Source: an uncultured Candidatus Saccharibacteria bacterium
GTDB lineage: Bacteria > Patescibacteriota > Minisyncoccia > Phycocordibacterales > JACOZG01
NCBI GenBank assembly: GCA_964362645.1
Contig: CAYIFC010000002.1
Span: 1 to 35,330 of the forward strand
Length of the DNA: 35,330 bases
Reading direction: 5' to 3'
Shown: piece by piece, positions 1 to 35,330 of the stretch
Layout of the letters: the number at the start of each line of letters is the position of its first letter
Numbering within the stretch: position 1 is the first letter of the stretch
Program-made: the position numbers and the translations under genes
The notes under the pieces: model-generated
What the model was told of the DNA's origin: nothing
The model's input: the letters and a program-made list of their open reading frames with translations, nothing else
The model's database searches: none

Positions 1-508
1 TCGCGCCCGGGGTGATTTCCCAAATTTCCGCCAACCCTTGTTCTTCGGAAGCGCAAATAATGTGGGCGTCCGAGAGGCACATGGCCCGCACGCGCTGGAG
101 ACCCATCAATTCGCCGGATTGCTCGTAGCGATAAAGTTTAGCAAACTCAGCAATTCGCATCGGCAGATCACGGTAACTGTGGGGTTGCGAGAGATAGAGT
201 TGAAAGTGGTGAGGGCAGGTCATTGGCCGGAGCATAAACTCCTCGTCGTCGATGACAATCGGCGCGTACATTTTGTCTTTATAGTGGGGGTAGTGGCCGG
301 ACTTTTTATAGAGCTCGAGACGGGCGATATCGGGTGTTTCGACATGAAGGTAGCCGCGCTTGATCTCTTCGTTAATTATGAACTGCTCAAGCAAGCGCTT
401 AACCGTAGCGCCCTTAGGTAGAAACATCGGCAAACCCTTGCCGACCGTTGGGTCAATATAAAACAACCCCAACTCCGGCCCTAGCTTCTTATGATCCCTT
501 TCTTCCAT
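1..508 (-). CDS. thrS: Threonyl-tRNA synthetase, N-terminal part of the gene (continues past window start)
   Basis: Reverse-strand translation from ATG (508-506) gives MEERDHKKLGPELGLFYIDPTVGKGLPMFLPKGATVKRLLEQFI...MLRPMTCPHHFQLY...SYRDLPMRIAEFAKLYRYEQSGELMGLQRVRAMCLSDAHIIC, which is the class II ThrRS catalytic core. An in-frame TAA lies at 562-560 with no ATG/GTG/TTG between it and the ATG. It is absent from the ORF track because it runs off the window. Confidence 0.85.
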   Translation of the reverse strand, partial: MEERDHKKLGPELGLFYIDPTVGKGLPMFLPKGATVKRLLEQFIINEEIKRGYLHVETPDIARLELYKKSGHYPHYKDKMYAPIVIDDEEFMLRPMTCPHHFQLYLSQPHSYRDLPMRIAEFAKLYRYEQSGELMGLQRVRAMCLSDAHIICASEEQGLAEIWEITPGA

Positions 509-549
509 GATGGGTTTAATAATAGCAGAAAACCCTGAACCGCTCGGTA

Positions 550-577
550 TTGACGATTTTTAATAGGTGTGATAAGT
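550..577 (+). promoter_or_regulatory. Putative sigma70-type promoter of zinc-ribbon gene 1 (TTGACG-16 nt-ATAAGT)
   Basis: TTGACG at 550-555, a 16-nt spacer, and ATAAGT at 572-577, about 48 nt upstream of GTG 626. The position matches the promoters of the two paralogs. Confidence 0.4.
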
Positions 578-625
578 TGAAAGTTGGAAGTATGATAACT
601 TTGGTCCTTGCGAAAGGGGATAATC

Positions 626-988
626 GTGGATTCGGAAACGAAAGAAATGCTTAGACTCTGGTGGGTTGAATGTTGGAAGCCGGTTTTAAGGGAGCATCGA
701 TTGTCCATCAGCTTTTTTGGGGTCCTACATTTTTGCGGCAGCCTCTGTCTTCTATTATTTGGGCCTTGGCAAATTGGTAACGGTTTGATTATGTGGGCGT
801 CTTGCTACCTAGTTTGCACGATTATTATGCTGCCGATTTTTAGACTCGTCTTTAGAGATTACTGCAAACAAAAGACAGGGCATTCAATTTTTTGCCCAAA
901 TTGCGAGTATGATCTCTACGGTCTCACCGAACCTCGTTGCCCTGAATGTGGCACTGCATTCGAACTCCGCTCTACGTCATCAGCGTAG
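626..988 (+). CDS. Small membrane protein with C-terminal zinc ribbon (paralog 1 of 3)
   Basis: The ORF track gives 608-988. I moved the start to the in-frame GTG 626 because the paralogs start directly after the same leader (cgaaaggggataat). Two hydrophobic helices (ISFFGVLHFCGSLCLLLFGPW, LIMWASCYLVCTIIMLPIFRLVF) are followed by CPNCEYDLYGLTEPRCPECGTAF. Confidence 0.7.
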   Translation: MDSETKEMLRLWWVECWKPVLREHRLSISFFGVLHFCGSLCLLLFGPWQIGNGLIMWASCYLVCTIIMLPIFRLVFRDYCKQKTGHSIFCPNCEYDLYGLTEPRCPECGTAFELRSTSSA

Positions 989-999
989 AGCGGTTTTTT
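967..999 (+). terminator. Intrinsic terminator overlapping the end of zinc-ribbon gene 1
   Basis: Stem ccgctctacg (967-976) pairs with cgtagagcgg (984-993), followed by TTTTTT (994-999). The TAG stop (986-988) lies inside the 3' arm. Confidence 0.75.
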
Positions 1000-1007
1000 A
1001 TTTATTT

Positions 1008-1039
1008 ATATTCCAACATTCTTGAGAATGTGAGAATAT
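1008..1039. repeat. Conserved hairpin element, copy 1 (28-nt core attccaacattcttgagaatgtgagaat at 1010-1037)
   Basis: The core is identical at 2464-2491 and, reverse-complemented, at 29896-29923. It folds as two 6-bp stems (atattc/gaatat, acattc/gaatgt) around a 2x2 internal loop with a ttga loop. Confidence 0.65.
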
Positions 1040-1094
1040 TCTTTTCTCTAATTCGCTCGAATAGGCGAATAGAATTTAGTGAGGGTTGGGCGAA

Positions 1095-1127
1095 ATAAAA
1101 AAGCGTCTCGATGTCACATCGGGACGC
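1095..1127 (-). terminator. Intrinsic terminator of the 169-aa gene (minus strand)
   Basis: An 11-bp stem gcgtctcgatg/catcgggacgc (1103-1127) is followed on the minus strand by a T-run (plus-strand A-run 1095-1102). It sits 20 nt after the stop at 1147. Confidence 0.75.
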
Positions 1128-1146
1128 AGTTGGGTGTGCCAGGTTG

Positions 1147-1656
1147 TTATCCCCAAGTTGGCTTTCGGCTCCAGGGTTTCTTTTCGCCGGTGCCGATTTG
1201 CAGATAATCTTCCATTGGTACATCATTGCAGCGATCATCGCACCAGGGGATCATGCCAACCTGCTGGATCCTTGATCGGATCTCGATGACTCTTAGAAAG
1301 ACGGAGTCAAGAGTGCTAACCATCCACGGTGAGTTTAAGATTATTTGAGTCTGAAAGGGTACAAACCTCTTGCCACTACTCTCTAGGAAAGTTTTTAATT
1401 TGCCGGTTTGGTTCCAGTGGGCAACAACGAACCCGGCATAACCCTTCCTTCGATTCTGAATCACCTTAAAACGGTGTTCGCGTCCGGCGATAGCGCGCCA
1501 AACTGCAAGCCAAAACTCCCAGGGCGCGTTTGGTTCCGTGGTAACCAAACTTTTTACGTTAGCAATTACACCCTCAATATTAAGATTAAATTGGAGATGT
1601 GCGCTATGGTACAAAATTCCCTGATTGGGTGTCGTTGACGCCTTTGCCTTAGTCAT
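1147..1656 (-). CDS. Hypothetical 169-aa protein, paralog A1 (no family recognised)
   Basis: It is a paralog of 2574-3071. Shared blocks are GILYHS, IEGVI-NV, PWEFWL, AG-EHR-K-IQ, YAGF, WNQ and PWCDDRC-DVPME-YL-IG-GEK. GGAG lies 7 nt upstream, and the ATG overlaps the stop of 1649-1867 (ATGACTAA). Confidence 0.75.
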   Translation of the reverse strand: MTKAKASTTPNQGILYHSAHLQFNLNIEGVIANVKSLVTTEPNAPWEFWLAVWRAIAGREHRFKVIQNRRKGYAGFVVAHWNQTGKLKTFLESSGKRFVPFQTQIILNSPWMVSTLDSVFLRVIEIRSRIQQVGMIPWCDDRCNDVPMEDYLQIGTGEKKPWSRKPTWG

Positions 1657-1867
1657 GGCGGGTCTCCATTTGCTCAGTGGGACGGATTTCCGGATGGATG
1701 ACCAGTGGCAAAAAAGTTTGCCCGTCTGGTTTGGGTAGTGACATGATCAGGTCGATCAGGGCTTGAGGCACAGAGATCCAAAATTCTGCTGTGCCCGGGA
1801 AAGGAGCCATTGTCCTATTGCAGGATGCCTTAGCCGGCGAAACACGAACGGGTACCATCTTTTCCAT
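1649..1867 (-). CDS. Hypothetical 72-aa protein, translationally coupled to A1
   Basis: AGGAG lies 7 nt upstream of the ATG, and there is an 8-nt overlap with the downstream gene start. No domain was recognised, and no counterpart exists upstream of paralog A2. Confidence 0.5.
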   Translation of the reverse strand: MEKMVPVRVSPAKASCNRTMAPFPGTAEFWISVPQALIDLIMSLPKPDGQTFLPLVIHPEIRPTEQMETRHD

Positions 1868-1911
1868 TTCTAAACTCCTAAAAGAACAAAATTTATCAAG
1901 TATCCTTAATC

Positions 1912-1939
1912 ACCATAGCAGTTTCTGGTCTAAAATCAA
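1912..1939 (-). promoter_or_regulatory. Putative promoter of the 72-aa/169-aa operon (TTGATT-16 nt-TATGGT on minus strand)
   Basis: On the minus strand, -35 is at 1939-1934 and -10 at 1917-1912. The homologous arrangement (TTGCTT-16-TAAGGT with shared aaactgc before the -10) lies upstream of paralog A2 at 3117-3144. Confidence 0.45.
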
Positions 1940-1943
1940 GAAG

Positions 1944-1973
1944 TTGACGCCGCTTGAGCTGGGCGTGTAAACT
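1944..1973 (+). promoter_or_regulatory. Putative promoter TTGACG-18 nt-TAAACT, back-to-back with the minus-strand promoter
   Basis: TTGACG is at 1944-1949 and TAAACT at 1968-1973. The -35 boxes of the two divergent promoters are 4 nt apart, and the ATG at 1981 is 7 nt after the -10. Confidence 0.45.
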
Positions 1974-1980
1974 AGCAGTA

Positions 1981-2079
1981 ATGGTAAAGAAAACTATTGA
2001 AGAAAGAATGAAGAGAATCAGTGATCTCGAAGACAAAGTTAGTCAACTCGCTGTTAAAGTCGGCCTTCGGTTTAACTAG
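1981..2079 (+). CDS. Possible leaderless 32-aa micro-ORF (MVKKTIEERMKRISDLEDKVSQLAVKVGLRFN)
   Basis: The ATG lies 7 nt downstream of a TAAACT -10 box and there is no SD. The peptide is amphipathic and coiled-coil-like, and it is followed by an 11-bp AT-rich hairpin at 2096-2121. It is below the ORF-track size cutoff. Confidence 0.25.
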   Translation: MVKKTIEERMKRISDLEDKVSQLAVKVGLRFN

Positions 2080-2146
2080 TAATTTGTCATTTCTTCTTAT
2101 TCAATTATTCAATTGAATAAGGGAATAAGGTGGAGGGGTGGGGGAG

Positions 2147-2174
2147 TTGCTATTTTCATAAAAAGTGGTAGGGT
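2147..2174 (+). promoter_or_regulatory. Putative promoter of zinc-ribbon gene 2 (TTGCTA-16 nt-TGgTAGGGT)
   Basis: TTGCTA is at 2147-2152 and the extended -10 tgg-TAGGGT at 2169-2174. It is nearly identical to 3799-3826 (shared ttttcat-aaaagtggtagggtg). Confidence 0.5.
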
Positions 2175-2221
2175 GAAATTAGGAAGTTTTGTAACCTTGT
2201 CCTTCGCGAAAGGGGATAATT

Positions 2222-2443
2222 ATGAGTGACCAGTTTATTCGATTAGTGATGGCTCTCGGTCTTATTACTGTGGCTGTGGCGTGGTTCCATATGCTGTGGG
2301 AAGGTTTTAGGTCGGATTATATTATCGCAGAACGACGGTATAGGGGACTTTGTTTAAAGTGCGGTTATAGTCTCCACGGTCTCATTGAACCACGTTGCCC
2401 CGAATGCGGCACCGCATTTGAACCCCGCCCTGCTTCACCGTAG
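2222..2443 (+). CDS. Small membrane protein with C-terminal zinc ribbon (paralog 2 of 3)
   Basis: 73 aa. One TM helix (LVMALGLITVAVAWFHML) and a basic juxtamembrane segment are followed by CLKCGYSLHGLIEPRCPECGTAF. The SD gaaagggga precedes the ATG. Confidence 0.75.
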   Translation: MSDQFIRLVMALGLITVAVAWFHMLWEGFRSDYIIAERRYRGLCLKCGYSLHGLIEPRCPECGTAFEPRPASP

Positions 2444-2453
2444 GGCGGTTTTT
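2425..2453 (+). terminator. Intrinsic terminator overlapping the end of zinc-ribbon gene 2
   Basis: Stem ccgccct (2425-2431) pairs with agggcgg (2442-2448), followed by TTTTT. The TAG stop (2441-2443) sits at the base of the 3' arm. Confidence 0.7.
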
Positions 2454-2463
2454 CATTACAAAC

Positions 2464-2491
2464 ATTCCAACATTCTTGAGAATGTGAGAAT
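2464..2491. repeat. Conserved hairpin element, copy 2
   Basis: The same 28-nt core attccaacattcttgagaatgtgagaat as at 1010-1037, in the same position between the two convergent terminators. Confidence 0.65.
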
Positions 2492-2516
2492 AACAATTTG
2501 ATGTTTGTGTTAGGTG

Positions 2517-2549
2517 AAATAAAAAAGCGACCCGGGGTGAGTGGGTCGC
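2517..2549 (-). terminator. Intrinsic terminator of the 165-aa gene (minus strand)
   Basis: Stem gcgaccc/gggtcgc (2527-2549) is followed on the minus strand by a T-run. The flanks (gaaataaaaaagcg...cgcag-tgggtg) are conserved with 1095-1135 although the stem sequence differs. Confidence 0.7.
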
Positions 2550-2573
2550 AGGTGGGTGGTTGAATCTATGTCG

Positions 2574-3071
2574 TTACCAGTTTGTTTTCGAGCTCCATGA
2601 TCGCTTTTCGCCTTTGCCGATTGCCAAATAACTTTCCATCGGCACATCGGTGCAACGATCGTCACACCATGGGGCAAGGCCGATATTAGGGATTCCTTGT
2701 CTAAGTTCAGAAACAATAAACAAGGCGGAACTAAGAGTATTAGTCATCTTTGGACTTTGGGGGATTACTGCTTGCTTGGCAAGTGCGACAAATTGCTCAT
2801 CACTGCCCCCAAGAAAACCGTCGAGTTTTTTGTCCTGATTCCAGCAACCGATAATAAATCCGGCATAACTCCTTCCTTCTTTCTGAATGATTTTATATCG
2901 GTGTTCTGATCCCGCGATTGTATCAAAAATTGTAAGCCAAAATTCCCAAGGCTGAATACTTTTTGGAACGAGATTTATCACATTTATTATTACTCCCTCA
3001 ATTGCCTTGTTAAACCATGTTTGGTTACTATGATACAAAATTCCCCAATTCGGCGTATCTTTTTTAGCCAT
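2574..3071 (-). CDS. Hypothetical 165-aa protein, paralog A2 (no family recognised)
   Basis: It is a paralog of 1147-1656 (see that entry). AGGAGG lies 6 nt upstream of the ATG. Confidence 0.75.
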   Translation of the reverse strand: MAKKDTPNWGILYHSNQTWFNKAIEGVIINVINLVPKSIQPWEFWLTIFDTIAGSEHRYKIIQKEGRSYAGFIIGCWNQDKKLDGFLGGSDEQFVALAKQAVIPQSPKMTNTLSSALFIVSELRQGIPNIGLAPWCDDRCTDVPMESYLAIGKGEKRSWSSKTNW

Positions 3072-3116
3072 AAGACTCCTCCTCTCAAAATTAAAAAGAA
3101 CTTCATTACTACTCCC

Positions 3117-3144
3117 ACCTTAGCAGTTTTGCTCCCAAAAGCAA
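3117..3144 (-). promoter_or_regulatory. Putative promoter of paralog A2 (TTGCTT-16 nt-TAAGGT on minus strand)
   Basis: On the minus strand, -35 is at 3144-3139 and -10 at 3122-3117. It is homologous to 1912-1939, including the leader segment gttctttt...aggag. Confidence 0.45.
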
Positions 3145-3191
3145 CCACCCTTGAGATTTTATAAGTTTACGGTTATTCTTTACTAAATTTT

Positions 3192-3680
3192 ATGGATGAA
3201 AAGAAAAACTACGCCTTTATTGACGCGCAAAATCTTCATCTGGGGTCAAAAGATGCGGGTTTAGATATTAATTATCGGAAATTAAGAGTGTATTTAAAGG
3301 ATAAATATAATGTTGATCGAGCCTACCTTTTTATGGGTTATATGCCCCAATATGCTGACATTTATTCTGAACGTTAGGAGCAGGGTTATATCGTTAAATT
3401 CAAACCAGTCTTGATCGCTCATGGTGAGCAAAAGCAGAAAGGTGATATCGATGCCCACTTAGCCTTCTGCGTAATGCTTTACTATCGCGAATACGAAAAA
3501 GCAGTTTTAGTTACTAGTGATGGAGATTTCGATATAGTCGTAAAGTATTTAAATAAGAAAAATAAACTGGCGGCAGTGTTTAGTCCTAATAGAGATAAAT
3601 GTTCGTCTTTATTAAAAATTGCCGCCGGAGGCAAGATGCAATATTTGCAGGATGTAGGAGGAAAAATATTGAAAATATAG
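3192..3680 (+). pseudogene. NYN (LabA-like, PIN-fold) nuclease-domain gene interrupted by one in-frame TAG
   Basis: ORFs 3192-3377 and 3411-3680 share one frame, split only by TAG 3375-3377: NYAFIDAQNLHLG...YADIYSER*EQGYIVKFKP...KGDIDAHLA...VLVTSDGDFDIVVKYL. The conserved acidic motifs are intact on both sides. Confidence 0.7.
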
Positions 3681-3700
3681 ATAACTAGATAAAATAAAAA

Positions 3701-3738
3701 GGCACCGCCAGAGGACGAAACCTCAAGCAGTGCCTTTT
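3701..3738 (+). terminator. Probable intrinsic terminator after the NYN gene
   Basis: An imperfect long hairpin ggcac-c-gc..gagg-acgaaa-cctc..gc-a-gtgcc (3701-3734) is followed by TTTT. Confidence 0.5.
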
Positions 3739-3798
3739 CCTAGTGAACAACCATATATTATCAAACCTATTATGTATGTCAAATCAACGGGCAAAAAT

Positions 3799-3826
3799 TT
3801 GCAGTTTTCATGAAAAGTGGTAGGGT
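3799..3826 (+). promoter_or_regulatory. Putative promoter of zinc-ribbon gene 3 (TTGCAG-16 nt-TGgTAGGGT)
   Basis: TTGCAG is at 3799-3804 and TAGGGT at 3821-3826, preceded by TGg. It is homologous to 2147-2174. Confidence 0.5.
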
Positions 3827-3863
3827 GGGGGAAGGCATTACGGTTTTTCGAAAGGAGGATTAG

Positions 3864-4085
3864 GTGGATATTTTAAAGATAACGACGATAATGTTGGTAG
3901 TGTCATTGCTTGCTCTTTTTGTTGCTTGTTGGGTTTGGTTTTTCGTGAGACGCATTTGTGCAAAGGAAGATTTTCGTTGGAGAAATGGATATTGTATTAA
4001 TTGTGGTTATGATGTCCACTTTCTCACTGAGCCACGTTGTCCAGAATGTGGAACAGTTTTTAATCACCGCCCTATTTCACAGTAG
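3864..4085 (+). CDS. Small membrane protein with C-terminal zinc ribbon (paralog 3 of 3)
   Basis: 73 aa with a GTG start after the SD aaaggagga. One TM helix (IMLVVSLLALFVACWVWFFV) is followed by RR and then CINCGYDVHFLTEPRCPECGTVF. Confidence 0.75.
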   Translation: MDILKITTIMLVVSLLALFVACWVWFFVRRICAKEDFRWRNGYCINCGYDVHFLTEPRCPECGTVFNHRPISQ

Positions 4086-4097
4086 GGCGGTTTTTTT
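4067..4097 (+). terminator. Intrinsic terminator overlapping the end of zinc-ribbon gene 3 and abutting the fmt stop
   Basis: Stem ccgcccta (4067-4074) pairs with tagggcgg (4083-4090), followed by T7 (4091-4097). The TAG stop (4083-4085) is in the 3' arm, and the T-run overlaps the convergent fmt stop codon. Confidence 0.75.
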
Positions 4098-4833
4098 ATT
4101 GTCTCAACCCTCTCAAGAACGCTTGGTACTTCATTTCCTTGCGGCCTTCGGGTTTGACGCGGTCAATTGTAAAAACATTGTTATTAAGGTGAGCAGAGGT
4201 AATTAGAACGCGCAATGGTTTGCCTAAATGCTCGGCGAAATAATAAATGCCGGGGTTAGGAGTGAAAGCTAAGAATTTACGATAATTCAAATTAGCGTCA
4301 TCTTCTAATTTAATTTCCCCATCTTCTTTTTTAACTTTCTTGGTAAAAGTGGCGACGGTGTGATCTTGCTCCAGAGCTTTTATTTCGCCTTTGACCCACT
4401 TGGGCAAAATTTCAGCCAACATATCAGACCCTATTGTTGCGAGCTGATCTCGCAATTGGACGAAATTGGTATTAGGGTCGAGTGCGATTTTCTGTTGAGC
4501 TAAGATTGGCCCGTGGTCGACTTGTTCATCAATTAACATAATCGAGACCCCGGTTTCTTTGTCGCTATTTAAGATTGTGGTTTGGAGAGGTGAAGCGCCG
4601 CGGTGTTTGGGCAGGAGCGAAGGGTGGACATTGATCGTGCCGAACTTGGGCTTATCTAAAACTTCTTTTTTTAAAATCTTGCCGTAACTCGCCACAACAT
4701 ACATGTCAGCATTTTTTGGGATGTCGCTTGTCGTTGTATTTATAACCTGTTTGGGCACCAACCCGTGTTTAGCGAGCCCTTTAAGCACGCCATCAGCAAA
4801 CTCATCCAAGCCGAAGAAAACAAAATCAAGCAT
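4096..4833 (-). CDS. fmt: Methionyl-tRNA formyltransferase
   Basis: Motifs include HPSLLPKHRGASPLQTTILNSDKETGVSIMLIDEQVDHGPIL. I chose the start at ATG 4833 (MLDFVFFG), which overlaps the def stop as ATGCTTGA. The longer ORF to 4914 would overlap def by 89 nt. Confidence 0.85.
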   Translation of the reverse strand: MLDFVFFGLDEFADGVLKGLAKHGLVPKQVINTTTSDIPKNADMYVVASYGKILKKEVLDKPKFGTINVHPSLLPKHRGASPLQTTILNSDKETGVSIMLIDEQVDHGPILAQQKIALDPNTNFVQLRDQLATIGSDMLAEILPKWVKGEIKALEQDHTVATFTKKVKKEDGEIKLEDDANLNYRKFLAFTPNPGIYYFAEHLGKPLRVLITSAHLNNNVFTIDRVKPEGRKEMKYQAFLRGLRQ

Positions 4834-5356
4834 TGTGTTTGTGGTCGTGATCATCAACGACCTCATGTAAACCTTTGGCCGTATCAATAAACAAAATCCC
4901 TTTGAGGTGATCAATCTCGTGCTGGAAGATCTGGGCCATTAAGCCCGAAGCGTGGCGGACAAACTTTCTGCCAGTTTCGTCATAGGCTTCCACGCTCACG
5001 CGCTCGTGCCGTTTCGTTGTGCCGTAGATCCCGCGCACGCTCAAGCAACCTTCGACCATTTCTCTTTTAGATCGAGAATTGCGGGTGATCACTGGATTAA
5101 TAAAAACTAGTTCATTCTTTGGCGCTTTTATATCCAAATTCTCTTCCTCAAAAGCTTTCGGCGACACCACAAAAATTTGCCACGACCCGCCGATTTGCGG
5201 CGCGGCTAAAGCCACTCCATCGTGCGCACTGGCTAAAACCTTCTTCATTTTCGCCACCAACTTTACAAAAGTGGGCGCAGTAATGTCGGCCAAGGGCACT
5301 GCCTTAGCCAATTGCCGCAAAACCTCGCTTCCTTCTTGGATAATTACCTCTTTCAT
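4826..5356 (-). CDS. def: Peptide deformylase
   Basis: The motifs GVALAAPQIG, EGCLS and QHEIDHLKG are present. Confidence 0.92.
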   Translation of the reverse strand: MKEVIIQEGSEVLRQLAKAVPLADITAPTFVKLVAKMKKVLASAHDGVALAAPQIGGSWQIFVVSPKAFEEENLDIKAPKNELVFINPVITRNSRSKREMVEGCLSVRGIYGTTKRHERVSVEAYDETGRKFVRHASGLMAQIFQHEIDHLKGILFIDTAKGLHEVVDDHDHKHNA

Positions 5357-5363
5357 TGCTTAA

Positions 5364-7262
5364 TCAGAGCACATCAGCGGGGTCGACATCAACAGTCACC
5401 TCATCCGCGCGGCCTAGGTGTTTTAGGAGAGTGACGAGCGACTCCTCCGGCCACTCTTCGGGTTTACGCCGGATCAGAATGTTGCCGCGATAATTTTCGT
5501 TACCAGAGAGGTGGCGACTGGGGTAGGCATCGGGCTCATAATCTTTAAACTTGTCGGCTAGATGTTTAACTTTAGGCAAGACGTCTTGTTTGCGACCAGT
5601 AACCGAAATTTTTATTAAAATGGTAAACGGCGGGTAGCCAAAAGTTTTACGCTCGGCGATTTCTTGCCGGTAAAAGTCGAGGACTTGCCCTTTGAGACCA
5701 AGGTCGAAGAGGCCGTGCTCGGGATGCCGCGTTTGGAGCACGAGCCGCTTACTCGCCATGCCTCGGAGTCGCGAAAGGAGGCCGAAGACTCGCTCGTTAG
5801 TGCGGAAGTCGGGGAGAGCGAGCATTGAGTCAATTGCGGCGATGGCCACATTTTCTACTCGCTCCTTCAAATAATAGAGAGCCATTTCGGTGCCAATGAT
5901 GACGCCGCCGGATGAGGCCATAAACTTTCGAACAATCCCTTCGGCTTGTTTGCTGGTCTTAACGCTGTCGCTGTCGAGCTGGGCGAGAGGGAGATCGGGG
6001 AAGGCGGTGCTGATTGCTTTGGCCACTTGATCGATACCCGTACCTAACTCCGTTAAACGCCAACTCTCGCAGTTACGGCACATTTCGTCGGATTGCCGCT
6101 CGTCGCCACAGTGATGGCACAGAAAGATCTGTTGTTGATGGAGCACTACAGGTGCGGCACAACGCCGACAGCGCACGAGTTGGCCGCAATCCTGGCAGAC
6201 GATAATCGGTGAGAGGCCACGGCGGTGGCTGAAGATAAAAACTTTCTCGCTTTGCTTGCGGGCATAGTCGATGAGAGCCAGTAGGTCATGACTCACACCG
6301 CCACTTAACTCCTTGTTTTTGGCCAGATCAATTAAGTGGTAGTCAGCACCCGAGGCAATGTGGTGCTTGAGTGGCGAGAGTTGGAGGAGGTCGCCGCGCT
6401 GGGTTCGGTACACCGTTTCGGCTCGGAGCACAGTGTCGCCAAAAATTAATTTGGCACCTAAAGTCTCCGCCAAAAATTCGGTAAACTTGCGGGCGTCCAC
6501 AAATGGTCGCGTTAAACTTTTGTAAGCAGGAGAACTCTCTTGGTCGACGATTAAGGCCCGCCAGTCGTGGCGGGGGAGCGAGAGGAAGAGGGGTGTGGCA
6601 ATAACAAGAATTGGATGCTCCATTTCCACCGCGTGTTGCCACTCACTCTTTAACTTGCTGGCCGATAGGCGATGATGGAGGACGACGGTATAATTAGCAA
6701 TCCCTTTGGAAATAATTTCGGCCGTGCGTTCCACGTCGGTTACCGTTGGCACACAGAAGAAGACGGAGTGACCGCGGGCAAACTCTTCGCGAATCAAACT
6801 TTTGTAATGAATGTGGCGCTCGGCGTCTGATTCCTGGAGAACTAGTTTATCGATCTTGACTTTCTTTTCGTCTCGGCCAGCAACCGGGCTTGGGGGTGGT
6901 GGCGACACAATTTTCGATTTTGGATCAGGCTCATTAATGATCGGTTGGGGCACAAAGTGTTTGATGGTTGGTCCCAATTCGGCGGCAAAATAGTCGGCCG
7001 CTCGGTGAGCAGCGGCCAGAAAGGGGGGTAAGAAGAATTGTTTGGCTTTAACTTGACTGACTTTCCGCAGGGGGTAGTTGGCAGTTTTTACCGCCATCTT
7101 AACGTTATCAACAACCGTCACTTTCGTAACCAACGCATCGATCTGACGGTTTTTAACCGGCACAACAACCAGAGCGCCCGGGACCACCTCGGCGGCGGTA
7201 AAGTAGGTTAACTCCGCTCCGAGTGGTGCTCGGGTGAGAGGCACCACGCTAACCACTTTCAT
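5364..7262 (-). CDS. priA: Primosomal protein N' (PriA)-like protein with degenerate ATPase motifs
   Basis: 632 aa and collinear with PriA. It has the N-terminal DNA-binding region, two RecA-like lobes, and the Cys-rich insertion CQDCGQLVRCRRCAAPVVLHQQQIFLCHHCGDERQSDEMCRNCES (four CxxC pairs). The Walker A, DExH and motif VI positions are substituted (see findings). Confidence 0.8.
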   Translation of the reverse strand: MKVVSVVPLTRAPLGAELTYFTAAEVVPGALVVVPVKNRQIDALVTKVTVVDNVKMAVKTANYPLRKVSQVKAKQFFLPPFLAAAHRAADYFAAELGPTIKHFVPQPIINEPDPKSKIVSPPPPSPVAGRDEKKVKIDKLVLQESDAERHIHYKSLIREEFARGHSVFFCVPTVTDVERTAEIISKGIANYTVVLHHRLSASKLKSEWQHAVEMEHPILVIATPLFLSLPRHDWRALIVDQESSPAYKSLTRPFVDARKFTEFLAETLGAKLIFGDTVLRAETVYRTQRGDLLQLSPLKHHIASGADYHLIDLAKNKELSGGVSHDLLALIDYARKQSEKVFIFSHRRGLSPIIVCQDCGQLVRCRRCAAPVVLHQQQIFLCHHCGDERQSDEMCRNCESWRLTELGTGIDQVAKAISTAFPDLPLAQLDSDSVKTSKQAEGIVRKFMASSGGVIIGTEMALYYLKERVENVAIAAIDSMLALPDFRTNERVFGLLSRLRGMASKRLVLQTRHPEHGLFDLGLKGQVLDFYRQEIAERKTFGYPPFTILIKISVTGRKQDVLPKVKHLADKFKDYEPDAYPSRHLSGNENYRGNILIRRKPEEWPEESLVTLLKHLGRADEVTVDVDPADVL

Positions 7263-7277
7263 TGCCTATACCCTAGC

Positions 7278-8123
7278 ATGCTTTTGTTTTATAATGAAAG
7301 AGTGAGCGCGAGTTCGTCAGAAAAAAAGTATCTCTCGCTCGAGCGCGCCGGCAAGTTAGTCGGTGCCGACTCGGTGTCGCTTAAAATGTGGTGCGACCAT
7401 GGCGAGGTAGGCGGGGCAAAAAAAATTGGCCCCGACTGGTTCGTGCCCGAGGACTCCTTGTTATCGCTTGGCGAATTAGCTTCCGAGCGCCGTCACGTGC
7501 CGATCCCTCTGCCTGTCAAACACGCCTTGCTCTCGGTTTTGCTATTAGTAGGTGCGGTCGCTGGATTCCAGTTCTTTAATCAGCCGGCGGTGCGCGAAGA
7601 TTTAGGCCGAGGGGTTGAAGTTGTAAGTCAGTCGGCCCAGACCGCTCAAGCTTTCGATGAAGTTGGTAACGGCTTGGGATTGGCTTGGCGCCGTTTGAGC
7701 GACTTTTTAGTCACTATTGGCAACAACATTTCTTACTACCTTGGACAGATTGGTGAGGCTTGGGGTAATTGGTGGCAGGATGATGAGCAAGCAAACAAAG
7801 ATGCGCTAAAAGAAGAAATTCGCGCCGAGCTTAAACTTGAGTTTGAGCAAGAATTGCAAGCTATTGTTAATCAAATTAATAATCTGGGTACTACTGGAGG
7901 ATCGAAGGCCACATTTAACCCTGATACGGGGGTGGTGCTCGTGCCGAGCACCGGCGAGCCTGGCAGTGATCAAGCAATTAAGAATCAGTTAAAAAATATG
8001 TTTTCTGACGAAGTGCAGGTTGAGTTTGATGCGAGTGGTCAAGCCGGAGTGATCACGCCAATATACCCCAGCGGTCCCTCAAGCGATCGCTATGTTTTTA
8101 TCCTAACGCCAATTAAGCAATGA
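7278..8123 (+). CDS. Membrane protein with N-terminal excisionase/MerR-like HTH and coiled coil
   Basis: YLSLERAGKLVGADSVSLKMWCDHGEVGGAKKIGPDWFVPEDSL resembles the HTH_17-type motif. It is followed by a TM helix (ALLSVLLLVGAVAGFQFF) and a charged coiled-coil segment. The real start may be GTG 7302, which lies 6 nt after TATAAT 7290-7295. Confidence 0.6.
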   Translation: MLLFYNERVSASSSEKKYLSLERAGKLVGADSVSLKMWCDHGEVGGAKKIGPDWFVPEDSLLSLGELASERRHVPIPLPVKHALLSVLLLVGAVAGFQFFNQPAVREDLGRGVEVVSQSAQTAQAFDEVGNGLGLAWRRLSDFLVTIGNNISYYLGQIGEAWGNWWQDDEQANKDALKEEIRAELKLEFEQELQAIVNQINNLGTTGGSKATFNPDTGVVLVPSTGEPGSDQAIKNQLKNMFSDEVQVEFDASGQAGVITPIYPSGPSSDRYVFILTPIKQ

Positions 8124-9682
8124 AGAAGCTATTATTTCTAATCACCTTAGTTAGCCTGACCCTCCCCGTTAGTAGTTTAGCGGCGACCGAACAAATAGTT
8201 TTAACACCGGCTAAGCGTGAGATCTCTCTAAGTCCTGGCCAAAGTCGAACCGAGCACTTTAAGATCGTCAACAATACTCCAGCTCCAGTTTGGGTAAATG
8301 TGGGTGCGGAGGAATTGGCGAACGAGGTTTATTCAATCCTGCCGTATTTGGAATTTAATCAGCGAGAGTTTCTTTTAGCTTCTGGTCAAACACAAGAAGT
8401 GCCAGTGACAATCAGCTTACCAGAGACAGCTGTGCCTGGCGGTTTTTATGGTACGGTAACTTTTTCGGTGGCCTCGGTCCAGCCCGAGGCTGGCGAGGAC
8501 GCCAAAGTAGTAACGCGGCTGGGTAGCCTACTTTTTGTGCGGGTGCCGGGCGCGGTGGCCGCGGCGGGCGAACTCGAATCAGTGGCTGTAAGTGGTAAAA
8601 AAAATCAGCGTCAACTTCTGCTTGGCTTTAACAACTCTGGTTCCATCTACCTAAATCCTTATGGTTTGGCGGCCATTAAGTCAGTCGGAATTGGTGAAGA
8701 TCGAGAATTAGTGATTGACCCGTGGTATGTGTTGCCTCAGTCGAGCCGGGTGCGGGAAGTTACTTTACCAACTGATCTTGTTCCTGGTATTTACCGTGCC
8801 ACTGTCTCGCTCAATCGCGGTTATGGCGATATTGTTGACCAATCTAGTACTGTCTTTGTAGCGTGGCCGTCACCGAAGATAATGATCATTCTGGGCGCGG
8901 GGTTGCTACTTATTTTATTTTTGCTAATTCTTAAACGCCTCCTTTTTGCCCTAATATTTATTATTATCGTCGGAGCTTTGGTGTTTGCCAGTAATGCCTT
9001 CGGTGAAGTGGCGAGTAGTACTAATTATCAAATTCAAACCGATAGCCTTAACTTTGCTGGTGGTTTTTCGACCTCTACAAATTACGAAATTGGCGATACT
9101 TTAGGCGAGCTTGGCACGAGTACTTCCACGAGTGCCACTTACAACTTGCGCGCAGGTTATCGGCCAATGCTCGAGTCATACTTGGCCGTTAGCGCGCCGG
9201 GCAACGTTTCGATGAGCCCGGCGGTTGACGGTAGCGGCGATAGCTCTCTCGGTTCGGCCGCTTGGACCGTTACCACCGACAATCCCGCTGGTTACACTTT
9301 AGCCATTAAAGCCTCAACTAACCCCGCCTTAACGGCTGGGGCTAATAACTTTACTGATTACTCTCCTGCTGGCGCCGTGCCGGATTACACTTGGACGATT
9401 GCCGCTAGCTCCGCCTTATTCGGCTTTAGTCCTGAAGGCACTCACATTACAACTCGGTACAAAGATAACGGCGCCGTCTGTGGAACTGGCGCTCTTGATA
9501 CCAGCAGTAGTTGTTGGGACGGTCTCTCAACTACTAATCGCACAATTGCCAGCTCGACTTCTAGTAATCAGCCGACTGGTACGGCCACGACGGTTAAACT
9601 CCAAGCGGCCACCGGCGCGAGTAAAACTCAAACGGCTGGTAGTTACACTGCCACTCTCACTGTGACGGCTCTTGTCCAATAA
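8120..9682 (+). CDS. Cell-surface protein: signal peptide, beta-sandwich-like half, internal TM plus a second signal-peptide-like segment, Ser/Thr-rich half
   Basis: The signal peptide is MKKLLFLITLVSLTLPVSSLAAT, and the start overlaps the upstream stop (ATGA). The internal segment is IMIILGAGLLLILFLLILKR followed by LLFALIFIIIVGALVFASNAFG-EV. The C-terminal half carries three S-x-NY short repeats and W-x-V/GYTL motifs. The resemblance to DUF916/CscA plus a WxL-type domain is tentative. Confidence 0.6.
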   Translation: MKKLLFLITLVSLTLPVSSLAATEQIVLTPAKREISLSPGQSRTEHFKIVNNTPAPVWVNVGAEELANEVYSILPYLEFNQREFLLASGQTQEVPVTISLPETAVPGGFYGTVTFSVASVQPEAGEDAKVVTRLGSLLFVRVPGAVAAAGELESVAVSGKKNQRQLLLGFNNSGSIYLNPYGLAAIKSVGIGEDRELVIDPWYVLPQSSRVREVTLPTDLVPGIYRATVSLNRGYGDIVDQSSTVFVAWPSPKIMIILGAGLLLILFLLILKRLLFALIFIIIVGALVFASNAFGEVASSTNYQIQTDSLNFAGGFSTSTNYEIGDTLGELGTSTSTSATYNLRAGYRPMLESYLAVSAPGNVSMSPAVDGSGDSSLGSAAWTVTTDNPAGYTLAIKASTNPALTAGANNFTDYSPAGAVPDYTWTIAASSALFGFSPEGTHITTRYKDNGAVCGTGALDTSSSCWDGLSTTNRTIASSTSSNQPTGTATTVKLQAATGASKTQTAGSYTATLTVTALVQ

Positions 9683-9686
9683 TTTT

Positions 9687-11672
9687 ATGCGCAAATTTTG
9701 GTTACTTATGATTATCGGCCTAACTATTTTCTTGCCGCTGGCTCAAGCGGCTACTGACGGTGTGGACGTTAATTTGACGGTTGATGCTCCGGCATCGACA
9801 GACGGAGGCGGCGGTACTCCTGATCCTGACCCAGTACTTGGTTGTACTGACTCGGCAGCGAGCAATTATAATTCGTCAGCGACGCAAGATAACGGCAGCT
9901 GCACTTATCCGGTGGTTGTAACTAACGCCAGCAATTTTACTGTCACCTACAATACTGGCACTCAAGTAATTAATTTAACTTGGCAGAACCCATCATTTTC
10001 CGGTTTTGCGGGAGTTAGGATAATGCGGAGTACTAGCTTCTTTCCTACATCACCCACTAGCGGTTCACTCATTTACGACGGTACGGGGCAGAGTGCAGTT
10101 GATAGTAGTGTTGTCGCGGGGACAACATACTATTACACTATTTTTGCTTACAGTGATTCCGGAACTTATGCTTCTGGTGCGGTAGCTTCGGAAAATGTAC
10201 CTATTCCAGAAGCGGAGGAGGAAGAGCCTGTCCCAGAACCAGAGCCTGATCCAGTCGATGATCCAAGCGTTGATGGTGGAGATGGGGGGCCAACTATTCC
10301 TGATCCATTCGAATCATTTCCGGCAGCAATTTCGCTCGATCCACTGATCCAAGCCCTCAATCTGGGCGATTTCGTTTTCTTCCAACCGGGTGAGCGACGA
10401 CAGTTCTTTGCCGGTGGCGAAGCGATTGGCGTTAATGCCAGCAAACCCCTGACGATTACCATCGACGCCACGCGGTTGCCAGAGGCCTTAAAAGCAATTG
10501 GTTTGACGATCGGCGATCCGGTGAGTAAGAAGCCACTCACCTCATTCCTTCTCCGTTCTACCGATGATAAGTCACAATATTTAGCCAGTCTCGCGCCATT
10601 TCTAAAACCCGGCCGTTACCCAATCAGTATCCATATTCTTAACTTCCGTGATCAGTCGATAAAGCGTTTAGTCGGGAGTTTGGTGGTGGGGGGAGTTGGG
10701 TCAGTTTTTTCTCGTGGCATTAAAATTGCCGGTCGAGTTGTTACCCCTTTGGCCATTGGTGTTGGTTTGGCGAGTGGAGTAATTGAAGGATTGGCTCTTT
10801 CGGCCAAGGTTGCTTCATTCACCGATCTATATTTATTAATCTTAAATTTTATTAACATTATTTTAAAAGCTTTTGGTCTAAAAAAACGCGAACGACCGTG
10901 GGGCGTGGTTTATGATTCGGTTACTAAACGACCAATTGATCCAGCCTATGTGGTGGTACGAAAAGGGCAGGCTGATGTAAATACGGCCATTACCGACCTT
11001 GATGGTCGTTACAGCTTCTTTTTACCAGCGGCCGGTGTCTATAATTTGGTGGCTAATAAAACTCACTATGCTTTCCCGTCGGCAAAACTGACTGGCAAGA
11101 ATTCTGACGAGCTGTATGACAGTCTTTATTTTGGCGGCGACTTCAATATTAACGAAGGAGAGGTTGTTAATAAAAACATCCCGCTCGATCCCGTTGGTTT
11201 CGACTGGAACGAGTTTGCCAAGAATCAGCGTGGCTTCTTCTACCTCCAGCAAAAGCGCGAGCGTCTGCGGAAAACGGTGGTCACTCTTTTGTATGTGGGT
11301 GGGTTTGCGTTAACGCTGTATCAAGTTTTGTTCCACCCTCGGCTTTTAAACATTGTCGTATTAGTGCTTTACTTTGCTGCGTTTGGCCTCAAGTATCTTT
11401 GGCGCTACCATCGGCCGGTGGTGGGAGTTAAACACGCTGGTACCAACTTACCCGTACCGTTCGCTCTCATCCACGCTTACATTCCCAATATCGATCAGCA
11501 GATTAAATCTGTCGCCGCCGACGCGCTCGGCCGCTTCTTCCTCCTCACGCCGCCCGGCGATTACTACCTAACCGTGGAAGAAAAGCTCCCTGACGGCACC
11601 TACCAAAAAATCCACCAAACCCCGACCATGCACCTAACCAGGGGATTGGTAACCCAAGATTTGGTTGTCTAA
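9687..11672 (+). CDS. Large surface/membrane protein with FN3-like domain, acidic Pro/Glu linker, several TM helices and two CarboxypepD_reg-like beta-sandwich segments
   Basis: The signal peptide is MRKFWLLMIIGLTIFLPLAQA. I prefer ATG 9687 over the ORF-track TTG 9672, which overlaps the upstream gene. Other elements are NFTVTYNTGTQVINLTWQNP...GTTYYYTIFAYSDSG (FN3-like), PEAEEEEPVPEPEPDPVDDP, and ITDLDGRYSFFLPAAGVYNLVA. Confidence 0.65.
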   Translation: MRKFWLLMIIGLTIFLPLAQAATDGVDVNLTVDAPASTDGGGGTPDPDPVLGCTDSAASNYNSSATQDNGSCTYPVVVTNASNFTVTYNTGTQVINLTWQNPSFSGFAGVRIMRSTSFFPTSPTSGSLIYDGTGQSAVDSSVVAGTTYYYTIFAYSDSGTYASGAVASENVPIPEAEEEEPVPEPEPDPVDDPSVDGGDGGPTIPDPFESFPAAISLDPLIQALNLGDFVFFQPGERRQFFAGGEAIGVNASKPLTITIDATRLPEALKAIGLTIGDPVSKKPLTSFLLRSTDDKSQYLASLAPFLKPGRYPISIHILNFRDQSIKRLVGSLVVGGVGSVFSRGIKIAGRVVTPLAIGVGLASGVIEGLALSAKVASFTDLYLLILNFINIILKAFGLKKRERPWGVVYDSVTKRPIDPAYVVVRKGQADVNTAITDLDGRYSFFLPAAGVYNLVANKTHYAFPSAKLTGKNSDELYDSLYFGGDFNINEGEVVNKNIPLDPVGFDWNEFAKNQRGFFYLQQKRERLRKTVVTLLYVGGFALTLYQVLFHPRLLNIVVLVLYFAAFGLKYLWRYHRPVVGVKHAGTNLPVPFALIHAYIPNIDQQIKSVAADALGRFFLLTPPGDYYLTVEEKLPDGTYQKIHQTPTMHLTRGLVTQDLVV

Positions 11673-11703
11673 AAATAAAAAAACGCCCCGATGCTCTGGG
11701 GCG
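11673..11703 (-). terminator. Intrinsic terminator of the 145-aa minus-strand gene (possibly bidirectional)
   Basis: Stem cgcccc (11684-11689) pairs with ggggcg (11698-11703). The plus-strand A-run 11673-11683 is a T-run on the minus strand. Confidence 0.65.
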
Positions 11704-11732
11704 CTGATAACACGGGTTTTGTTTTAACGGTG

Positions 11733-12170
11733 CTAATCGATATGGAGGATTCCAAGAATGTGATAGAGATCCTCCTCCATTTCGTAATTTTGGACCCTAT
11801 CAGTAGGCACCTTCAGTTTAATGGTCCACATTCTTTTACCCTGTTTGACTGAAGGGTAGAGACAGTCAATGGGTAGGCCGGCAAATTCCGGGTTGCTTAT
11901 TTGAAGCATTGGTAAGCCATCGCCGTATCGTAAACCAATAATTGTCCCCGCCATAAATTGGTTGTGGGTGTAAAAACTGAATTTTAGGCCGATCAATCCA
12001 TCAATATGCAATATCCCAGGAAATCCGAACCTAGTTGCATCTTCTACCCATTTCTTCTCCCATTTTTCGATAATTTCTGATTTTTCTGAATAAGTAAGAC
12101 CTGTGTCGTTTTTCACCTTCGTCTCCCATAAAAAGACCACTAATCTTGTTAACCTAACTAGCCCATTCAT
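11733..12170 (-). CDS. Hypothetical 145-aa protein
   Basis: It has a clean ORF and its own terminator. TATTAT lies 5 nt upstream of the ATG with no SD. No domain was recognised. Confidence 0.5.
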   Translation of the reverse strand: MNGLVRLTRLVVFLWETKVKNDTGLTYSEKSEIIEKWEKKWVEDATRFGFPGILHIDGLIGLKFSFYTHNQFMAGTIIGLRYGDGLPMLQISNPEFAGLPIDCLYPSVKQGKRMWTIKLKVPTDRVQNYEMEEDLYHILGILHID

Positions 12171-12234
12171 ACTATATAATAGCTAAAAAAGCAAGCGGTT
12201 TGGCAAAAAGGGTGGGGGAGCATACAATGGCAAG

Positions 12235-13521
12235 GTGGGACGCGAAGTATTTGTAATCGACGGCTTTGGTGGCCGGCGGGTTATTGATGGATCCATTAAA
12301 GTTAATGGGTCTAAAAATGACGCCGTTCAGGCCTTCGCGGCCAGTCTCTTATTTAAGTCGGGCTACGGTGTTACTGATGTGCCTGATATTGATGATATTT
12401 CTAAAATGGGTGCCTTGCTCGAGAAGTTGGGTGTGGGAGTATTAAAGAATAACAAGAAGTGGAGTTTTAATACTAAGAATATTACCAGTCATGTTATCGA
12501 CCCTGAGATCGCCTGCAAGATCCGCGCCTCGATTCTATTAACCGGACCTTTACTCGCCCGATCAGTTAAGGTTAACTTTCCGCACCCTGGCGGCTGCGTT
12601 ATTGGCGAGCGACCAATTGATCTCTTCCTCGACGGTTTTAAACAAATGGGCGCAAAGGTAGAAGAGAACGAAGTCGGGTATAAAATTACAGCCCCTAAGG
12701 GAGGATTAAATGGCGTGACAATATTTTTCCGGAATCAAACTGTGACCGGCACCGAAACCTTTATGATGGCGGCGGTGTTAGCGCGCGGTACGACCGTGCT
12801 CAAAAATTGCGCGCTCGAACCGGAGATCGAAAATCTTGGTCGCTATCTAGTATCTCAAGGCGCTAGGATTACCGGCTTAGGCACGCCCACAATCACAATT
12901 AAGGGTCGCGCTGGCAAACCACTTGAAGCAAAAAAGCCATACAAAGTTTTGCCCGATCGGATCGAGGCTGGCAGTTTTCTTATTCTTGGCGCGCTCGCGG
13001 CCAAGAAGCTAAAAGTCGAAGGCGTTAGAGTTCAGGATCTCGAATCTTTACTCGCTCATTTTGAGAGGATCGGCGTGCCGTTTAAACTTGGCCAAAGTTC
13101 GGTAACGATTACGGCACCCACCAAACCACTTCAAGCTCTAGAAGTTAAAACGCATGAGTACCCCGGCTTCCCCACTGATCTCCAAGCCCTGATGGCGGTA
13201 CTTCTGACGCAAGCGGAAGGCGAGAGCAAAGTTTTTGAAGCGATCTTCGAAGGTCGATTGGTTTATCTGGAAACCTTGGTGAGGATGGGGGCGAAAACGC
13301 AGGTCATGAGCCAGAATCGGGCAAGGATTACCGGCCCCACGCCACTTACCGGAGCCTCCGTTGAGAGTCCCGACTTACGCGCCGGTCTGGCTTACATCTT
13401 GGCGGCCATCGTTGCCAAGGGTCAGTCGGAGGTCCACAATATTCATTATATTGATCGCGGTTACGAATGCATTGATGAGCGGCTCGCTTCGCTTGGTGTT
13501 AAGATCAAGCGTCTAACTTAA
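12235..13521 (+). CDS. murA: UDP-N-acetylglucosamine 1-carboxyvinyltransferase
   Basis: VNGSKNDAV matches the ISGAKNA-type motif, and the active-site segment HPGGCVIGERPIDL retains the Cys. ESPDLRAGLAYILAA is also present. The start is GTG. Confidence 0.9.
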   Translation: MGREVFVIDGFGGRRVIDGSIKVNGSKNDAVQAFAASLLFKSGYGVTDVPDIDDISKMGALLEKLGVGVLKNNKKWSFNTKNITSHVIDPEIACKIRASILLTGPLLARSVKVNFPHPGGCVIGERPIDLFLDGFKQMGAKVEENEVGYKITAPKGGLNGVTIFFRNQTVTGTETFMMAAVLARGTTVLKNCALEPEIENLGRYLVSQGARITGLGTPTITIKGRAGKPLEAKKPYKVLPDRIEAGSFLILGALAAKKLKVEGVRVQDLESLLAHFERIGVPFKLGQSSVTITAPTKPLQALEVKTHEYPGFPTDLQALMAVLLTQAEGESKVFEAIFEGRLVYLETLVRMGAKTQVMSQNRARITGPTPLTGASVESPDLRAGLAYILAAIVAKGQSEVHNIHYIDRGYECIDERLASLGVKIKRLT

Positions 13522-13524
13522 TTT

Positions 13525-14538
13525 ATGGGTTTTTTTACACGCAAATTAGGAATTGATTTGGGCACGGCGAACACCCTCGTTTTTGTGCCGGGCAAGGGGA
13601 TTGTGCTCAACGAGCCGTCGGTGGTGGCCGTTTCGGGTATGACCAACCGCGTGCTGGCCGTAGGGGCCGAAGCTAAGCAAATGGTTGGCCGCACCCCCGA
13701 CAACATTACCGCCTATCGACCAATGAAGGATGGTGTGATTGCTGACTACCGCGTAACGGAGGCGATGCTCCGCTACTTTATCAGTAAAGCTCTTGGTCGT
13801 TTCAATCTCTTTCGTCCGGATGTGATGGTGTCGGTGCCAGCGGGCGTTACCTCCACCGAGCGGCGCGCGGTGGTGGAGGCGGCGATCAAGGCCGGGGCTA
13901 AAAATGCCTATGTGGTTAAGGAGCCAATCTTGGCGGCGATCGGCGCCGGTGTGCCGATCCATGAGGCGCGCGGACACATGGTGGTCGACATCGGCGGTGG
14001 CACTACCGACGTGGCGGTAATCTCGCTTGGTGGTATCGTTGCTTCCACTTCTGTTAAATACGCCGGCAACAAGATCGATCAGTCGATCGCCGATTATATT
14101 AAAAAAACTTTTAACCTGGCGATTGGCGACAAGACGGCGGAAGAAGTTAAGATTGCCATCGGCTCGGCCGTGCCTTTGGAAGAGGAACTGACCCATACCA
14201 TTAAAGGTCGCGACTTCATGACCGGTCTGCCGCGCTTTGCAGAGATCAAAACCAACGAGATCGTGCGGGCGATCGATAGCGAACTGCGCGAGATTATTAA
14301 GGCGATCAAACACGTCTTCCAAGACACACCGCCCGAACTTTCGGCCGATATTATTGATCACGGCATTATTATGACCGGTGGTTCCTCCATGCTCCGCAAT
14401 CTACCAGAGCTTGTCTATCGCCGGACGGGGGTAAAAGCGATCCTGGCCGATGACGCGCTTTATTGCGTGGCCAAGGGTACCGGTGTGGCCCTGGAGCATT
14501 TAGATACTTACAAAAAAACCATCCTTGCCAAGCGCTAA
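13525..14538 (+). CDS. mreB: Rod-shape determining actin-like protein MreB, paralog 1
   Basis: Motifs include GIDLGTANTLVFV, PAGVTSTERRAV, DIGGGTTDVAVISLGGIV and MTGGSSMLRNL. Confidence 0.9.
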   Translation: MGFFTRKLGIDLGTANTLVFVPGKGIVLNEPSVVAVSGMTNRVLAVGAEAKQMVGRTPDNITAYRPMKDGVIADYRVTEAMLRYFISKALGRFNLFRPDVMVSVPAGVTSTERRAVVEAAIKAGAKNAYVVKEPILAAIGAGVPIHEARGHMVVDIGGGTTDVAVISLGGIVASTSVKYAGNKIDQSIADYIKKTFNLAIGDKTAEEVKIAIGSAVPLEEELTHTIKGRDFMTGLPRFAEIKTNEIVRAIDSELREIIKAIKHVFQDTPPELSADIIDHGIIMTGGSSMLRNLPELVYRRTGVKAILADDALYCVAKGTGVALEHLDTYKKTILAKR

Positions 14539-15229
14539 ATTAATTACAGAATTAGTCGAATCGGGAGAGGCTGGGGCATTGCACCATGCCTATACTTTGA
14601 TCGGGGCACCGGGTGAAGTACTTGAGCGATTGTTTACCACGCTAGAGAAGGTGAGCGCCGGAACGCTGGCTGGCAATCCGGATTTTTATTCTGCGCGCCA
14701 CGATGTGTTTGGGATTAATGAAAGTCGAGAATTGAGTACTCGGGCCGCCAACAAATCTTTCGCTGGCGGTAAGCGCTTCTATATTATTAGTGCCGAATCA
14801 TTTACGATTGAGGCCCAAAACGCTCTGCTTAAACTTTTTGAAGAGCCAACCGCTGGTACCCACTTTTTTATAATCATCCCACAGGTTGAGCGACTACTCG
14901 CTACCCTTCGTTCGCGCGTAGTGATCATTAATGTTGAAGGGGGAGAGAAAGAATCCGATTTAGCACAAAAATTTATTACCGCTTCTCCAGCCACACGCCT
15001 CAAGCTCATTGCGCCGCTAACTGAAGACGAAGTTGATCCGCAACTGGCGCGCAACTTTTTTACCGGTCTAGAAAAAGCTTTACATCAACGAATTCAAAAT
15101 AATTTTACGGATAAGAGTTTAATAGCTGCCTCTAAAGAGTTGTCGCGCGTCCAGAAGTATTGGAACGATCCTGCAGCCGCCCGCCGTCTTCTCCTTGAAC
15201 ACTTAGCTCTCGCTTTGCCCAAGTTTTAA
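14525..15229 (+). CDS. holB: DNA polymerase III delta'-like clamp-loader subunit
   Basis: HAYTLIGAPG and AQNALLKLFEEP match the LLKTLEEP-type motif, and LRSRV is also present. It is short at 234 aa, with a TTG start overlapping the end of mreB. Confidence 0.6.
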   Translation: MPSAKLITELVESGEAGALHHAYTLIGAPGEVLERLFTTLEKVSAGTLAGNPDFYSARHDVFGINESRELSTRAANKSFAGGKRFYIISAESFTIEAQNALLKLFEEPTAGTHFFIIIPQVERLLATLRSRVVIINVEGGEKESDLAQKFITASPATRLKLIAPLTEDEVDPQLARNFFTGLEKALHQRIQNNFTDKSLIAASKELSRVQKYWNDPAAARRLLLEHLALALPKF

Positions 15230-15232
15230 TCT

Positions 15233-16921
15233 CTACTGTACACTGCAGGGAGCTAATGGCGCAGAGGTTTGGAATCCACGCCGCGAACTACCGTCAATAT
15301 TAGTAATGGAGCAGGGTTCAGCGCCGCCGGGCCCGCCGTAAGGGACAAAGACGGCTGAGACAGTGTGGTTGGCCTGGATGTTACTAAAAGTATGAGTGGT
15401 GGTAGCTGGTTGAGTCGTGTTATCAATCAATAGATGGCTGATACCATAATTAGTGTTGGGAGTGAAGATGTAAGTTTGAGTAGCACCTTCGTTGACCGTG
15501 GTTACTCCAATCGGCGTGATTGTGCCGCCAGTGCTGGCTGGGGCAGTGAGAGTGAAGGTGAGGATGGGGGTTGGGGCCGCGTAGTTATAAATGTAAGCAT
15601 CGCCCGTGGCGTTTCCTAACCAATCGGCCATTTTAGCTCCGCCAATTATTTGATCGGCATTAATTACTACTGCGTTACCAAAGTTGTCATCATAAGAACC
15701 CCAAGGAGCGGGGGGTAATAGTTTTGGTTGTGCCTGCCAAACATTACCAACAAACAAAAATGGGTAAAGAGCGCCACGCTTTGTCACACCATCTGTGTCA
15801 CCCCAATTAGGACTACCGACCACTAACACATTTCCTTTAATTGTAATAGAGGTACCGAACCAATTTCCAGCCACAGAATCAGAACCAGTAAGTTTACTGT
15901 GGAAATTCCAGGTATTACCACTACGGTTAAAAACATAAGCGGCCCCAGCGTTACTTCCACGATCATCATCTCGTGAGGCTCCAATTACTAAATTACCGTC
16001 ATCAATATCAACTGATTCACCAAAGTTGTCACCACTACCGGCATCTGGTGCTTGAAGCCTTTGTTGGTACAGCCACAAAGTGCCATCAAAATTATATAAG
16101 TAGGCGGAGCCAAAATTTGTTCCACCCGGTTCATCATTACCATAAGCTCCAACGACTAAATTATTACCCGAAACGGCGAGTGCGGAACCAAAGAAGTCAT
16201 AATTTGCGCCATCGGGAGCACTAAGAATTTGGGTTTGGACCCAAGACGAACCATTGTAATTAAAAACAAAAACTTTTCCAATGTAGCTAGTGTCACCATA
16301 GGCACCAATGAACAATTGGGTACCAGAGATTGCCATCGCCGCGCCGAAAAAATTGCCGGGGATATTGGGTGAGGCAACTAATTTCTGACGATAGGTCCAA
16401 GTTGAGTTAATAAGCTCATACACATAAGCCGCGCCAGCCCCTTCGGCTCCGACAACGGCCCAAGAACCATCAACGGCGACGGCTTGTCCAAATCGATGAC
16501 CATTAGCGCCATCGGGAGCAATAAGTTTTTGGGTTGTTGTTGCCCAAGCTGTTGCTCGATTAGCGATATAGGCCGCGCCTTTTCCTGTCCCGCTAGGTCC
16601 ACCCGGAGCTCCGAAGAAGGCGGTGTTATGGTCGAGGGCGATACTTGTGGCAAATTGGTCTTGTGATCCGAGTCCCGTGGGACGAATTAGATTACTGCTG
16701 TTTATCACAAAATTTCCTTCGGTTAAAACTTGACTACCGACCGCGGCCTGTTGATTTTTGAGAGCAATCAAAGCTGCGACTTGGGCTCGTAATCGATAAA
16801 CTTGAGCCAAAAGATCATTCAGTGTTATCGCCGAAACAGTTTGGGCAAAAGTGAGGAAAGGGATAATTAAAGCAATTAATAATAAAAAGGTGAAAAGTGT
16901 TTGTTTGGGTTTAGTGAACAT
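15233..16921 (-). CDS. Secreted FG-GAP-like beta-propeller repeat protein with C-terminal InlB-B-repeat-like domain and Cys tail
   Basis: The signal peptide ends ...FLTFAQTVSA. There are at least 5 repeats of the pattern FG-x-(A/S)(V/I)-x-(I/V)-x-G-x-x-(L/V)-(V/I)-(V/I)-GA...G-(A/S)-AY-(V/L)-(Y/F). The C-terminus reads GGTITPIGVTTVNEGATQTYIFTPNTNYGISHLLIDN...FSNIQANHTVSAVF. Confidence 0.7.
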   Translation of the reverse strand: MFTKPKQTLFTFLLLIALIIPFLTFAQTVSAITLNDLLAQVYRLRAQVAALIALKNQQAAVGSQVLTEGNFVINSSNLIRPTGLGSQDQFATSIALDHNTAFFGAPGGPSGTGKGAAYIANRATAWATTTQKLIAPDGANGHRFGQAVAVDGSWAVVGAEGAGAAYVYELINSTWTYRQKLVASPNIPGNFFGAAMAISGTQLFIGAYGDTSYIGKVFVFNYNGSSWVQTQILSAPDGANYDFFGSALAVSGNNLVVGAYGNDEPGGTNFGSAYLYNFDGTLWLYQQRLQAPDAGSGDNFGESVDIDDGNLVIGASRDDDRGSNAGAAYVFNRSGNTWNFHSKLTGSDSVAGNWFGTSITIKGNVLVVGSPNWGDTDGVTKRGALYPFLFVGNVWQAQPKLLPPAPWGSYDDNFGNAVVINADQIIGGAKMADWLGNATGDAYIYNYAAPTPILTFTLTAPASTGGTITPIGVTTVNEGATQTYIFTPNTNYGISHLLIDNTTQPATTTHTFSNIQANHTVSAVFVPYGGPGGAEPCSITNIDGSSRRGFQTSAPLAPCSVQ

Positions 16922-16930
16922 GATTAAATT

Positions 16931-19015
16931 TTACTCCGCTAATGTTTCAGGCGCAATTACTGATTTAGGTTTTTTAATTGTCGGTGGGGGAGTGGTCGAT
17001 TGCGCGGCGCAATTCGGGTCTAAGGGGTTTAAATCGGCACTAGTTTGAGGTAGTCCGCCATTAGAGCGATTACCAGAACGATTGACGGTGCAGGGTTCGG
17101 AACCACCATTGCCCGGTCCGCCGGGAATGATTGGTTTAAATTTTACATCAATTATGTGGTTAGCTTGAATATGATTGAAAGTATAACTATTACCAGTCAG
17201 AGGAACATCACTCCCGTCTAAGTAAAAGTTTGTATAGAAACCAGTATTCGGTGTAAAAGTATAAGTTTTACTGCTGTCTTGCGGGACGATAACGAAACCA
17301 GTTGGCGATATTGTTCCACCAGAGTCGGCGGTGGCGGTGATGTTAAAGGTGGTGTAAATTGGCTGTCCCCCGTTAATTGGATATTGGTAGGGCACAAAGG
17401 TGCCGTTCAAATAAGTTTGCTTAATGGCGTCGTAAGTGGGTTTGAAGCCTTGGTTCCAAGCGTCGTAGTCATTTCCGACAGTGCCTCGTCGCTGAACACC
17501 ATTTAGATAAGCCATCATTGTTTGTACTTGGTCAATAGAAACATCCGACTCAGAGCTCAATTTATGTGATCCCCAATTTTGAGCGATACCGTAACCGGTA
17601 GACCAATAGTGCAAATAGGGGCTGGTGATTAAGTGGATTTCGACAATATCGCCGGGAATGTTGGAGCCAGTCTCACCAGCTAACTGGTAATTAGTGTAAG
17701 CATTAATATGGACGGCTTGAACACCGTCGGTCCGGACGGCGCGACTTTGGAATGGACCCAAGGCTTCCCACGAACTATGGTGGAAGATAATTCCATCGTC
17801 ACCAATATCCCGCCTAACCTGCTTGGTAAATTCATAAGTTTGCATAAAATCACCGGCAATCATCCCGTCAAAAAACCAACCATCGAGATCATAATTTTGT
17901 TGGAAACCTCTCATCCATTCGAGAGTTGTATTTACTGTTTGGGTACCCCACCAATTAGTATCTCCAGGTTCGTAGAGATAAGTAATAATTTTAAAACCTT
18001 TGGAATGGGCAAGAGTAATAAAGTCGTGAATTAGTTGAGGTGAACGATACTCGTAGCCCAAAATACCATTTGGGGGTTGGGGGCAAACATCGGACCAATC
18101 AATAGCGTTACACCCCCCCAGCTCGCTACCTAAGGGGGAGTTATACAATTCACTAAATAAAGCAATCACCCCAAATCCATCAGCGGCATCTTGGTCAAGT
18201 TCAGATCCTGAATTGGCCATCCATTCTTGAATATGTTCATCATCATAAAAAAACTGGACAAACGGCCGAGCGTTAGCCCCATACAAACCCTCAAGATCAA
18301 ACAGTTTCGGCGGAAAGGCCATGTGGGCCATAGTTTCGCCGGTATCAAGCTCAATATCGGTTGTGTCATCAGCATAATTATCTACAAGGGGACTGCCGGT
18401 GACTTCGGTGTGCATCGAGCCACCGTAACCATCAGTCCACATTCGATCTTGGCGCGAGACATCGTGTCTATTCCACGGGGCATTGGTGACTAAGTTGTGA
18501 TGTGTGTATTGTAAACCATCTTGCTTGGCCTTTAGTAGTACCAATGAATCTGACATGAAAGTGAAGTCTGCTTTAGCGCTCCCCATCACCACTTTTTCTG
18601 AATCGGAGAAAGAGACGGTAAAAGGTCCCCAACTATTGACGGCCGTGAGTCTCGCCACCAAGCGGGGATTTTGGGTGTTATTAGTGGCTGGATCAATCAT
18701 ACGCCACATTTCTAATGAATCATCGGTTAACACATAACGGACGCCAGTAGTAATGATGGTGGTTCGGTCAAGAACTTGATTTTGATTCGCGCTGACAATT
18801 TTCATCCCATAGAAGCCCTGGCCATCAACAGGGATGATGTTATTCCCATTTACATTAGGCGCTTGAACCGGAATCGGGTTAACTAAAGAAAAATTAGATA
18901 AAAAGGGGACTCGATTCACCAACTCACCCGGAATATCAGGATTAAAATTTATGTAGCCGAAAGCAATTAGAAAAACAAAGGCAATAACAATTACTGGCAG
19001 ATGGGTTTTTTTCAT
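16931..19015 (-). CDS. Large secreted/anchored protein (central region possibly TIM-barrel glycosidase-like) with the same C-terminal repeat domain and Cys tail
   Basis: The N-terminal anchor is MKKTHLPVIVIAFVFLIAFGYI. The C-terminus reads GGTISPTGFVIVPQDSSKTYTFTPNTGFYTNFYLDG...FNHIQANHIIDVKF, followed by PGGPGNGGSEPC...QTSADL...C. Assignment of the central domain is weak. Confidence 0.6.
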   Translation of the reverse strand: MKKTHLPVIVIAFVFLIAFGYINFNPDIPGELVNRVPFLSNFSLVNPIPVQAPNVNGNNIIPVDGQGFYGMKIVSANQNQVLDRTTIITTGVRYVLTDDSLEMWRMIDPATNNTQNPRLVARLTAVNSWGPFTVSFSDSEKVVMGSAKADFTFMSDSLVLLKAKQDGLQYTHHNLVTNAPWNRHDVSRQDRMWTDGYGGSMHTEVTGSPLVDNYADDTTDIELDTGETMAHMAFPPKLFDLEGLYGANARPFVQFFYDDEHIQEWMANSGSELDQDAADGFGVIALFSELYNSPLGSELGGCNAIDWSDVCPQPPNGILGYEYRSPQLIHDFITLAHSKGFKIITYLYEPGDTNWWGTQTVNTTLEWMRGFQQNYDLDGWFFDGMIAGDFMQTYEFTKQVRRDIGDDGIIFHHSSWEALGPFQSRAVRTDGVQAVHINAYTNYQLAGETGSNIPGDIVEIHLITSPYLHYWSTGYGIAQNWGSHKLSSESDVSIDQVQTMMAYLNGVQRRGTVGNDYDAWNQGFKPTYDAIKQTYLNGTFVPYQYPINGGQPIYTTFNITATADSGGTISPTGFVIVPQDSSKTYTFTPNTGFYTNFYLDGSDVPLTGNSYTFNHIQANHIIDVKFKPIIPGGPGNGGSEPCTVNRSGNRSNGGLPQTSADLNPLDPNCAAQSTTPPPTIKKPKSVIAPETLAE

Positions 19016-19051
19016 ATAGAAAATTATATCACAGCATGTTAAGCTAATGGT

Positions 19052-19603
19052 GTGGATTACAATTTTTCAAAAACTAAGGAAGAAATTAAACGAACTGAAT
19101 TGTGGTTAAGCGCCGAGTTTAGTAAGTTGCGCACGGGTCGGGCAACCCCGTCAATTCTTGATGGGGTTCTCGTTACGGCTTATGATGGCAAAATGCCAAT
19201 TCGCGAATTGGCCGCGGTTTCGATTGAAGAGGCGCGTGTTTTACGAGTGGCACCTTGGGATAAAGGCGTGACTAAGGAGATCGAAAGTGCCATCGTCGCT
19301 TCTAATTTGGGCGTTTCCGTTTCGGTTGATGGTTCCGGTTTGCGGGTCATCTTTCCCGAACTCACGACCGAGAACCGCGAGAAGATCGTTAAGTTGGCTA
19401 AGAGCAAGCTTGAGGAGGCGCGCGTGGCTTTGCGCCGCACACGCGACGAAGTTTGGAGTAAGATCCAGGCTGATGAGCGTGAGGGCAAAATGTCGGAAGA
19501 CGAAAAGTTTCGTTTTAAGGAAGAATTACAAAAGTTTATAGACGGTGGCAACACCAAACTTGAAGAGTTGACCACTAAAAAAGAGAAAGAAATTTTAGGC
19601 TAA
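19052..19603 (+). CDS. frr: Ribosome recycling factor
   Basis: The sequence LSAEFSKLRTGRATPSILDGVLVTAYDGKMPIRELAAVSIEEARVLRVAPWDK is typical of RRF. The start is GTG. Confidence 0.9.
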   Translation: MDYNFSKTKEEIKRTELWLSAEFSKLRTGRATPSILDGVLVTAYDGKMPIRELAAVSIEEARVLRVAPWDKGVTKEIESAIVASNLGVSVSVDGSGLRVIFPELTTENREKIVKLAKSKLEEARVALRRTRDEVWSKIQADEREGKMSEDEKFRFKEELQKFIDGGNTKLEELTTKKEKEILG

Positions 19604-19606
19604 CAA

Positions 19607-20707
19607 ATGTCAGTAATTATTTTCATAATTGTTTTAAGTATTTTGATCTTTTCCCACGAGTTGGGGCACTTTTTAGCGGCGCGATCGGTGCGGATTAGGG
19701 TTGATGAGTTTGCGATCGGGTTTCCACCCCGCCTCTTCTCCTGGAAACGTGGCGAGACAACTTATGCGCTCAACCTAATTCCTTTTGGTGGTTATGTTAA
19801 AATTTTCGGCGAGAATCCTGATGAAGAGTCGCTCACTGGACCAGACGCTTCGCGCAGTATTTCTAATAAGTCTAAATGGGCGCAGGCTTGGGTTTTGGTA
19901 GCTGGTATATTATTTAACCTTTTATTAGCCTGGCTTTTGATTGTTTTGGCTTATAGCACCGTTGGTTTACCCACGGCGCGCGAGTCCGTGCCAGAGGGTT
20001 ATATTTTAACAAATGACCAACTTTTGATCGCTGGAGTTGCCCCCGATTCACCAGCCGCTCTCGCCGAGCTTAAGCCTGGCGATGTCGTCGAATCAGTTGC
20101 GTTACCTGGTCAGCCCGTAGTAGAAAATCCAACTAGTATTGAGGTCCAAAAACTTGTTGCTGAAGCCAATAATCAGATTGTAACTGTTGCAATTAGTAGA
20201 GCAGGGGATCAGTTGGTTAAAGAAATTACGCCAACAGTGGTTGGCGCTGAACCACCGCGACTTGGCATCCAGATGGCCGAGGTGGGTACGCTCGGTTTGC
20301 CAATCCATAAGGCCATTACTTTCGGCACTTCGGTCACGCTTAATTTAATTAAGGAAACAGGTAAGGCGCTCGCGCTCTTCCTCGCCTCTCTCTTTCAGGG
20401 CGATGGTGACGCGTTGTCTCAAGTTACCGGTCCGGTTGGACTAGTAGGTATAGTCGGTGGCGCGGCTCGAATTGGTTTGGGTTATCTTATGTCGCTGACG
20501 GCCTTAATTTCAATCAATCTCGCACTACTGAATCTCATACCCTTCCCAGCGCTCGACGGCGGCCGAGTTCTCTTTCTTGCCATTGAAGCAGTTAAAGGTT
20601 CGCCTATTAAACCTAAGGTTGCGAACACCGTTAATGTTGTTGGCTTCTCGCTCCTTATCCTCCTTATGGTTTTCGTGACGGTGAGCGACATTTTCAGGTT
20701 GTTTTAG
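19607..20707 (+). CDS. rseP: RIP site-2 metalloprotease (M50 family, RseP-like) with PDZ domain
   Basis: It has the HELGHF zinc motif, a PDZ-like segment (AGVAPDSPAALAELKPGDVV) and the C-terminal NLIPFPALDGG motif. Confidence 0.88.
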   Translation: MSVIIFIIVLSILIFSHELGHFLAARSVRIRVDEFAIGFPPRLFSWKRGETTYALNLIPFGGYVKIFGENPDEESLTGPDASRSISNKSKWAQAWVLVAGILFNLLLAWLLIVLAYSTVGLPTARESVPEGYILTNDQLLIAGVAPDSPAALAELKPGDVVESVALPGQPVVENPTSIEVQKLVAEANNQIVTVAISRAGDQLVKEITPTVVGAEPPRLGIQMAEVGTLGLPIHKAITFGTSVTLNLIKETGKALALFLASLFQGDGDALSQVTGPVGLVGIVGGAARIGLGYLMSLTALISINLALLNLIPFPALDGGRVLFLAIEAVKGSPIKPKVANTVNVVGFSLLILLMVFVTVSDIFRLF

Positions 20708-20710
20708 AAT

Positions 20711-20743
20711 ACCTCACCCCCAGCCCCTAGGAGAGGGGAGAAG
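20711..20743. repeat. Palindromic element copy C (truncated, inverted relative to copies at 22566 and 29939)
   Basis: The sequence is acctcacccccagcccctaggagaggggag. Its reverse complement, ctcccctctcctagg..ggctgggggtgaggt, matches both ends of the 22566-22616 element. Confidence 0.5.
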
Positions 20744-20749
20744 TAAAGG

Positions 20750-20902
20750 TTAGCGATCGAAATTAATGGTCCTCATCATGATCATCACAACGAGCATTTG
20801 TACGATCAGGAAAGAACAAAATATCTAGAGAGTGTAAATATTAAAATAATTAGATTCAAAAACGAAGACGTGGTAAATAATCTTACAGGCCGGGTGCGAT
20901 AG
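20750..20902 (+). pseudogene. C-terminal remnant of a DUF559 (Vsr-like) endonuclease gene
   Basis: Translation gives LAIEINGPHHDHHNEHLYDQERTKYLESVNIKIIRFKNEDVVNNLTGRVR*, which matches the conserved A-I-E-(I/V)-D-G...R...L...G..V.RF.N.DV end of DUF559 proteins. An in-frame TAA lies at 20744-20746 and there is no start codon. Confidence 0.6.
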
Positions 20903-20915
20903 AATCTATTGCAAC

Positions 20916-20948
20916 AAAAAACCCGTGCAAGATGAAATCTTGCACGGG
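20916..20948 (-). terminator. Intrinsic terminator of the SPFH operon (minus strand)
   Basis: A 12-bp stem cccgtgcaagat/atcttgcacggg (20922-20948) is followed on the minus strand by a T-run (plus-strand A-run 20916-20921). Confidence 0.8.
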
Positions 20949-20972
20949 GGCGCTGACAGTGTCAGCCAAAGA

Positions 20973-21920
20973 TCAATTTTCTATTTGCTCGATCGGCTTT
21001 TGGTCCTTTTTTAACTCAGGATGAGGACCTTCTGGTTTTAACATTTGCGCTAGGTTGGCGTTTGCCAACATGGCGCGCATTTGACCGGGGTCAGTTGCGA
21101 AAGGATAAAGGATGAAGCAATTGTTGGGTCCCATCGCAGCTTGTCCCATAACTCGAATTTGATGCCACATGAGATACTCGGGTGATCCTGCTAACTTGGC
21201 CTTAATGATGTCGATCGATTCGGCCACTGCCTCGGCCTTTTTTACTTCGACCAACTTATTGGCTTCCTCCACTTGCAGTCGGCCTTCGGCGCGCTTGAGC
21301 TCGGCTCGAACTTGGGCAGTTTCGGCAGCCTCGCTGAGTTGAATCTTTACCAAGTCTTCCTGAGCTCTTGTTATCGAGTCGGGCCAGTCATAGTTGGTGA
21401 TCTGAGCATCCTCGACTATAAGCGGTGTTGCTAAGGCCATCTCTGTGATTTGTTTTCTCACTTCATTGGCCAAGGCCGGGCTATTAGCGACGGCTGTTTG
21501 AATGTCTGGCTGGATTTCGAAGACCTGACGGGGGACTGACTGAGCTTTCATCTTCAGGAAAGTGTCGTAAAGTTGATCCACCGTAATTTGTTTATTAGCA
21601 GCCGTTACACTTTCGAACACTTTTTTTATTTGTTCTTTATTGTCTGTGTTTGCTCTTACCCGGATGGAAAAGTCAACCCTCAAATTGACCTTACCTCCCA
21701 CCAGGATGTTCATTTTCTCATTGAAGGTTTTGTTGGTTACGTCAACCAGATATATTTGGTCACGTCCCCAACAGGAATGAAGGCCTGGGTAGAGCAATTC
21801 CTCGCTCCAGCCGCTGCCCGTGTTCACTCTCCCGACTGTCCCAGGCAGTACTCTCTCGTTACAGGCGGTGAGGAAGGGCATAACTCCGACAAAAAGAATA
21901 ACTAGCGACATCTTCTTCAT
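20973..21920 (-). CDS. SPFH/Band-7 (prohibitin-like) lipoprotein
   Basis: I set the start at ATG 21920, with AGGAG 6 nt upstream. MKKMSLVILFVGVMPFLTAC carries a lipobox. An SPFH-like core is followed by a long charged coiled coil. The ORF-track start 21974 adds 18 residues without an RBS. Confidence 0.75.
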   Translation of the reverse strand: MKKMSLVILFVGVMPFLTACNERVLPGTVGRVNTGSGWSEELLYPGLHSCWGRDQIYLVDVTNKTFNEKMNILVGGKVNLRVDFSIRVRANTDNKEQIKKVFESVTAANKQITVDQLYDTFLKMKAQSVPRQVFEIQPDIQTAVANSPALANEVRKQITEMALATPLIVEDAQITNYDWPDSITRAQEDLVKIQLSEAAETAQVRAELKRAEGRLQVEEANKLVEVKKAEAVAESIDIIKAKLAGSPEYLMWHQIRVMGQAAMGPNNCFILYPFATDPGQMRAMLANANLAQMLKPEGPHPELKKDQKPIEQIEN

Positions 21921-21996
21921 CTGACTCTCCTTTGTAGGTTGTTTGTTCCAAGGAGCCACAACGTGTGGTTCCAAGTTGTCGTAATCCTGGCTTCCT

Positions 21997-22467
21997 TCAG
22001 GGTTGTTGGCCTGAGCGTTGGCGGATTTTTTCCGCTTCCCGTTTCATTGACTGGTCAAACGCCGACTGGGCTTCTTCGTGAGGTTTAGTTTCACTCTCCT
22101 TTTTTTGTTCGCTACGTTTTTCCGCCATTTCTTTTTCGGTTGGTGGAATGGTAGACAGGACTTTTTCTTGTTGGGCCAGCTCGGCCGGGTTTTGGTAGGT
22201 GGAAATACTTGTTGTTTTTTTCTGGAGGATAGACCAGCTGGTTGTGACCCCAACGATATAGGTGATCACCAGCACCAAGGTCCCTATTGTCGGAAGCACT
22301 GGAGATAGAGGTCTCGCCGTATTGGTGAAGTTGTGTACGGCTTTGTCGATGCGTTCCAAATATCGTCTCCACCCTGACCAAACAAGCGAAAAGAGGAGAA
22401 TGCCTGTTACCGATGCTGCAAGCACAAAAAGCGGACCAGAAATAGCAGTTTTTTCAACGATCATCAT
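21997..22467 (-). CDS. Two-TM membrane protein with Lys/Glu-rich tail, first gene of the SPFH operon
   Basis: The hydrophobic segments are ISGPLFVLAASVTGILLFSLVW and LPTIGTLVLVITYIVGV. GGAG lies upstream of the ATG. A putative promoter, TTGACT-17-TAGTAC, lies on the minus strand at 22557-22529. Confidence 0.55.
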   Translation of the reverse strand: MMIVEKTAISGPLFVLAASVTGILLFSLVWSGWRRYLERIDKAVHNFTNTARPLSPVLPTIGTLVLVITYIVGVTTSWSILQKKTTSISTYQNPAELAQQEKVLSTIPPTEKEMAEKRSEQKKESETKPHEEAQSAFDQSMKREAEKIRQRSGQQP

Positions 22468-22565
22468 TTTTCTCCGTGTTTGTCAAATACCTAATGAAAG
22501 AGCCAAACACGTTGTCGGGCTCTTTCTAGTACTAACAAATAATCAGTAAAAAGTCAACCTCCGGA

Positions 22566-22616
22566 TTTAACCCTCTCCTAGGATAGGAGAGGGTGGCCAG
22601 CAGGCCGGGTGAGGTA
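22566..22616. repeat. Palindromic intergenic element copy A
   Basis: The sequence is tttaaccctctcctaggataggagagggtggccagcaggccgggtgaggta. It has a 9-bp hairpin (ccctctcct/aggagaggg) and a second small hairpin (ggcc-agca-ggcc). It is similar to 29939-29995. Confidence 0.6.
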
Positions 22617-22626
22617 AAATGTTATT

Positions 22627-22656
22627 TTGACCTCGTGTGCCAAATTAGCGTAAGAT
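22627..22656 (+). promoter_or_regulatory. Putative proS promoter TTGACC-18 nt-TAAGAT, with the -10 box 6 nt from the ATG
   Basis: TTGACC is at 22627-22632, TAAGAT at 22651-22656 and the ATG at 22663. This spacing implies a leaderless or near-leaderless mRNA. Confidence 0.5.
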
Positions 22657-22662
22657 ACGAGG

Positions 22663-23892
22663 ATGCGACAATCTAAACTCTTTGCCAAAACGCGGAAGGA
22701 GGCGCCTAAAGATGAAGCTTCTAAAAATGCCATTTTATTAACCCGCGCCGGGTTTATAAGTAAGGAGATGGCGGGGGTTTACTCTTACTTACCCCTCGGT
22801 TTGCGGGTTATTAAGAAGATTGAAAACATTATTCGCCAAGAAATTAATTCTCTGGGGGCGCTTGAAGTTCTCTTACCCGCCCTCCAACCGAAAGAATCCT
22901 GGCTTACTACTGGTCGCTGGGAGTCAATGACCGATCTGTATAAATTAAAAGATGCGAGCGAGCGAGAGTTTGCGCTGGGACCGACTCACGAGGAAGTTGC
23001 CGTGCCTCTGCTTGCCCAATTCGTTTCTTCCTATCAAGACTTACCGGTGGCGCTTTATCAATTTCAAACCAAATTCCGAATGGAATTGCGAGCCAAGTCC
23101 GGCCTCCTGCGCGGTCGCGAATTTATAATGAAGGATCTATACTCGTTTCATCGTAACGAGGAAGACCTGTCTGTTTACCACGACCGTGTTGCCGAAGCTT
23201 ATAAACGAATTTTTGCCACTGTGGGACTTGGGGATTCTACTTACCAGACTCTCGCCGGTGGTGGTACTTTTGCCCAATATTCTTATGAATTCCAAACATT
23301 AACTGATGCTGGCGAAGACACTGTCCGTCTTTGCTCCAATTGTCGCCTGGCGGTAAATACCGAAATCAATAATACTCAAGCCTCTTGCCCTAAGTGCGAA
23401 GGTCCATTAGGGGAGGAAAAGAAGGCGATTGAAGTGGGCAATATTTTTAAACTCGGGACTCGCTTTACCGAGCCACTTGGTCTAACTTATAAAGACGAAG
23501 CCGGCGTGCCAACTGTGCCGGTAATGGGTTGCTACGGCATTGGTCTCGGCCGTTTAATGGGAACGGTGGCGGAAGTTTTGTCTGATAACAAAGGATTGGT
23601 GTGGCCTAAGACAATTGCGCCGTTTCAAGTACATCTCGTGGAAATCCAAAAAAACGCGGAAGAAATTTATAAAAAGTTAACTGAAGCGGGGGTAGAAGTG
23701 TTGTGGGATGACCGAGAGGTGGGTCCGGGTGAGAAGTTTGCCGATGCCGATCTCTTGGGTTTGCCAATCCGCGTGGTGGTGAGCGAACGCGCCGAAAAAG
23801 CCGGCGGGGTGGAGGTTAAAAATCGAGCCACGGGTGAATTGACAATTGTCTCTGAGGCGAAGATACTCGAAATAATCACCCCTAATGTTTGA
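22663..23892 (+). CDS. proS: Prolyl-tRNA synthetase, short bacterial-type form without the INS editing domain
   Basis: The N-terminus is SKLFAKTRKEAPKDEASKNAILLTRAGFI...GVYSYLPLGLRV. Class II motifs (RAKSGLLRGREFIMKDLYSF, GCYGIGLGRL) and the anticodon-binding C-terminus are present. It is only 409 aa, with CSNC...CPKC in place of the insertion. Confidence 0.88.
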   Translation: MRQSKLFAKTRKEAPKDEASKNAILLTRAGFISKEMAGVYSYLPLGLRVIKKIENIIRQEINSLGALEVLLPALQPKESWLTTGRWESMTDLYKLKDASEREFALGPTHEEVAVPLLAQFVSSYQDLPVALYQFQTKFRMELRAKSGLLRGREFIMKDLYSFHRNEEDLSVYHDRVAEAYKRIFATVGLGDSTYQTLAGGGTFAQYSYEFQTLTDAGEDTVRLCSNCRLAVNTEINNTQASCPKCEGPLGEEKKAIEVGNIFKLGTRFTEPLGLTYKDEAGVPTVPVMGCYGIGLGRLMGTVAEVLSDNKGLVWPKTIAPFQVHLVEIQKNAEEIYKKLTEAGVEVLWDDREVGPGEKFADADLLGLPIRVVVSERAEKAGGVEVKNRATGELTIVSEAKILEIITPNV

Positions 23893-24937
23893 GCGTTTAT
23901 ACAAACTTTTTTCGCACGATATTGGTATTGACCTAGGCACAGCCAATACGCTCGTTTATGTGAAAGGCCATGGGATTGTCGTCACCGACCCTTCGATTGT
24001 GGCGATCAACCAAAAGACCGACCGGATCGTGGCGATTGGCAATGACGCCAAGCAGATGCTTGGTCGGACGCCCGCCCACCTCTCTATTGTCCGTCCTCTC
24101 GTTGATGGTGTTATCTCCAATTTCGAAATTACTGAGGAGATGCTGTCTTACTTTATTAAACGCGTCGGTGCACTCCAGCCACGGAAGTATTTACGACCGC
24201 AAGTTTTGATTGGTGTCCCGTCTGGGATCACAAACGTGGAGATCCGGGCCGTACGTGATGCGGCGAGTAACGCGGGAGCGCGGATCGTGCACATTGTTGA
24301 AGAACCGATGGCCGCGGCGATTGGTATTCGTATGCCGGTGGGCGATCCGGTCGGCAACATGATCGTCGACATCGGCGGTGGTACCACTGATGTGGCGGTA
24401 ATCTCACTTGGCGGTATCGTTCAGTCGCGAAACTTACGCATCGCCGGTGATCGTCTCAATCGCGATATTATTACCTATGTCCGTGATGAGTTTAAAATTT
24501 TGTTGGGCGAGAAGACCGCGGAAGAGGTTAAAATCGCGATCGGTTCAGTTTGGAAACAGCGCGAGCCGCTGGAGGCGACTATTCGTGGTCGTGATTTGGT
24601 GACCGGTTTGCCGAAAGAAGTAATCATCACCGACGCCGATATCAAAGAAGCGATCGGTCACTCGATTGCCACCTTGGTTGATGGAATTAAAGAAGTTTTG
24701 GAGACGACGCCGCCGGAAGTGGTGTCCGACATTATGCACAAAGGTTTAGTGCTCGTGGGCGGCGGGGCGATGCTCCAAGGGATGAAGGAGCTTTTGGAAT
24801 ATGAGCTTAAGATCCCGGTGACAATTGCCGACGACCCACTCACGGCGGTCGTGCGGGGGACTGGTCTTATTTTGGAGGATCTAGAGAAGTATCAAGATAT
24901 ATTGCTTCGTGATGATAACGAATTACCGCCCAAATAA
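23885..24937 (+). CDS. mreB: Rod-shape determining actin-like protein MreB, paralog 2
   Basis: Motifs include GIDLGTANTLVYV, PSGITNVEIRAV, DIGGGTTDVAVISLGGIV and LVGGGAMLQGM. The start overlaps the proS stop (ATGTTTGA). Confidence 0.9.
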   Translation: MFERLYKLFSHDIGIDLGTANTLVYVKGHGIVVTDPSIVAINQKTDRIVAIGNDAKQMLGRTPAHLSIVRPLVDGVISNFEITEEMLSYFIKRVGALQPRKYLRPQVLIGVPSGITNVEIRAVRDAASNAGARIVHIVEEPMAAAIGIRMPVGDPVGNMIVDIGGGTTDVAVISLGGIVQSRNLRIAGDRLNRDIITYVRDEFKILLGEKTAEEVKIAIGSVWKQREPLEATIRGRDLVTGLPKEVIITDADIKEAIGHSIATLVDGIKEVLETTPPEVVSDIMHKGLVLVGGGAMLQGMKELLEYELKIPVTIADDPLTAVVRGTGLILEDLEKYQDILLRDDNELPPK

Positions 24938-25670
24938 GCGCCGCTTTCCTCGCTTAACGAAAGTCTTGACGCCGATCGTGGTAGTTGGGCTCCTTTACTT
25001 AGCCTCACTAACTGGTTTGCTCCAGTCACTGGAGCGGCTAGCTCTGGCTTTAGCACGCCCGCTCTGGAGTATAAGTGCTAACGAAGAAGCTACGTTAGAG
25101 CAGCAGGTGGCCACTCTTGAGCGCCAACTTCTGGCGGCAGGCTTGGAGCACTCAGAGCTTGAGTCGTTACGAGCCATCTTTAATCGCGAGCAATCTCTCA
25201 AACCTAAGACCGTTGGTTCTATTTTGGCGCGGCCGCCGACTTCGCCTTACGACACTTTAGTTATTGATGTTGGCCAGTCGGCGCATGTAATCTTGGGCGA
25301 TCTGGTAGTTGTCGACGGGTCGATTATTCTGGGCGAAATCGTGGAAGTCTATCCGCGTACCGCTAAGGCCCGGCTCTACTCTTGGCCTGAACACAAACTA
25401 GCTGTAACGGTGGCCGGGCAATCTGCTGGTGTGGAAGCAGTGGGGCGTGGTGGTGGCAACTTTAAACTTGATTTACCGCGTGAGTTGGAAATTGGGACCA
25501 GTACGCTCGTTACCGTCCCGGCCTTGGGTCGAGAGCTGGTATTGGCGGTGGTTGGTGACGTGGAGCGCACCGCGAGTGATCCTTTCCAATACGTTTACGC
25601 CCGATCACCAGTTAACCTCTATCAGCTCAAGCAAGTCGAAATTTATGACGCGACAACGATTGGTAGCTAA
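24909..25670 (+). CDS. mreC: Rod shape-determining protein MreC
   Basis: An N-terminal TM helix and coiled coil (LEQQVATLERQLLAAGLEHSELESL) are followed by RPPTSPYDTLVIDVGQSAHVILGDLVV...ILGEIVEVYPRTAKARL. It lies between mreB and a class B PBP. Confidence 0.75.
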   Translation: MMITNYRPNKRRFPRLTKVLTPIVVVGLLYLASLTGLLQSLERLALALARPLWSISANEEATLEQQVATLERQLLAAGLEHSELESLRAIFNREQSLKPKTVGSILARPPTSPYDTLVIDVGQSAHVILGDLVVVDGSIILGEIVEVYPRTAKARLYSWPEHKLAVTVAGQSAGVEAVGRGGGNFKLDLPRELEIGTSTLVTVPALGRELVLAVVGDVERTASDPFQYVYARSPVNLYQLKQVEIYDATTIGS

Positions 25671-25905
25671 TACTGCTCTCTTAATAAGCGTATTATATTT
25701 GCCCTGGTGGATCACTGTGGCGTTGGCAGTTGTTGGTTTGTTTAGTTTTAACCGATTTTTTGAACTGATTATTTTTATGTTGGTGATCGATCTTTTGTAT
25801 GGCGCTCCTGGTGCCGGCTTTTGGTCTTATCCCTTTTTGTTTTCCTCTGCGGCGGTGTTGGCTTTGCCCATAGTTGAGTCAGCGAAAAAGCGGTTTAGAA
25901 TTTAA
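25645..25905 (+). CDS. mreD: Small polytopic membrane protein, possible minimal MreD
   Basis: An internal ATG at 25645 within ORF 25429-25905 gives 86 aa with 2-3 hydrophobic helices (ALLISVLYLPWWITVALAVVGLF, LIIFMLVIDLLYG, FLFSSAAVLALPIV). The assignment rests on position only. Confidence 0.35.
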   Translation: MTRQRLVANTALLISVLYLPWWITVALAVVGLFSFNRFFELIIFMLVIDLLYGAPGAGFWSYPFLFSSAAVLALPIVESAKKRFRI

Positions 25906-25908
25906 ATT

Positions 25909-27573
25909 ATGAGACGCAAACACTATCGCTCTCTTGATCCGGACGAAGTCTTTCTTGATTCACGTAATCTGCCGTCGTTCGATAATCAGCAGTTTGAGGG
26001 CCGGATCGAACAGCCAATTAGCAAGTCCGTTTTAGTCGTTGTTAGTTTGTTAATTGCCACCATACTTTTGATCTTGTTTGGTCAGGTAGTCAATCTCCAA
26101 GCCTTTCAGGGCGACAATTTCCGTTTGCGCAGCGAATCCAATACTCTGCGTCATACGCCGCTTTTTCCCGAGCGCGGCGTTATTTATGATCGCAATGGGG
26201 AGGAGTTGGCTTGGAATAATCCTGATCGGCATTACGCTTCCAGTACCGGCTTGGCCCACGTTTTGGGTTATATCAGTTATCCTAACGAAGAAGAGTTGTC
26301 TACCGGCGATTATTTTCCCACTGAATATTTAGGTCGAGCAGGAGTGGAACGCTCCTTTAATGACTTGCTCCGCGGCCAAGTCGGTGTCCAAATTGAGGAA
26401 GTAGATGTCCGCGGGGAACTTACTTCGGATTATTTGCTCGCGACTCCAGAAGATGGAAAGGATCTGACGCTCTCTATTGATCGGAGTGTTCAAAGCCAAC
26501 TTTACAAATTGATTAAGCAAACAGCCGAGGAGCGTGGGTTCACGGGAGGGGCAGGCGTAATCATTAATGCCCAAACCGGCGAACTGTTGGCTCTCACTAG
26601 TTACCCGGAATACGATTCAAATTTTATCTCGGGCGGCGCGGAGCCGGAAACACTCCAGAGATATTTTAATGACCAACGAAAGCCATTTTTGGACCGAGCA
26701 CTCGTTGGTCTCTATACTCCGGGCTCAATCGTTAAACCAATTATGGCCCTCGGCGCGCTGACTGAAAAAATTATTACACCTGAAAAGGAGATTGTGAGTA
26801 CTGGCGCGCTTAAGTTGCCTAACCCGTTTGTTCCCGGCGAATTCTCTGTTTTTAAAGATTGGAAGGCGCATGGGGCAACGGATATGCGCCGAGCTATCGC
26901 TGTATCTTCCGATGTTTACTTTTACCAGATTGGTGGAGGTTTTGAAGACCAACCCGGCTTAGGAATTGATCGGATTGATAAGTATGCCCAACTTTTCGGG
27001 TTAGGTAGCGCTACTGGTCTAGAGGTTTTGAAAGAGGAAAGTGGAAATATTCCGACTCGCGAGTGGAAGGCGGCGACTTTCCCCGATGATCCAACTTGGC
27101 GCATTGGTAACACCTATCACACTGTCATTGGTCAGTACGGTTTCCAAGTAACGCCGATCCAGATGGCCCGAGCAGTGGCTGGTATTGCGACTGGCAAATT
27201 ATTAACACCCCAAATTTTAGCCAGCAGTACGCCCAAGGTGGCAGTCGATATTACCAAGACTATTTCCCCCCAAGACTTTAAGGTGGTGAGGGAGGGGATG
27301 CGCCTTTCGGTCATCGAAGGGACGGCGGCCGCACTGTCGATACCGGCGGTCGCTGTGGCTGGTAAAACTGGCACGGCCGAGCTTGGTACAACCAAGAAAG
27401 AAGTCAATTCTTGGGTGGTTGGTTACTTCCCCTACGAAGCGCCGCGCTATGCCTTTGCGGTGGTGATGGAGAAGGGGTCAAGCTTGAATTTGATAGGTAG
27501 TTCCTCGGTCATGCGGCAATTGCTCGACTGGCTAACGATCTATGCGCCAGAATATTTGACCACCACGCCTTAG
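25909..27573 (+). CDS. mrdA: Class B penicillin-binding protein (PBP2-type elongation transpeptidase)
   Basis: An N-terminal TM helix is present. The motifs are SIVKP (SxxK), SSD and KTGTAE. The gene context is mreBCD. Confidence 0.85.
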   Translation: MRRKHYRSLDPDEVFLDSRNLPSFDNQQFEGRIEQPISKSVLVVVSLLIATILLILFGQVVNLQAFQGDNFRLRSESNTLRHTPLFPERGVIYDRNGEELAWNNPDRHYASSTGLAHVLGYISYPNEEELSTGDYFPTEYLGRAGVERSFNDLLRGQVGVQIEEVDVRGELTSDYLLATPEDGKDLTLSIDRSVQSQLYKLIKQTAEERGFTGGAGVIINAQTGELLALTSYPEYDSNFISGGAEPETLQRYFNDQRKPFLDRALVGLYTPGSIVKPIMALGALTEKIITPEKEIVSTGALKLPNPFVPGEFSVFKDWKAHGATDMRRAIAVSSDVYFYQIGGGFEDQPGLGIDRIDKYAQLFGLGSATGLEVLKEESGNIPTREWKAATFPDDPTWRIGNTYHTVIGQYGFQVTPIQMARAVAGIATGKLLTPQILASSTPKVAVDITKTISPQDFKVVREGMRLSVIEGTAAALSIPAVAVAGKTGTAELGTTKKEVNSWVVGYFPYEAPRYAFAVVMEKGSSLNLIGSSSVMRQLLDWLTIYAPEYLTTTP

Positions 27574-27585
27574 GCCTGTTAGAAT
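27556..27585 (+). promoter_or_regulatory. Putative greA promoter TTGACC-18 nt-TAGAAT, inside the 3' end of mrdA
   Basis: TTGACC is at 27556-27561 and TAGAAT at 27580-27585. The ATG at 27596 is 10 nt after the -10, and there is no SD. Confidence 0.45.
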
Positions 27586-27595
27586 AGACCCCAAC

Positions 27596-28069
27596 ATGGA
27601 TAAATCTAAAGAAAAGCATTATTTGAGCCAGGAAAAGTGTGATGAGTTGGTGGCCGAGCTTTCTAATCTAAAAACTATTAAGCGCAAAGAGATTGCTGAG
27701 CGGCTCGAGTTTGCTAAATCTCTAGGTGATTTGTCCGAGAATGCCGAGTACCATTCGGCGCGCGAGGAGCAAGCCGACACGGAAGATCGGATCGGACAAA
27801 TCGAAAATATTTTAAAAACTTGTGAGATCATAACCCAACATCATGGCGGGACAGTACAAGTTGGTTCTAAGGTGGTGGTTAAAAAGTCGAGCGACAAAAG
27901 CGAATCCGAACTCTTGATCGTTGGCCCAGAAGAGGTGGATCCAACCCAGGGCAAAATTTCTTACCTCTCACCCTTAGGTTCTAAGTTGATGGGCAATAAG
28001 CCTGGTAGTAAAATTAGTGTTACGACTCCCAAGGGTCAATTGGCTTACGAGATTGTTAAAATAAAATAA
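27596..28069 (+). CDS. greA: Transcription elongation factor GreA
   Basis: The sequence LSQEKCDELVAELSNLKTIKRKEIAERLEFAKSLGDLSENAEYHSAREEQ is typical of the GreA coiled-coil N-terminus. Confidence 0.9.
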   Translation: MDKSKEKHYLSQEKCDELVAELSNLKTIKRKEIAERLEFAKSLGDLSENAEYHSAREEQADTEDRIGQIENILKTCEIITQHHGGTVQVGSKVVVKKSSDKSESELLIVGPEEVDPTQGKISYLSPLGSKLMGNKPGSKISVTTPKGQLAYEIVKIK

Positions 28070-28070
28070 C

Positions 28071-29543
28071 ATGGCATCACTTGATGAGGTAAGGTCCGCG
28101 CGGTCGGGGAAGCTCGCTCGTCTTAAAGAGCTCGGGCGCGAGTCCTACCCGATTACTACCACGGCTAACATTGACGCCGCCGGAGCGGTCAAACGTTTTG
28201 CTACTTTGGTCAAAAGTCAGAAGGCGGTAAAGATCGCTGGCCGAGTAATGGCGATGCGCGGTCAGGGGGCGATTACCTTTATCGACTTAGTTGATGATTC
28301 GGGTAAGCTCCAGGTGCTGGCCAAAGAGGACGATCTGGGTGCGGACGCTTTTGCTCATTTGGTAGAAACGGTTGATATTGGAGACTGGATAGAATTTTCG
28401 GGTTCACTTTTTCTTACTAAACGGGAGGAGAAGACTCTGCTCGCAAAAAGTTGGACGATGCTCGCCAAGAGTCTGCGGCCATTACCCGACAAGTGGCATG
28501 GTCTGCAGGATGTGGAAGAGCGTTTCCGTCGCCGTTACTTGGATAGCTTAATGGATCCAGAGGTTAAAAAGCGTTTTGAAACCAGGGCAAAAATAATAAA
28601 AGGCATTCGTGAATATTTAGATAATGAAGATTATTTAGAAGTAGAGACGCCGATGCTTCAAGCGCAAGCTGGGGGGGCAAGTGCCGAGCCGTTCAAGACT
28701 CATCACAACGCACTCGAGCTCGATCTTTTTTTACGTATTTCGCCGGAGCTTTATTTAAAAAGAATGTTGGTTGGCGGCTTCCCGCGTGTTTATGAACTCG
28801 GCCGCAACTTCCGCAACGAGGGGATTGATGCGACCCATAACCCCGAGTTTACGATGCTTGAGTTTTACGAAGCGTTTGCTGATGCGGCCGCGATGCGTGA
28901 TCGGGTAGAAACTTTATTTAAAAAATTAGTTAAAGAGATTTTTGGCCGGAGCAAGTTTAGTTACCAGGGCACGATGATCGATCTCACCGACTCCTTCCGT
29001 GTTATCACCTTTTACGATCTGCTCAAGCGCCATGCGTTGATTGCTGATCCGGCCATCGCTACGCGCGAAGAGCTCGCTTTGAAAGCCAGTCAGTTTGCCA
29101 TTAAAATTGAGCCAAGTGATGGGCGAGAAAAGATTCTGGATGCGATTTATAAAAAAGTGTGCCGGCCGAAATTAATCCAACCAACTTTCGTTATTGATTA
29201 CCCGCGCGATTATCTGCCACTCGCTAAGGCCAAACTCGAAAATCCTGCTCTGGTTGATGCCTTCCAGTTAATAATTGGCGGTCTAGAAGTAGTCAAAGCT
29301 TTTTCGGAACTAAATGATCCAGTAGATCAAGCCGAACGCTTTACAGCGCAGGAAGCCAAGCGCAAAGAAGGCGATAAAGAGGCTCAAACTTTTGATAAAG
29401 ATTATGTCGAAGCGCTCGAGTACGGTATGCCGCCAGCCGGCGGCGTCGGCATCGGTATTGATCGCCTCACCATGCTCCTCACCGACACCACCAACATCCG
29501 CGAAGTCATCTTCTTCCCCCTCCTCCGCCCAAAATCCGACTAA
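28071..29543 (+). CDS. lysS: Lysyl-tRNA synthetase, class II
   Basis: It has an OB-fold N-terminus and the motifs FRRRYLD, VETPMLQ, YELGRNFRNEGID, EFTMLEFY and GMPPAGGVGIGIDRL. Confidence 0.92.
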   Translation: MASLDEVRSARSGKLARLKELGRESYPITTTANIDAAGAVKRFATLVKSQKAVKIAGRVMAMRGQGAITFIDLVDDSGKLQVLAKEDDLGADAFAHLVETVDIGDWIEFSGSLFLTKREEKTLLAKSWTMLAKSLRPLPDKWHGLQDVEERFRRRYLDSLMDPEVKKRFETRAKIIKGIREYLDNEDYLEVETPMLQAQAGGASAEPFKTHHNALELDLFLRISPELYLKRMLVGGFPRVYELGRNFRNEGIDATHNPEFTMLEFYEAFADAAAMRDRVETLFKKLVKEIFGRSKFSYQGTMIDLTDSFRVITFYDLLKRHALIADPAIATREELALKASQFAIKIEPSDGREKILDAIYKKVCRPKLIQPTFVIDYPRDYLPLAKAKLENPALVDAFQLIIGGLEVVKAFSELNDPVDQAERFTAQEAKRKEGDKEAQTFDKDYVEALEYGMPPAGGVGIGIDRLTMLLTDTTNIREVIFFPLLRPKSD

Positions 29544-29836
29544 AAAACTGCGGTAAGGATTTGAACAACAAGGATTATCGACATAATAAAAACAAGAGCT
29601 TGCCTGGGAAAGTGGAATTTGATGTCGTCGGCTATTGTTCTAGAGTGCTCGTCAGATAGCCGCCCAAAAAGGGACCAAATTAGTGTAAAAAGCAGGGCGC
29701 ATCGGAAAATAAACGGAATCATATTGTACATATCATCAAGTAAGCCTGGCACTGATCGATATAACCAATAGATTTCTGAAAAGAAACAGTAAACTGACAA
29801 TAAAATGGTCAGTATTTTCTTGCTGGTTATTACCAT
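29540..29836 (-). CDS. Hypothetical 98-aa polytopic membrane protein
   Basis: It has three hydrophobic segments. A perfect TATAAT (minus strand, 29848-29843) lies 6 nt before the ATG, with no SD. Its 3' end overlaps the lysS stop by 4 nt (convergent). The region is AT-richer than its neighbours. Confidence 0.5.
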   Translation of the reverse strand: MVITSKKILTILLSVYCFFSEIYWLYRSVPGLLDDMYNMIPFIFRCALLFTLIWSLFGRLSDEHSRTIADDIKFHFPRQALVFIMSIILVVQILTAVF

Positions 29837-29891
29837 CCTTTAATTATACAACATCTCTCGATCTGGGTATTGCAATCGAGTATTTCTGCAT

Positions 29892-29927
29892 AAACATTCT
29901 CACATTCTCAAGAATGTTGGAATGTTT
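29892..29927. repeat. Conserved hairpin element, copy 3 (inverted orientation)
   Basis: The reverse complement of the 28-nt core lies at 29896-29923. Here the outer stem is extended (aaacattc/gaatgttt), and on the plus strand it is followed by a T-run. Confidence 0.65.
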
Positions 29928-29938
29928 TTGTGTCTGAA

Positions 29939-29995
29939 TTTAACCCTCTCTTAGGGTAAGAGAGGGTCGAGCCGTAGGCCGGGGTGAGTTAGGTA
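29939..29995. repeat. Palindromic intergenic element copy B
   Basis: The sequence is tttaaccctctcttagggtaagagagggtcgagccgtaggccggggtgagttaggta. It has the same ends as copy A. Its hairpin arm differs by a compensated pair (ctcct/aggag in A versus ctctt/aagag in B). Confidence 0.6.
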
Positions 29996-30044
29996 ATCTA
30001 CCTTCACTATAAACACATAGGTAATGTGGATAAGTAGGGTAGGC

Positions 30045-30097
30045 AAGTGGGAGAAAGTGGTTTAAAATTAGGGGGTAGTGGGTTAAAGTGGTAAACT
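30045..30097 (+). promoter_or_regulatory. Four phased MraZ-box-like direct repeats overlapping an extended -10 promoter (TGgTAAACT) of mraZ
   Basis: The boxes are AAGTGGG (30045-30051), AAGTGGT (30055-30061), TAGTGGG (30076-30082) and AAGTGGT (30086-30092), with starts spaced 10, 21 and 10 nt. TAAACT is at 30092-30097, 6 nt before ATG 30104. Confidence 0.6.
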
Positions 30098-30103
30098 AGA
30101 AAA

Positions 30104-30538
30104 ATGTTGATCGGAGAGCATCGCCATAGTCTCGACGCGAAGAAGCGGGTGGCGATCCCCGCTAGTTTTCGCTCGCTCCTTGGCAAAAAAGTAGTCCTCA
30201 CTCGTGGTTTGGACAACTGCTTGTTTATCTATCCGCTCAAACAGTGGCAGCAAGTGCTGGAGAAGCTCGCCAAACTCCCGCTTGGCCGCGCCGACACTCG
30301 GAGTTTCCACCGCTTTATGCTCGCTGGGGCCGTGGAGCAGGAAGTCGATGGTTTGGGTCGCATCTTGATTCCCGATTTCTTAAAGGAATTTGCCGGACTC
30401 AAGAGTAAGGTGGTAATTGCCGGTATCCACGAGCGGTTGGAGGTGTGGGACGAGAAGCGTTGGAAGGAGCAGACAACGCGGATTGAAAAGCAGGCCGATG
30501 TGCTAGCCGAAAAGTTGGGTGAGATTGGCATTCTCTAG
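30104..30538 (+). CDS. mraZ: Division/cell wall cluster transcriptional regulator MraZ
   Basis: Two SpoVT-AbrB-type repeats are present: LDAKKRVAIPASFR and VDGLGRILIPDFL. Confidence 0.92.
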   Translation: MLIGEHRHSLDAKKRVAIPASFRSLLGKKVVLTRGLDNCLFIYPLKQWQQVLEKLAKLPLGRADTRSFHRFMLAGAVEQEVDGLGRILIPDFLKEFAGLKSKVVIAGIHERLEVWDEKRWKEQTTRIEKQADVLAEKLGEIGIL

Positions 30539-30541
30539 AAC

Positions 30542-31459
30542 ATGAGTGTTCATGTTCCGATCCTTGTAAAAGAAAGTATTGAGGGGCTAAAGATTGGTCC
30601 TGGTTCGGTAGTAATTGACGCCACGTTGGGCGGCGGCGGCCACGCTACGGCCATCTGTCAGGTTATTGGTCTGGAAGGTAAGTTGATTGGTCTCGATGCC
30701 GACAGTCAGGCACTCGAGCGGACCAAAAGTCGGATGGAGATGGGCTACTGTCAGAATGTTCTGATTCAAACCAACTTTCGACACTTGAGTTCAGCTTTGG
30801 CTCAAGCCGCGGTGGAGCAAGTAGATGCTGTGTTTATGGATCTCGGTCTCTCTAGCGATGAGTTGGCCGATGCGGCGCGCGGGTTTTCTTTCCAAGGTTC
30901 TGGCCCACTCCAAATGACCTTTAGTGATCAGCCGGCTGAAGGAGCACTAACGGCCAAGGAGATTGTCAATGAGTGGGGCGAAGAAACGCTGGCCGACATC
31001 ATCTACGCTTTCGGTGAGGAGCAGTTCTCGCGGCGGATTGCTAAAGCGATAGTTGAGGCCCGGGCCGTAAAGCCGTTGGCGACAACTGCCGATCTGGTTA
31101 GTGTCATCGAGCAAGCCGTGCCGGCCTGGTATTGCCAGGGGAGACTTCATCCGGCCACCAAAACTTTCCAAGCCCTGCGGATTGTGGTTAATGACGAGTT
31201 GGGCGCGCTTAAAGAAGCTCTGGCGGCAAGTTGGCAAGTGCTCAAACCCGGTGGGCGGATCGCGATTATTACTTTCCACAGTTTGGAGGCCAGGATTGTT
31301 AAAGATTTTTTTAAACAACAAAAGCAATCAGGAGACGGGAGAATCATAAATAAGAAAGCAATTACTCCCACGCGCGAAGAAGTTAAGCAAAACCCCCGCG
31401 CGCGAAGTGCCAAACTCCGAATTATCGAAAAATCAATTTTAAAACAAGATGACCAATAG
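30542..31459 (+). CDS. rsmH: 16S rRNA (cytosine1402-N4)-methyltransferase RsmH
   Basis: Motifs include HVPILVKESIEGL, VIDATLGGGGHA, DLGLSS and HPATKTFQALRIVVNDEL. Confidence 0.92.
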   Translation: MSVHVPILVKESIEGLKIGPGSVVIDATLGGGGHATAICQVIGLEGKLIGLDADSQALERTKSRMEMGYCQNVLIQTNFRHLSSALAQAAVEQVDAVFMDLGLSSDELADAARGFSFQGSGPLQMTFSDQPAEGALTAKEIVNEWGEETLADIIYAFGEEQFSRRIAKAIVEARAVKPLATTADLVSVIEQAVPAWYCQGRLHPATKTFQALRIVVNDELGALKEALAASWQVLKPGGRIAIITFHSLEARIVKDFFKQQKQSGDGRIINKKAITPTREEVKQNPRARSAKLRIIEKSILKQDDQ

Positions 31460-31775
31460 AAATATTAATTTAGAATCACGCCAGCGTTACTTTTGGCTTT
31501 TGCTCTGTGTCTTGGTGGTGATGATCGGTAGTTACTTTTATTTTGTTCATCAAAGTATCGCCGTTGTCGTTGACCAAGAGGCGATCAAGCGACGTTTAAA
31601 TGAAACCGGTGCAGTCAATGCCCGTTTGGAATCAACCTATATTCGTGCCAGCAGTAAGATTACGATGGAGTTAGCGAGCGAGCGCGGCTTTACCGATCCA
31701 ACCTTTGATTCCTCGTTTGCTTATCTTGACCGGGCTGAGCGCCTGGCATTAGGAGGCGTAAGTAATGAGCGTTAA
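31449..31775 (+). CDS. ftsL: FtsL-like small bitopic division protein
   Basis: 108 aa with a single TM helix (FWLLLCVLVVMIGSYFYFV) and a short periplasmic coiled coil. It lies between rsmH and ftsI, and both ends overlap the neighbouring genes. Confidence 0.55.
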   Translation: MTNRNINLESRQRYFWLLLCVLVVMIGSYFYFVHQSIAVVVDQEAIKRRLNETGAVNARLESTYIRASSKITMELASERGFTDPTFDSSFAYLDRAERLALGGVSNER

Positions 31776-33471
31776 AACTACTGGCCGAATACGCTTACTT
31801 AAAGCTGTTGCCGTGGTGGTGGCCGCAATCTTGCTGGGCCGCCTTTTTCTTGTGCAGGTTATTGCTGGTGGCGACTATCGGGCACGAGCCAATCGCCAGT
31901 ATACTCGGCCGGCAGGGGCGGTTTTTGATCGCGGAAGTATTTTTTTTCAAGATCGGAATGGTCAACTGGTCTCGGCGGCTGGCGTTGAGAGCGGTTTTTT
32001 ATTAGCGATCAATCCCGTTTTAGTTATCGATAATCAGGTCACTTACGCCAAACTGGCGACTGTTTTGCCAGCACTTGATGGAGAATCTTTTATGACTAAG
32101 GCTGGCAAGGACGACGACCCTTACGAAGAAATAGCTACTCGATTAAGCGAAGCGGAAGCTAAAGCCATTAACGATCTTGAATTAGCTGGTGTTTCCGTTC
32201 ATCCTGAACGCTGGCGTTTTTATCCAGCTGGAAGTTTAGCTGCACACACCATCGGCTTTTTAGGCTATCGTGACGACGAATTCGCTGGTCGTTATGGTTT
32301 AGAAAAGCAATATGATGAGCTTTTAACGCCGTCGGGCGAATCCAGTTCTCTGGCGCGAATTTGGAGTGAAGTTTTGGGCAGTAGTTTAGCTGGTAAGAAG
32401 GAGGAAACCAAAGCAAGCATCGTTACTACGATTGAGCCAAATGTTGAGCGTTTTTTGGAGGATGAGTTGGCTGCCTTTCAGGAGCGCTGGTCACCGGATC
32501 AGTTAGGCGGTATTGTAATGGATCCGCAGACGGGTCGGATCTTAGCCTTTGGCTCTAGTCCCAACTTTGATCCGGGCGAAAAGATTGAAGATATTTCGCT
32601 CCTGCCCAACCCGCTCGTGGAAAAGGTGTTTGAAATGGGTTCAATCGTTAAGCCTATTACGATGGCCGCGGCACTTGACGCAGGCGCCGTAACGGCGGAA
32701 ACCACCTACGTTGATCGGGGCAAGCTCACGATCGCTAATCGCACGATCGGTAATTACGACGGCAGCGCTCATGGCACAGTTTCGATGCAGACCGTTCTAA
32801 GTAAGTCACTAAACACTGGCGCTGTGTTTGCTCAACAAAAGTTAGGTGAGCAAAAATTTATTAATTATTTTTCGGCCTTTGGCTTTGGCGAGAAGACGGG
32901 GATCGATTTGCCGAACGAGACGGCCGGATTAATTGCTAATTTAGAGAAGGGGGGAGAGATTGCTGCGGCCACTGCTTCGTATGGGCAAGGAGTTTCGCTC
33001 TCGCCAATCGCCATGACTCGAGCCCTCTCGGTGTTGGCGGCTGGAGGTGTATTACCCGCTCCTCACGTGGTGGAGCAGTTGGTGTATCAAGATGGTAGTA
33101 AGGGCGAGTTAGCGCGCGAGGCGCCGAAGTCACGGCAGGTAATTAAGAAAGAAACAGCCGCTGAGATTACCTCCATGCTCGTTAAGGTGGTTGACGAAGC
33201 GTTGGTTGGTGGCCGGGCTAAGCTACCGCATTATCAAGTCGCCGCCAAGACCGGGACGGCCCAGATTCCTAAAGCTGGTGGGGGTTACGAAGAGGGTAAG
33301 TTCCTCCATTCCTTCTTTGGTTACTTTCCAGCTTACGAAGCCAAATTCATTGTTTTTCTTTATGCTGTCAATCCGCGCGGTGCTCAGTATTCGTCCGAAA
33401 CTCTGACTGACCCCTTTATCCATTTAACTAAGTTTCTCTTAAACTATTACCAAGTTCCACCCGACCGCTAA
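31765..33471 (+). CDS. ftsI: Class B penicillin-binding protein (FtsI/PBP3-type division transpeptidase)
   Basis: It has a TM anchor and the motifs SIVKP (SxxK), SLNTG (SxN) and KTGTAQ. The gene context is the dcw cluster. Confidence 0.85.
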   Translation: MSVKTTGRIRLLKAVAVVVAAILLGRLFLVQVIAGGDYRARANRQYTRPAGAVFDRGSIFFQDRNGQLVSAAGVESGFLLAINPVLVIDNQVTYAKLATVLPALDGESFMTKAGKDDDPYEEIATRLSEAEAKAINDLELAGVSVHPERWRFYPAGSLAAHTIGFLGYRDDEFAGRYGLEKQYDELLTPSGESSSLARIWSEVLGSSLAGKKEETKASIVTTIEPNVERFLEDELAAFQERWSPDQLGGIVMDPQTGRILAFGSSPNFDPGEKIEDISLLPNPLVEKVFEMGSIVKPITMAAALDAGAVTAETTYVDRGKLTIANRTIGNYDGSAHGTVSMQTVLSKSLNTGAVFAQQKLGEQKFINYFSAFGFGEKTGIDLPNETAGLIANLEKGGEIAAATASYGQGVSLSPIAMTRALSVLAAGGVLPAPHVVEQLVYQDGSKGELAREAPKSRQVIKKETAAEITSMLVKVVDEALVGGRAKLPHYQVAAKTGTAQIPKAGGGYEEGKFLHSFFGYFPAYEAKFIVFLYAVNPRGAQYSSETLTDPFIHLTKFLLNYYQVPPDR

Positions 33472-33479
33472 TATATATT

Positions 33480-34835
33480 ATGATAAAAAAACTTTTTCGT
33501 TCGATTATTGTGGCACTGTTGGCGGTAGAGTCGCGGGCGATTCTGCGCAAGTATAAGCCTAAAATAATTGCTATCACTGGTAATCTCGGCAAAACTAGTA
33601 CTAAGGATGCGATCTATCAGGCGCTGGCTCCGCATTTAAATCTTCGACGAAGCGAGAAGAGTTTTAATAGTGAAATTGGCGTGCCGTTGAGTATTTTGGG
33701 CCGACCTAATGTTTGGGGGAGCGCCAAGGGTTGGGTTAGTAATTTACTTCATGGTTTAGGCTTGATTCTTTTCCGTGAGCCGTACCCCGAGTGGCTTGTG
33801 CTGGAGGTGGGCGCCGATCGTGTGGGCGATATCAAGCAGTTGGCCAAATGGCTTAAACCCGACATTGCCGTTTTTACCGGCGTGCCAGCCGTGCCCGTGC
33901 ATATCGAGTTTTTTCCTACGCGCGATAGTTTAGTTAAAGAAAAGCGTTTTTTGTTAGCGTCTGTGCGTTCGGGTGGGACAATAATAGTTAATCATGATGA
34001 TGCCGACACGGCCGAACTGATCACTTGGCTTAAACAGCATCAAGGCGAGTGTACCATTATTAGTTACGGTTTTAATGAGGGTGCTTCTTTTAGGGCCAGT
34101 AACGATAATTATATTTACGATACTGTTGGTGAGGGGATGGATGTGCCGAAAGGAATAACTTTCAAATTTGATCACGCTGGTAATAGTATGCCGCTTTCGG
34201 TGGCCGGTATTTTTGGCCGTCAGCAAATTTATCCGATTTTAGCGGCCCTCGCCGTGGGCACGGTGCTTAAATTGAATTTAGTCACTCTATCGCAAGGTTT
34301 AACGGAGTACGAAGCACCGTCCGGACGCGGTCGCCTGCTAAAGGGGGAGAAAGGGAGTTTGATCCTAGACGATAGCTACAACTCCTCACCGCTCGCGCTG
34401 GAAGCGGCGCTTGAGGCACTAGGCGCGATTAAAGCCGGCAGACGGATCGCCGTTTTGGGCGATATGATGGAGTTGGGGAGTCAGACTATCGAAGCGCATC
34501 GCGCGGTCGGTAAGCAAGTTACTAAGTCCGTAGATTTTCTAATCACTGTTGGCTTGCGGGCCAAATTTATTGCTGAAGCGGCGAAGGAGCAGCCTGCCCG
34601 CCCTCCCACAGAGTCGGGAGCAGGCGGGGGGATGAGTCCGGATAAAATAATGTCGTTTGATGAAGTATCCGCCGCGGCCACAGCGCTTGAACCGCTTATT
34701 ACGGCCGGAGACTTAATTTTAGTCAAAGGTTCGCAATCAACTCGCCTCGAAAAACTTGTGCTAGAAATCATGGCCGACCCCACTCTTGCTCCCAACCTCC
34801 TCTGCCGCCAAGAAAAAGAGTGGGAAGAGAGGTAG
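33480..34835 (+). CDS. murF: UDP-N-acetylmuramoyl-tripeptide--D-alanyl-D-alanine ligase
   Basis: It has the P-loop ITGNLGKTSTKD, the Mur ligase middle and C-terminal domains (LDDSYNSSPLALEAAL, VLGDMMELG), and a Gly/Pro-rich insertion (EQPARPPTESGAGGGMSPDK). Confidence 0.85.
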   Translation: MIKKLFRSIIVALLAVESRAILRKYKPKIIAITGNLGKTSTKDAIYQALAPHLNLRRSEKSFNSEIGVPLSILGRPNVWGSAKGWVSNLLHGLGLILFREPYPEWLVLEVGADRVGDIKQLAKWLKPDIAVFTGVPAVPVHIEFFPTRDSLVKEKRFLLASVRSGGTIIVNHDDADTAELITWLKQHQGECTIISYGFNEGASFRASNDNYIYDTVGEGMDVPKGITFKFDHAGNSMPLSVAGIFGRQQIYPILAALAVGTVLKLNLVTLSQGLTEYEAPSGRGRLLKGEKGSLILDDSYNSSPLALEAALEALGAIKAGRRIAVLGDMMELGSQTIEAHRAVGKQVTKSVDFLITVGLRAKFIAEAAKEQPARPPTESGAGGGMSPDKIMSFDEVSAAATALEPLITAGDLILVKGSQSTRLEKLVLEIMADPTLAPNLLCRQEKEWEER

Positions 34836-34846
34836 TTTTCGGGGGC

Positions 34847-34874
34847 TTGCAATTTTCTGCACATCTGGTATAAT
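34847..34874 (+). promoter_or_regulatory. Strong-looking promoter TTGCAA-16 nt-TGgTATAAT
   Basis: TTGCAA is at 34847-34852 and the extended -10 ctggTATAAT has TATAAT at 34869-34874. The roughly 60-nt leader ends in the hairpin ttcgg-aaaggagg-ccgaa, which presents the SD in its loop just before GTG 34936. Confidence 0.55.
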
Positions 34875-34935
34875 AGGGGCTGGAGACCTGGTCCTTGAAT
34901 TGTAATTTGTAACTTTTTTCGGAAAGGAGGCCGAA

Positions 34936-35217
34936 GTGAGTGTTTGGAGAGAGTATGACGTTTGGGAGAAACTCCCGGATCGTTTGATCTACATTCGATC
35001 GACTTGGGCCGTTAGTGAAGAACACGCGCTCAATAATGTCCGTTGGACCACTTACGGTCGTGTAGCGGTAGAAGACTTGTATTGGCCACTGGTGGCGACT
35101 AGAACTATAGAGTCACCACCACGACAATTACTGATAGTTCAACCGCCAAAGCCAGTGAAAACACAGAACAAACAACTAGTATTCAGAGATTTTCTCAAGC
35201 CGAAACCAGCGTACTAA
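34936..35217 (+). CDS. Hypothetical 93-aa protein (Trp/Arg-rich N-terminal half, Pro/Lys-rich tail)
   Basis: It has a GTG start with AAGGAGG upstream, plus its own promoter and terminator. No domain was recognised. Confidence 0.55.
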   Translation: MSVWREYDVWEKLPDRLIYIRSTWAVSEEHALNNVRWTTYGRVAVEDLYWPLVATRTIESPPRQLLIVQPPKPVKTQNKQLVFRDFLKPKPAY

Positions 35218-35221
35218 ATTT

Positions 35222-35246
35222 GGGCATCCCTTGGATGCCCTTTTTT
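35222..35246 (+). terminator. Intrinsic terminator
   Basis: Stem gggcatcc (35222-35229) pairs with ggatgccc (35233-35240), followed by TTTTTT (35241-35246). Confidence 0.75.
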
Positions 35247-35278
35247 ATATGTAAATATTGTGCTATTTTATTTTTTAA

Positions 35279-35330
35279 GGCCCTATCGTCTAACGGTTAG
35301 GACGGAAGCTTCTCAAGCTTTAAATCCGGG
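35279..35330 (+). tRNA. tRNA-Glu (anticodon CUC), 5' two-thirds, truncated by the window end
   Basis: It parses as GGCCCTA-TC-GTCT-AACGGTT-AGGAC-G-GAAGC-TTCTCAA-GCTTT-AAAT-CCGGG. The acceptor, D arm and anticodon arm all fold. The anticodon-loop centre is CTC, and the D arm TCGTCTA..AGGAC is typical of tRNA-Glu. Confidence 0.75.

Follow-up and report, generated by a model that had tools for sequence, protein, structure and literature searches.

What are the three small and similar genes that lie between thrS and fmt, and what might their products do? A sequence-only reading of the window (the whole stretch of DNA analysed, 35,330 nucleotides) had described them as membrane-anchored zinc-ribbon proteins, each with its own transcription signals, in an island of the conflict, defence or contingency kind. 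The observation itself is confirmed; its interpretation is partly supported.

Three paralogous genes and their products

The thrS–fmt interval holds three paralogous small genes (Table 1), and no further ribbon motif was found in the 35 kb window. BLASTP relates copy 2 to copy 3 (E = 9e-18) and copy 1 to copy 2 (E = 6e-14). The start of copy 1, whose ORF is absent from the gene calls of public assemblies, was assigned by the homology of its Shine–Dalgarno site and leader with those of copy 2. Hydropathy analysis gives two 19-residue windows in copy 1 (KD 2.0 and 2.2) and a single window apiece in copies 2 and 3 (KD 2.0 and 2.65), the 15 residues preceding the first Cys have a net charge of +2 to +3 in all copies, and the AF2 model of copy 2 (pLDDT 87.5) consists of one helix, residues 2–41, followed by the zinc knuckles. 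These data bear out the layout proposed earlier, in which one or two N-terminal helices are joined by a basic linker to a C4 zinc ribbon, and we hold the identity and the architecture of the proteins, taken together, with high confidence. The net charge of the ribbon is −1 to −4 in the window copies and averages −0.4 in the family.

The tail common to all three copies, C-x2-C...EPRCPECGT-x-F, is under purifying selection. Over its 28 codons, Nei–Gojobori dN/dS is 0.13–0.38 (dS 0.7–2.0; pS 0.46–0.70), and third-base synonymous differences are found in all nine invariant EPRCPECGT codons. In the helix region substitution is saturated (pS 0.81, pN 0.62). The paralogues combine hypervariable helices with conserved ends. 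An alignment of the three copies with a Phycisphaerales relative (C4547_07575, P0002) has 16 invariant columns, which include C-x2-C, Y, L, EPRCPECGT, F and R. Homology between the copies at the DNA level is seen in the promoter, leader, tail and terminator, in favour of their having been duplicated in place.

Table 1. Features of the thrS–fmt interval (positions counted from the first nucleotide of the window)
Feature	Coordinates	Strand	Remarks
Copy 1 promoter candidate	550..578	+	TTGACG, 17-nt spacer, TAAGTT; read from sequence
Copy 1 leader and Shine–Dalgarno	605..624	+	TCCTTGCGAAAGGGGATAAT; 1 nt from GTG start
Zinc-ribbon mini-protein copy 1	626..988	+	GTG start, 120 aa, two hydrophobic helices, ribbon residues 90–113
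Copy 1 intrinsic terminator	967..999 (hairpin 967–993)	+	11-bp stem including TAG stop, then TTTTTT
Operator-like element	1010..1038	+	32-nt, near-palindromic, ATTCCAACATTCTTGAGAATGTGAGAATA; adjoins copy 1
169-aa orphan protein	1147..1656	-	Convergent with copy 1; paralogue of 165-aa gene
72-aa ORF (putative gene)	1649..1867	-	Overlaps 169-aa gene start; module 1 only
Copy 2 promoter candidate	2147..2174	+	TTGCTA, 16-nt spacer, TGG-TAGGGT (extended −10)
Copy 2 leader and Shine–Dalgarno	2199..2219	+	Sequence comparison
Zinc-ribbon mini-protein copy 2	2222..2443	+	ATG start, 73 aa, one helix, ribbon residues 44–67
Copy 2 intrinsic terminator	2425..2453 (hairpin 2425–2448)	+	TAG stop inside; fold z = −4.8
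Operator-like element, second copy	2464..2492	+	Repeat D2; adjoins copy 2
165-aa orphan protein	2574..3071	-	Convergent with copy 2
NYN-domain (LabA-like) gene	3192..3680	+	Single in-frame TAG at 3375–3377
Bidirectional terminator hairpin	3697..3738	.	Fold z = −5.7 (+ strand), −6.1 (- strand)
Copy 3 promoter candidate	3799..3826	+	TTGCAG, 16-nt spacer, TGG-TAGGGT
Copy 3 leader and Shine–Dalgarno	3842..3861	+	GGTTTTTCGAAAGGAGGATT; sequence
Zinc-ribbon mini-protein copy 3	3864..4085	+	GTG start, 73 aa; gene callers chose 64-aa start
Copy 3 intrinsic terminator	4066..4098 (hairpin 4066–4091)	+	Fold z = −7.2

Promoters, leaders and terminators

Judged by sequence, each copy has its own candidate extended −10 promoter, Shine–Dalgarno site and terminator, and therefore each is probably transcribed alone. 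The separate signals recognised earlier are recovered here as repeats and as hairpins with z from −4.8 to −7.2. The promoter-like stretch TTGC(T/A)(A/G)TTTTCAT(A/G)AAAAGTGGTAGGGTG is 90% identical between copies 2 and 3 over 29 nt (3799–3827 on the copy 3 side), and AAGTGGTANNNT occurs only at the copy 2, copy 3 and mraZ promoters. The copy 1 promoter is positionally homologous to that of copy 2 and lies inside a 69-nt repeat, D3 (556–624 versus 2152–2220, 72% identity), in which TAAGTT at 573–578 is the −10 homologous to TAGGGT. The leaders of copies 1 and 2 share a near-identical TCCTT(C)GCGAAAGGGGATAAT, the sole difference being an extra C in copy 2. Both the promoter common to copies 2 and 3 and the leader common to copies 1 and 2 had been noted; the leader as a structured element finds no support, as no leader has a significant RNA fold (z about 0; 0.22 for copy 1). 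In all three terminators the last 6–7 codons and the TAG stop lie within the hairpin, and a T run follows. The copy 1 terminator folds with −20 kcal/mol (z = −6.2), and its stem differs from those of copies 2 and 3 by a compensatory change, C-G to T-A. The T run of copy 3 overlaps the fmt stop codon (4096–4098, minus strand).

The operator-like element that adjoins copies 1 and 2 shows conservation in metagenomes and an association with ArsR-family regulators. Three exact copies of its 25-nt core occur in the window (0 expected by chance), and metagenome contigs yield at least 118 exact matches, often directly upstream of ArsR-family genes. No ribbon of the kind described here was found in 690 kb of contigs that carry the 32-nt element.

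Neighbouring genes and variability of the island

The island is, as had been noted, richer in AT (GC 0.42 versus 0.485 for the remainder of the window) and non-housekeeping. Its two orphan proteins are 53% identical (dN/dS about 0.2, dS about 2). The 169-aa protein has no family matches, and a set of 1.84 billion representative proteins includes just 7 homologues; the 72-aa ORF likewise has no family matches. A Foldseek comparison of the AF2 model of the 165-aa protein (pLDDT 82, pTM 0.80) with PDB and BFVD gave no match at E ≤ 0.001. This gene had been put forward as a conserved partner of the ribbon, a proposal we abandon: no ribbon gene lies near its homologues in other places, and ribbon genes elsewhere have no neighbour of the 165-aa type.

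The dead nuclease gene of the earlier account is the NYN-domain gene, which is inactivated by one in-frame TAG. Pfam NYN matches both halves of the interrupted gene (C-terminal half, 28.4 bits), the TAG corresponds to a Gln codon in the intact orthologue on a related, syntenic contig (L085), and an independent assembly (L001) has this stop codon as well. L085 also carries fmt and the 165-aa gene and lacks copy 3, so that the island varies between relatives. The bidirectional hairpin is part of 54 nt identical to L085, with flanks at 76%; in L085 about 90 nt separate this terminator from the fmt stop and no ribbon gene intervenes, whereas in the window the copy 3 unit is located there. The absence of copy 3 from L085 could reflect deletion rather than insertion.

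Relatives of the ribbon proteins

No curated family claims the ribbon proteins, in agreement with the earlier failure to place them in a named family. Against Pfam DZR_2 (PF18912) the window copies score 19.8–23.5 bits (cut-off 27); PADLOC, PHROGs, PDB and Foldseek gave nothing significant, Rfam gave no matches, and no characterised protein matches significantly in structure or sequence, all structural matches having E > 1. A profile search with the ribbon tail retrieved 212 proteins of 40–83 aa, and the helix–basic–ribbon layout is present in 82 of the 118 examined (P0005–P0122). The EPRCPECG pattern alone found more than 599 stretches in species-representative genomes, with more than 485 confirmed relatives, in which the conservation of EPRCPECG is partly a product of the search pattern. 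Nearly all of the best 80 of these relatives come from Phycisphaerae or other Planctomycetota MAGs, so the link to this phylum drawn in the earlier account holds.

The family is recognised by a juxtamembrane C4 zinc ribbon, predicted to be cytoplasmic, whose motif is C-x2-C-G-Y-x-L-x-G-L-x-E-P-R-C-P-E-C-G-T-x-F. Across phyla (for example, hypothetical proteins P0002, P0022, P0037, P0041 and P0049 of Phycisphaerae/Planctomycetota), ribbon identity is 64–80% over about 26 aa and nearly every residue is conserved, which suggests one conserved binding partner. In Planctomycetota the ribbon is attached to many otherwise unrelated membrane proteins, either after the last helix and an Arg-rich stretch or before the first helix, and tandem paralogue clusters are common (7 copies within 8.7 kb in L055, 3 each in L024 and L064, and 2 in L091). 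No recurrent neighbour of the ribbon genes was found across 80 Phycisphaerae loci. Among 2.9 million viral contigs there is one relative, and in phage and plasmid collections none. The family is thus large, uncurated, unnamed and abundant in Planctomycetota, especially Phycisphaerae; we know of no characterised member.

The window proteins resemble this family in their hydrophobic helix, basic linker and C-terminal ribbon, in size and in their tandem paralogues. They differ from it in ending with R-(P/S)-x-(S/T)-x-x, a sequence whose codons form part of the terminator stem; in addition, copy 1 has Glu after the second Cys where the family has Gly, and copy 3 has V and F at the family L and G positions. 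The host differs too. It is a low-GC, probably CPR-type, groundwater bacterium and therefore an atypical host for the family (GC is 0.48 for the window and 0.42 for the island; the Planctomycetota loci have a median of 0.63).

Comparison with known ribbon proteins

DZR_2, DZR, Zn_ribbon_3 and Zn_Ribbon_1 likewise have two CxxC knuckles that make a C4 ribbon, and of 61 family members, 29 give a DZR_2 match at E ≤ 0.001, in every case at profile positions of roughly 13–49 (the second ribbon). Unlike these families, the window proteins have one ribbon rather than two and are membrane-anchored, and the conserved non-cysteine residues are specific to the ribbon family. LapB (YciM), a membrane-bound adaptor of Gram-negative bacteria, also has an N-terminal membrane anchor, and its cytoplasmic C-terminus carries a rubredoxin-like C4 zinc site. 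The weak matches to LapB fall on this part of it and are non-significant (NCBIfam, E 0.13 and 0.59; Foldseek, 4zlh and 7t6d with E 7–10). LapB has about 390 aa with TPR repeats that the window proteins lack, and its role is bound up with LPS synthesis, a pathway that a monoderm-like CPR organism would not have; the resemblance is an analogy of layout, not membership. FYDLN_acid proteins (PF09538/TIGR02300) have an (F)YDL motif between knuckles of similar spacing (copy 1, E = 0.3, non-significant). They are soluble, with an acidic tail and no membrane helix, and are likewise uncharacterised.

Discussion

The reading we tentatively favour, at somewhat under an even chance, is that the three genes are lineage-specific paralogues in a family of membrane zinc ribbons and that their products are docking modules. 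The charge and conservation of the ribbon suggest that it binds protein and not nucleic acid. Nucleic acids or RNA polymerase are frequent ligands of zinc ribbons, ribbons of RNA polymerase and of the ribosome appear as weak Foldseek/PDB neighbours, those family members in which an N-terminal ribbon precedes the helices are laid out like anti-sigma factors, and Planctomycetota have many ECF sigma factors; a membrane-tethered regulator, ToxR- or anti-sigma-like, that holds DNA, RNA or a sigma/transcription factor at the membrane would fit these points. We nevertheless regard it as doubtful, given that the ribbon is neutral to acidic and is without the HxxxCxxC motif of zinc anti-sigma factors, that no sigma-factor gene lies in the island and no neighbour recurs in the 80 loci, and that every structural match has E > 1. 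Sensing or buffering of zinc or oxidants at the membrane by the four cysteines, with no fixed fold needed, is quite improbable. The cysteines are invariant and there is a weak rubredoxin/rubrerythrin-like similarity (NCBIfam NF033497, E 2.5e-4 to 0.026), yet all matches fall under the curated cut-offs, and the non-cysteine GY, L, GL, EPR, PE, GT and F are conserved as much as the cysteines, which argues for a specific interaction surface and not metal chemistry alone.

A conflict or defence island we consider unlikely. On that view the ribbon proteins would work with the 165-aa protein and the NYN nuclease in an anti-phage or toxin-immunity system, as its effectors or sensors in the membrane. 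The variable, lower-GC, non-housekeeping DNA, the NYN-family gene (weak PADLOC NYN match, E = 0.017) and the hypervariable helices beside conserved ends are in its favour, and small membrane proteins are common as abortive-infection effectors. However, neither PADLOC nor PHROGs gave a match for the ribbon, the 165-aa protein or the 72-aa ORF, the ribbon has a single relative in 2.9 million viral contigs and none in the phage and plasmid collections, it does not co-occur elsewhere with the 165-aa family or, in 80 Phycisphaerae loci, with any recurrent neighbour, the genes are convergent or separate units and form no operon, and the ribbon genes are still under purifying selection although the NYN gene is inactivated. 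Nothing was found that links the ribbon genes to phage defence, and this part of the earlier interpretation is unsupported. Already disfavoured, and highly improbable, is the view that the copies are decaying duplicates or chance ORFs in a repeated element conserved at the DNA or RNA level. Promoter, leader and terminator are conserved too, copy 1 was missed by gene finders, and pS is lower in the tail than in the helix region; against this stand the low dN/dS, the synonymous changes in all nine invariant codons, three intact frames, no Rfam matches and hundreds of protein-level relatives in distant, high-GC genomes.

The minimal form, one or two helices and a ribbon, was probably acquired horizontally, and segmental duplication would then have multiplied the unit. 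An old module, in which the ribbon gene is convergent with the 165-aa gene, would occur twice, and copy 3 would be a solo unit between fmt and the terminator that adjoins fmt in the relative. The single helix would insert N-out/C-in and the two helices of copy 1 N-in/C-in, hydrophobicity being the only requirement placed on them, and some 15 residues would separate the zinc ribbon from the membrane's inner face. A docking function for the tethered ribbon is plausible, if less than probable: as a protein-docking module, it may recruit or sequester a conserved cytoplasmic or membrane-peripheral partner.

The ribbon family

The three short genes between thrS and fmt on which the sequence-only reading had centred are all present (see the table), and their products end in a common sequence, C-x2-C-(G/E)-Y-(D/S)-(L/V)-(H/Y)-(G/F)-L-(T/I)-EPRCPECGT-(A/V)-F. 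An alignment of copies 1, 2 and 3 with a relative from a Phycisphaerales metagenome-assembled genome (P0002, C4547_07575) has 16 invariant columns. The copies are clearly paralogues, as had been proposed (BLASTP E-values of 9e-18 for copies 2 and 3 and 6e-14 for copies 1 and 2), and a motif scan found no further ribbon of this type elsewhere in the window. The codons of the nine invariant EPRCPECGT residues vary at synonymous third positions among the copies, and the 28-codon tail has a dN/dS of 0.13-0.38 (dS 0.7-2.0); conservation therefore acts on the protein, and the tails are under purifying selection. The helix region is saturated between copies (pS 0.81, pN 0.62), which, taken with the low dN/dS of the tail, argues for old duplicates that have kept the ribbon and, of the helix, only its hydrophobic character. 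A strain variant (98.9% identical) has 0 differences in copies 1 and 2 and is uninformative about selection. Copy 1, with its GTG start and two helices, is uncalled in all three public assemblies that cover it, and copy 3 is called there from a shorter start (64 aa).

Features of the window and their coordinates
Feature	Position	Strand	Description
ThrRS gene	2-508	-	Leaves the window at its C-terminal end only
Copy 1	626-988	+	GTG start, 120 aa
32-nt near-palindrome ATTCCAACATTCTTGAGAATGTGAGAAT	1010-1038	+	Repeat search
Second palindromic element ATTCGNNCGAATAGGCGAAT	1051-1070		
169-aa gene	1147-1656	-	Convergent with copy 1
72-aa ORF	1649-1867	-	
Promoter-like sequence, short ORF and palindrome	1944-2129		
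Short ORF	1981-2079		32 aa
AT-rich palindrome	2096-2129		18+18 nt
Copy 2	2222-2443	+	ATG start, 73 aa
32-nt near-palindrome ATTCCAACATTCTTGAGAATGTGAGAAT	2464-2492	+	Repeat search
165-aa gene	2574-3071	-	Convergent with copy 2
NYN/LabA-like gene	3192-3680		In-frame TAG at 3375-3377
Bidirectional terminator	3697-3738		Conserved
Hairpin after NYN gene	3697-3750		
Copy 3	3864-4085	+	GTG start, 73 aa
32-nt near-palindrome ATTCCAACATTCTTGAGAATGTGAGAAT	29893-29927	-	Repeat search
mraZ upstream region	30020-30103		AGTGG boxes at 30046, 30056, 30077, 30087

The layout originally predicted, one or more hydrophobic helices followed by basic residues and a C-terminal ribbon, agrees with hydropathy, linker charge and a structural model. 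By hydropathy, copy 1 has two helices and copies 2 and 3 have one each (KD19 peaks 2.0-2.65), and in each copy the last helix adjoins the ribbon through a linker with a net charge of +2 to +3 (family median +2). The AlphaFold2 model of copy 2, made with 61 family sequences (pLDDT 87.5), has a single helix at residues 2-41 and then the zinc knuckles. All three proteins carry the family motif, C-x2-C-G-Y-x-L-x-G-L-x-E-P-R-C-P-E-C-G-(T)-x-F, in which 11 residues separate the knuckles; copy 1 departs from the EPRCPECG-type family where E replaces the G before the Y, and copy 3 where V and F replace L and G. In a search of 5.8 billion sequences the profile matches copy 2 with an E-value of 7e-20 and copy 3 with one of 1.6e-22. 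The four invariant cysteines and the positive-inside rule suggest that the ribbon binds zinc and is cytoplasmic.

The proteins had not been placed in any named family, and this still holds. Pfam returns only sub-threshold generic zinc ribbons for them. Copies 1, 2 and 3 score 23.5, 19.8 and 22.1 bits with DZR_2 (PF18912), below its gathering cut-off of 27 bits, and the matches span only positions 13-49 of the 56 in the profile, its second half; 29 of 61 family members match it weakly. DZR_2 consists of two consecutive zinc ribbons with four CxxC pairs, whereas copies 1-3 have two pairs each. The ribbon proteins have no meaningful match in NCBIfam, PADLOC or PHROGs, a PDB sequence search with the ribbon gave only the unrelated C2H2 half-motif KCPECGKSF, and Foldseek gave no structural analogue at E≤0.001 for either the ribbon protein or the 165-aa protein. 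The profile and structure searches thus yield no confident match to a characterised family, and a literature search found no papers on a CPECG-type ribbon.

A single-sequence search recovered only the query gene and a 74-aa protein from a Phycisphaerales metagenome-assembled genome. The tail profile retrieved 212 proteins, all of 40-83 aa, whose named sources are Phycisphaerales or Planctomycetes; of the 118 that were examined (P0005-P0122), 82 share the arrangement of helix, basic linker and ribbon and 28 have an N-terminal ribbon, several of these with a C-terminal helix after it. Scanning 185,579 species-representative genomes for EPRCPECG gave at least 599 stretches and at least 485 confirmed relatives, the best 80 of which lie nearly all in Phycisphaerae or Planctomycetota, bearing out the link to Planctomycetota that the sequence-only reading had suggested. 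The ribbon in these loci sits either behind an Arg-rich stretch that comes after the last membrane helix or ahead of the first helix, and the proteins that bear it are of many sizes; the long members have no further known domain, with one exception that has Yip1. Paralogues occur in clusters (seven in locus L055, three each in L024 and L064) and as a tandem pair (L091). When all neighbours in the best 80 loci were clustered, no family recurred. There is one relative among 2.9 million viral contigs and none among the PLSDB plasmids. The family is large, and its ribbon is a compact, very strongly conserved module that is unnamed in curated databases and occurs hundreds of times in Planctomycetota.

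Predicted expression signals of the ribbon genes

The description of each gene as a complete promoter-leader-gene-terminator unit is a fair computational one. Copies 2 and 3 have in common a 29-nt stretch, TTGC..TTTTCAT.AAAAGTGGTAGGGTG, that is 90% identical and forms a candidate promoter in which TGG-TAGGGT fits an extended -10 element. The leader said to be common to copies 1 and 2 lies within 69 nt of shared upstream sequence, which includes the near-identical TCCTT(C)GCGAAAGGGGATAAT ending 1-2 nt before the start codon. These non-coding stretches are far better kept than synonymous sites between the same copies, so they are either constrained or homogenised. The word AAGTGGTANNNT has only three sites in the window (copies 2 and 3 and the mraZ promoter; 0.18 expected), and it is also found in L085, a syntenic contig from a related organism, where it precedes a different small gene. 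We rejected the leader as a structured element, either a riboswitch or a Shine-Dalgarno-sequestering hairpin: fold z-scores of 0.2, 0.3 and -0.6 are not significant, and Rfam gave nothing at gathering or E≤5 thresholds.

All three copies end in a predicted intrinsic terminator, a GC-rich hairpin with a T run immediately after it, read on the coding strand (fold z -4.8 to -7.2); the hairpins enclose the last 6-7 codons and the TAG stop, and the stem of copy 1 contains a compensatory change. The stretch shared after copies 1 and 2 is the 32-nt repeated element described below. It was also considered as a relic of the fmt 3' end and rejected, the local alignment being no better than shuffles (209/2000, 1036/2000).

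The region upstream of mraZ has AGTGG boxes about 10 nt apart, resembling an MraZ operator. The last of these belongs to AAGTGGTAAACT; the -10-like hexamer in that sequence stops 6 nt short of the mraZ ATG, which suggests a leaderless mRNA. The candidate promoters of ribbon copies 2 and 3 are formed by the same word, AAGTGGTA.

Neighbouring genes and the 32-nt element

The 165- and 169-aa proteins are 53% identical (dN/dS about 0.2) and match no family. They are very rare, with only seven homologues among 1.84 billion representatives searched in full with HMMER, and the AlphaFold2 model of the 165-aa protein, which is confident (pTM 0.80), has no Foldseek neighbour in PDB or BFVD. The 165-aa gene had been put forward as a partner of the ribbon gene. 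No ribbon gene lies near the homologues elsewhere, and the convergent 159-aa gene beside a Phycisphaerales ribbon homologue (L004) was rejected as a relative (BLASTP E=0.35). The co-occurrence therefore does not extend beyond this locus, and we read the pair as a module duplicated in this lineage and not as a conserved two-gene system. Between the two modules is a promoter-like sequence (TTGACG, an 18-nt spacer and TAAACT) that ends 7 nt before the ATG of a short ORF, rich in charged residues and uncalled in public assemblies, which may be a leaderless micro-gene; an AT-rich palindrome follows it.

The first two copies of the 32-nt near-palindrome stand directly after the terminators of ribbon copies 1 and 2. 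Its 25-nt core occurs as three exact copies in the window (0 expected by chance) and is matched exactly at least 118 times in metagenome contigs of many sites (L094-L211), often two or three per contig at a spacing of 307-355 nt. The conserved core, ACATTCCAACATTCTTGAGAATGTGAGAATGT, is built of four ACATTC/GAATGT hexamers, and one more pair of positions in its flanks covaries. The element often immediately precedes a gene of the ArsR family (90-95 aa; Pfam HTH_5, 2e-8), where TTGAGA within it lies 17 nt from a TAnnnT box, and a further copy of it downstream of that gene precedes diverse genes (NUDIX, GNAT, macro domain, GIY-YIG). It resembles an operator shared across a widespread regulon, or a conserved operator/promoter module. 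No ArsR-family regulator of this kind is encoded in the window, the copies of the element there are without a well-placed -10, and a literature search found no papers on the 14-nt palindrome. In module 1, the second palindromic element follows the first by about 13 nt and recurs beside the 32-nt element in unrelated metagenome contigs (L099, L108, L118, L180).

Host and variability of the island

The window comes from 0.1-µm filtrates of Hainich groundwater well H43. Its gene order is compact, its GC content is 0.48 (the Planctomycetota loci have a median of 0.63), and its 32-nt element is also present in many aquifer contigs; we infer a CPR/Patescibacteria-type host. The first residues of the ThrRS are MEERDHKKLG, where the catalytic core starts, and the protein seems to be without the N-terminal TGS and editing domains. 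A ribbon of this kind is absent from 690 kb of contigs carrying the 32-nt element, which makes the ribbon genes unusual for such a genome and their horizontal acquisition plausible.

The island is variable between relatives. In L085 the 3' end of fmt (about 70% DNA identity) and the NYN gene (76%, frame intact) are kept, as is a gene for a 163-aa homologue of the 165-aa protein. The interval there from the NYN terminator to fmt contains no ribbon gene, and a different small secreted-protein gene is present. The terminator lies about 90 nt from fmt in L085; as the copy 3 unit stands between the two in the window only, an insertion in the window is favoured. The secreted-protein gene of L085 (954-1490, minus strand of the locus; 158 aa), absent from the window, lies behind the same promoter word, AAAAGTGGTAGGAT. 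The ATG found 6 nt beyond the -10 and the long ORF are in different frames, which points to either an assembly error of 1 nt or a frameshift. L085, L086 and L087, contigs from three different assemblies of the related organism, share one end point, 63 nt beyond the stop codon of the 163-aa gene, where the repeated element stands in the window; the common end suggests a repeat or a strain-variable junction.

A dead nuclease gene had been described in the island, and we identify it as the NYN/LabA-like gene (PF01936; C-terminal half 28.4 bits against a cut-off of 24.2, N-terminal half 16.5). The single TAG that breaks its frame is also present in an independent assembly, and the orthologue (L085 353-895) is intact, with Gln at this position. 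The hairpin that follows (L085 305-338) is identical over 54 nt in the window and L085, although the coding DNA that flanks it is only 76% identical. Its predicted fold is that of a strong terminator acting in both directions (z -5.7 and -6.1), and it probably serves fmt as well. A hammerhead-like sequence within it, GAGGACGAAAC, was rejected, since it has no Rfam match and folds as a plain bidirectional terminator.

Discussion

The island had been read as a defence, conflict or contingency locus, and we find no positive evidence for this. None of the ribbon proteins matches a PADLOC-DB 2.0 model, nor do the 165- and 169-aa proteins or the product of the 72-aa ORF; the only match in the island is that of the NYN fragment (E=0.017). 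Membership of the zinc-binding anti-sigma factors is rejected, because the HxxxCxxC that they carry is absent from the ribbon alignment, no ECF sigma-factor gene lies beside the ribbon genes in window positions 1-6500, and no neighbour recurs in the 80 loci. The ribbon is neutral to acidic in charge, and nearly all of its residues, beyond the cysteines, are conserved across phyla; we therefore prefer protein docking by a membrane-tethered module to nucleic-acid binding or metal sensing.

A further idea, which we consider very improbable, is that the EPRCPECG ribbon is an unrecognised and widely conserved membrane-proximal docking signal read by one conserved cellular machine, the minimal form of which was captured and multiplied by a CPR-type symbiont. 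The machine might be a membrane protease, an insertase or the translation apparatus. The symbiont would have taken the minimal stand-alone ribbon from a planctomycete neighbour or host, and its multiplication as self-contained gene units would serve to engage, titrate or mimic that machine.

Small membrane proteins are in general poorly annotated. The finding is a modest addition, and its appeal as a defence island is unsupported. The 32-nt element, conserved base for base across many aquifer and digester metagenomes, may inform regulation in CPR-type bacteria. The host of these ribbon genes is probably an ultra-small bacterium unrelated to Planctomycetota, and the genes have likely been captured from another phylum into a reduced genome, in which the 73-aa copies provide a clean minimal version for testing what the ribbon binds.

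Follow-up and report, generated by a model that had tools for sequence, protein, structure and literature searches.

Toxin-antitoxin and effector-immunity modules are among the described systems closest to the gene pair analysed here. As in those modules, two small adjacent genes lie in a variable island and have been duplicated together, with one product membrane-bound and the other soluble. The pair was found in the window, the 35,330-nt stretch of DNA under study, in which genes for small zinc-ribbon proteins face genes of a 165-aa protein family. In contrast to such modules, the window genes are convergent and would not be co-transcribed, their adjacency is not conserved elsewhere, and no known toxin, antitoxin or defence domain was found.

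Other parts of the locus recall other systems. The zinc-ribbon products share with planctomycete-type CxxCGY-x-L-x-G-x(4-6)-CPECG membrane proteins the four-Cys motif, the TM segment preceding it and the occurrence as tandem paralogs, and the ribbon is C-terminal in 71 of 103 of those relatives, as it is here. However, the window proteins are shorter (73-120 aa compared to a median of 195 aa), their Pfam scores for DZR_2 / Zn_ribbon_3 are below the gathering threshold, and their host is probably a member of the Patescibacteria instead of the Planctomycetota. The 165-aa genes resemble ORFan accessory genes of phage or mobile origin in having a tiny taxonomic spread, no family or fold match, and relatives that are solitary between housekeeping genes apart from one in a phage-like contig. 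Unlike ORFan passenger DNA, the gene persists here in two paralogs that have diverged while purifying selection preserved both, and the genome is small. The 28-32 nt intergenic palindromes of the locus, with several copies per contig, are comparable to REP/BIME-like elements and to the palindromic operators of ArsR/MarR-type repressors, being dispersed and frequently located beside a wHTH gene. They differ from REP/BIME elements in a core that is conserved exactly in contigs from many metagenomes and in an apparent lack of a RAYT-type transposase, and from repressor operators in not being restricted to promoter regions, with recognition by a wHTH protein as a candidate property only.

The preliminary description of this DNA raised the hypothesis that the two families form a two-component module, for instance an effector in the membrane and its cytoplasmic partner or immunity protein, and that convergent transcription regulates it. 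We favour, with a probability of roughly 0.55, the reading that a one-off old duplication in a variable island explains the pairing and that the pair is not a conserved functional two-gene system.

A duplicated convergent pair between thrS and fmt

The variable island (509-4095) is 3.6 kb in size and has a GC content of 0.36-0.46, compared to about 0.48-0.53 in its flanks. On the left it is bordered by the 5' part of thrS (1-508, minus strand), which encodes an N-terminally truncated threonyl-tRNA synthetase; this gene is also called in L002 and L003, and its translation aligns with the class II aaRS core. The right border is formed by the methionyl-tRNA formyltransferase gene fmt (4096-4914, minus strand), the C-terminus of which aligns with the fmt fragment of the syntenic locus L011. 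Rfam and tRNA searches of the window gave no matches. Judging from its gene content and from the origin of the sample, the 0.1 um fraction of Hainich well H43 (PMC8672522), the host genome probably belongs to the Patescibacteria.

Three zinc-ribbon genes are present on the plus strand, and the CxxC...CxxC tetrad is found in all three products, with Pfam scores of 19.8-23.3 bits against a gathering cut-off of 27. Zn1 (626-988) encodes a small membrane protein with two hydrophobic segments and a C-terminal zinc ribbon (CPNCEYDLYGLTEPRCPECG). Its start is probably the GTG at 626 in preference to the listed TTG at 608, because the leader is homologous to that of Zn2. The gene ends in an intrinsic terminator (967-1003, plus strand) with an 11-bp stem and a T-run (-20 kcal/mol, z -6.3). 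Zn2 (2222-2443), whose 73-aa product has a single TM segment and a zinc ribbon at the C-terminus, has the promoter TTGCTA-16-TAGGGT (2147-2174, plus strand) and an intrinsic terminator at 2425-2453 (plus strand, z -4.7). Zn3 (3864-4085) is a third paralog of 73 aa, with the promoter TTGCAG-16-TAGGGT (3799-3826, plus strand) and a terminator at 4066-4091. The Zn2 promoter is 90% identical to that of Zn3 and also resembles the promoter of a non-homologous gene in L011.

The two members of the 165-aa family, p169 (169 aa, 1147-1656) and p165 (165 aa, 2574-3071), are on the minus strand, where they converge on Zn1 (608/626-988) and Zn2, respectively. They are true paralogs of an unknown family, as first described, with 53% identity over 161 residues (E 1e-59). 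All of the motifs listed earlier were recovered (GILYHS, IEGVI-NV, PWEFWL, AG-EHR-K-IQ, YAGF, WNQ and PWCDDRC-DVPME-YL-IG-GEK), the CxxxC pair within the last one being restricted to the two window copies; the closest relative, P0003, has WCSNGY at this place and the distant relatives have W-HP-D. The claim of homologous promoters and leaders also holds. Both promoters read as described, TTGATT-16-TATGGT for the small ORF orf72 and p169 in copy 1 (1939-1912, minus strand) and TTGCTT-16-TAAGGT for p165 (3144-3117, minus strand), each preceded by AAACTGC, and the leaders of the two copies are homologous. Intrinsic terminators follow p169 (1097-1127, minus strand, z -2.7) and p165 (2521-2549, minus strand, z -4.3). 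The structure of the p169 terminator is kept in copy 2 and in L011 despite a differing stem sequence.

DNA-level homology between the two copies spans the entire unit, from the promoter, leader, gene and terminator on the Zn side, across the intergenic block, to the opposing terminator and the 165-aa-type gene with its promoter. The convergent pair is thus the duplicated unit, as had been proposed, and the repeat spacings between the copies are 1424-1458 nt. For p165 against p169, a dN of 0.41 and a dS of about 1.9, which is saturated, indicate that the duplication is old. In the proposed history, the island would have grown when a cassette of ~1.45 kb, made up of two independent monocistronic genes arranged tail-to-tail, was duplicated in tandem long ago. 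One gene would encode a small membrane-anchored protein with a zinc ribbon at its C-terminus, and the other a soluble protein of the alpha/beta type, ~165 aa long and belonging to a very rare orphan family. Each gene has its own putative sigma-70-like promoter, Shine-Dalgarno site and intrinsic terminator.

It could be asked whether p165 and p169 are spurious or non-functional ORFs in decaying DNA, since the island also holds a clear pseudogene, an NYN-domain gene with an in-frame TAG, and the orphan orf72. The dN/dS between the paralogs is about 0.2, and purifying selection maintaining both copies argues that they are real genes. Homologs are present in independent genomes and in a phage-like contig, the ribosome-binding sites, promoters and terminators are conserved, and the AlphaFold model is confident. 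For p165 and p169 such a reading is hardly credible and is effectively refuted.

The pseudogene (3192-3680, plus strand) carries its TAG at 3375-3377. Both halves match PF01936 (E 0.013 and 4e-7), and the stop codon splits the gene so that no intact domain is left; the ortholog in L011 is intact, with Gln at the position of the TAG. The NYN gene was considered as a functional partner and rejected, its adjacency being found only in the window and the syntenic L011 and the window copy being a pseudogene.

The small ORF of copy 1, orf72 (72 aa, 1649-1867, minus strand), has an AGGAG ribosome-binding site. It overlaps the p169 start by 8 nt in ATGACTAA (ATG start, TAA stop), in agreement with the preliminary description, which left it undecided whether this gene was lost from copy 2 or gained in copy 1. 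It was gained, since in copy 2 and in the outgroup L011 (P0003) a similar leader (AAGTTCTTTTTA-ATTTTGAGAGGA) runs into the gene with nothing in between. Specific to copy 1, orf72 would have been inserted recently, downstream of the ancestral ribosome-binding site and ahead of the p169 start. No homologs of this strict orphan were found anywhere, and a strain variant shows three nonsynonymous SNPs and one synonymous SNP; its coding status is uncertain. Two candidate explanations for orf72 and its leader were rejected: a duplicated fragment (no similarity elsewhere) and a structured RNA (folding z-score +0.59).

Occurrence of the two families outside the window

The zinc-ribbon proteins have at least 476 relatives (tblastn, E <=1e-3), almost all in Planctomycetota and mostly in Phycisphaerae, where they are often tandem paralogs. 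No 165-family ORF was found within 4 kb of the zinc-ribbon genes at the best 80 of these loci. In the opposite direction, all eight relatives of the 165-aa genes were examined, and none of the seven with readable flanks has a zinc-ribbon ORF nearby. The eighth is P0003 in L011, where each of the three contigs breaks off 63 nt past the gene and the downstream flank is out of reach. The two families therefore occur independently, with no co-occurrence outside the window, and in the window itself Zn3 has no 165-aa partner; these co-occurrence statistics are thin, the family having only nine members. This outcome, which the preliminary description had set in advance as grounds for giving up the proposed two-component module, goes against it. 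The adjacency of the two genes is one historical arrangement that was copied once.

The regulatory part of the proposal fares no better. In each pair, both genes end in their own hairpin and U-run terminator (z -2.7 to -6.5). With a separate promoter and intrinsic terminator for each of the convergent genes, antisense overlap or read-through would be unlikely, and the convergent arrangement with separate signals argues, at the level of sequence, against co-transcription or coupled expression.

A lineage-specific module could still be formed by the TM zinc-ribbon protein and the 165-aa protein, for example if the former were an effector in the membrane and the latter its cytoplasmic partner or immunity protein, docking on the zinc-ribbon tail. 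By the positive-inside rule, judged by eye, the zinc ribbon probably faces the cytoplasm, which is the compartment of the soluble 165-aa protein. Both genes have been retained in both copies since a duplication of saturating age, with the 165-aa genes under purifying selection, and a genuine functional link in this lineage would yield the same pattern; any pairing at P0003 would be out of view beyond the contig ends. However, this module is unlikely in light of the missing co-occurrence, the partnerless Zn3 and the separate promoter and terminator of each gene. Neither protein matches PADLOC or a toxin or immunity family, and in the syntenic L011 a promoter matching the zinc-ribbon promoter of the window drives an unrelated secreted protein of 158 aa. 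The old, one-off duplication is our preferred explanation, and it carries the caution that a single duplicated adjacency is not evidence for a gene module.

The rare 165-aa family

Among billions of proteins, the 165-aa family amounts to nine sequence clusters. An indexed search matched only the query and its paralog. When 1.84 billion representatives were scanned in full with an HMM, seven proteins came back, namely the query's own cluster, P0003 (1.8e-31) and five weak matches, and a profile search added one further member. Locus scans of GTDB genomes, JGI metagenomes and IMG/VR found no close relatives. None of the nine members has a match at E <0.01 in Pfam, NCBIfam, PHROG, PADLOC or the PDB sequences.

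The AlphaFold model of p165 has a pLDDT of 80.6 and a pTM of 0.78; the model from a two-sequence input has a pLDDT of 38.5. Foldseek searches with the AlphaFold model against PDB and BFVD gave no neighbour at E <=1e-3, the best E-values being 0.87 and 0.073, respectively. The remote homology and structure checks that had been suggested for the 165-aa protein thus leave it without a curated family and, as far as PDB and BFVD extend, without a fold neighbour. The 165-aa protein is soluble, with a maximum 19-residue hydropathy <1.6, and its Cys residues are not conserved. Apart from the start (M1), the residues that are invariant in the family are W, G, P, Q and T. None of these is of a catalytic type, which suggests, from the alignment, a non-enzymatic binding or accessory protein.

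Genomic context changes from one relative to the next (cysS/dnaB, a ribosomal cluster, MOSC/patatin, PaaX_M). The contig of P0008 is phage-like: it carries many small ORFs that run in one direction, a gene for an HNH nuclease and one for an aaRS that matches a PHROG at 1e-136. The other relatives are solitary insertions between housekeeping genes. This distribution points to an origin of the family in a mobile or phage-linked gene pool. Conserved neighbours among the distant relatives were looked for and rejected, the genes downstream of P0006 and P0004 being unrelated. A link to type IV pili was also rejected, since pilin-like genes near two relatives are at 2-5 kb or are weak matches only.

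Neutral passenger DNA would not usually be retained as a diverged pair of paralogs on which purifying selection acts, and here both are maintained in a genome that is probably reduced. This dark protein family of nine clusters, confidently modelled and with no structural neighbour in PDB or BFVD, is a sensible choice for structural and functional studies of Patescibacteria biology.

Dispersed palindromes in and beyond the island

The intergenic block between the convergent genes contains a 28-nt palindrome, type 1 (ATTCCAACATTCTTGAGAATGTGAGAAT, 1010-1037, plus strand), which is identical in the second cassette (2464-2491, plus strand). A third exact copy is far from the island, between a 98-aa membrane ORF and mraZ (29896-29923, minus strand). 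Type 2 (TAATTCGCTCGAATAGGCGAATAG, 1043-1072, plus strand) is present in copy 1 only, and type 3 (ATTCAATTATTCAATTGAATAAGGGAAT, 2099-2126, plus strand) is about 20 nt upstream of the Zn2 -35 box. The consensus is ATTC-N4-ATTC-N4-GAAT-N4-GAAT, with arms forming a perfect 15-nt palindrome, and at least 136 instances were found in 120 sequences, that is, in 119 other contigs and the window. Being a dispersed repeat, the identical 28-nt block is a copy of a palindromic element and not a signal specific to the pair. The element is multi-copy, intergenic and palindromic, as REP-like elements are. Type 1 was also considered as a remnant of the fmt 3' end and set aside; the alignment score is 23 and the shuffle maximum 24, so the resemblance is only suggestive.

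Four of the five palindromes of the window are in the island (3.6 kb of 35 kb), with 0.01 expected by chance. In other contigs, the palindromes often bracket a small ArsR/MarR-like wHTH regulator gene, forming a discrete module of ~350 nt. Such observations would be consistent with an island built of small cassettes in an array, which recombination at the palindromes would have shuffled, with the genes as passengers and the palindromes marking the joints. The NYN gene of L011 is flanked by a second, 53-nt copy of the fmt 3' end, an insertion signature; one promoter is reused before non-homologous genes, and three assemblies break at the identical base beside P0003. However, recombinase or transposase genes are absent from the island, the palindromes do not mark the ends of the duplicated unit but are within it, between the convergent genes, and a tandem segmental event is the simpler account of the duplication. 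We regard shuffling at the palindromes as unlikely and retain the single tandem duplication. Very doubtful is a scenario joining these elements, in which the 165-aa family, with a new fold and a range apparently limited to genomes of the Patescibacteria type and one phage-like contig, would bind the zinc-ribbon tail on its cytoplasmic side as a membrane-tethered two-protein module, for example in host/phage interaction, with the island cassettes organised by novel ATTC/GAAT palindromes that a small wHTH protein would recognise.

The palindrome and the palindrome-wHTH-palindrome module, found in many metagenomes, are the most widely applicable result of this analysis. Neither the palindrome sequence nor an operator of this kind in Patescibacteria came up in a literature search, and the module could be a dispersed regulatory or mobile element undescribed in the literature searched. 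The sites outside ORFs (93 of the 115 that could be scored) are distributed across all intergenic classes, with 15 in convergent and 9 in divergent regions.

A convergent gene pair present in two copies

The region 509-4095 is an island, bordered on the left by thrS, itself cut short by the end of the window, and on the other side by fmt/def/priA; its GC content is 0.36-0.46 versus about 0.48-0.53 in the adjoining DNA. Both the ORF list and the sequence place two related genes on its minus strand, p169 (169 aa, 1147-1656) and p165 (165 aa, 2574-3071). Their products align over 161 residues with 53% identity (BLASTP, E 1e-59), and every motif by which the preliminary description had called them paralogs is present in the alignment. 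p169 is convergent with the zinc-ribbon gene Zn1 (608/626-988, plus strand) and p165 with Zn2 (2222-2443, plus strand). Zn1 and Zn2 each encode one or more hydrophobic segments followed by a C-terminal CxxC...CxxC zinc ribbon, for which the DZR_2 and Zn_ribbon_3 matches are sub-threshold. A third zinc-ribbon gene, Zn3 (3864-4085, plus strand), has no 165-aa partner. The zinc-ribbon paralogs are 33-43% identical to one another.

Repeat finding and DNA alignment show that the duplicated unit is the convergent pair in its entirety, comprising the zinc-ribbon promoter and leader, the zinc-ribbon gene, a terminator, a 28-nt block, a terminator facing the other way, and the 165-aa gene with its promoter. 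The minus-strand promoters are TTGATT-16-TATGGT and TTGCTT-16-TAAGGT, in agreement with the preliminary description, and a 72-aa ORF, orf72 (1649-1867, minus strand), overlaps the start of p169 in ATGACTAA. With the ORFs, the motifs, the duplicated unit, the promoters and the overlap all found, the observation itself is confirmed. Each gene of the convergent pairs has its own terminal hairpin and U-run (z-scores -2.7 to -6.5), with predicted ends of transcription at 994-1003, 1097-1102, 2449-2453 and 2521-2526, and the terminator stems differ in sequence between the copies while keeping their structure. Comparison of p165 with p169 gives a dN of 0.41 and a saturated dS of about 1.9, which indicates that the duplication is old and that both copies are under purifying selection.

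The small gene had been taken as either lost from copy 2 or gained in copy 1. A similar leader is joined straight to the 165-aa-type gene in copy 2 and also in the outgroup locus L011, which carries the closest relative of the family, so that the segment of about 220 nt containing orf72 was gained in copy 1 and the loss from copy 2 falls away. No orf72 homolog was found in 5.8 billion clusters, no similarity in the other sequences compared, and no notable RNA structure in orf72 itself. It has a higher GC content (0.53) and inherits a good AGGAG ribosome-binding site. In the strain variant L002, orf72 carries three nonsynonymous SNPs and one synonymous SNP, while the changes in thrS of the same contig are mostly synonymous. 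It could represent a recently arisen gene, or no more than an extended leader. Between L002 and the window, six SNPs fall within 40 nt (1841-1880), at the orf72 5' end and just upstream, two of them in the leader; the remaining island is nearly invariant between the two.

Other features of the island and its border were noted. The ThrRS encoded at 1-508 (minus strand) begins right at the catalytic core, without N-terminal TGS or editing domains. The NYN-domain gene at 3192-3680 (plus strand) contains an in-frame TAG at 3375-3377, where the ortholog in L011 (83% identical) has Gln; the split is also called in an independent assembly (L001), and the window gene is probably a nonsense pseudogene.

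A rare protein family in varied surroundings

The 165-aa protein had been described as belonging to no known family, and the remote-homology and structure searches are in line with that description. In an indexed search of 5.8 billion clusters, the 165-aa query matched itself and its paralog and nothing else. Scanning 1.84 billion representatives in full with an HMM gave seven proteins, namely the query's own cluster, the closest relative P0003 (1.8e-31) and five weak matches; P0009 was added by profile search, giving an alignment of nine sequences in all. No match to the family was found in Pfam, NCBIfam, PHROGs, PADLOC or PDB sequences. The AlphaFold model made from the nine sequences (pLDDT 80.6, pTM 0.78) predicts an alpha/beta fold made up of three helices at the N-terminus, a roughly four-stranded sheet and a further two helices, and Foldseek with this model gave no match at E <= 1e-3 in PDB or BFVD. 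The 165-aa protein is a member of a very rare orphan family without a recognisable fold, and this rarity and apparent fold novelty are of some value.

The residues invariant in the nine-sequence alignment are M1 (the start), W42, Q63, G71, W77, P107, T112, G131, W135 and G154, with no catalytic-type residue among them. The CDDRC pair is limited to the two window copies. Family members are soluble and Trp-rich, and basic in the close group. The 165-aa protein is probably a non-enzymatic accessory protein, whose origin we infer to lie in a pool of mobile or phage-linked genes.

Synteny links the window with L011, the locus of P0003, where fmt is followed in order by an intact NYN gene, a gene for a 158-aa secreted protein and P0003. 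All three P0003-bearing contigs (L011, L012 and L013), which are independent assemblies from samples ERZ4903055, ERZ28563803 and ERZ27254752, end at the identical base 63 nt past the gene, just beyond its terminator. This common end point suggests a repeat-induced assembly break, hiding the very neighbor that would test the pairing. The promoter of Zn2 and Zn3 (TTGC..TTTT...AAAAGTGGTAGGGTG) stands in L011 before the unrelated secreted 158-aa gene. The promoter block TTGC..TTTT..T(A/G)AAAAGTGGTAGG(G/A)TG is located at 2147-2175 (Zn2) and 3799-3827 (Zn3) in the window and at 1461-1492 (minus strand) in L011. Upstream of mraZ (window 30030-30100) there are likewise repeats of AAGTGG(G/T), perhaps MraZ boxes or else just extended -10 elements. 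In L011, the 3' end of fmt is directly duplicated over 53 nt (163-215 and 906-958), with the NYN gene flanked by the duplicate, which is 44/53 identical (score 61 vs a shuffle maximum of 30) and encodes ...KEMNYSAFLRGLR*. Such a duplicate is a signature of cassette insertion at this end of fmt.

Among the distant relatives, every context is different. One gene lies between cysS and dnaB, another adjoins a cluster of ribosomal-protein genes, a third has MOSC/patatin genes and a cluster for minor pilins nearby, and a fourth adjoins a PaaX_M protein. P0009 sits beside a pilin-like (N_methyl) gene (the context being read without DNA), and P0008 (locus L006) is carried by a phage-like contig of 75 kb that also encodes an HNH nuclease and a phage-type aaRS, together with many small ORFs in the same orientation. 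A similarly truncated ThrRS-like aaRS, 39% identical to the window ThrRS, is encoded at 1113-2321 of this last contig.

Zinc-ribbon relatives and the question of a module

The convergent genes had been proposed to form a two-component module. Relatives of the zinc-ribbon motif family number at least 476 among GTDB species representatives, nearly all in Planctomycetota/Phycisphaerae; most of these are larger membrane proteins that carry a C-terminal ribbon, and tandem paralogs are frequent. No zinc-ribbon ORF is present in the loci of the distant 165-aa relatives, and a 165-family ORF lies within 4 kb in 0 of the 80 best zinc-ribbon loci of the at least 476. The co-occurrence check thus finds the two families apart from each other from both sides, the outcome that the preliminary description had named as refuting its module, and the adjacency in the island is one arrangement, copied by a single duplication. 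The residual argument for a functional coupling of the two genes is that both survived in both copies. The module as the meaning of a real finding is not supported; the best-supported reading is a variable island in which two accessory genes, independent of each other, were duplicated in tandem long ago.

The window is a complete contig of 35,330 bp. Its further genes, including murA, penicillin-binding proteins, RseP, aminoacyl-tRNA synthetases, mraZ and large surface proteins, are compatible with Patescibacteria. All contigs with these exact proteins are from the Hainich groundwater well H43, filter fractions 0.1 and 0.2 um, and the Hainich data set is dominated by Patescibacteria (PMC8672522). 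If the window is from Patescibacteria, the mostly planctomycetotal distribution of the zinc-ribbon relatives would point to horizontal acquisition of these genes. Patescibacteria are absent from the best 80 zinc-ribbon relatives among the GTDB species representatives.

A dispersed palindrome and wHTH genes

Because the flanking genes are saturated in dS, the 28/28 identity of the two intergenic blocks (1010-1037 and 2464-2491) calls for explanation. A 21-nt core of the block recurs in the window at 29896-29916, within a third palindrome site at 29896-29923 (minus strand), and exact copies of the core, up to five per contig, are found in at least 119 contigs from the metagenomes of many projects. 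The consensus of this type 1 element is a 32-nt palindrome, ACATTC(TC/CA)ACATTCT-TG-AGAATGTGAGAATGT, also written ACATTC(TC/CA)ACATTCTTGAGAATGTGAGAATGT. A 165-family or zinc-ribbon gene is present in none of the at least 119 other palindrome contigs listed, which identifies the block as a dispersed element and no signal peculiar to this pair of genes.

Among the matches listed, the sites represent all intergenic classes (48 co-directional, 15 convergent and 9 divergent), and 24 small ArsR/MarR-like wHTH genes adjoin the palindrome. The central TGA of the palindrome is the wHTH stop codon in 13 of these 24, giving a C-terminus ...TF(S/Q)HS, and in 14 of the 24 the gene is flanked by two palindromes, one at the stop and the other about 300-357 nt upstream. 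The arrangement could be an undescribed dispersed operator or REP-like module; a literature search on the palindrome found nothing. Met along the way, this module adds to the value of the analysis.

Variant palindromes at 1043-1072 and 2099-2126, with sequences TAATTCGCGCGAATAGGCGAATAG and ATTCAATTATTCAATTGAATAAGGGAAT, share the type 1 architecture ATTC-N4-ATTC-N4-GAAT-N4-GAAT. Five sites of this ATTC/GAAT architecture occur in the window versus 0.01 expected, four of them inside the island. Other contigs (L105, L110, L116, L143 and L155) contain a second palindrome motif together with the first. The type 1 palindrome (1017-1037) faintly resembles the fmt 3' end read in the sense direction (4096-4130, minus strand; CCAA..TTCTTGAGA..TGAGA), scoring 23 where shuffles average 15 and reach 24 at most.
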